Part shown: positions 1 to 24,000 of the stretch, piece by piece
How positions within the stretch are numbered: the stretch's first letter is position 1
Layout: each line of letters opens with the position of its first letter
DNA from: Candidatus Caldarchaeum sp.
GTDB taxonomy: Archaea; Thermoproteota; Nitrososphaeria_A; Caldarchaeales; Caldarchaeaceae
Assembly: GCA_038890155.1 (NCBI GenBank)
Contig: JAWAFZ010000010.1
Location: 1 to 24,000, forward strand
DNA: 24,000 nucleotides
Direction of reading: 5' to 3'
Made by a program: the position numbers and the translations under genes
Notes under the pieces: generated by a model
Database searches by the model: none
Told to the model about the DNA's origin: nothing
Seen by the model: the letters and a program-made list of their open reading frames with translations, nothing else

Positions 1-1105
1 CTAGCCTCATGGCGGGTTTCTTAATCTCACCCCACTCCGTGTAGGAAAGAGGCCACGCGAAGATCGGATGGCTGAACTCGCTAGTTCGAATGTGGTTTGC
101 GACCGTTGAGGGGTCTGTCGAACGGGTCTTTTCGACGGCGTCAACAATAGCCAAAACGGTCACATAGCCAGAGACAGCGTTGTGGTCGAAGTATCTTCCG
201 TATTTCTGGTAGAATTTAACGGCGAGGTCTCGGTACTCTGGCGTCTCGGTCTTAATGCAGGTCGTCGTCACAAGCTTGTCGAGCCCGATTTCACCAACGC
301 CTCTGAGCATCAGCTCGGGCGGCTGCACGGACGCGATGTAGTAGGCCGAGGGAAATCCAAGCTCTATCGCCTGCTTGGTTATCGTTGGGAATCCCGGTGG
401 ATGACCCGTCAGGATCATCAGTTCAGGCTGAAGAGGCTGGATCTTGCGTAGTACTGTTGTGAAGTCTGTTTCACCCAACGGAGTCTCCTCTATCTGAAAC
501 TGGAGGTTGGGAATTTCCTTTAGTCTTTTTTCAAGCACTTCTTTGATGGCGAAACCCCATTCATAGCTGGCGATGATTACTCCGACACGCCGGTATCCAC
601 TGTCTTTGACGAAGTTGGCGAGAAGCTCGCCGTTGGTTGGCGCAGGAGGCAGACAGGTTCTGAACGTGAAACGCGAATCCTTAGTCAGTATAGTGTGGGA
701 GCCGGCTGCTATGAGGAACAACGGGACTTTGGTTTGCTCGGCTTCAGCTGTCAAGACTGCTCCGATGCCGCTGGAAATCGTGCCGACGACAGCCGTCACT
801 TTGTCGATTTCAGCCATTCTCTTGAAGATGGACACAGCTTCTTTGGCGTCGTTCTTTTCATCCGCTTCGACAAGAACAACTTTTGCGCCGAGAACTCCTC
901 CTTTTGAGTTGATTTCATCGACTGCGAACCTCATGCCGTCGAGTGTGTAGGCTCCGTATATCGCGAAAGGCCCGGTCAAAGGCACTAGAGCACCTATTTT
1001 GACTTCGGAGACGCCGAGGCTTTGCTGCGAAAACAACAGAAAGGCTGTAGAAGCAAGGGCCGCGACGACGAGAGCGACAATCGCCACAACTACCGCTCTT
1101 TTCAC
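1..1105 (-). CDS. ABC-transporter substrate-binding protein, type-1 periplasmic-binding fold (LivJ/LivK branched-chain amino acid/amide-binding family); C-terminus cut by window edge
   Basis: Absent from the supplied track because it starts with GTG (1103-1105) and runs off the window. My minus-strand translation gives VKRAVVVAIVALVVAALASTAFLLF (hydrophobic signal/anchor). It continues KIGALVPLTGPFAIYGAYTLDGMRFAVDEINSKGGVLGAKVVLVEADEKNDAKEAV...KVTAVVGTISSG, a typical LivK-family opening. The frame stays open for all 368 codons. A TATA-like GATTTAAATTAG lies ~25 nt upstream on the minus strand. Confidence 0.75.
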   Translation of the reverse strand, partial: MKRAVVVAIVALVVAALASTAFLLFSQQSLGVSEVKIGALVPLTGPFAIYGAYTLDGMRFAVDEINSKGGVLGAKVVLVEADEKNDAKEAVSIFKRMAEIDKVTAVVGTISSGIGAVLTAEAEQTKVPLFLIAAGSHTILTKDSRFTFRTCLPPAPTNGELLANFVKDSGYRRVGVIIASYEWGFAIKEVLEKRLKEIPNLQFQIEETPLGETDFTTVLRKIQPLQPELMILTGHPPGFPTITKQAIELGFPSAYYIASVQPPELMLRGVGEIGLDKLVTTTCIKTETPEYRDLAVKFYQKYGRYFDHNAVSGYVTVLAIVDAVEKTRSTDPSTVANHIRTSEFSHPIFAWPLSYTEWGEIKKPAMRL

Positions 1106-1146
1106 GGGCTCTGCCCTCTAAACACTCTAATTTAAATCTATATGTT

Positions 1147-2124
1147 TTAAATTGAAGGATAAAGTTCTTCCACGATCTTGTGGAGTTGCTGCTTCTCGTA
1201 GGTGACAGGGTTCAAGACAATCCAGTCAACTCCTTCGAGTGATTTAACCCGTTCCCTGATTTTCGCAGCGATCTCCTCAACCGTTCCGTAGAGGTAGAAG
1301 TTTTTCCAGTAGTCAAGGTTCATGCCCGAATAAAGTGAGAATCGTTTGACGGCTTCGGCGTCGCTGTCTCCTGCTTTCTTCAAGTAGACGAAGTTGGAAT
1401 AGATTTTAGTTATTTTGTACGGGTCCCTTCCAAGCTCAGTTGCGTATTTCTTAACTTTCTCCCAGTCGTTGGTCGCCATCTGAGGCGTAGAGCTCGAATG
1501 CGGAATCCATCCATCGGCGAACTTCGCAATACGGTAAAGAACTTTGTCGATTCCTTTCGCAGCTGCTCCGTAGAGAATTTCATGAGGCTGGCTCCCTCCG
1601 CCAATCCATATTGGAGGATGAGGTTTCTGTGAAGGTTTCGGCTCGAGAATTAGGTCTTTGACGGTGAAAAATTTGCCTTCGAACGTGATTTTGTCCTCTG
1701 TCCAGAGCTTTTTCAGCAGCTGGAGGTATTCATCCATGATCGCTCCGCGTTTTTCGAGAGGTGTGTTGAGGAGGTGGAATTCGTCGGGATTCCATCCCAC
1801 GCCTGCGCCGAGAACAAACCTCCCTCCAGAATACACGTCGAGAGAAGCAATCTGTTTGGCGACGATGTAGGGGTTTCTGAAAGGCAGCACCATTATCATG
1901 GGGCCCAGCAACGCTTTCTTCGTCGCGGCGGCTACTAACGACAGAGCGATCAACGGGTCGTGCCAGCTAGTCGAATACGCAGGCCTTGAAGTGAGCAGAT
2001 GGTCGATGACGAAAAATCCTTCAACCCCCATGCGTTCGGCTTCTGCGACGTAGTTTCTCAGAGTCTCGCCGGATGAGAATTCTCCTGGCCTTGCGTAGGT
2101 TGGAAGACGAAGACCAAGCTTCAT
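1147..2124 (-). CDS. Luciferase-like monooxygenase (LLM) class flavin/F420-dependent oxidoreductase
   Basis: 325-aa ORF with LLM TIM-barrel family patterns recognised by eye (MKLGLRLPTY..., GVEGFFVIDHL, VLPFRNP, GRFVLGAGVGW, HPPIWIGGGS). Its ATG (2122-2124) overlaps the TAA of the upstream amidohydrolase by 1 nt. F420 versus FMN specificity cannot be decided by eye; F420 biosynthesis genes sit in the same window. Confidence 0.8.
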   Translation of the reverse strand: MKLGLRLPTYARPGEFSSGETLRNYVAEAERMGVEGFFVIDHLLTSRPAYSTSWHDPLIALSLVAAATKKALLGPMIMVLPFRNPYIVAKQIASLDVYSGGRFVLGAGVGWNPDEFHLLNTPLEKRGAIMDEYLQLLKKLWTEDKITFEGKFFTVKDLILEPKPSQKPHPPIWIGGGSQPHEILYGAAAKGIDKVLYRIAKFADGWIPHSSSTPQMATNDWEKVKKYATELGRDPYKITKIYSNFVYLKKAGDSDAEAVKRFSLYSGMNLDYWKNFYLYGTVEEIAAKIRERVKSLEGVDWIVLNPVTYEKQQLHKIVEELYPSI

Positions 2125-3308
2125 TAATGACCACCTTCGGGCATTTTCGCTTCTCCGCTGGTCTTTATTTGTTTCGAAGGAGGCGGGGTCATCCGGCTTC
2201 GGCCGACTCTAACCACTCCGTCTATCATGACCATGGCTATCCCAGGAATGTCGCCGACTGAGAAAGCTTCGACGGCGTCCCGCGCAACCGAGCCGTAGGG
2301 TGCGTCCATCACCACGAGGTCCGCTGGACGTCCAGGCTCCAGCACACCTTCTCTGAGTCCGAATGTTTTCGCCGTGTTTCCCGTGGCGGCTGAGACGATT
2401 TTCTCGGGCGCTATTCCTGCAGCCGAGGAGATGAAGGAAACGGTTCGGATGATGCCTAGAGGAATGACTCCTGTCCCGGAAGGCGAATCCGTTCCGATAA
2501 TCAATCTATGCAGCTCGTTTCGCGATTCTAGAATTCTAACGGTATCTATCATGGATTTGAAGTTGCCGCACTGGACTACTTCGATGGCCGCTTTCGTGTT
2601 TTCGATGATGGATCGGATGTCTGGAATTGATGGAGATGTCGGCCCTCCGTTGATGTGTGAAACTACGTCGGGCTGAACCTTGAGCACGACTTGAGCGTTG
2701 ATTATGGTGCTTCCCGGAATCGATGCTCCGCCTGTGTGAATGACGACTTTCATTCCATGTTTCTGAGCTAATCGGACGAGTGAAGCGGCTTCATCGGGGT
2801 CCTGAACTGTTCCAAGCCCGACTTCCCCGACAAGCCAGACGCCCTTCGAAACGACTTCCTCGAAATCGCCTTCTACAAGTCCTTTCTCCAGCAGAAGAGC
2901 GCCTGCGTGAACTTTCGCGCCGAGAGGCCTGACGTTCTTGAATGTTTTGTGGGCCAGAACTGCGAGGGCTTTCGCGGCCTCCTTGTCTCCACGGGGTCTG
3001 CCAGGGAGATGAACCTCGCCAGCAGAGACAAACGAGGTGACTCCACCGTTAACGTATGATTCTATGAATCCTATAGTGTTTTGGCGAGGGGTGAAATCGC
3101 CGAAAACGGGATGGACGTGTGAATCAAACAGGCCGGGAGCCACCGTCATCTGGCCGACGTCGAACACTCCGTCTGCCTGCCGGGAAATGTCCCAGTCTAT
3201 TTCCTCTATTACGCCGTTGTTGATGTAGATGCTGTCGCCTTCTGCAAAAGGCTTATCGAACTTACCTGAAAGAATTTTTCCCGCGTTCTTGACGAGTATT
3301 GTTTTCAT
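2124..3308 (-). CDS. Metal-dependent cyclic amidohydrolase, enamidase-like
   Basis: 394-aa ORF with a full set of amidohydrolase-superfamily metal-ligand motifs: DSHVHPV (HxH), VGEVGLG, VVIHTGG, VVSHINGGP, IIGTDSPSG. End-to-end it resembles my recollection of Eubacterium barkeri enamidase (MSKTIIKNIGKIVSG..., ...PRQKT..., VSHINGGPT, similar length). An SD-like GGGGGAAATAC sits before the ATG, 12 nt after the upstream stop. Confidence 0.8.
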   Translation of the reverse strand: MKTILVKNAGKILSGKFDKPFAEGDSIYINNGVIEEIDWDISRQADGVFDVGQMTVAPGLFDSHVHPVFGDFTPRQNTIGFIESYVNGGVTSFVSAGEVHLPGRPRGDKEAAKALAVLAHKTFKNVRPLGAKVHAGALLLEKGLVEGDFEEVVSKGVWLVGEVGLGTVQDPDEAASLVRLAQKHGMKVVIHTGGASIPGSTIINAQVVLKVQPDVVSHINGGPTSPSIPDIRSIIENTKAAIEVVQCGNFKSMIDTVRILESRNELHRLIIGTDSPSGTGVIPLGIIRTVSFISSAAGIAPEKIVSAATGNTAKTFGLREGVLEPGRPADLVVMDAPYGSVARDAVEAFSVGDIPGIAMVMIDGVVRVGRSRMTPPPSKQIKTSGEAKMPEGGH

Positions 3309-3320
3309 GTATTTCCCCCG

Positions 3321-5633
3321 CTAAAACGTGTTTTTATTTGTTGCGATGCTCCAGAGAAGGCTGGGGGAAATGTTTGATTTTGTGAGACGTTTTTTGGCGG
3401 CGTCTTCAACGGCGTTGACTATTGCGGCGGCTACGGGTATCAGCGGGCCTTCACCCATTCCCTTTGTGCCTAGCTCGGAAAACATAGACGGTGTTTCTAA
3501 GTGGTCGATTAAGATCTCAGGAGTTTCCATGGTTGTGGGGAGAAGATAGTCGCTGAACGACGCCGTCAACAGAACTCCGTTCTGGTCGTAGAGGATGTTT
3601 TCATAAAGGGTTGCGCCTAGCCCCTGCAGAACACCCCCTAGGATCTGGCCGTCGACGATGGGTTTGTTCATTATTTTGCCGCAGTCGTGTACGGCTACGT
3701 ATCTAAGAACTTTGACAATGTATGTTTCCGGGTCAAATTGGACGATTGCGACGTGAGCTGAATTTCCGTAGGTGGCTGACATGTTGATTTCACCCGGAGC
3801 TCCGACGTTGAATGTCGGAAAATCATAGAAAACCTCAGCCTGAAGGCTCTCATGATATTTTTTTGTCTTGACAACGTCTCGATAGGCTTTTGAAGCGATT
3901 TGGGCGAAAGTCAGCGAAAAATCGGTTCCCTTAAGAACGATTCGGCCGTCGTTTATCTCCAAATCTTTCTCAGACGCTTCAAAAAGGCCTGCCGCTAGCG
4001 AAAGAATTTTCGCCCGGAGAATTTCGCATGATTTTTTGACGGCTGCAACGGTCATGACGCTGAACCTGCTGGCCCACGTGCCTCCGTAGGGGCTTGGATA
4101 GACCATGTCCGAATCGCCGAAGACAATCCGCACGTTCTCAGGCTTGACTCCGAGAGTTTCGCAGACGATCTGAGTCAAAACAGTTTCATGGCCCTGCCCC
4201 TGAGGAATCGAAGCCGCGTAAACCGTGACCGCTCCAGATTCTTCAAGCCTAACGATTGCCCCTTCGCCGGAGCCCGACGTTTCAAGCTCCGGAAACAACA
4301 GTTTGTTTCGGGCTAGGTTTGTTACCGCAGGCTCGACTACGCAAGCTACTCCAACGCCGACATTCGGCAGGCCTCGGTATTGCTCCGGCTCGGCGAGCTT
4401 CCAAGCCTTCTCAAGTAGTTCACGGTATTCGCCGCCGTCGTAAAGGCTTCCGAACACACTTCGGTAAGGCATCATTTCTCTGCCGACCATGTTCCTCAGC
4501 CTCATTTCAACCGGCGACAACCCCACCTCCTTCGCCGCGATGTCCATCATCCTTTCCAGAACAAAATACGCTTGCTGACACCCATATCCACGGACAGGCC
4601 CCGTGGGGCATTTATTCGTGAAAACAACTTTCAACTGGACCTCGACGTTGCGGATGTCGTAGCATCCGAGATAGGTCATCAAAGACCTGATAACTCCACC
4701 CGGGTCGGGAAGACGTGCGTAGGCTCCGACGTCTTCGATGAAGTCTGTACGGTACGCGGCTATCTTTCCAGTTTTGTCGAGGGCCATCTCCGCATAAGTA
4801 ACGCGGTTGGAGTTGTGAGCCATCGCTGTCAAATGTTCTCGGCGTGTTTCAAACCACTTCACGGGTCTCTTAAGCTGAAGAGCAGCAAAGCAGACTAGAA
4901 AAACATACGGATAGAGCATGATTTTGACGCCGAAGCCTCCGCCGATGTCCTTCTCGATGAACCGAATTTTCTCGGGCGTTATTCTGAGACAGTCGGCGAG
5001 GATTTTCTTGAAAAGAAGTGGTGTCTGCTGGTTATCGTAAACAGTCAGCGAGCCGTCTTTCTGCGGAACAGCCACTACACCGCATGTCTCGATCGGCGAC
5101 GCAGCATACCTTTCAAAGAAGAACTTTTCCCTAACCACCCTTTCAGCTTCGCTGAAGGCTTCTTCAACATCTCCAAAAGAAAATTTCCTCTCTAGTGCTA
5201 CGTTTGTTCCCAGCTGTTCATGGACCAATGAGGATGGGTGAAGCGCGTCTTCGGCGTCGACGACGACTCCTAAAGGCTCGTAATCGACGACAACCTGCTC
5301 AGCAAGGTCGAAAGCTTCTTCACGGGATTCAGCGACGACCACGGCTACGGGTTCGCCGTAGTATCGGACTTTGTCAACCGCTATGCCGTAGTACGGCACG
5401 TTCTTTATCAGCGTGTAGAGAGGCTTGGTTCTGTACGCGATGGTTTTCCCCGTGAAAACAACGCCTCCCTGTCGAACCACGCTCTCGTAGGAGATCTGCT
5501 TGATTCTAGCATGGGCATAAGGGCTTCTAACAAACACAAGATGAAGCATTCTTGGAAAGCTCAAGTCGTCCACATAAACAGCTTCTCCCCGCAGAAACCG
5601 CGGGTCCTCCAGCCTTCTAGTCAAGTTCAACAA
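3321..5633 (-). CDS. Molybdopterin-binding large subunit of a xanthine dehydrogenase/CoxL-family Mo-hydroxylase (orphan: no adjacent FAD or 2Fe-2S subunit)
   Basis: 770 aa with an N-terminal a/b-hammerhead pattern (RLEDPRFLRGEAVYVDDL), GGGFGVK, active-site loop PVRGYGCQQAYF and C-terminal KGMGEGP with the catalytic Glu. TTG start at 5633 (a stop 4 codons upstream, no ATG available). Confidence 0.9.
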   Translation of the reverse strand: MLNLTRRLEDPRFLRGEAVYVDDLSFPRMLHLVFVRSPYAHARIKQISYESVVRQGGVVFTGKTIAYRTKPLYTLIKNVPYYGIAVDKVRYYGEPVAVVVAESREEAFDLAEQVVVDYEPLGVVVDAEDALHPSSLVHEQLGTNVALERKFSFGDVEEAFSEAERVVREKFFFERYAASPIETCGVVAVPQKDGSLTVYDNQQTPLLFKKILADCLRITPEKIRFIEKDIGGGFGVKIMLYPYVFLVCFAALQLKRPVKWFETRREHLTAMAHNSNRVTYAEMALDKTGKIAAYRTDFIEDVGAYARLPDPGGVIRSLMTYLGCYDIRNVEVQLKVVFTNKCPTGPVRGYGCQQAYFVLERMMDIAAKEVGLSPVEMRLRNMVGREMMPYRSVFGSLYDGGEYRELLEKAWKLAEPEQYRGLPNVGVGVACVVEPAVTNLARNKLLFPELETSGSGEGAIVRLEESGAVTVYAASIPQGQGHETVLTQIVCETLGVKPENVRIVFGDSDMVYPSPYGGTWASRFSVMTVAAVKKSCEILRAKILSLAAGLFEASEKDLEINDGRIVLKGTDFSLTFAQIASKAYRDVVKTKKYHESLQAEVFYDFPTFNVGAPGEINMSATYGNSAHVAIVQFDPETYIVKVLRYVAVHDCGKIMNKPIVDGQILGGVLQGLGATLYENILYDQNGVLLTASFSDYLLPTTMETPEILIDHLETPSMFSELGTKGMGEGPLIPVAAAIVNAVEDAAKKRLTKSNISPSLLWSIATNKNTF

Positions 5634-5649
5634 CCTGCCAAAATTTCAA

Positions 5650-5663
5650 CTAATTTTTAAACC
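5650..5663 (-). promoter_or_regulatory. BRE/TATA box for the Mo-hydroxylase-amidohydrolase-LLM operon
   Basis: The minus strand reads GGTTTAAAAATTAG, centred ~24 nt upstream of the TTG start at 5633. The same GGTTTAWAA core recurs before other genes in the window. Confidence 0.5.
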
Positions 5664-6103
5664 ATTTCTAACCGATGGCAACCGTTGTTCCCCTCTCTGG
5701 ACTTTCAGCAACAACGCTCTCAGCAATCATCCGGTGTGGAAAAACAGACCACCGTGATGCTCGGACTTTCTTTGACGGATGTTGTTTCGGCAGCAGCTCT
5801 CGATGGCAGCAGGAAATTTCTGCTTTTAAACATGGGTGGAGAAAAAGAAAGTATCTGCACCTAATCAACACCATTCATCTAAAAATGTGGTTATGGGAGG
5901 ATAGCGGTCAAACGGTAGGGGCGCACAGGGCTAATCAGGGAGGTTCTTTGGAAGGCCGGTGTTTTCTTCCGTTAAGATCCCTCCCATCTTTTTGAAGATT
6001 TAACCCAAGCCACGATACACACAGGTCTTCTAAAATAAGTCCATGAGGATTATGGTGTAGACGCTCCAGCCAAACTCTCCCCTTTTTTTACCTCTTTGAC
6101 AAT

Positions 6104-6113
6104 ACATATATTT
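6104..6113 (+). promoter_or_regulatory. TATA box for tRNA-Pro
   Basis: ACATATATTT centred ~27 nt upstream of tRNA position 1 (6135). Confidence 0.45.
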
Positions 6114-6134
6114 CCCCTCCGGAGACGCTAAAAC

Positions 6135-6239
6135 GGGGCCGTAGTTCAGCATGGTTAGAAAGAGATAATTCATTAAATTATTTCCTAATTTCCGCGGCTT
6201 GGGCCCGCGAGGTCCCCGGTTCAAATCCGGGCGGCCCCA
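6135..6239 (+). tRNA. tRNA-Pro(UGG): tRNA-Pro (anticodon UGG) with a ~30-nt intron in the D-arm (about 6161-6190); no encoded CCA
   Basis: Hand-folded cloverleaf. Acceptor GGGGCCG/CGGCCCC plus discriminator A. D-arm GTTC-AGCATGGTTA-GAA[intron]T. Anticodon arm CGCGG-CTTGGGC-CCGCG (UGG, G37). Variable loop AGGTC. T-arm CCCGG-TTCAAAT-CCGGG. The 105 nt minus 30 gives a 75-nt mature tRNA. The intron contains a hairpin, GATAATT-CATTA-AATTATT. Confidence 0.85.
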
Positions 6240-6241
6240 GC

Positions 6242-6246
6242 TTTTT
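6242..6246 (+). terminator. Oligo-T terminator after tRNA-Pro
   Basis: TTTTT begins 3 nt after the discriminator base; this is an archaeal-type oligo-T termination signal. Confidence 0.5.
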
Positions 6247-6610
6247 AGAGCTGGGCTTAGTTGGTTGGTGCTTTGTCGGAGGGTTGGGACGGCTATGTTT
6301 TTGTTGTCGACTCTAGGCCTACAGTATTTGAGTCTGTTGGAAGACCCGACAGGAGTGTTCAAGCTGGGAAGCCTGTCATGGACATTCCCTAGTTTTCAGC
6401 AACAAGTCGACCTTCCGATTCTTCGTGTCGAGAGGCCTCATGTCAAGCTGAACCATCGAGCTTCTGACGCTTCTGATTTTAGGCAGCTGAGAAAGCGTGC
6501 GAAAGCCGTCTACGCCGGAGGCACGACCCGAGCGTTGAAACCCGTTTTCCTCAACCTAGGACAATTTTTGTTAGACAAAAAACGTTTTGCAAGGTAATGT
6601 TTTTAGATTG

Positions 6611-6622
6611 GGTTTATAATGG
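6611..6622 (+). promoter_or_regulatory. BRE/TATA box for the site-2 protease gene
   Basis: GGTTTATAATGG centred 22 nt upstream of the ATG at 6639. This argues for the ATG, not the track's TTG at 6627, as the start of a leaderless mRNA. Confidence 0.5.
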
Positions 6623-6638
6623 TTAGTTGGTCTGTTTT

Positions 6639-7739
6639 ATGGCGTTGTACGGGGGCGCTTCCGTGGATTTTGACGCAGCTAAGAGGGTTCTTGGAGGCAG
6701 CTTCACGGTGACTAGTGTTTACCTAGACGCTGGTGTGTTGACTTTTGAAGTTGCTGAGAACGTTATAAAGGAGAGGTTCAAGAGATGTCTCCCCCAGCTC
6801 AAGAGCCTCGGGTTGATAGCCACTGCTCGTAAGGAGAACGGAGTGGTTAAGATAAGGGTGTTTCCCTACGCCAAGCCTCCCAAGAACGATATACGCATAC
6901 CGCTGGTTCTCGGCCTGGCTACTCTGGCTACCGTGTCCTTCGACGGCTTCATAAGGTCTTCTGGAAGGATATACAGCGTCGTGCATCCCGGCTACAGCCT
7001 CGGCGAAGTATTCTTCAACGGCATGGTCTTCTCAGCAGCTTTGCTTGCAATAATATTCATCCACGAGATGGGCCATAAGCTATCAGCTCGTATAGACGGC
7101 GTCTCCGCTAGCTATCCCTACTTCATACCCGGGTTTCCCGGCATCATTCCAACCTTGGGTGCTGTGATTTTTCAGAAGGAGCCGCTCGCTAACAGGGATG
7201 ACATGTTTGACATAGGGATAAGCGGGCCTGTTGCTGGGTTCGCTACGGCGGTTGTTGTGGCCTTCGTTGCTTTCCAGACCGCCACGTGGGTTCCGGTCGA
7301 CCAGTACCGTGCTTTGATCGAAACGGCTGCGAGGGAGGGGTCGGTCGTAGAGGTTCCGCTGATCTTCACCCTGATAAGGCTTCTGTACGGAAGGCCTGAC
7401 GAAGTTCCTTTCTTCATGACTGTTGGCTTCGCTGCTTGGCTGGGTATGGTCGTCACGGCCTTGAACCTCATGCCCATATGGCAGCTTGACGGCGGCCGTA
7501 TATTCAGGAGCTTCCTGTCAAGAAAGCAGCACCTAATCGCTTCGTACATCTCTCTAGGCGTGTTGGTTGTCGCGGGCTACTACTTCATGGCCTTGCTGCT
7601 AATATTCATGATGGGCAGGAGCATCGACATAGTTCCGTTGGACGACGTCTCTCCGCTTTCTTTCTGGAGAAAGGTTTCCTTGATAGGGCTTGCAGCCATG
7701 CTCGTTCTCAGCTTCGTACCCCTTACCAGGATGTTCTAA
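6639..7739 (+). CDS. Site-2 protease family (M50) intramembrane zinc metalloprotease
   Basis: HExxH motif in a hydrophobic segment (IFIHEMGHKLSA) plus the second M50 signature NLMPIWQLDGGRIF, with several predicted TM helices. The track ORF begins at TTG 6627; I prefer the in-frame ATG at 6639. Confidence 0.85.
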   Translation: MALYGGASVDFDAAKRVLGGSFTVTSVYLDAGVLTFEVAENVIKERFKRCLPQLKSLGLIATARKENGVVKIRVFPYAKPPKNDIRIPLVLGLATLATVSFDGFIRSSGRIYSVVHPGYSLGEVFFNGMVFSAALLAIIFIHEMGHKLSARIDGVSASYPYFIPGFPGIIPTLGAVIFQKEPLANRDDMFDIGISGPVAGFATAVVVAFVAFQTATWVPVDQYRALIETAAREGSVVEVPLIFTLIRLLYGRPDEVPFFMTVGFAAWLGMVVTALNLMPIWQLDGGRIFRSFLSRKQHLIASYISLGVLVVAGYYFMALLLIFMMGRSIDIVPLDDVSPLSFWRKVSLIGLAAMLVLSFVPLTRMF

Positions 7740-8725
7740 AACCCCTCGAGACAGGTTCCAACGCAGTTAGGCACAGCCAGCACCCTCGCCTCTCTAGACT
7801 TTACACGTCTCGCATACACGACCGCTTGGTCAAGAGTGTCGGCCTGCCGAGCGTTGAGAATCTTTTCAACGACCGTGGAGGGAAGCGCCGTGACCAGCAC
7901 AACTTTGTGTTTCTCGGCTACTGCCTTCCAATCCTTCCACTGCTCGACTAATTCAGAGTCTTGGACGTGCTCGCCCTTGGCGAGCTTCAGCAACCATTCC
8001 TCGCCTAATCCTTCAGAGGACTCGAACATGAAAACCACAACCTTGCCGGGCTCTAGCTTCGATACGGAGGATGCCATGTGGAGGCATGCCGAGAAACGCT
8101 TGTCGACAGGATGTCCAGGGCCTCCGACGAGCACGACGTCTGCGGGGTTGTTCGGCGAGTACTTGGACAACTCCTCAGCCCTCCGTACAGCCGTCTGGGA
8201 GACTTCCTCGAACTCGCCCACCATAACCTCGGCTACATAGCCTCCGCATCCAACTACGGGGGATACCAGCTTCAAACCGTGGCTGGGTTTTTTCCAGAGG
8301 TCTTTGGGTCCCATCACTCTTCCGCCCCAGTACACGGCAGGCGAGAATAGAAGCGTTTTGGACGGGTCTGCTTTGTCCGTCCCTGTGAATGGCTGTATCT
8401 TCTTGACTTCTGGCAACAGCTTCCTCACGTATTCATACAGGCTCTTCTCAGTTTGAGCATCAGCGTACCGCCACGATGAAACATACACCTCGACGCTAGG
8501 AAAGTTTTCGGTGCATGTCCCAACCGTCGACACCACAGCCTCGTCGTACCCGTCAACTGCGTAAACATAGTCTACGACCACAGCCTCCACCACATCTTCG
8601 AGACAACGTCTTATCTCATCGGTGTAGCCGGCATGCCTGCTTCCGGACGGGTTGAGAACTTCGACCGATTCCTCCAAGTCGGCGAATATTTCCGTGCTGC
8701 CGTACTTGAACCAGACCTCCACCAT
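7736..8725 (-). CDS. Hypothetical protein with distant LarA/DUF2088-like (lactate-racemase fold) features but without the nickel-pincer cofactor residues
   Basis: 329-aa ORF with protein-like composition. The N-terminus MVEVWFKYGSTEIFADLEESVEVLNP resembles the DUF2088 opening (..LPYG...L.L.IP....VL.P). ADVVLVGGPGHPVDKRF...EPGKVVVFMFESSEGLG and HKVVLVTALPSTVVEKI...LDQAVVYA echo LarA segments recalled from memory. GCGGYV sits where LarA has GFSGGRK, so there is no Lys. The family call is low-confidence. Confidence 0.45.
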   Translation of the reverse strand: MVEVWFKYGSTEIFADLEESVEVLNPSGSRHAGYTDEIRRCLEDVVEAVVVDYVYAVDGYDEAVVSTVGTCTENFPSVEVYVSSWRYADAQTEKSLYEYVRKLLPEVKKIQPFTGTDKADPSKTLLFSPAVYWGGRVMGPKDLWKKPSHGLKLVSPVVGCGGYVAEVMVGEFEEVSQTAVRRAEELSKYSPNNPADVVLVGGPGHPVDKRFSACLHMASSVSKLEPGKVVVFMFESSEGLGEEWLLKLAKGEHVQDSELVEQWKDWKAVAEKHKVVLVTALPSTVVEKILNARQADTLDQAVVYARRVKSREARVLAVPNCVGTCLEGF

Positions 8726-8768
8726 CCTTGTTGCCGATGGCTCAACGCCTTCTTAAAAAGCCGCCATA

Positions 8769-8780
8769 GGTTTAAAATAA
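8769..8780 (+). promoter_or_regulatory. BRE/TATA box for the nitroreductase-cofD-cofC operon
   Basis: GGTTTAAAATAA centred ~29 nt upstream of the ATG at 8803. A second TATA-like element (CTTTTTAAGAAGG on the minus strand, ~8745-8757) faces the divergent gene starting at 8725. Confidence 0.5.
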
Positions 8781-8802
8781 GAACGCAGAGGCTGATCTAT
8801 GG

Positions 8803-9429
8803 ATGGGTTCGGAGGTTTTCCTGAGCTTTCTTAAGAGTCGAAGGACTTCGAAGATGCTCGGGGCTGGACATGTGCCGGCCGAGGTGGTTGTGAAGGCTGT
8901 TGAGGCGGGTGTGTGGGCTGCGAACGCTCATGGATATCAGCCTTGGAGGTTTGTCGTCGTCGACGATGAGAGTGTTAAGGAGCGGCTGCTGGATGAAATG
9001 GGGAGGGATTGGCTGGAGGACTTGACCGGCGACGGCATGGAGCGTAGCAAGGCTGAGAAAATAGTGGAGATATCTAAAAACAGAAGCCGTCGAGCGGCTT
9101 TCCTCATAATCGCATGCCTGAGCATGAAGGACATGGATGTTTACTGGGACAGCCGTCGGAGCAGGCTAGAATACGTGATGGGCGTCCAGAGCGTCGCAGC
9201 AGCTGTACAGAACATCCTGCTGGCGGTCCACGGCCTTGGATACGGCTCTTGCTGGAGATGCTCGCCCCTGTTTGCTCAGAATGCTGTGAGGAGGGTTCTG
9301 GGAATTCCACCGGACGTCGAGCCCCAGGCGATGGTTGAGGTAGGACTCAGGGGAGGTGAGACGTCTGGACTTCGTAAGCCTCTCGGTGAAGTTGCTTTCT
9401 TGAATAAATGGGGTAATCCGTTATGCTGA
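8803..9429 (+). CDS. Nitroreductase-fold flavoprotein resembling the C-terminal domain of FbiB (dehydro-F420-0 reductase-like)
   Basis: Nitroreductase signatures are present: SRRTSKML, AANAHGYQPWRFVVV, GLGYGSCW. Stretches such as PWRFVVVDDESVKERLLDEMGRDWLEDLTGDGM and AAAVQNILLAVHGLGYGSCW...DVEPQAMVEVG parallel my recollection of the Mycobacterium FbiB C-terminal domain. The stop overlaps the cofD ATG by 7 nt. Confidence 0.75.
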   Translation: MGSEVFLSFLKSRRTSKMLGAGHVPAEVVVKAVEAGVWAANAHGYQPWRFVVVDDESVKERLLDEMGRDWLEDLTGDGMERSKAEKIVEISKNRSRRAAFLIIACLSMKDMDVYWDSRRSRLEYVMGVQSVAAAVQNILLAVHGLGYGSCWRCSPLFAQNAVRRVLGIPPDVEPQAMVEVGLRGGETSGLRKPLGEVAFLNKWGNPLC

Positions 9430-10355
9430 CCGCCTTGGCTGGAGGCGTTGGTGCTACGAAGCTGTTGGTCGGGCTGAAGCATGCTATGGGCCTTGAGCGT
9501 GGGGCTGCGGTGGTCAACACGGGGGACGACGAGGTTTTCTACGGGCTTCACGTCTCTCCCGACTTGGACACGGTTGTGTACGGCCTGGCGGGACTGGGCG
9601 ACGCTGAGCGGGGATGGGGAGTCTTGGGCGACAGCTTCACCGCCTTGGAGATGCTTGGAAAGCTGGGCTGCGAAACATGGTTCAAGCTGGGCGACAGAGA
9701 CTTGGCGGTAAGCCTGTACAGGACTATGAGGATGATGGAGGGTGCTTCCCTTACGCAGGCTACTGAGGAGATTGCCACCAAGCTGGGTGCCGGCTGGAGA
9801 GTGCTGCCCATGACAGACGACAGGGTGAAAACCATGGTCGAGACCGAGCTGGGGGTCATGCCTTTCCAGCAGTATTTCGTAAAGCATGGACACAGGCTGA
9901 GCGTGAGGAGGATAATCTTTGAGGGTGTTGAATCAGCCAGTCCGACCCAGGCAGTCCTACAGGCAATCGACACAGCCGACTACGTGGTCCTCAGCCCGAG
10001 CAACCCCCTCGTAAGCATATCTCCCATACTGTCGCTCAAGGGTGTTAGAGAGAGGCTCAGGAGAGTTGAGGCGAAGATACTGGCTGTCAGCCCCTTCGTG
10101 GGAGGCCGTGCGTTGAAGGGACCTGCCGCGAGCATGATGGTTGACCTAGGTCTTGACCCGTCTCCGGCGGGAGTGGCGAGGCTCTACGGCGACTTCCTCG
10201 ATGTTTTGGTGTTCGACATCGCTGACTCCTCGTACGTTGAAGAGGTGAGGGCTTTGGGGGTCAAGCCTGTTGCCGCTAAGACTGTGATGAATACTCTGGA
10301 AGACAAGGTTCTTCTGGCTAGGACGGTTCTCCGGGAGCTGGGAGCGGTTAGTTGA
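9423..10355 (+). CDS. cofD: 2-phospho-L-lactate transferase (LPPG:FO transferase), F420 biosynthesis
   Basis: 310 aa. The N-terminal LTALAGGVGATKLLVGL glycine-rich motif, the SPSNPLVSISPIL motif and the overall length are typical of CofD/FbiA. Overlaps both neighbours (7 nt and 4 nt). Confidence 0.9.
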   Translation: MLTALAGGVGATKLLVGLKHAMGLERGAAVVNTGDDEVFYGLHVSPDLDTVVYGLAGLGDAERGWGVLGDSFTALEMLGKLGCETWFKLGDRDLAVSLYRTMRMMEGASLTQATEEIATKLGAGWRVLPMTDDRVKTMVETELGVMPFQQYFVKHGHRLSVRRIIFEGVESASPTQAVLQAIDTADYVVLSPSNPLVSISPILSLKGVRERLRRVEAKILAVSPFVGGRALKGPAASMMVDLGLDPSPAGVARLYGDFLDVLVFDIADSSYVEEVRALGVKPVAAKTVMNTLEDKVLLARTVLRELGAVS

Positions 10356-10936
10356 AATGCTATGCCGTCTTGCCTGTCAAGAGGCTGGAGGACGCCAAGA
10401 CGAGGCTGCGTACAGCCTTGTCGGGGGCTGAGAGGCGGAGGCTGGTTTTACGGCTTTTAGTCAGGACCGGTGTTCTCTGCGAGGCTGCTGGGTTGGAGGT
10501 CCTCGTTGTGTCGAGCGACCCCGATGTTGAGAAAGCCTCGGACAGACGTGGATGGAGGCTGGTCGACGACTCGGGCCTGGGTCTTAACCCTTCGATACGG
10601 AGAGCTTTAAAATCCCTGACGCATGCTCCAGTCCTGATTGTGCTGCCCGACCTGCCGCTTTTGAGCTTAGCTAGCATCGAGGCTGTGCTAAGCATCGGCG
10701 GGGGTAAAGGCTGCGTCGTATGCCCCGACCTGAGGCTAAAGGGTTCTAACATGCTTTACCATTTTGACGGAGGAAGCCTCTTCCCGATGTTCGGGGCCGA
10801 CAGCTACCGGCGTCATCTGGCAAGCCTGAGCCGGCGTTTCCCTACAAAGACCTACGTCGAGCTCGGGACGGCGCTCGACCTAGACAAGCCCAGCGACCTA
10901 CTTCTTCTTTCTAGGCTTTCTCCGACTCCTGTTTAG
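10352..10936 (+). CDS. cofC: 2-phospho-L-lactate (or PEP) guanylyltransferase, F420 biosynthesis
   Basis: 194 aa with the CofC/FbiD patterns AVLPVKRLEDAKTRL, VLIVLPDLPLL, GSNML...FGADSYRRH and DLDKPSDL. TTG start (10352) overlaps the cofD TGA (gTTGA). Confidence 0.85.
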   Translation: MKCYAVLPVKRLEDAKTRLRTALSGAERRRLVLRLLVRTGVLCEAAGLEVLVVSSDPDVEKASDRRGWRLVDDSGLGLNPSIRRALKSLTHAPVLIVLPDLPLLSLASIEAVLSIGGGKGCVVCPDLRLKGSNMLYHFDGGSLFPMFGADSYRRHLASLSRRFPTKTYVELGTALDLDKPSDLLLLSRLSPTPV

Positions 10937-12247
10937 CACGAAGACAGTTAGGACGAGGAAGAGGGGAATTAGGAGAAGCAGCTCTGTGAGGAGGGAGAGG
11001 ACCGTCTGCCCCTGTGGTGGAGCTTCAGGCGTTGTGGCTATGGTTATTGAAGGGGAGGTGGTGGAGGTTCTGTAGTCGAGCTCTCCGACCTTCTGGTATA
11101 CGTTGTTGCCTGCCACGTCTGTTGCGTTGACGTAGAGCTCAACTCTAGACACCTCGGCAGACTGTCTGTACACGCCCGTGAAAATTTCGCCTCTCTGAAC
11201 CATGTCGAACTCCTTGAAGGCCGCTACGTAGATTCCAGTGTACTCGACCGCGACGAGCTTTACGGAGGCTAAGTCTTGCTCAGGGTCTGAAACCCTCACC
11301 CTAACTTCAGCCGAACCATCCTGAAGCCTGTTCACCAGCCAGTTGGACACCGTTGGTGTTCTCGAGTCGTAGATGAAACCAATCTTGTTAGAAATGGAGT
11401 CGAGGAACCATATCCTAGATTGGGCCCCGGCTGCGACGGAGCTGGGCGACGCTGAGGCGAGGCTTGACTCTCTGTAGCCTGTCTGGTCGACTACGCCGAC
11501 CACTCTTCTGGACACGCTGGAGTAGACAAGCTTGTCTCCAATCACGGCCGTCGAGGAGGGGAAGGTCGCTCGGGGGAGGGATGTTCTCTGTACGATGGAC
11601 CCGCCTGAAACCTTAAGCACGTTGTCGTTGTTCAATACCAGCCAAGCGGCGTTCCCAGCCGCTTCGACTCTGACGACGGAGCCCTCTACTCTGATGCTTT
11701 CGGCGACACCGTTCCTCACAACCACCAGGCTGTCCAGCGACTTGGCAACGGCCCAGACGACTCCGTCGGAGGCCGAGAGATAGTTAAGCCCGTCAGCCAC
11801 GTCCACGTCGTAGTTCTCCAGAACCGTCAACCTCTCAGGATCTAGTTTAACTACTGTCCGTGCTGCTGGGTGGGACACGTAGACGTGTCTTCCGTCCGTG
11901 GCAAGCCCTCCTGCACGCATCTCGAGGCTGTGGGTTGAAGACTGTTTAGAGGCTAGGTCTACGACGAAAAGGCTGTTCCTCGTGGAGAGAAGAGCCACGG
12001 CTTTTCCCATGGCGAACACTGTCTTGTCTACCCGGCTGGGAGCTTCAAACTCGACGTAAGAACTAATGTCCACCCTGTAAAGACCCAGAACGGGCCTGTC
12101 GGCGAAAGAGACAGCCACCCACACTCCGCCGTCCGAGTCTATCCTCGAAGGCGTTCCGCCCAGATTAACGTCAACAATCTGGGGAGGCGAAAGACCCCAT
12201 GCTGCGGGCAGGAGGGAAGCCAGCAGAAGAACAGGAACAAGCCTCAT
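10898..12247 (-). CDS. Secreted, C-terminally membrane-anchored beta-propeller-repeat surface protein (Vgb/YVTN-like blades)
   Basis: Signal peptide MRLVPVLLLASLLPAAWG. Repeated blade-like units: DSDGGVWVAV, DGRHVYVSHPAARTVVKLD, ASDGVVWAVAKSLDSLVVV, SRIWFLDSISNKIGFIYD. A Ser/Thr/Pro linker (TSTTSPSITIATTPEAPP) leads to a TM helix and a basic tail RSRRKPRKKK. A TATA-like CTTATAGAG lies ~25 nt upstream of the ATG at 12247. Confidence 0.75.
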   Translation of the reverse strand: MRLVPVLLLASLLPAAWGLSPPQIVDVNLGGTPSRIDSDGGVWVAVSFADRPVLGLYRVDISSYVEFEAPSRVDKTVFAMGKAVALLSTRNSLFVVDLASKQSSTHSLEMRAGGLATDGRHVYVSHPAARTVVKLDPERLTVLENYDVDVADGLNYLSASDGVVWAVAKSLDSLVVVRNGVAESIRVEGSVVRVEAAGNAAWLVLNNDNVLKVSGGSIVQRTSLPRATFPSSTAVIGDKLVYSSVSRRVVGVVDQTGYRESSLASASPSSVAAGAQSRIWFLDSISNKIGFIYDSRTPTVSNWLVNRLQDGSAEVRVRVSDPEQDLASVKLVAVEYTGIYVAAFKEFDMVQRGEIFTGVYRQSAEVSRVELYVNATDVAGNNVYQKVGELDYRTSTTSPSITIATTPEAPPQGQTVLSLLTELLLLIPLFLVLTVFVLNRSRRKPRKKK

Positions 12248-12288
12248 CCCGTCCTACTCCAACTAATCTCTATAAGTGTTTTTACCGA

Positions 12289-12392
12289 TGCGGCGGGCGG
12301 GATTTGAACCCGCGACTCAGGCCCGCGGCGAGCCAGCGCGCGGAACTCCCAGCGTGGCAGGCTGGTGTCCTACCAGGCTAGACGACCGCCGC
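12289..12392 (-). tRNA. tRNA-Gly(GCC): tRNA-Gly (anticodon GCC) with a 30-nt intron in the variable-loop region (about 12317-12346); no encoded CCA
   Basis: Reverse complement folded by hand. Acceptor GCGGCGG/CCGCCGC plus A. D-arm GTCT-AGCCTGGTA-GGAC. Anticodon arm CCAGC-CTGCCAC-GCTGG. Between the anticodon stem and the T-arm are 35 nt, GAGTTCCGCGCGCTGGCTCGCCGCGGGCCTGAGTC, where 5 are expected. T-arm GCGGG-TTCAAAT-CCCGC. Removing 30 nt leaves the variable loop GAGTC and a 74-nt tRNA. The intron forms a GC-rich hairpin (CCGCGCG/CGC-C-GCGG). Confidence 0.85.
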
Positions 12393-12412
12393 ACGCAACG
12401 AATGTGGTGGCA

Positions 12413-12426
12413 GAATTATTTAAACG
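12413..12426 (-). promoter_or_regulatory. TATA box for tRNA-Gly
   Basis: The minus strand reads CGTTTAAATAATTC, centred ~28 nt upstream of tRNA position 1 (12392). The same CGTTTAAATAA core occurs at 16547-16558. Confidence 0.5.
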
Positions 12427-12698
12427 ATTTCCTTGAAATACTTGAGCCGGTATCCAGCCATCCACTCCACCCTGACCTTGCAGGGAATCTAGGCCTTCCA
12501 CGAGAGCCGATGTGAAATGCGCGCGGGTCGATAGTTAAGATAACGCCGGCATATAACATTCAAGCGGGAGGTTTTAGTCTGGCCCTGCCCACGGTGAGAA
12601 AGACAACGAAGCTTGAAGCTAGGCGTAGAGAGCGATGAACTCATTTGTTGGGGACAGCCGGCCGATTAGGGTTATTGGGTTCTCAAAATTATTTGAAT

Positions 12699-13952
12699 TC
12701 AAATCTTGAAGGACTGGCCTCTTTCGGGGGATGCTGCCTCGACTCCCAGCTCTGAAGAAGCCCAGCTAGCCAGTAAGCTGCACTGCTGTGGCTCGCCGTG
12801 TATTGTGAAGACTTTGGTGCTGGACTCGATCTTCTTGAGGTAGTCGTGGAGCTGGCTTCTCCCCGCATGTCCCGAAAAACGGAACTGCTTGACCTTGCAG
12901 TTGGCCGGCTTCTCAACGCCGTCCGCTACTAGAACACCTCTGTTTAGCAGTATCTCTCCCGGGGTTCCTGGTATTTGGAAGCTTGCGAGGAAGATGGCCG
13001 ACTTCTCGTCCTCAACGACTTTGGGAGCGTAGAACATAGCAGGCCCGCCCTTAAGCATTCCTGCAGGCGAAACTATGACGCCGGGCTCGGACAAAGCGCT
13101 CTGCCTCCCACGTCTGCCATGCACTATTCTAGTTTTCCGGCTCGCCTTCTCGAGAACTTCGACTCCGTCAACGAATTTCTTATCGCTCAGGTAGAACTCC
13201 ATAGCTTTCTTAGCCATTCCGTCAAGCCAGACGGGGTGCTTGAAGTTGTGAGCAGTAAGTATGCATATAATCTCCTGAGCTCTTCCGACTGAGAAGGCTG
13301 GGACGAGGACGACACCGCCGTCGTCGACAACCTCTTTGCAGGATTTCACAAACTCTCTCTCCAGCTCTTGACGTGGCCTATGGTCCTCGTGAGCATAGGT
13401 CGACTCTATCACCACGGCGTCGACGGTTCCCAGCGTGGTGTCGGCGCCTTCAAGCAGCCTAGTCCTAACCGTTGTAAAATCTCCGGTGTACACCAGAGTT
13501 TTGTCTCCATTCACGATCACCTGTGCACTCCCCGGGATGTGGCCTGCGTCGACAAGCTCTATCTCCAAGTCTCCCACTCTGAAGGGCTCCCGGTAGAAGA
13601 CTGTCTTGGTGTTCTGCAGCATCTTGTCCATCTCCCTCCTCTCGAAGAGAAGATGGTCTCCCGAGAGCTTTATGAAATCCTGAACGAGTAGGGTTGCCGT
13701 GTCCCTCGTCATCGATGTACAGTAGAGCTTTTGTGCGTAGCTTGTGTAAAGCATGGGCAAGACGCCGGAATGGTCTAGATGGGCGTGAGTAAGTATGGCT
13801 GCGTTGAGTTTACGTGTCTCGACCGGTAGCGGGAACTCGGGATGGTCGTTCAGCATCACGCCGTAATCCAGAAGAACTCGGGTGTTTTTGTACGAGACCT
13901 CGACCGCTGACCTTCCAACCTCAAGGGTTCCGCCTAGAAACCTAACCTCCAT
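12699..13952 (-). CDS. Metallo-beta-lactamase-fold beta-CASP ribonuclease (aCPSF2 / archaeal RNase J class)
   Basis: 417 aa with the MBL motif THAHLDHSG and downstream DAGHIPGS, ESTYA and HGEP-type motifs, with length and order typical of KH-less archaeal beta-CASP RNases. TTTATGAAAG (minus strand, 13975-13984) lies ~28 nt upstream of the ATG. Confidence 0.85.
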   Translation of the reverse strand: MEVRFLGGTLEVGRSAVEVSYKNTRVLLDYGVMLNDHPEFPLPVETRKLNAAILTHAHLDHSGVLPMLYTSYAQKLYCTSMTRDTATLLVQDFIKLSGDHLLFERREMDKMLQNTKTVFYREPFRVGDLEIELVDAGHIPGSAQVIVNGDKTLVYTGDFTTVRTRLLEGADTTLGTVDAVVIESTYAHEDHRPRQELEREFVKSCKEVVDDGGVVLVPAFSVGRAQEIICILTAHNFKHPVWLDGMAKKAMEFYLSDKKFVDGVEVLEKASRKTRIVHGRRGRQSALSEPGVIVSPAGMLKGGPAMFYAPKVVEDEKSAIFLASFQIPGTPGEILLNRGVLVADGVEKPANCKVKQFRFSGHAGRSQLHDYLKKIESSTKVFTIHGEPQQCSLLASWASSELGVEAASPERGQSFKI

Positions 13953-14031
13953 TCTTTATTCCACGACTCCTTAACTTTCATAAACGGTGTTCCGTTCTGG
14001 TTTTACGAAGTCACGCCGCCTTTTATGTATA

Positions 14032-14292
14032 TTACAGGGCTGAGCCTGCAAGAAACCCTCCAAAGATGCCGAGGAAATAGCCGGCGACCCCCATGCTTAC
14101 TCCGAGGTCGAACGCCGCATCCCGCTTAAGGTAGGCTTTGAAGAAAGGCAGGGGGAACGGCGTCGCCGCCGACCCTCCCTCGTACTGCTGTGTCTTGTAA
14201 ACATCCCAGCAGAGCCAGAAACCACCAAAGGTCAAGCCTGCTCCGACGACAGACGTCAATATCCCCAGAAACTCAATCAAGTCCACTCCCAA
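14032..14292 (-). CDS. Small hypothetical membrane protein (two predicted TM helices)
   Basis: 86-aa ORF with a TTG start. Two Gly-rich hydrophobic segments (LGILTSVVGAGLTFGGFWLCW and LGVSMGVAGYFLGIFGGFLAG). It sits ~31 nt from the shared TATA at 14317-14329. No recognisable family. Confidence 0.45.
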   Translation of the reverse strand: MGVDLIEFLGILTSVVGAGLTFGGFWLCWDVYKTQQYEGGSAATPFPLPFFKAYLKRDAAFDLGVSMGVAGYFLGIFGGFLAGSAL

Positions 14293-14316
14293 TCCTCAAC
14301 ACTATCTGCTCGGCAT

Positions 14317-14329
14317 GGTTTATAATAGG
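14317..14329. promoter_or_regulatory. Quasi-palindromic TATA element shared by two divergent genes
   Basis: GGTTTATAATAGG (reverse complement CCTATTATAAACC) is the only AT-rich element in the 57-bp spacer. It is centred 27 nt from the ATG at 14350 (+) and 31 nt from the TTG at 14292 (-). Confidence 0.5.
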
Positions 14330-14349
14330 CTTATCAGGCGTAACGGTTT

Positions 14350-15273
14350 ATGCGTGTCGAGGACCTCCGGCTAGGTAGAGAAGTCTCAGCCGTCGGGCTG
14401 CTGAGGATGATGTCTAGGATGGGCGGGTTTATGGGCATGCACGTAGGCCGTGCGTTCGAGGTTCTCAGCGAAATGGTGAGGGATGAATCGTGCCTGAGGG
14501 GCTTGTCCTTCACCGGCAACTTGGTGGCCACGGGTCTTCGGGGAGTATTGGTGGAACTTCTGCGGAGAAAGCTTTTCGACCTCGTGGTGACGACTTGCGG
14601 CGCTTTAGACCATGACATCGCCCGCACACGTTCCTTCTACAGGCAGGGGAGCTTCGACTCCGACGACTGGCGGCTCGCCGAGAAGAACATCCACAGGCTT
14701 GGAAGCGTCTTCATAGACCAGGAGAGCTACGGCGTCGTGGTTGAGAAGGAGGTTAAGAGCCTGCTCGACGAAGTTGGGCTTGAGGGGAGGGTTGCGGGCC
14801 ACAGGCTTTGCTGGATGCTCGGCGAGAGGCTTGGGTCGGAGAGCTCAATCCTCTACTGGTGCTGGAGGAACAAGATACCGGTGTTCGTTCCAGGGATAAT
14901 TGACGGCGCCGTCGGATACCAGCTCTGGCTTCAGGGAGGGAAGAGAGGTGTTTACGTAGACTTGGTCGCAGACATGAACCTCCTCGACGAGATGATGTGG
15001 AAGGCTGGCAGGAAGGGAGGGCTTTTGGTGGGCGGAGGCATATCCAAGCATCATCTCCTCTGGTGGTCTCAGTTCGGTGGTGAGGGTCTCGACTACGCCG
15101 TCTACATATCGGCAGCTGACGAATATGACGGAAGCCTCAGCGGTGCAAGACCCCGTGAAGCAGTATCATGGCACAAAGTCTCGCCCAAGTCTAGGCAGGT
15201 GTTCGTTAAGGGAGATGCGACGATCGTCCTCCCCCTTCTCGCTCTCGGGCTGGTCCAGTCCCTGGAGGGTTAA
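14350..15273 (+). CDS. dys: Deoxyhypusine synthase
   Basis: 307 aa with DHS signatures: VVTTCGALDHD, GIIDGAVG, GGGISKHH, and DEYDGSLSGARPREAVSWHKV carrying the catalytic Lys in the SW(G/H)K context. Confidence 0.92.
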   Translation: MRVEDLRLGREVSAVGLLRMMSRMGGFMGMHVGRAFEVLSEMVRDESCLRGLSFTGNLVATGLRGVLVELLRRKLFDLVVTTCGALDHDIARTRSFYRQGSFDSDDWRLAEKNIHRLGSVFIDQESYGVVVEKEVKSLLDEVGLEGRVAGHRLCWMLGERLGSESSILYWCWRNKIPVFVPGIIDGAVGYQLWLQGGKRGVYVDLVADMNLLDEMMWKAGRKGGLLVGGGISKHHLLWWSQFGGEGLDYAVYISAADEYDGSLSGARPREAVSWHKVSPKSRQVFVKGDATIVLPLLALGLVQSLEG

Positions 15274-16478
15274 GAGCTCAACTCTTCGACGCTCTGTTTA
15301 ACGAGCCTAACAGCCTTTTCCACATCCCTCGTAGAGACGAAGATCCTGATGGACGAGCTTATGGTGAGGATTCCGTAGACGTTGATGGCGTTGGAGGCTA
15401 GCGGCTGGACAACCCGGTGAACGATTCCAGGCACGATCTCAAGCATGGGGCCGTAGATTCTGATGAGGCTGAGGTGGGGAAAGTGGCTCACAGCCTTCCC
15501 CAAGCCGTGGCCAACGAAGTAGTCGTGAAGCTTCTCGACAACATCACCGTCCCCGTCCAAGTAAAGTATCATCGACTCCTCCTCGACGGAGACTGCGAGC
15601 ACCCTGGCACCGGACATTCTCAAAGCCGACACGGCTGCGGAGATCTTCTCTGGGTCCTTCATCGACCTGCCTAGAATAGTCACCATAGTGGCGTTTGTGT
15701 TGTCGAGGCTTACGTCTAGCCTCGGCTTGTCCTCTCCTATTATGACTGTCCCGGTCGTTTCCAAGCTGTCCAGAGAGCCTATCCTTACCTTACCCCGTGG
15801 ATGAAGGAAAGACAAGGCTTTGGAGTGGATTATCTTGGCTCCTCCCTTGCTTAGCTGTAAAACCTCTTCGACGGTCAAAACCTCGAGAACGTTCGTGTTC
15901 GAGACGTTCTTCGGGTCTGATGAATACACGCCTGCCACATCCTTCAATAGAATCACTTCTTCGGCGTCGAGGCAGTTGGCGAGAACTAAGGCCGTAGTGT
16001 CGCTTCCTCCCCTGCCCATGGTCGTTATCCTGCCTGTTTTCGAAACTGCGACGAACCCGCAGACAACAGGCACAACGCCGGCCTTGAGCATCTTTTCCAA
16101 GCCGTTCCTAACCCGTATTCTGCATTCTTCTAAGATGGGCGTTGAGTCGAGGTGCTTGTCGTCGCTCACGATAGGCCATTCATCCATGCTCGGGTCGATG
16201 AAGACAGCCTCCAGCCCATGTTTCTGAAGAGCCACTGCGAACAGCCTTGCGCTAGTCCTCTCCCCCATGGCTAGAATTTCGTCAACCATGGCTGGCGATG
16301 CTTCAGGGTTGATTCGCTGTATTGTCTTGAGAAGGTCATCTGTCACTCCTTTCAGAGCTGAAACAACGACTACCACCTCTCCCCTTCGACGCAGTCTCTC
16401 AACGTACTCTGCTGCTTTCCTGAGGCTATCATCGTCAGACAATACAGACCCGCCGAACTTGACGACAACCCTAGCCAA
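15270..16478 (-). CDS. Aspartate kinase (amino-acid kinase domain plus C-terminal ACT domains)
   Basis: 402 aa with VVVKFGGSVL, VVVVSALKGVTDDLL, GRGGSDTTA and VYSSDP motifs, then a ~150-aa ACT-like tail. TTG start at 16478 (TAG immediately upstream in frame), preceded by a GGGGTGGAT SD-like element. Confidence 0.88.
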   Translation of the reverse strand: MARVVVKFGGSVLSDDDSLRKAAEYVERLRRRGEVVVVVSALKGVTDDLLKTIQRINPEASPAMVDEILAMGERTSARLFAVALQKHGLEAVFIDPSMDEWPIVSDDKHLDSTPILEECRIRVRNGLEKMLKAGVVPVVCGFVAVSKTGRITTMGRGGSDTTALVLANCLDAEEVILLKDVAGVYSSDPKNVSNTNVLEVLTVEEVLQLSKGGAKIIHSKALSFLHPRGKVRIGSLDSLETTGTVIIGEDKPRLDVSLDNTNATMVTILGRSMKDPEKISAAVSALRMSGARVLAVSVEEESMILYLDGDGDVVEKLHDYFVGHGLGKAVSHFPHLSLIRIYGPMLEIVPGIVHRVVQPLASNAINVYGILTISSSIRIFVSTRDVEKAVRLVKQSVEELSS

Positions 16479-16546
16479 CTACATCCACCCCTAGACGGTC
16501 ATGGCGAAGCGTCAACTCGGTGAACCCGGCGGCTCAGCGGGAGATC

Positions 16547-16558
16547 GTTATTTAAACG
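16547..16558 (-). promoter_or_regulatory. Candidate TATA box for aspartate kinase (leadered transcript)
   Basis: The minus strand reads CGTTTAAATAAC immediately after the stop of the upstream Mo-hydroxylase gene and ~74 nt upstream of the aspartate kinase TTG. Confidence 0.35.
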
Positions 16559-18820
16559 TTATCTACGTTGTTTAACAAGCCAGTAAACCCTTTCAGGCGT
16601 CATCGGGGCCTCCAGAGGCCTCACTCCGGCGGCGTCGTGGATTGCGTTGGCGATTGCTGGGGCGACTGATATTATGCCGATCTCCCCGATGCCCTTGGCT
16701 CCGAAGGGCCCCGACTCCTCGTGGTCTTCCACGGGAATCGCCTCTATGTCTGGAACATCCTTAATCGAGGGTATGAGGTAGGTTGAGAGGTTGGTTGTTA
16801 GCAGCCTTCCATCTCGTATTTTCACGTCCTCGAGGAGTGCGAAGCCAACGCCTTGTGCTGCCGCCCCCTCCATCTGGCCTGTCAAGGTTTGAGGGTTAAC
16901 AACTCTCCCTACGTCGGCGGCTGTCACTAAGTTTTTCACAGACACGGCTCCGGTCAAAGTGTTGAGCTCAACAAGCACGAGGGTTGCCCCGAACATGTAG
17001 AAGAGATGCGGGATCTCGAGAGACCCGGGAATGGGCTCCACTCGGGGAACTTCGTAGACTCCCACAACGCTCCTCCCGACTCCCGTTTTTTCAAGGATCT
17101 CAGATACGCTGCAGAGAGATATTTCATGGCCTGTTGAAGTTATCACGGCTCCGTTGCGTAGGGAGACTTCGCCGACAGGCCTTCCGTAGTGAAGCTCAAG
17201 CCCCCTCTTTATCGCCTCGACCATTAGGGATGCAGCCTTTCTCAGTGCGTTTCCGGCTAGGAACAGCTGGCGTGATGCCGACGTCACGCTTGTGTCGGGC
17301 GTCTCGGCGGTATCTGCGAAGAAGACCTCGATTTTGTCGATGCTTGTGTTCAGAGCCTCGGCGGCCAGCTGGGCTATTGCTTGGACAACTCCCTGACCTA
17401 TTTCCGTGAAGCTGCCCTTGACGTTGAACCCTCCGTCCAGCCTAAGCTCAAGCCCTATGCTGCCCTTGTCTGGAAGAGCCCCGAGCGTGTAGCCCTTCAT
17501 GGCCGCTGCAACGCCAACTCCACGCCTTATCCACGGAGCACTGGGTTCTTTCTTCAGCCTCTCCCTCTCCCTCCAGACTGGATGGTTCCTCAGGGCCTCG
17601 AGGCATTTTTTGACGCCGACGCTTCCAACCAGCTTGTTCCTGAAAACTCCGTAATCTCCTTTCTGGACGACGTTCAACAGCCTGAATTCCAGCGGGTCGT
17701 ATCCCAGCTCTTCAGCAAGCTGGTCGACCTGCTGCTCCATGGCGAAGTGGACTTGAGGAGCTCCGAAGCCTCTGAAAGCTGATGCGACCATGTTGTTTGT
17801 GTATACAAGCCAAGCCTTGATGTCTATGTTGGGTATTCTGTAAGGGCCGTTGCAGGTCTCCATGGCCACGTCAAGAACAGCAGGGCCTAGGGCTGCGTAA
17901 GCACCGGTGTCGTAAACTATCTCGACGCTGTTGGCTGTTAGCCTGCCGTCCGACGACGCCCCCGTCTTCATCCTCACGACAGAAGAATGTCTCTTCGTGC
18001 CCGCCAAGGTCGACTCCTCTCTGCTCCACACAAGCCTAGCCGGCCTCCCTGTCTTCAGAGTGACGAGTGCAAGATGTATCTGCACAGATATGTCGTCTTT
18101 CCCGCCGAAAGCTCCTCCGACGTGAGGTATCACGACCCTCACCTTCTCGGGTGGCAGGTTTAGCGTGGAAACTATTTCGTGATGGTCTCTGTAGGGGGAC
18201 TGGCCGCCGGCTACGACAGTTATCCTGCCCAGCTCATCTATGTAGGAGACCCCGGCCTCGGTCTCGAGATATGCATGGCTCTGCGGATATGTTCTGTAAG
18301 TGTTCTCTACGACAACTTTTGACTGTCTAAAGCCTTTGTCTACATCGCCGAAAGCTATTCTCGTGCTTCTGCAGATGTTGCTGTTCTCATGTATCTTGAA
18401 GCTTGAAGGCTTCATGGCCTCAGAAGGGTCTGAAACAACCGGTAAGGGCTCGTACTCCACCCTGATCTCTCCGAGGGCTTCCTCAGCCTCCTCCCTCGAC
18501 TCCGCAGCGACAAGCGCCACCGGGTCTCCTATGTACCTTACCCGGTCGTCGCACAAGACCGGCCTGTCCTTGACAAACAAGCCGTATCGGTTGTTCGGAA
18601 CATCCCGGTGGGTGAAAACTCCTGCGACGCCGGGCATTCGAGCGGCCTTGGACACGTCTATGTTGAGGATTCGTGCGTGTGGATGCTTGCTCCGAAGCGT
18701 TGCGACCCAGAGACAGTCATCGAGAACGATGTCGGAGGCGAACTTGGTTTTCCCAGATGCTTTTTCGTACGCGTCTCTTCTGGCTATTCGGCGACCGACC
18801 CACTTAGCTTCGACCGTCAT
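16559..18820 (-). CDS. Mo-hydroxylase large (molybdopterin-binding) subunit, xanthine dehydrogenase/aldehyde oxidoreductase type (L2)
   Basis: 753 aa with RRDAYEKASGKTKFASDI, GGAFGGK, active-site loop SAFRGFGAPQVHFA and C-terminal AKGIGEIG (catalytic Glu). The ATG overlaps the stop of the FAD subunit gene by 4 nt. Confidence 0.9.
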   Translation of the reverse strand: MTVEAKWVGRRIARRDAYEKASGKTKFASDIVLDDCLWVATLRSKHPHARILNIDVSKAARMPGVAGVFTHRDVPNNRYGLFVKDRPVLCDDRVRYIGDPVALVAAESREEAEEALGEIRVEYEPLPVVSDPSEAMKPSSFKIHENSNICRSTRIAFGDVDKGFRQSKVVVENTYRTYPQSHAYLETEAGVSYIDELGRITVVAGGQSPYRDHHEIVSTLNLPPEKVRVVIPHVGGAFGGKDDISVQIHLALVTLKTGRPARLVWSREESTLAGTKRHSSVVRMKTGASSDGRLTANSVEIVYDTGAYAALGPAVLDVAMETCNGPYRIPNIDIKAWLVYTNNMVASAFRGFGAPQVHFAMEQQVDQLAEELGYDPLEFRLLNVVQKGDYGVFRNKLVGSVGVKKCLEALRNHPVWRERERLKKEPSAPWIRRGVGVAAAMKGYTLGALPDKGSIGLELRLDGGFNVKGSFTEIGQGVVQAIAQLAAEALNTSIDKIEVFFADTAETPDTSVTSASRQLFLAGNALRKAASLMVEAIKRGLELHYGRPVGEVSLRNGAVITSTGHEISLCSVSEILEKTGVGRSVVGVYEVPRVEPIPGSLEIPHLFYMFGATLVLVELNTLTGAVSVKNLVTAADVGRVVNPQTLTGQMEGAAAQGVGFALLEDVKIRDGRLLTTNLSTYLIPSIKDVPDIEAIPVEDHEESGPFGAKGIGEIGIISVAPAIANAIHDAAGVRPLEAPMTPERVYWLVKQRR

Positions 18821-19695
18821 CGTCCAACCAGCTCCGCAAGATGTCGCAGGGTCATGTAGACGTAGTTCGTGGCGAGCTCACGCCTGTAAGCAGCAGAGCC
18901 CCTAACGTCGTCTATGGGGTTTATAGACTGCTGGACGGCTTCAGCCGCCCTCACAGCAGTCTCTTTGTCGAGCCTGCTTCCTTTCAGGATCTCCTCGGTC
19001 TTCTCAGCCCTCACCACCGTCGGCGCCACAGCTCCCAGAGCTACTCTGGCATCCGAAACAGTCCTCGTGGCTTCATCCCACTCGAGGAGGACTGCTCCGT
19101 TAACCACAGCTATGGCGTCTCCCTGCCTAAGCCCGTGCTTGAAGAACTTCCCGTACTGGGCTCCCGTAAGCTGGTTGAATGAAACCTCTACAAGCAGCTC
19201 ATCGGGCTTGAGGTCAAGCTTCTTATAGCCCTTGTAGAAATCTCTCACAGCAACCGTTCTCGACGAGCTTCTGCTTCTCAGAAGGAGACTCGCCTCCAAG
19301 ACGTAGAGAGCTGGGAGCGAGTCGGCTGCTGGCGATGCGTTGACTATGTTGCCTGCTATGGTCGCTTTGTTAAGGATCTGGGTTGAGCCTATCGTCGAAC
19401 TGGCCTCAGCGAGGACAGGGGCTGACCTCCGTATAATGGGTGATTTTACGATTGATGAGAAGTCGGTCAGGGCTCCCAATTTGACGACGGCGTCTTCGAG
19501 CCTTATGTACCGTAGCTCCTCCAGCCCATAGATGTTGAGAAGATCTGTCTTATCCACGACGCCGTGCTTCATCTGGACGACGAGGTCTGTTCCTCCAGCC
19601 AGGACCCTAACCCTTCCAGCTCTCTCGCCTAGGAGATGCAGAGCTTCATCCAGGGACTTGGCCGTCAGAACGTCAACGTCTGCCAGGGAACGCAT
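18817..19695 (-). CDS. Mo-hydroxylase medium subunit, FAD-binding (CoxM/CutB/XdhB-like)
   Basis: 292 aa with the FAD-binding PCMH-type domain pattern LAGGTDLVVQMK and ATIAGNIVNASPAADS, plus a CO-dehydrogenase-flavoprotein C-terminal-like region (DDVRGSAAYRREL). It starts 3 nt after the small-subunit stop. Confidence 0.9.
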   Translation of the reverse strand: MRSLADVDVLTAKSLDEALHLLGERAGRVRVLAGGTDLVVQMKHGVVDKTDLLNIYGLEELRYIRLEDAVVKLGALTDFSSIVKSPIIRRSAPVLAEASSTIGSTQILNKATIAGNIVNASPAADSLPALYVLEASLLLRSRSSSRTVAVRDFYKGYKKLDLKPDELLVEVSFNQLTGAQYGKFFKHGLRQGDAIAVVNGAVLLEWDEATRTVSDARVALGAVAPTVVRAEKTEEILKGSRLDKETAVRAAEAVQQSINPIDDVRGSAAYRRELATNYVYMTLRHLAELVGR

Positions 19696-19698
19696 CGG

Positions 19699-20166
19699 CT
19701 AAACACCTGAAGCTGTCCTCACCGCCTTGATTATCTTGACGTAGCCCGTGCATCTGCAAAGGTTTCCCCTTAAACTCTCCCTGATATCATCCGTCGAGGG
19801 CGTCGGATTCTCCCTCAGCAGGTCTTCCGTAGCCATCACCAGGCCGGGCGTGCAGTAGCCGCACTGAACCGCTCCCTCAGACGCGAATGCGTCGACGATC
19901 CTTGGGTCTGCCCCCTCAACAGTGACAACCTCCATCCCCTGCACCTGAGCCGTTAGCGTAAGGCATGAATGCACCGCTCTCCCGTTCAGCAGAACCGTGC
20001 AGGCTCCGCAGTCCCCGCTGCTGCATCCATCCTTAGTCCCCGTAAGCTTGAGAACGTATCTAAGCGTTTCGAGCAGGGTGTACGCGGGCGGGGCTTTCAC
20101 TGAGACGGGTTGGCCGTTGAGCTTGAACGAGAACTCCCGGACAACACGGCCGCCTGTCATCGTCAT
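19699..20166 (-). CDS. Mo-hydroxylase small subunit, two [2Fe-2S] clusters (CoxS/CutC/XdhC-iron-sulfur type)
   Basis: 155 aa with CSSGDCGACTV (plant-type cluster) and CGYCTPG...CRCTGY (second cluster). Confidence 0.92.
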   Translation of the reverse strand: MTMTGGRVVREFSFKLNGQPVSVKAPPAYTLLETLRYVLKLTGTKDGCSSGDCGACTVLLNGRAVHSCLTLTAQVQGMEVVTVEGADPRIVDAFASEGAVQCGYCTPGLVMATEDLLRENPTPSTDDIRESLRGNLCRCTGYVKIIKAVRTASGV

Positions 20167-20196
20167 AATTGTAGCGGTGTTGCTTATAGCTGTATT

Positions 20197-22461
20197 TCAG
20201 CGACCACCACTCTTTAAAACCATCCACACTTTGAATGGTGTCAGAGGTGTTTCGTCGACAGGCTTTCCGATAGCATCCTCGACCGCGTTGACGATAGCCT
20301 GCGTGAGCCCGATTGTTGACGCCTCGCCCACGCCCTTCGCCTTGAGCGGGTTGTTCGCAGGAGTTACCGTCCTCTCGGCGACTATCTCCGGAATCTCCAT
20401 GGAGCTGGGAATCAAGTAGTCCGCGAAGCTAGAGACCAGAGGAGACCCGTCCTCCCCGAACTCGAGGCTTTCGTAAAGAGCCTGGCCTATGGCCTGCGCA
20501 GCGCCTCCGACAACCTGTCCTTCGACGAGCAAGGGGTTGATCACCTCGCCGCAGTCGTTGACCATCACAATCTTGCGTATGAAGACTCTGCCTGTCTCCG
20601 GGTCGACTTCAACGACGGCGAGATGTGCTCCGAACGGGTATGTTAACTCTGGGACGTAGTGTTCCAGCGCTTCAAGCCCAAGCTCCATGTCCTCTGGAAG
20701 GCTGTCTGGGTCGTAAGCTGCTTCAGCAACATCCTTGACGTATACTCTCCTGCTAGGGTCGTCCTTCACCATCAAGGCTCCTCGTTCAAAAAGAAGGTCA
20801 TCGACACGGCACTCAAGCATGTGGGCGGCGATACGGGTCATCTTCTCACGCACTTTGATGCAGGCCTTAAGAACAGCGTTCCCGCCTGATGGAAGCGTCC
20901 AGCTTCCTGCCGTGCCGCTGCCTGGAGGACCCAACGCCGTGTCGCTGTGCACGACTGTTATCTTTTCGACCGGCACTCCCAGCGTGTCAGAGACAATTTG
21001 GGCGAAAGCTGTTTCGTCTCCTTGCCCGTGCGGCGACGTCCCGCTGTAAACATGCACGGACCCGTCTGGCTCGACTCGCACGTACGCTGGCTGGTGGAGG
21101 AAGTTGCAGACTTCGACGTAAGTTGAGATGCCTATGCCCAGATAACGACCCGTGGACCGCATCTCACGCTGCTGCCTTCTTAGCTCGCCGTAGTTTGAGA
21201 CGTGTAGAAGCTTGTCTAGGGCCTTTCCGTAGTCCCCTGTGTCGTAGGTCGAGCCGACTCCGTTGTTGTACGGGAAATCCTCCGGCTTGATGAAGTTAGT
21301 TTTTCTGACCTCCGCAGGGTCGAGGCCTAGTTTAGACGCCAGCCTGTCGACAGCTCTCTCTATAAAGTAAGATGCTTCAGGCCTTCCAGCACCCCTGTAA
21401 GGTGCAATCGGAGTTTTGTTGGTGTAGACACCCAACGCCTTGACCAGCACGTTTCTAATCTTGTAGCAGCCGGTCATCATTCTCAAGACACTCGACGACA
21501 TGTTTCTCGAATAGATGTAGGAGTAAGCTCCTATGTCAGCCGTGGTCTCAGCCTTCAGCCCTAGTATCCTGCCATCACGGGAGGCAGCTAGCTCAACCCT
21601 GCCATGCATGCTCCGGCCATGGCTTGTTGTCGTGAAGTTCTCCGTCCTCGTCTCAAACCAAGCCACGGGTCTGCGGAGTTTTTTAGAGAGAATCGACGCT
21701 AGCAAGTCCTCGGGATAGATGTTCAGCTTCGAGCCAAAGCCTCCGCCGACATCAGGCGCAATCACTCTTACAGAGTTCTGGCCGACGCCGAGCTTGTAGG
21801 CGATGAACTCTCTTACCTTGTGAGGGTTCTGTGATGAGACGTAGAGTGTGTAGAAGTCGGTTGAGGGGTTGTATGAAGCCACAACACCCCTCGTTTCCAT
21901 CGAGGCAGGCGCGAGCCTCTGTATCTTAAAACTAGCCGAGACCACTTCATCGGCTTTTCTGAAAGCTTCGTCGACGTCGCCGACCTGCCTGGACATTCTA
22001 AAGTAGATGTTGGAGCTTAAATGGTCGTGGATTAGGGGAGCGCCGGGGGATAAGGCTTCTTCGGGAGTCATAACCGCTTTCAACGGCTCGTAAACAACCT
22101 CCACTTCCTCGGCCGCGTCAACCCCTCTGGCGTATGACTCGGACACGACGACGGCAACAGGCTCGCCGACGTATCTTGCCTTCCGGTCGGCTAGAATTTT
22201 TTGATGAACCGGGTAGGCGTTCTCCGTTGCTTCCTCGGCATCAATCTCGATAGGCTCAAAGTCTCTGTGGGTGTACGCCGCCAAAACACCATGCTTGACG
22301 GCCTTGCTTACGTCAACTTCCTTTATCCATGCGTGGGCGTACCTGCTTCTGACTACGTGCATGTAAACCATGCCCGGCAGTTTAAGGTCCGAGACATAAG
22401 TTGCCAGGCCTTGGAGAAACTTCCTGTCGTTAATTCTTTTCAGAGGCTTTCCAACCAGCAT
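20197..22461 (-). CDS. Mo-hydroxylase large subunit, form-II CoxL-like (L1)
   Basis: ~754 aa with KRINDRKFLQGLATYVSDL, GGGFGSK, active-site loop APYRGAGRPEASYF (AYRGAGR type, not the VAYRCSFR of true CO dehydrogenases) and KGVGEAS. The track starts at TTG 22464; the adjacent ATG at 22461 is the more likely start. Confidence 0.9.
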   Translation of the reverse strand: MLVGKPLKRINDRKFLQGLATYVSDLKLPGMVYMHVVRSRYAHAWIKEVDVSKAVKHGVLAAYTHRDFEPIEIDAEEATENAYPVHQKILADRKARYVGEPVAVVVSESYARGVDAAEEVEVVYEPLKAVMTPEEALSPGAPLIHDHLSSNIYFRMSRQVGDVDEAFRKADEVVSASFKIQRLAPASMETRGVVASYNPSTDFYTLYVSSQNPHKVREFIAYKLGVGQNSVRVIAPDVGGGFGSKLNIYPEDLLASILSKKLRRPVAWFETRTENFTTTSHGRSMHGRVELAASRDGRILGLKAETTADIGAYSYIYSRNMSSSVLRMMTGCYKIRNVLVKALGVYTNKTPIAPYRGAGRPEASYFIERAVDRLASKLGLDPAEVRKTNFIKPEDFPYNNGVGSTYDTGDYGKALDKLLHVSNYGELRRQQREMRSTGRYLGIGISTYVEVCNFLHQPAYVRVEPDGSVHVYSGTSPHGQGDETAFAQIVSDTLGVPVEKITVVHSDTALGPPGSGTAGSWTLPSGGNAVLKACIKVREKMTRIAAHMLECRVDDLLFERGALMVKDDPSRRVYVKDVAEAAYDPDSLPEDMELGLEALEHYVPELTYPFGAHLAVVEVDPETGRVFIRKIVMVNDCGEVINPLLVEGQVVGGAAQAIGQALYESLEFGEDGSPLVSSFADYLIPSSMEIPEIVAERTVTPANNPLKAKGVGEASTIGLTQAIVNAVEDAIGKPVDETPLTPFKVWMVLKSGGR

Positions 22462-22479
22462 CAACTAAAGCTGGTCAGG

Positions 22480-22495
22480 CATGTTAAAAAACATG
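22480..22495 (-). terminator. 16-nt perfect palindrome containing a T6 run; probable terminator of the HEAT gene and/or TATA-like element for the Mo-hydroxylase operon
   Basis: The minus strand reads TGA-CATGTTTTTTAACATG. CATGTT and AACATG are reverse complements. The T6 run starts 5 nt after the HEAT-protein stop, and the AT core is centred ~26 nt upstream of the L1 ATG (22461). Confidence 0.45.
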
Positions 22496-23056
22496 TCATC
22501 CACCAGGCTTGCGTGCGAACTCTGCCGCCTCCCCCTCAACAGGCTTGCTGAACAGTCTTCTGCAGAACTCGATGTTGCTCAGAGCTATAACCGCCGAGTC
22601 CACCACCTCTGGACAATGGTCTTCCAACGCCTTGATCAAATCATCCCAGCAGTCGGCCCTGCCTATAACTCCCAAGGCTATAGCCGATTCGTGGCGTACA
22701 ATTGGATGCGGGTCGTGCTTCATCGACTCCACCAAGTAGGGTATGGCCTCCCTGAAGCCAAGCTGGCCTAGGCTGTAGGCAGCTTCGTGCCTGACGATAG
22801 GGTTTTCGTCGTGAAGCAGGACATCAGCAAGCTCTTCGATGAAACCCCTCCCTCCCAGCTCTGCTAAAATACATGTTGCCCTAGCCCTAACCGTGAAGTC
22901 TTCATGCTTGAGAAGAGTTTTGAAGAACTCCGCATCCCTCGCCCTATACCTCTCTTCCATCCGGAAGAATAGGCCTATCCTCTCCTCCGGTATTCTCACA
23001 GGGAACCCGCTCAAAAACACTTGATAAAAAGCTTGCGTCGTGAAGAGGATAAACAT
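22496..23056 (-). CDS. HEAT-repeat protein with two His-Glu motifs; deoxyhypusine hydroxylase (DOHH) half-domain-like
   Basis: Four HEAT-like repeats. Two carry IVRHEAAYSLGQLG and IVRHESAIALGVIG with the AIPYLV linker, matching DOHH repeat signatures. The first 32 codons (MFILFTTQAFYQVFLSGF...) are un-HEAT-like, and a TATA-like run abuts the ATG at 23056. The real start may therefore be the ATG at 22960 (MEERYRARD..., 154 aa). Confidence 0.8.
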   Translation of the reverse strand: MFILFTTQAFYQVFLSGFPVRIPEERIGLFFRMEERYRARDAEFFKTLLKHEDFTVRARATCILAELGGRGFIEELADVLLHDENPIVRHEAAYSLGQLGFREAIPYLVESMKHDPHPIVRHESAIALGVIGRADCWDDLIKALEDHCPEVVDSAVIALSNIEFCRRLFSKPVEGEAAEFARKPGG

Positions 23057-23068
23057 ATTTAAAAAAAG
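23054..23068 (+). promoter_or_regulatory. TATA box for the MoaD/ThiS-like gene
   Basis: CATATTTAAAAAAAG centred ~26 nt upstream of the TTG start at 23086, in the 29-bp divergent spacer. Confidence 0.45.
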
Positions 23069-23085
23069 ACACTAATCAAGACACG

Positions 23086-23373
23086 TTGAGGGTTGAGTTG
23101 TTCGGGCCTCTAAGGTCCGCCGCGGGGTTGAGGGAGTTGAGTCTGAAGGTTGAGGGGAGGTTGAGGCTTAGGGAGGTTCTCGGTCTTCTGGACGAGAGAG
23201 TTAGACGGCATATCGTCGACGACCATGGGAACCCTCAGCCGGGTGTGCTCATCCTCGTCAACGGCGCCGACGTTCGTTATATGTCCTGGCTTGACACGGA
23301 GATTGGAGACGAGGACGTTCTCAGCCTGATCCCTTCAATACATGGTGGTTGGGATGCGTGTAGTTCACGCTAG
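23086..23373 (+). CDS. MoaD/ThiS/SAMP-family ubiquitin-like beta-grasp sulfur-carrier protein with a 7-residue extension after the Gly-Gly
   Basis: 95 aa. MRVELFGPLRSAAG...LILVNGADV...DEDVLSLIPSIHGG follows the MoaD/ThiS pattern (N-terminal beta strand, VNG, ...I.P.V.GG), but the ORF continues WDACSSR before TAG. TTG start. Confidence 0.65.
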   Translation: MRVELFGPLRSAAGLRELSLKVEGRLRLREVLGLLDERVRRHIVDDHGNPQPGVLILVNGADVRYMSWLDTEIGDEDVLSLIPSIHGGWDACSSR

Positions 23374-23887
23374 GGGGTTTTACTGCGCTGCCGGGGTCTT
23401 GGAGCTGATCAACACCTCCCCAGCCGAGCTCGTGGAGAAAGTTCTGAGGTCATTCGAAAACACGCAGCTTATAGACCCAGATGTTATTCTGGACTGGGAT
23501 GTCTTCGACGCAGCTTTTCTCAACGCCGTAATCGTTTACGGAACGCCCTATCAGAGAGCCAAGTCGGTTTCAAACGAGGTTTTGCTGAAGCTTGCGGCCA
23601 CGACTCAGCTGGATGAAGCCATTCGACGGGTAGGGCTCAAGGACACGAGCAAAAGAGCTGTCCTCTTCACGATAGGCAGAAGCGAGACTCAAGCCGTGCA
23701 GACGGCCTTGAAAGTTGCTGAACTGGCGGGAAGGCTTCTGGACCTTCCTTCTGATGAGGGGAAGACAGAGCTGCTGATGGTCTTCTACGGCATAGAGGAG
23801 AAACAGTTGAGCGCCGTACAGGCTGAGAACAGGGAGAAAGCCGTCAAGATGATGATTATGCAGAGGATGGCGGAAACCCTCCTCTAG
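23354..23887 (+). CDS. cgi121: KEOPS complex subunit Cgi121-like
   Basis: ~177 aa. MRVVHARGF..., QRAKSVSNEVLLKLAATTQLDEAIRRVGLKD and the C-terminal helix KAVKMMIMQRMAETLL resemble archaeal Cgi121 as I recall it (…AKS…EILVRASGQRQIHEAIKIIGAKDG…). The track starts at ATG 23342; the second ATG at 23354 gives the more typical N-terminus. Either start overlaps the MoaD-like tail. Confidence 0.55.
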   Translation: MRVVHARGFYCAAGVLELINTSPAELVEKVLRSFENTQLIDPDVILDWDVFDAAFLNAVIVYGTPYQRAKSVSNEVLLKLAATTQLDEAIRRVGLKDTSKRAVLFTIGRSETQAVQTALKVAELAGRLLDLPSDEGKTELLMVFYGIEEKQLSAVQAENREKAVKMMIMQRMAETLL

Positions 23888-24000
23888 CTCTCAAGCCTCG
23901 AGCGGATCTCTTCAAGGCTCCAAGCACCCTCCCGCACAACCCTAACCTCTCCGTCAACCAGCTCAATCACTGTTGAAGGTTTTCCGTAAAGTGTCCGGCC
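23884..24000 (-). CDS. C-terminal fragment of an L-threonylcarbamoyladenylate synthase (TsaC/YrdC-Sua5 family); 5' part outside the window
   Basis: Not in the track. Minus-strand translation: GRTLYGKPSTVIELVDGEVRVVREGAWSLEEIRSRLES*. G.PSTV(I/V)(D/E)L followed by ..(I/V)(L/V)R.G....E.I is the end of the YrdC domain. Its stop (23884-23886) overlaps the Cgi121 stop (23885-23887) within CTAG. Confidence 0.5.
   Translation of the reverse strand, partial: GRTLYGKPSTVIELVDGEVRVVREGAWSLEEIRSRLES

Follow-up and report, generated by a model that had tools for sequence, protein, structure and literature searches.

The window analysed here is a stretch of 24,000 nucleotides from the hot-spring archaeon Candidatus Caldarchaeum sp. 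(positions 1 to 24,000 of contig JAWAFZ010000010.1, assembly GCA_038890155.1), and its forward strand harbors three overlapping genes in the order NTR-cofD-cofC, NTR standing for nitroreductase. The genes and features considered are the following:

1147-2124, minus strand: predicted F420-dependent luciferase-like (LLM class) oxidoreductase (TIGR03619, 205.8 bits against a cutoff of 166.9)
7736-8725, minus strand: gene with a LarA C-terminal-like domain, 329 aa, transcribed divergently from NTR; its role is not assigned to the pathway
8771-8778, plus strand: TATA-like box TTTAAAAT, A/T-rich, putative promoter of the three-gene operon
8803-9429, plus strand: NTR, 208 aa, ATG start; nitroreductase-fold protein of the stand-alone FbiB-C/FbiE type, predicted FMN-dependent dehydro-F420-0 reductase
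9423-10355, plus strand: cofD (fbiA homologue), 310 aa, ATG start
10352-10936, plus strand: cofC (fbiD homologue), 194 aa, TTG start

The reading frames are joined by overlapping stop and start codons, with 7 nt common to the end of NTR and the ATG of cofD (9423-9429) and 4 nt common to the end of cofD and the start of cofC (10352-10355), so that the coordinates and overlaps are exactly as an initial annotation, made from the bare sequence, had described them. The TATA-like box TTTAAAAT, as read from the sequence, lies ~25-32 nt 5' of the NTR ATG, and same-genus relatives have an equivalent A/T-rich box at the aligned position, equally far from the NTR start; a conserved box at this spacing suggests that the operon transcript has a short leader or none. 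The same annotation had placed the genes behind a single TATA box. The box is indeed present and conserved in same-genus relatives, whereas a single promoter, along with co-transcription and translational coupling of NTR-cofD-cofC, is something we infer from the geometry of the locus.

The cofD product matches TIGR01819 with 302.4 bits (cutoff 257.45) over residues 3-303 of its 310 and PF01933 with 154 bits, and is by sequence assigned as CofD, the transferase joining an activated C3-acid phosphate to FO. The cofC product scores 123.1 bits against TIGR03552 (cutoff 105), which identifies it, at the same level of evidence, as CofC, the guanylyltransferase activating phosphoenolpyruvate (PEP) or 2-phospho-L-lactate (2-PL). 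In an alignment with 6bwg, CofC keeps the substrate and Mg ligands that have been listed for Mycobacterium tuberculosis (Mtb) FbiD (PMC8764529), namely K10, L78, D100, S132, G148, S151, D176, and D178, S132 being Thr in Mtb FbiD. As residue 148 is glycine and not serine, the protein is, judged from this alignment, not of the 3-PG-accepting type described in the same study (PMC8764529). CofC assays themselves cannot discriminate between PEP and 2-PL, CofD being the filter, and the archaeal CofC/CofD pairs assayed to date favoured 2-PL (PMC8764529). The aligned CofC residues of the Caldarchaeum protein likewise do not distinguish PEP from 2-PL. To our knowledge, there is no sequence marker for CofC substrate preference.

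The best NCBIfam matches of NTR are FbiB (NF009810, 121 bits) and the FbiB C-terminal domain (TIGR03553, 120.1 bits), with the next family, BluB, at 41 bits and hence ~80 bits behind TIGR03553. The family proposed by the initial annotation is therefore the best one, though the TIGR03553 score stays well under the curated cutoff of 249.55, so that NCBI's rule does not count NTR as an equivalog of the FbiB domain of Actinobacteria; TIGR03553 is an equivalog_domain model, named for the C-terminal domain of fused FbiB. The Mtb FbiB C-domain (PDB 4XOM/4XOO/4XOQ) is the best match of NTR in both sequence and fold, at ~30-33% identity. Among PDB sequences, 4xom comes first (E = 2e-23), followed by 3gfa (4e-13), and the top 10 Foldseek matches of the AF2 model of NTR (pLDDT 94) are all FbiB C-domain chains (4xoq, 4xoo, and 4xom, with TM 0.83-0.89), 4xoo being an FMN complex. 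Common to both proteins are the RR(S/T)x(R/K) motif, H290 (H43 in NTR), M372 (M126 in NTR), and a helical insert with W..DL..DG, which is absent from other nitroreductases. The motifs that had been named as FbiB-like when the locus was first read (PWRFV, RLLD.M..W..DLT.DG, AAVQ.LL, CW, and EP) are present and match the Mtb FbiB C-domain. The Mtb domain is fused to CofE, whereas the Caldarchaeum protein is unfused. By sequence and by modelled fold, FbiB-C is the nitroreductase subfamily nearest to NTR.

The phylogeny agrees with the grouping anticipated by the initial annotation, as NTR groups with the FbiB C-domains, apart from the remaining subfamilies of nitroreductases. In a FastTree phylogeny, NTR belongs to a clade with 96% SH-like support that holds all CofE-, CofC-, and CofD-fused forms and leaves the 10 outgroups outside, and the same split between family and outgroup is recovered by IQ-TREE under the better model (LG+C20), with only 81% SH-aLRT support. 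In neither tree does the backbone decide between a sister position of the archaeal stand-alone proteins and a position inside the FbiB C-domains, and hence no direction of evolution is claimed. Fusions found among close homologues of NTR comprise NTR-CofD (P0127), CofC-NTR (P0124 and P0201), and CofE-NTR, the FbiB architecture, which occurs in 15 proteins.

The position of NTR next to cofD is strongly conserved. Among 40 relatives, all 32 genomes that bear cofD have an NTR orthologue immediately upstream of it, and none was found in the 8 genomes without cofD. The gene order, whose conservation in related archaea had been suggested as a check on the first reading, is kept in relatives and far beyond them. 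In a phylum sample of 201 genomes, 88 of which are cofD-positive, all 49 NTR-positive genomes carry cofD and none of the 113 cofD-negative genomes has NTR; in 41 of the 49, NTR and cofD are adjacent by coordinates. Among 80 named archaeal loci, which include Bathyarchaeia, Nitrososphaerota, Kor-, Hel-, Odin-, and Promethearchaeota, cofD lies at most 300 nt from NTR in 63, and 23 loci are colinear for NTR-cofD-cofC. Overall, the adjacency is conserved in Asgard archaea and over at least 13 families within the phylum, and the survey shows the NTR-cofD module to be common among Thermoproteota and to have examples in Asgard archaea. Two families (f5 and f6) that are probably ammonia oxidisers were sampled with 31 genomes, in which the module was not found. 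In a further family (f2), no cofC was detected by TIGR03552 at E <= 1e-8; a true lack of cofC was nevertheless rejected, as a MobA-like NTP transferase (PF12804, 75.7 bits), which by its sequence and position is probably a divergent CofC, is encoded directly upstream of NTR.

This distribution bears on the reading of NTR as a nitroreductase or flavin reductase of general function, placed beside cofD by chance. Pfam gives just the generic Nitroreductase family (PF00881, 97 bits), homologues carry the NCBI name 'nitroreductase family protein', and the curated FbiB-C cutoff is missed, all of which would fit such a protein. A chance neighbour would, however, hardly be retained over so many families and in Asgard archaea, nor co-occur so strictly with cofD (49/49 against 0/113), have homologues fused to CofC, CofD, and CofE, or be joined to cofD and cofC by overlapping stop and start codons, and this reading is very unlikely, to the point of being hardly credible.

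The active site of NTR can be compared with that of the FbiB C-domain, which reduces dehydro-F420-0 with FMNH2 and whose pocket in Mtb includes P289 and M372 (methylene pocket) and R337 (carboxylate) (PMC6450877). Residue columns were counted over the 147 family (non-outgroup) rows of the alignment. R13, R14, T15, and K17 of NTR fit the FMN phosphate motif of the family, and the protein has H43, W48, R49, D73, G78, Y114, D116, R119, M126, Q129, S130, and W151, which are absent from outgroup nitroreductases. The M372 column, occupied by M126, holds M in 112/147 and L in 29/147 family rows, and the P289 column, where NTR has A42, holds A in 113/147 and P in 28/147. In the column of R337, the proposed substrate-carboxylate ligand, NTR has I90 and thus no arginine; four residues later follows R94, a clade-specific arginine that is nearly invariant in the archaeal clade and conserved in 101/147 family rows. 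R94 may take over the carboxylate role of Mtb R337.

The missing arginine would also suit a different role in F420 tail assembly, in which NTR aids CofE in starting or extending the glutamate tail, or acts on a different CofD product, with the side chain derived from 2-PL. Before 2019, the FbiB C-domain was indeed known solely as essential to tail extension (PMC6450877). However, the linkage of NTR is to cofD and cofC and not to cofE, which, in line with the earlier observation that the window has no cofE, lies on another contig (C1:73911-74654) amid unrelated genes encoding an Mrr_cat restriction-endonuclease-like protein, HIT, a wyosine radical-SAM enzyme, PfkB, and a surface protein. The NTR-CofD and CofC-NTR fusions and the retention of the methylene-pocket M372 as M126 point the same way, and the stand-alone enzymes of Thermomicrobium roseum are, as far as the account in a review extends, reported as DF420 reductases (PMC8498797). 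A role as a helper of CofE, or on a different CofD product, is therefore unlikely.

The origin of the lactyl arm of archaeal F420 has been debated since 2019, with 2-PL set against PEP plus an unknown reductase. For the Caldarchaeum locus, we consider it probable, at roughly 0.78, that NTR-cofD-cofC is a PEP-route module adding the lactyl phosphate arm to FO, with NTR as a stand-alone dehydro-F420-0 reductase of the FbiE type. CofC would guanylylate PEP to enolpyruvyl-diphospho-guanosine, from which CofD would move the enolpyruvyl phosphate onto FO, yielding dehydro-F420-0; NTR would then reduce the methylene double bond of this intermediate with FMNH2 to give F420-0, and glutamates would be added by the separate CofE encoded on the other contig. 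The model builds on the observed identities of CofD and CofC, the closest family and fold of NTR, the conserved NTR-cofD linkage, and the domain fusions, and we infer the enzymatic activity of NTR, PEP as the in vivo substrate, and co-transcription. A dehydro-F420-0 reductase encoded upstream of cofD would imply the PEP route, and the initial annotation's proposal of such a reductase, and hence of this route, is supported by family, fold, trees, and gene order, all of which are in favour, with the activity itself being predicted.

Judged by its gene content, the genome looks like that of an F420 user. Besides cofE (275 bits), it encodes Fno (178 bits, cutoff 149.8), an FrhB-like gene, and 18 LLM genes of PF00296, one of which, at 1147-2124, lies 6.7 kb upstream of the operon and encodes a likely consumer of F420. 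Neither an FO synthase (cofG/cofH) nor riboflavin-pathway genes were found in the genome, and no FO or riboflavin-type transporter was found near cofE. As the FO synthase and the riboflavin pathway are undetectable, the most likely source of FO is uptake from the community, with the operon as a finishing module, so that F420 is probably completed from the scavenged cofactor core. The earlier statement that the organism makes F420 is accordingly supported for the PEP-route steps of the side chain and is better worded as the import of a deazaflavin core and its completion to F420.

The lack of cofG, cofH, and riboflavin-pathway genes would equally fit a salvage role in which NTR acts on the deazaflavin head group, processing or reducing a scavenged FO-like compound ahead of CofD. 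In the phylum sample, 51 of the 88 cofD-positive genomes are without cofH; NTR-positive genomes divide into 6 with cofH (G121, G147, G175, G180, G195, and G200) versus 43 without, and the cofD-positive but NTR-negative ones into 31 with versus 8 without. The 43 of 49 NTR-positive genomes without cofH speak for head-group salvage, as does BluB, a flavin-transforming enzyme of nitroreductase fold and the second-best family of NTR. The negative association between NTR and cofH is, however, driven by one family (f5, 28 genomes) and is gone at the family level, while the likeness of NTR to the side-chain reductase far exceeds that to BluB. Since six NTR-positive genomes have cofH and FbiC-bearing Actinobacteria also carry the homologous FbiB domain, the NTR family is not confined to FO auxotrophs, and action on the head group is decidedly improbable. 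For the side-chain reductase reading, a wider proposal would be that Caldarchaeales and most other Thermoproteota with NTR-cofD are obligate FO auxotrophs with an F420-rich metabolism, which finish imported FO by the PEP/dehydro-F420-0 route with a stand-alone reductase; from the gene content, we regard this as evenly poised.

The divergent gene at 7736-8725 was considered as a possible supplier of L-lactate for the 2-PL route. Its product matches PF21113 with 33.6 bits and the nickel-dependent lactate racemase LarA (NF033504) with 38.9 bits, where the cutoff is 460, the alignment being restricted to LarA residues 244-414 and the protein being 329 aa long versus ~425 for LarA; a full-length match that would take in the catalytic and cofactor-binding N-terminal half was not obtained. 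Family f1 keeps the gene beside NTR throughout its 15 related loci (L003-L016; L002 is the genome of the window), with identities of 27-97%, and the gene is syntenic in this family along with an M50 protease gene. In the f2 loci (L017-L021), it was not found beside NTR. Because the match is weak and limited to the C-domain, and because the gene is absent beside NTR in f2, it is not used as evidence either way.

Stand-alone dehydro-F420 reductases of the nitroreductase superfamily have been shown in T. roseum (Braga et al., 2020, AEM 86:e00457-20, as relayed in PMC8498797). On the megaplasmid of this bacterium, the order is cofD-cofC-DMT-NTR, and its NTR (WP_012643075.1, which may differ from the enzyme that Braga et al. 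assayed) shares 38% identity with the Caldarchaeum protein (E = 9e-43) and belongs to the same tree family. Both organisms have a free-standing nitroreductase-fold homologue of FbiB-C of ~200-225 aa, encoded with cofD and cofC, and a CofE that is a separate protein. They differ in gene order, as NTR comes first and overlaps cofD in Caldarchaeum and comes last, after a transporter gene, in T. roseum, and the two proteins are placed in different subclades. Furthermore, the Caldarchaeum host is an archaeon in which an FO synthase gene was not found, whereas activity has been shown for bacterial enzymes alone. The pocket substitutions noted above (Mtb P289 to Ala and R337 to Ile) likewise set the protein apart from the Mtb domain.

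The name FbiE is used for the stand-alone enzymes in a review that also predicted homologues in archaea, without a biochemical test of these and without discussing that such genomes lack FO synthase (Grinter and Greening, 2021; PMC8498797, Figure 10B). The idea of a stand-alone reductase is therefore, to the extent of this account, already published, being shown for Thermomicrobium and predicted for archaea (PMC8498797). Caldarchaeum is a further instance of these archaeal homologues, with the same family, the same cofD-cofC linkage, and the same PEP-route reading. As a clean and well-conserved archaeal example of the PEP route, with an FbiB-C-type reductase overlapping cofD-cofC, the locus is sound but ordinary, and its main value lies in the confirmation of a published concept and in thermophilic archaeal enzymes that are open to assay.

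The evidence for FO scavenging is the more useful by-product. The evidence against own FO synthesis would turn an 'F420 producer' into an 'FO scavenger', which alters the reading of cofactor dependencies in such communities. If the proposed FO auxotrophy is true, published tables that name Aigarchaeota as F420 prototrophs would need correcting, and communities of hot springs and sediments would trade FO as a public good.

Candidatus Caldarchaeum, formerly assigned to the Aigarchaeota, now belongs to the order Caldarchaeales. The window, contig C10 in a 1.70-Mb assembly of 93.75% completeness, carries the nitroreductase gene NTR at the head of a predicted F420 biosynthesis operon.

Features of the predicted NTR operon
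8771-8778, + strand: TTTAAAAT box, putative promoter, 25-32 nt ahead of the NTR ATG
8803-9429, + strand: NTR, nitroreductase-fold protein of 208 aa, ORF read from the sequence
9423-10355, + strand: cofD, 310 aa, ATG start (TIGR01819, 302.4 bits, cutoff 257.45)
10352-10936, + strand: cofC, 194 aa, TTG start (TIGR03552, 123.1 bits, cutoff 105)

The three same-strand ORFs have exactly the coordinates and overlaps that the initial annotation had given them, namely 7 nt between the NTR stop and the cofD ATG and 4 nt between the cofD stop and the TTG of cofC. The A/T-rich box recurs at equal distance from the NTR start in relatives of the same genus, and as a putative promoter it would suit an archaeal transcript with a short leader or none. 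Divergent from the operon lies a gene for a protein with some likeness to the C-domain of the lactate racemase LarA, which is confined to its C-terminal half. Its position and that of the adjoining M50 protease gene (6627-7739) are kept in all sampled genomes of the window's own family (f1), where its sequence diverges quickly (27-53% identity to other members, against 59-76% for NTR).

Other genes of the window
1147-2124, - strand: predicted F420-dependent luciferase-like (LLM) oxidoreductase (TIGR03619)
2124-3308, - strand: amidohydrolase gene, abutting the LLM gene
3321-5633, - strand: molybdenum hydroxylase large-subunit gene, after the amidohydrolase gene
7736-8725, - strand: LarA-C-domain-like gene, 329 aa (LarA C-domain match of 26-39 bits)
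16559-18820: second molybdenum hydroxylase large-subunit gene

The genes at 1147-5633 may form a cluster for N-heterocycle or purine breakdown that uses F420.

In Pfam, NTR matches the generic Nitroreductase family only. The nearest curated NCBI models are those for FbiB (NF009810, 121 bits) and for its C-terminal domain (TIGR03553), with the remaining nitroreductase families far below (BluB, 41 bits); at 120.1 bits against a curated TIGR03553 cutoff of 249.55, NTR is by NCBI's rule no equivalog of the FbiB C-terminal domain. Among solved structures, the top sequence match is the C-domain of Mycobacterium tuberculosis (Mtb) FbiB (4xom, E = 2e-23), the runner-up being ten orders of magnitude weaker, and the ten best Foldseek matches of an AlphaFold2 model (pLDDT 94, 25 homologues as input) are all chains of 4xoq, 4xoo or 4xom (TM 0.83-0.89). 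Searched exhaustively, a set of 1.84 billion representatives yielded 3578 relatives. In a FastTree phylogeny of 157 domains, NTR falls inside a clade of 96% SH-like support that holds all stand-alone relatives and every CofE-, CofC- and CofD-fused form, while ten nitroreductase paralogues from related genomes, used as outgroup, fall outside; a mixture-model IQ-TREE of 62 rows retains the split at 81% SH-aLRT, its backbone not being resolved. The trees thus support the membership of NTR in the family holding the FbiB C-domains, as the initial annotation had proposed, and do not settle how the stand-alone proteins of archaea branch relative to FbiB domains.

Compared with the outgroups, NTR has the family-marking residues H43, W48, R49, D73, G78, Y114, D116, R119, M126, Q129, S130 and W151, as well as a two-helix insert (residues 56-96) that the outgroups mostly lack. 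Of the three FbiB pocket residues named by Bashiri et al., 2019 (PMC6450877), M372, P289 and R337, the first aligns with M126 and the second with A42, alanine being the majority residue of the family at this column; the R337 column holds I90, and the archaeal clade instead has a nearly invariant R94.

Linkage to cofD is strict among the order-level relatives sampled. NTR orthologues (E <= 1e-56) were found in 32 of 40 order-level relatives, the identical 32 carry cofD, and the other eight lack both; in all 32, NTR and cofD share a strand and cofD comes directly downstream (in one case interrupted by the end of a contig). The position of cofC varies: directly after cofD in f1, about 5 kb downstream in family f4. 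In the Calditenuis family (f2), canonical cofC was not found (TIGR03552, 10 genomes), and a MobA-like nucleotidyltransferase gene (PF12804, 75.7 bits) directly precedes NTR-cofD, as in Candidatus Calditenuis fumarioli, where the order at locus L027:5243-7529 is cofC-like, NTR, cofD.

Scanning named genomes confirmed at least 444 matches, of which the 80 best come almost entirely from archaeal MAGs (Caldarchaeales, Nitrososphaerota, many Bathyarchaeia, Nezhaarchaeota, a Kor lineage and Hel-, Odin-, Hermod- and Promethearchaeota), with one Anaerolineae bacterium. In 63 of these 80, NTR and cofD are within 300 nt of each other: cofD follows downstream in the same orientation in 51 and is divergent in 12 (ten of the latter with cofE just downstream of NTR). 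Of the 80 loci, 23 are colinear NTR-cofD-cofC. In an evenly drawn phylum sample of 201 genomes, all 49 NTR-positive genomes are among the 88 with cofD (none of the 113 cofD-negative genomes has NTR), and the two genes are adjacent by coordinates in 41 of the 49. In genome G168, an NTR orthologue adjoining and divergent from cofD (C1:19162-19770, - strand) contains one in-frame TAA and may be a pseudogene or reflect a sequencing error. Fusions occur as well among close homologues in other organisms: the FbiB architecture, CofE-NTR, in 15 proteins, NTR-CofD (P0127, 535 aa), CofC-NTR (P0124 and P0201, 393 and 411 aa) and NTR fused to a PNPOx/FDOR-like domain (P0165 and P0173, 343 and 370 aa); for the last three architectures no mention was found in the papers examined.

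The best reading is that the mycobacterial and Thermomicrobium scheme would apply to NTR-cofD-cofC. CofC would activate PEP, CofD would transfer enolpyruvyl phosphate to FO, the deazaflavin core of F420, to give dehydro-F420-0, and NTR with FMNH2 would reduce the methylene group to the (S)-lactyl arm; glutamylation would fall to a separate CofE, encoded among unrelated genes (contig C1:73911-74654, 275 bits). In the alignment, CofC keeps all Mtb FbiD ligands (K10, L78, D100, S132, G148, S151, D176 and D178) and carries Gly where the 3-phosphoglycerate type is marked by Ser (PMC8764529). As CofC assays cannot separate PEP from 2-phospho-L-lactate, the intermediates being filtered by CofD (PMC8764529), the case for PEP use in vivo depends on the reductase being there, not on CofC. 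Family placement and conserved gene order support the initially suggested PEP route, and every computational check proposed along with it came out in its favor; the activity of NTR is a prediction.

Bashiri et al., 2019 (PMC6450877) sought nitroreductase genes beside archaeal cofE only, found none convincing and postulated an unknown 'CofX'. Stand-alone reductases of the nitroreductase superfamily were shown thereafter in Thermomicrobia (Braga et al., 2020, as cited in PMC8498797), and the stand-alone enzyme was named FbiE in a review that also notes archaeal homologues (Grinter and Greening, 2021; PMC8498797). Since the reading of NTR is already a published prediction, it is right but not new.

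The genome looks like that of a heavy F420 user, with 18 LLM genes (that at 1147-2124 above the TIGR03619 cutoff), an Fno gene above cutoff and an FrhB-like gene. Neither FO synthase gene, cofG or cofH, was found in it, and tblastn of the whole assembly with cofH ORFs and neighboring probable cofG ORFs from two phylum relatives gave at best E = 0.001 over 54 residues. Searches of five near-complete relatives, among them a single-contig genome of 99% completeness, and of five more NTR-cofD archaea, including a complete Bathyarchaeota chromosome, likewise turned up neither gene (G007, G008, G011, G017, G022 and G040-G044). Because the assembly is 93.75% complete, gene absence from this genome alone is no proof, and the agreement of complete relatives carries the argument. 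Nor did the window's genome yield the pyrimidine reductase or the lumazine synthase of the archaeal riboflavin pathway (controls for both positive in 14/14 reference genomes), so the pyrimidine precursor of FO is probably not made. One Calditenuis has been listed as a riboflavin auxotroph yet F420 prototroph (Beam et al., 2015).

In the phylum sample, cofH above cutoff is missing from 51 of the 88 cofD-positive genomes and from 43 of the 49 with NTR. The apparent anticorrelation of NTR and cofH is driven by one large family and does not hold at family level, hence no causal link between NTR and cofH loss is claimed. Eight cofD-positive genomes lack both an NTR orthologue and cofH (G048, G057, G059, G066, G073, G138, G183 and G209) and, if they use PEP, would need a different reductase.

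The megaplasmid of Thermomicrobium roseum has the order cofD-cofC-DMT-NTR (locus L115, NC_011961.1, 786360-789573), its NTR sharing 38% identity with that of the window, in a common family and a separate subclade. The DMT-family transporter gene between cofC and NTR could encode a transporter of deazaflavin or an F420 precursor; no transporter candidate was found among the immediate neighbors of cofE in the window's genome. The simplest reading is that the NTR-cofD archaea in which no FO synthase gene was found take up FO and complete it to F420. Such FO salvage is absent from the discussion in Grinter and Greening, 2021 (PMC8498797), and FO auxotrophy is the reading most worth following from this locus.

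Follow-up and report, generated by a model that had tools for sequence, protein, structure and literature searches.

The locus considered here raises the question of whether an archaeon can possess a deoxyhypusine hydroxylase (DOHH) of half the eukaryotic size. The window, a stretch of 24,000 nucleotides from contig JAWAFZ010000010.1 of a Candidatus Caldarchaeum sp., holds a gene for a small HEAT-repeat protein and, at a distance of 7.2 kb, a gene for deoxyhypusine synthase (DHS), which is bona fide judging by its profile scores (Table 1). In eukaryotes, DOHH completes the hypusine modification of translation factor 5A, and DHS is the enzyme expected to supply its substrate. The first-pass annotation had already placed both genes at about this distance and had proposed that the HEAT protein is one half of a DOHH.

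Hypusine has been reported for Sulfolobus, Pyrodictium, Thermoproteus and Acidianus. Papers of 2016, 2018 and 2021 describe archaea as having no DOHH orthologue (PMC5178350, PMC6105217, PMC8153317). The statement that DOHH is missing from archaea, which the first-pass annotation had cited as the usual view, holds for the papers found, but it does not hold for automatic annotation, in which IMG/JGI names many half-size members and some full-length archaeal proteins 'deoxyhypusine monooxygenase', and full-length homologues with four His-Glu (HE) pairs occur in Heimdallarchaeota and Nanoarchaeia. The name given to half-size members by NCBI is 'HEAT repeat domain-containing protein'. In the literature that connects DOHH or hypusine with archaea, including Thaumarchaeota, Nitrososphaerota and Asgard, no paper proposing an archaeal DOHH was found; as far as found, the idea exists as an automatic label and not as a stated or tested claim.

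Gene model of the half-size protein

The open reading frame at 22496..23056 on the minus strand, with 186 aa as originally described, belongs to a real, conserved gene of Ca. Caldarchaeum, which is 99% identical to that of a Ca. Caldarchaeum sp. MAG (L001). All the peptides that had been quoted from it (TVRARATCILAELGG, PIVRHEAAYSLGQLG, REAIPYLVESM, PIVRHESAIALGVIG and EVVDSAVIALSNIE) are located within this frame. The product has four HEAT hairpins, the AF2 monomer consisting entirely of helical hairpins with a pLDDT of 91.5.

The true start of the gene is probably the GTG at 22999, giving a protein of 167 aa. This codon is favoured over the ATG at 23056 because the first residue of homologues, which are 162-172 aa long, corresponds to V20; P0002 of Ca. 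Caldarchaeum, the closest relative with a name, is 89% identical, has 167 aa and starts with MRIPEER. The ATG is further disfavoured since it is overlapped by the A/T-rich box TTTAAATA, which sits where 30 bp separate the long ORF from a divergent ThiS-like gene and could act as a TATA-like box for one or both of these divergent genes. The methionine M33 was also considered as a start and was rejected, as the conserved N-terminal segment ER..LF.EME..Y lies 5' of it.

Table 1. Coordinates of the features discussed, as positions in the window
Feature	Coordinates	Strand	Remarks
Deoxyhypusine synthase (DHS)	14350..15273	+	Pfam DS 318 bits; NCBIfam NF002294 388.5 bits (cutoff 350)
Palindrome CATGTTTTTTAACATG with T6 run	22480..22495	-	directly after the stop codon; from sequence only
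Half-size DOHH-like gene	22496..22999, including stop codon	-	167 aa if read from GTG, the probable start (V20 in the long ORF)
C-terminal tail F-A-R-K-P-G-G	22499..22519	-	family consensus F-[AT]-[KR]-x-[TP]-G-G-COOH
His-Glu pair 2 (CAC GAA)	22688..22693	-	H122/E123 in the 186-aa ORF
His-Glu pair 1 (CAC GAA)	22784..22789	-	H90/E91 in the 186-aa ORF, H71/E72 in the 167-aa protein
TTTAAATA, A/T-rich, TATA-like box	23056..23063	.	read from the bases alone; overlaps ATG 23056

Register with human DOHH

The DOHH holoenzyme contains two iron atoms and forms a peroxo-diiron(III) intermediate. In human DOHH, the His-Glu motifs that are strictly conserved (H56-E57, H89-E90, H207-E208 and H240-E241) provide the iron ligands, and deoxyhypusine is bound by the Glu of each HE pair together with the Gly of the LGQ motif (PMC9117371). 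Eukaryotic DOHH (DOHH / Lia1 / nero; EC 1.14.99.29; PDB 4D4Z) shares with the window protein the all-HEAT fold, a VRHE sequence in the second and third of the four repeats that make up a unit, an HE..Y.LGQ motif, a C-terminal aromatic Phe and co-occurrence with DHS. The two differ in that the eukaryotic enzyme has about 300 aa and eight hairpins, compared with 167 aa and four hairpins, and in that the linker between its halves, with an SVDPAPP motif, is absent from the window protein. Having four repeats rather than eight, the window protein is by architecture not a canonical DOHH.

The human DOHH sequence that the first-pass annotation had used is correct, and the human sequence compared here is identical to PDB 4D4Z at each residue over 1-289. 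By BLASTP, the window ORF aligns with the human N-half over 125 aa with 32% identity and 2 gaps, and with the human C-half over 108 aa with 37% identity, with the HE pairs in register in both cases. Pair 1 (H90/E91) stands opposite human H56/E57 and H207/E208, and pair 2 (H122/E123) opposite human H89/E90 and H240/E241. The distance between the two His residues of the VRHE motifs, at positions 90 and 122, is 32, as had been pointed out, and that between human H56 and H89 is 33. Furthermore, HEAAYSLGQ in the window protein lies opposite HELAYCLGQ and HEVGYVLGQ in human DOHH, and the AAYSLGQ that follows pair 1 matches the human LAYCLGQ, which holds the substrate-binding Gly. Each chain of the window protein carries two HE pairs, which line up with those of the human N-half and equally with those of the C-half, as well as the HE Glu and LGQ Gly of the substrate site. 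In these alignments, all the iron and substrate ligands of human DOHH are matched in register by candidate ligands of the window protein.

Separation from generic HEAT proteins

The first-pass annotation had expected generic HEAT profiles to score below DOHH, and had named equal scores as an outcome that would speak against its proposal; equal scores are what was obtained. Pfam reports generic families alone for the window protein (HEAT_2 with 87 bits, HEAT and HEAT_PBS), and its top PDB matches are artificial alphaRep consensus designs, which outscore DOHH. Of the natural proteins in the PDB, human DOHH (4D4Z) gives the best match by sequence, with an E-value of 2.3e-24, and scores 130.8 bits with the family profile. 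Raw score was accordingly rejected as a discriminator of DOHH from generic HEAT proteins, given that alphaRep and HEAT_2 equal DOHH, and, because raw scores do not separate the two, the case for DOHH rests on register-specific residues, a reciprocal test and gene context. With regard to named HEAT families, the window protein falls below the NCBIfam cutoffs for NblB (31.8 bits, cutoff 300), CpcE (26.6 bits, cutoff 330) and CpcF (16.2 bits, cutoff 220).

The generic proteins of PBS-lyase type (CpcE/CpcF, NblB) and those of the alphaRep-source type (MTH187-like) resemble the window protein in the VRxxAAxALG sequence, the repeat of about 31 residues and the solenoid geometry of a four-repeat piece. 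Unlike the window protein, they are devoid of the HE pairs, and they form continuous solenoids and not the two-lobed dyad proposed for it; they bind bilins or act as scaffolds. The earlier remark that generic repeats do not share the HE pair agrees with a background set of 1586 HEAT_PBS-type repeats from 148 generic HEAT proteins, in which HE was found at that position in only 8 repeats (0.5%), 5 of them in one protein.

The reciprocal test consisted of per-domain phmmer comparisons of each human DOHH half with 120 family members and with 145 generic HEAT proteins, the latter being the highest-scoring generic giant HEAT proteins retrieved from 1.84 billion sequences by an exhaustive profile search. 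The human N-half scored 41.5-66.1 bits against the family and at most 39.5 against the generic proteins, with no overlap, and the human C-half scored 34.9-55.6 bits against the family with a generic maximum of 35.3, a slight overlap. Affinity above the level of generic HEAT proteins is thus seen in the per-domain test, whereas raw scores tie with alphaRep and HEAT_2. The top 150 matches of the same exhaustive search were mostly giant multi-repeat HEAT proteins and are uninformative on phyletic spread.

Structural comparison points in the same direction. The all-alpha HEAT-repeat fold of DOHH is indicated for the window protein by Pfam HEAT_2, AF2 and Foldseek, and the AF2 monomer superposes on 4D4Z_A with a TMq of 0.76 and an rmsd of 3.5 A over 139 columns (Foldseek). 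Among the fold matches that cover most of the chain, 4D4Z has the highest TM and the lowest rmsd, alphaReps of comparable coverage giving rmsd values of 6.9-10.0 A. The homology of the window protein to DOHH is specific, and not a generic HEAT likeness, and is close to certain.

Conservation and distribution of the family

Half-size family members are 45-99% identical to the window protein. Conservation of the HE pairs among orthologues, on which the original proposal depended, has been borne out: both pairs are invariant in all 26 aligned members, and both are present in 80 of 80 species loci among the best 80 of at least 541 relatives. The same 80 loci (again the best 80 of at least 541) all contain the motif HE[AS][AS][YF].LG[QH] and a C-terminal F-x-[KR]-x-x-G-G. 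In the 26 aligned members, too, the motif, as HE..[YF].LG[QH], and the tail, as F-[AT]-[KR]-x-[TP]-G-G, are invariant. The Phe of this tail lies opposite the F(Q/E)Y at the C-terminus of eukaryotic DOHH; the invariant ...TGG-COOH ending that comes after it belongs to the half-size family and has no counterpart in the eukaryotic enzyme.

The distribution scan covered one genome per GTDB species and returned at least 541 relatives, the best 80 of which were examined. All of these 80 belong to Nitrososphaerota, and the lineages represented among them are Caldarchaeales, Nitrosopumilus, Nitrosotenuis, Nitrosotalea, Nitrososphaera, Nitrosocaldus and Nitrosomirales. This does not coincide with the chemical evidence for hypusine, which comes from Sulfolobus, Thermoproteus and Pyrodictium, the family being seen in Nitrososphaerota only among the best 80 of at least 541 relatives.

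Two-half proteins and the probable architecture of the active unit

Full-length archaeal proteins with four HE pairs were found in Heimdallarchaeota/Kariarchaeaceae (P0461 and P0467, about 260 aa) and in Nanoarchaeia (P0300 and P0445, about 280 aa). They are uncharacterised, as is the half-size family, and share with it the HE motifs and the HEAT unit. They differ from it in being single chains of two halves joined by a very short linker, with an identity to the half-size family of about 27-28%, and their own halves cluster together, suggesting separate duplications.

A closer relative is the natural fusion P0125 (Logan SRR21363124_14), a protein of 363 aa found by the exhaustive profile search, which unlike the window protein contains two complete family units per chain. 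These units share 40% and 43% identity with the window protein, they carry four HE pairs, and the chain ends in FARLIGG, matching the FARxxGG tail of the half-size family. When P0125 was searched against 5.8 billion proteins, the next-best matches after a few half-size relatives were eukaryotic DOHHs covered over both halves, in a search of the word-index type that may favour proteins sharing VRHEA-type words. These DOHHs are annotated as such and come from Galdieria, plants, fungi and a nematode, with E-values of about 1e-24; Nanoarchaeota proteins of about 280 aa are also among the matches. All four HE pairs are in register in the alignment with P0125. The AF2 model of P0125, built on an alignment that included eukaryotic DOHHs and by a program trained on 4D4Z, has a pTM of 0.84 with 271 residues above pLDDT 90 and reaches a TM of 0.80 with 4D4Z (normalised to DOHH), and the alphaRep solenoids long enough for both units reach 0.50 or less. 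In the model, P0125 is predicted to adopt the two-lobed DOHH fold. Eight repeats per chain in two symmetric halves are thus found in this fusion only, as modelled, the window protein having one half with four hairpins.

In half-unit NJ trees, which are crude, the N and C halves pair with each other within eukaryotes, within the Heimdall proteins, within Nanoarchaeia and within P0125, with a bootstrap of 100 for the Nitrososphaerota family plus P0125 and of 23-73 for the other groups. This pattern weakly suggests that a half-size ancestor may have been duplicated and fused several times independently, in eukaryotes, in Heimdall, in Nanoarchaeia and in P0125, which would be expected if the functional unit consists of two halves. 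The original proposal, in which the window protein is one DOHH half and two copies would rebuild the four-HE site, is supported by in-register homology, invariant ligands, the reciprocal test, the fusion and gene context.

Proposed function, gene context and alternatives

The window protein is probably, with odds of roughly two in three, a homodimeric, O2-dependent di-iron deoxyhypusine hydroxylase. Two half-size subunits would pair in the head-to-head arrangement of the halves of human DOHH, so that the four His and four Glu residues of the dimer would converge on a di-iron centre. A homodimer would be required because each chain has only two HE pairs. The dimer would then bind O2 as a peroxo-diiron(III) species, and the enzyme would be active under oxic conditions only. 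The aerobic or facultative lifestyle of the Nitrososphaerota that carry the family, namely Caldarchaeales and ammonia oxidisers, fits an O2-dependent enzyme. A literature report that distinguishes hypusine from deoxyhypusine by chemical means in any member of the Nitrososphaerota was not found.

In the window, the neighbours of the half-size gene are the divergent ThiS/Urm1-like gene and a Cgi121 gene, an aerobic-type Mo-hydroxylase operon downstream, and aspartokinase, DHS and beta-CASP RNase genes. Across Caldarchaeum genomes in which the HEAT protein is 71-99% identical, DHS lies 5-7 kb away, separated from the half-size gene by the Mo-hydroxylase and aspartokinase genes; a distance of 7 kb is, taken alone, weak evidence. 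In archaeon HR01, a gap of 76 bp separates the half-size gene from a divergent DHS paralogue of 344 aa, beyond which there is a second DHS (307 aa) of the window's type. The strongest functional link found is that of P0125, which differs from the window protein in belonging to a DHS, polyamine and IF5A-like gene cluster (L081). The order of this cluster is an IF5A-like gene on the opposite strand followed, on one strand, by DHS, a PLP decarboxylase, an N-carbamoylputrescine amidase, an agmatine deiminase and P0125, and it brings hypusination and putrescine genes together compactly.

Most genomes, nevertheless, show no linkage of the half-size gene to DHS or aIF5A, which leaves room for an unlikely alternative, namely that the protein, although related to DOHH, acts as a di-metal HEAT oxygenase or metal-binding protein on another target, such as another modified lysine or polyamine adduct, or an IF5A-like paralogue. 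Neither DHS nor aIF5A was found within 10 kb of the half-size gene in Nitrosopumilales loci and in several other Caldarchaeales loci, and aIF5A was within 10 kb in 0 of 87 sequences, as judged with one query sequence. The full-length Nanoarchaeia loci likewise contain no DHS, their neighbours PCNA and NOG1 being typical archaeal contexts. A different target would also agree with the invariant GG tail, for which eukaryotic DOHH offers nothing comparable past the Phe, and with the atypical nature of the L081 IF5A-like protein, which consists of the N-domain only and has a long acidic tail. That protein, however, keeps the KxGKHG hypusination loop (as KAGKHGGPK) and adjoins DHS, the human deoxyhypusine-binding residues (both HE Glu and the LGQ Gly) are invariant in the half-size family, and no other substrate of DOHH is known (PMC9117371).

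The full conservation of catalytic-type ligands across a family whose members are as little as 45% identical to the window protein, and the repeated natural fusions to two-half proteins that keep four HE pairs, speak against a non-catalytic relic or regulator that binds deoxyhypusinated aIF5A or DHS, for instance by protecting a reversible adduct, and likewise against a protein that works as a monomer or with a partner other than itself. Such readings seem distinctly improbable, although each half holds ligands for one iron only, dimerisation is something that we infer, and the half-size gene adjoins two DHS paralogues in HR01. A heterodimer of paralogues was rejected: no second paralogue was seen among the best 80 of at least 541 relatives, and the one MAG in which two loci occur carries copies that are 94% identical to each other and probably represent strain variants.

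An ordinary small HEAT scaffold or adaptor of the PBS-lyase, NblB or MTH187 type, with structural HE pairs and no catalytic metal site, is very improbable, since the generic Pfam assignments, the higher scores of alphaRep designs and the NCBI name that agree with it are set against NblB and CpcE scores far under their cutoffs, an HE pair that is rare in generic repeats but, in the family, never varies in precisely repeats 2 and 3, a reciprocal test that sets the family apart from generic HEAT proteins, and a fusion that retrieves DOHHs and clusters with DHS.

Implications of the proposed half-size hydroxylase

As a homodimeric di-iron hydroxylase, the family would offer a concrete and testable candidate for how archaeal aIF5A becomes hypusinated in a major phylum, one that includes ammonia oxidisers that are abundant worldwide and already available as cultures and proteomes. 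It would not explain the hypusine of anaerobic Crenarchaeota, because an O2-dependent enzyme cannot serve strict anaerobes; if such an enzyme is confined to Nitrososphaerota, a second, unrelated hydroxylase is still to be sought in these Crenarchaeota. Should the assignment be true, the protein would be a minimal di-iron oxygenase of 167 aa on a HEAT scaffold, useful for the study of mechanism and also for protein design, to which its close relationship with alphaRep scaffolds lends itself. With the full-length homologues of Heimdallarchaeota and Nanoarchaeia taken into account, it would place the origin of hypusine hydroxylation further back, within archaea, and it would show a route from a homodimer to a symmetric two-lobed enzyme.

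A wider scenario can be put forward tentatively, with more doubt than confidence. The half-size homodimeric di-iron DOHH of Nitrososphaerota may represent the ancestral state, from which single-chain eight-repeat forms would have arisen by independent duplication-fusion in eukaryotes and, separately, in Heimdallarchaeia, Nanoarchaeia and P0125, and the C-terminal ...[KR]-x-T-G-G tail may be a functional element not described before, which might gate the di-iron pocket, for example, or serve as a peptide on which aIF5A or DHS docks.

Other neighbourhoods and flanking DNA

In other Caldarchaeales, one lineage has NifU, SLOG and ferritin genes beside the half-size gene, and another has an RMMBL RNase gene there. 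As RMMBL lies beside the half-size gene in that lineage and beside DHS in the window, this may be a weak hint of an older cluster. The conserved neighbours in Nitrosopumilales are an AhpC/TSA-like redoxin, L15e and Rad50/Mre11/HerA, which are uninformative on the pathway; the redoxin might be a reductant.

Downstream of the half-size gene in the window, the T6 run that had been noticed after the stop codon is present at 22486-22491 on the minus strand, within the palindrome CATGTTTTTTAACATG. The palindrome and the T6 run together plausibly form an archaeal terminator, and the Mo-hydroxylase gene upstream of which they are placed has its start at 22464.

Features of the half-size family and of related proteins

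The C-terminus of the half-size deoxyhypusine hydroxylase (DOHH)-like family reads F-[AT]-[KR]-x-[TP]-G-G-COOH and is invariant across the species loci compared (80 of 80). In the AF2 model of the window protein this Gly-Gly tail has low confidence. The family can be described as a HEAT protein with a ubiquitin-like Gly-Gly end. The coordinates of the tail and of the other genes discussed here are collected in the table.

Full-length archaeal proteins of ~260-280 aa were also found, two of them in Heimdallarchaeota / Kariarchaeaceae (P0461 and P0467) and two in Nanoarchaeia (P0300 and P0445). All four proteins have the complete set of four His-Glu (HE) motifs of DOHH and a very short linker between the halves, and none of the papers found refers to them. 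With regard to the 148 generic HEAT proteins of the control set, five of the eight HE cases come from a single large HEAT-repeat protein (P0218, JGI, 1029 aa), in which five repeats carry HE at the DOHH ligand position.

Features of the window and of the compared loci
Feature	Locus	Position	Strand
C-terminal tail of the DOHH-like protein	window	22499-22519	-
ThiS/Urm1-like gene, 95 aa	window	23086-23373	+
Cgi121 (KEOPS) gene	window	23342-23887	+
Two paralogous Mo-hydroxylase large subunits with FAD and 2Fe-2S subunit genes	window	16559-22464	-
Mo-hydroxylase large-subunit copy adjoining the DOHH-like gene	window	20197-22464	-
RMMBL gene	window	12699-13952	
AhpC/TSA-redoxin-like gene, 220 aa	L012	9217-9879	-
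Two deoxyhypusine synthase (DHS) paralogues, tail to tail	L008 (archaeon HR01)	7949-9889	
SLOG/LOG-like and ferritin-like neighbours of the DOHH-like gene	L008	10462-11518	
SLOG/LOG-like and ferritin-like neighbours of the DOHH-like gene	L087	2700-4698	
DOHH-like gene, then beta-CASP/RMMBL RNase gene	L088 and L089	6001-7532	
TauD enzyme and IF5A-like protein	L081	within 2480-4522	

Gene neighbourhoods

A divergent AhpC/TSA-redoxin-like gene is conserved next to the DOHH-like gene at 48 of the 80 loci (L012 and 47 other Nitrosopumilales). Its product could serve the DOHH-like enzyme as a reductant; alternatively, the two genes could be linked through synteny alone. The HR01-like lineage has a SLOG/LOG-like gene and a ferritin-like gene flanking the DOHH-like gene, and at L087 a NifU_N gene likewise adjoins it; these surroundings are an iron-handling neighbourhood. 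Archaeon HR01 also encodes two DHS paralogues with a mutual identity of ~25%, one of 307 aa and of the NF002294 type, as in the window, and the other of 344 aa and of the NF002006 type, bearing SWGK as its catalytic motif.

In one Caldarchaeales lineage (L088, L089), a beta-CASP/RMMBL RNase gene lies 11 bp past the DOHH-like gene, and the window has an RMMBL gene next to DHS and divergent from it. An older gene cluster, DHS - DOHH-like - RMMBL, may have left its trace in these positions.

Divergent to the DOHH-like gene lies the ThiS/Urm1-like and Cgi121 pair, which is kept in L001-L005. In the window, the ThiS/Urm1-like gene overlaps the start of the Cgi121 gene, and its product continues for seven residues (WDACSSR) after the IPSIHGG motif. 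On the other side, the two Mo-hydroxylase large subunits are ~31% identical, with the FAD and 2Fe-2S subunit genes between them; the copy adjoining the DOHH-like gene is absent from L003-L005.

At L081 (contig SRR21363124_14), a gamma-butyrobetaine-dioxygenase-like TauD enzyme adjoins the DHS/DOHH-like cluster. The IF5A-like protein of this locus consists of the N-domain only, preceded by a long acidic N-terminus that is probably disordered. P0125, the 363-aa tandem fusion of two family units encoded there, begins with a signal-peptide-like segment, which may reflect a miscalled start.
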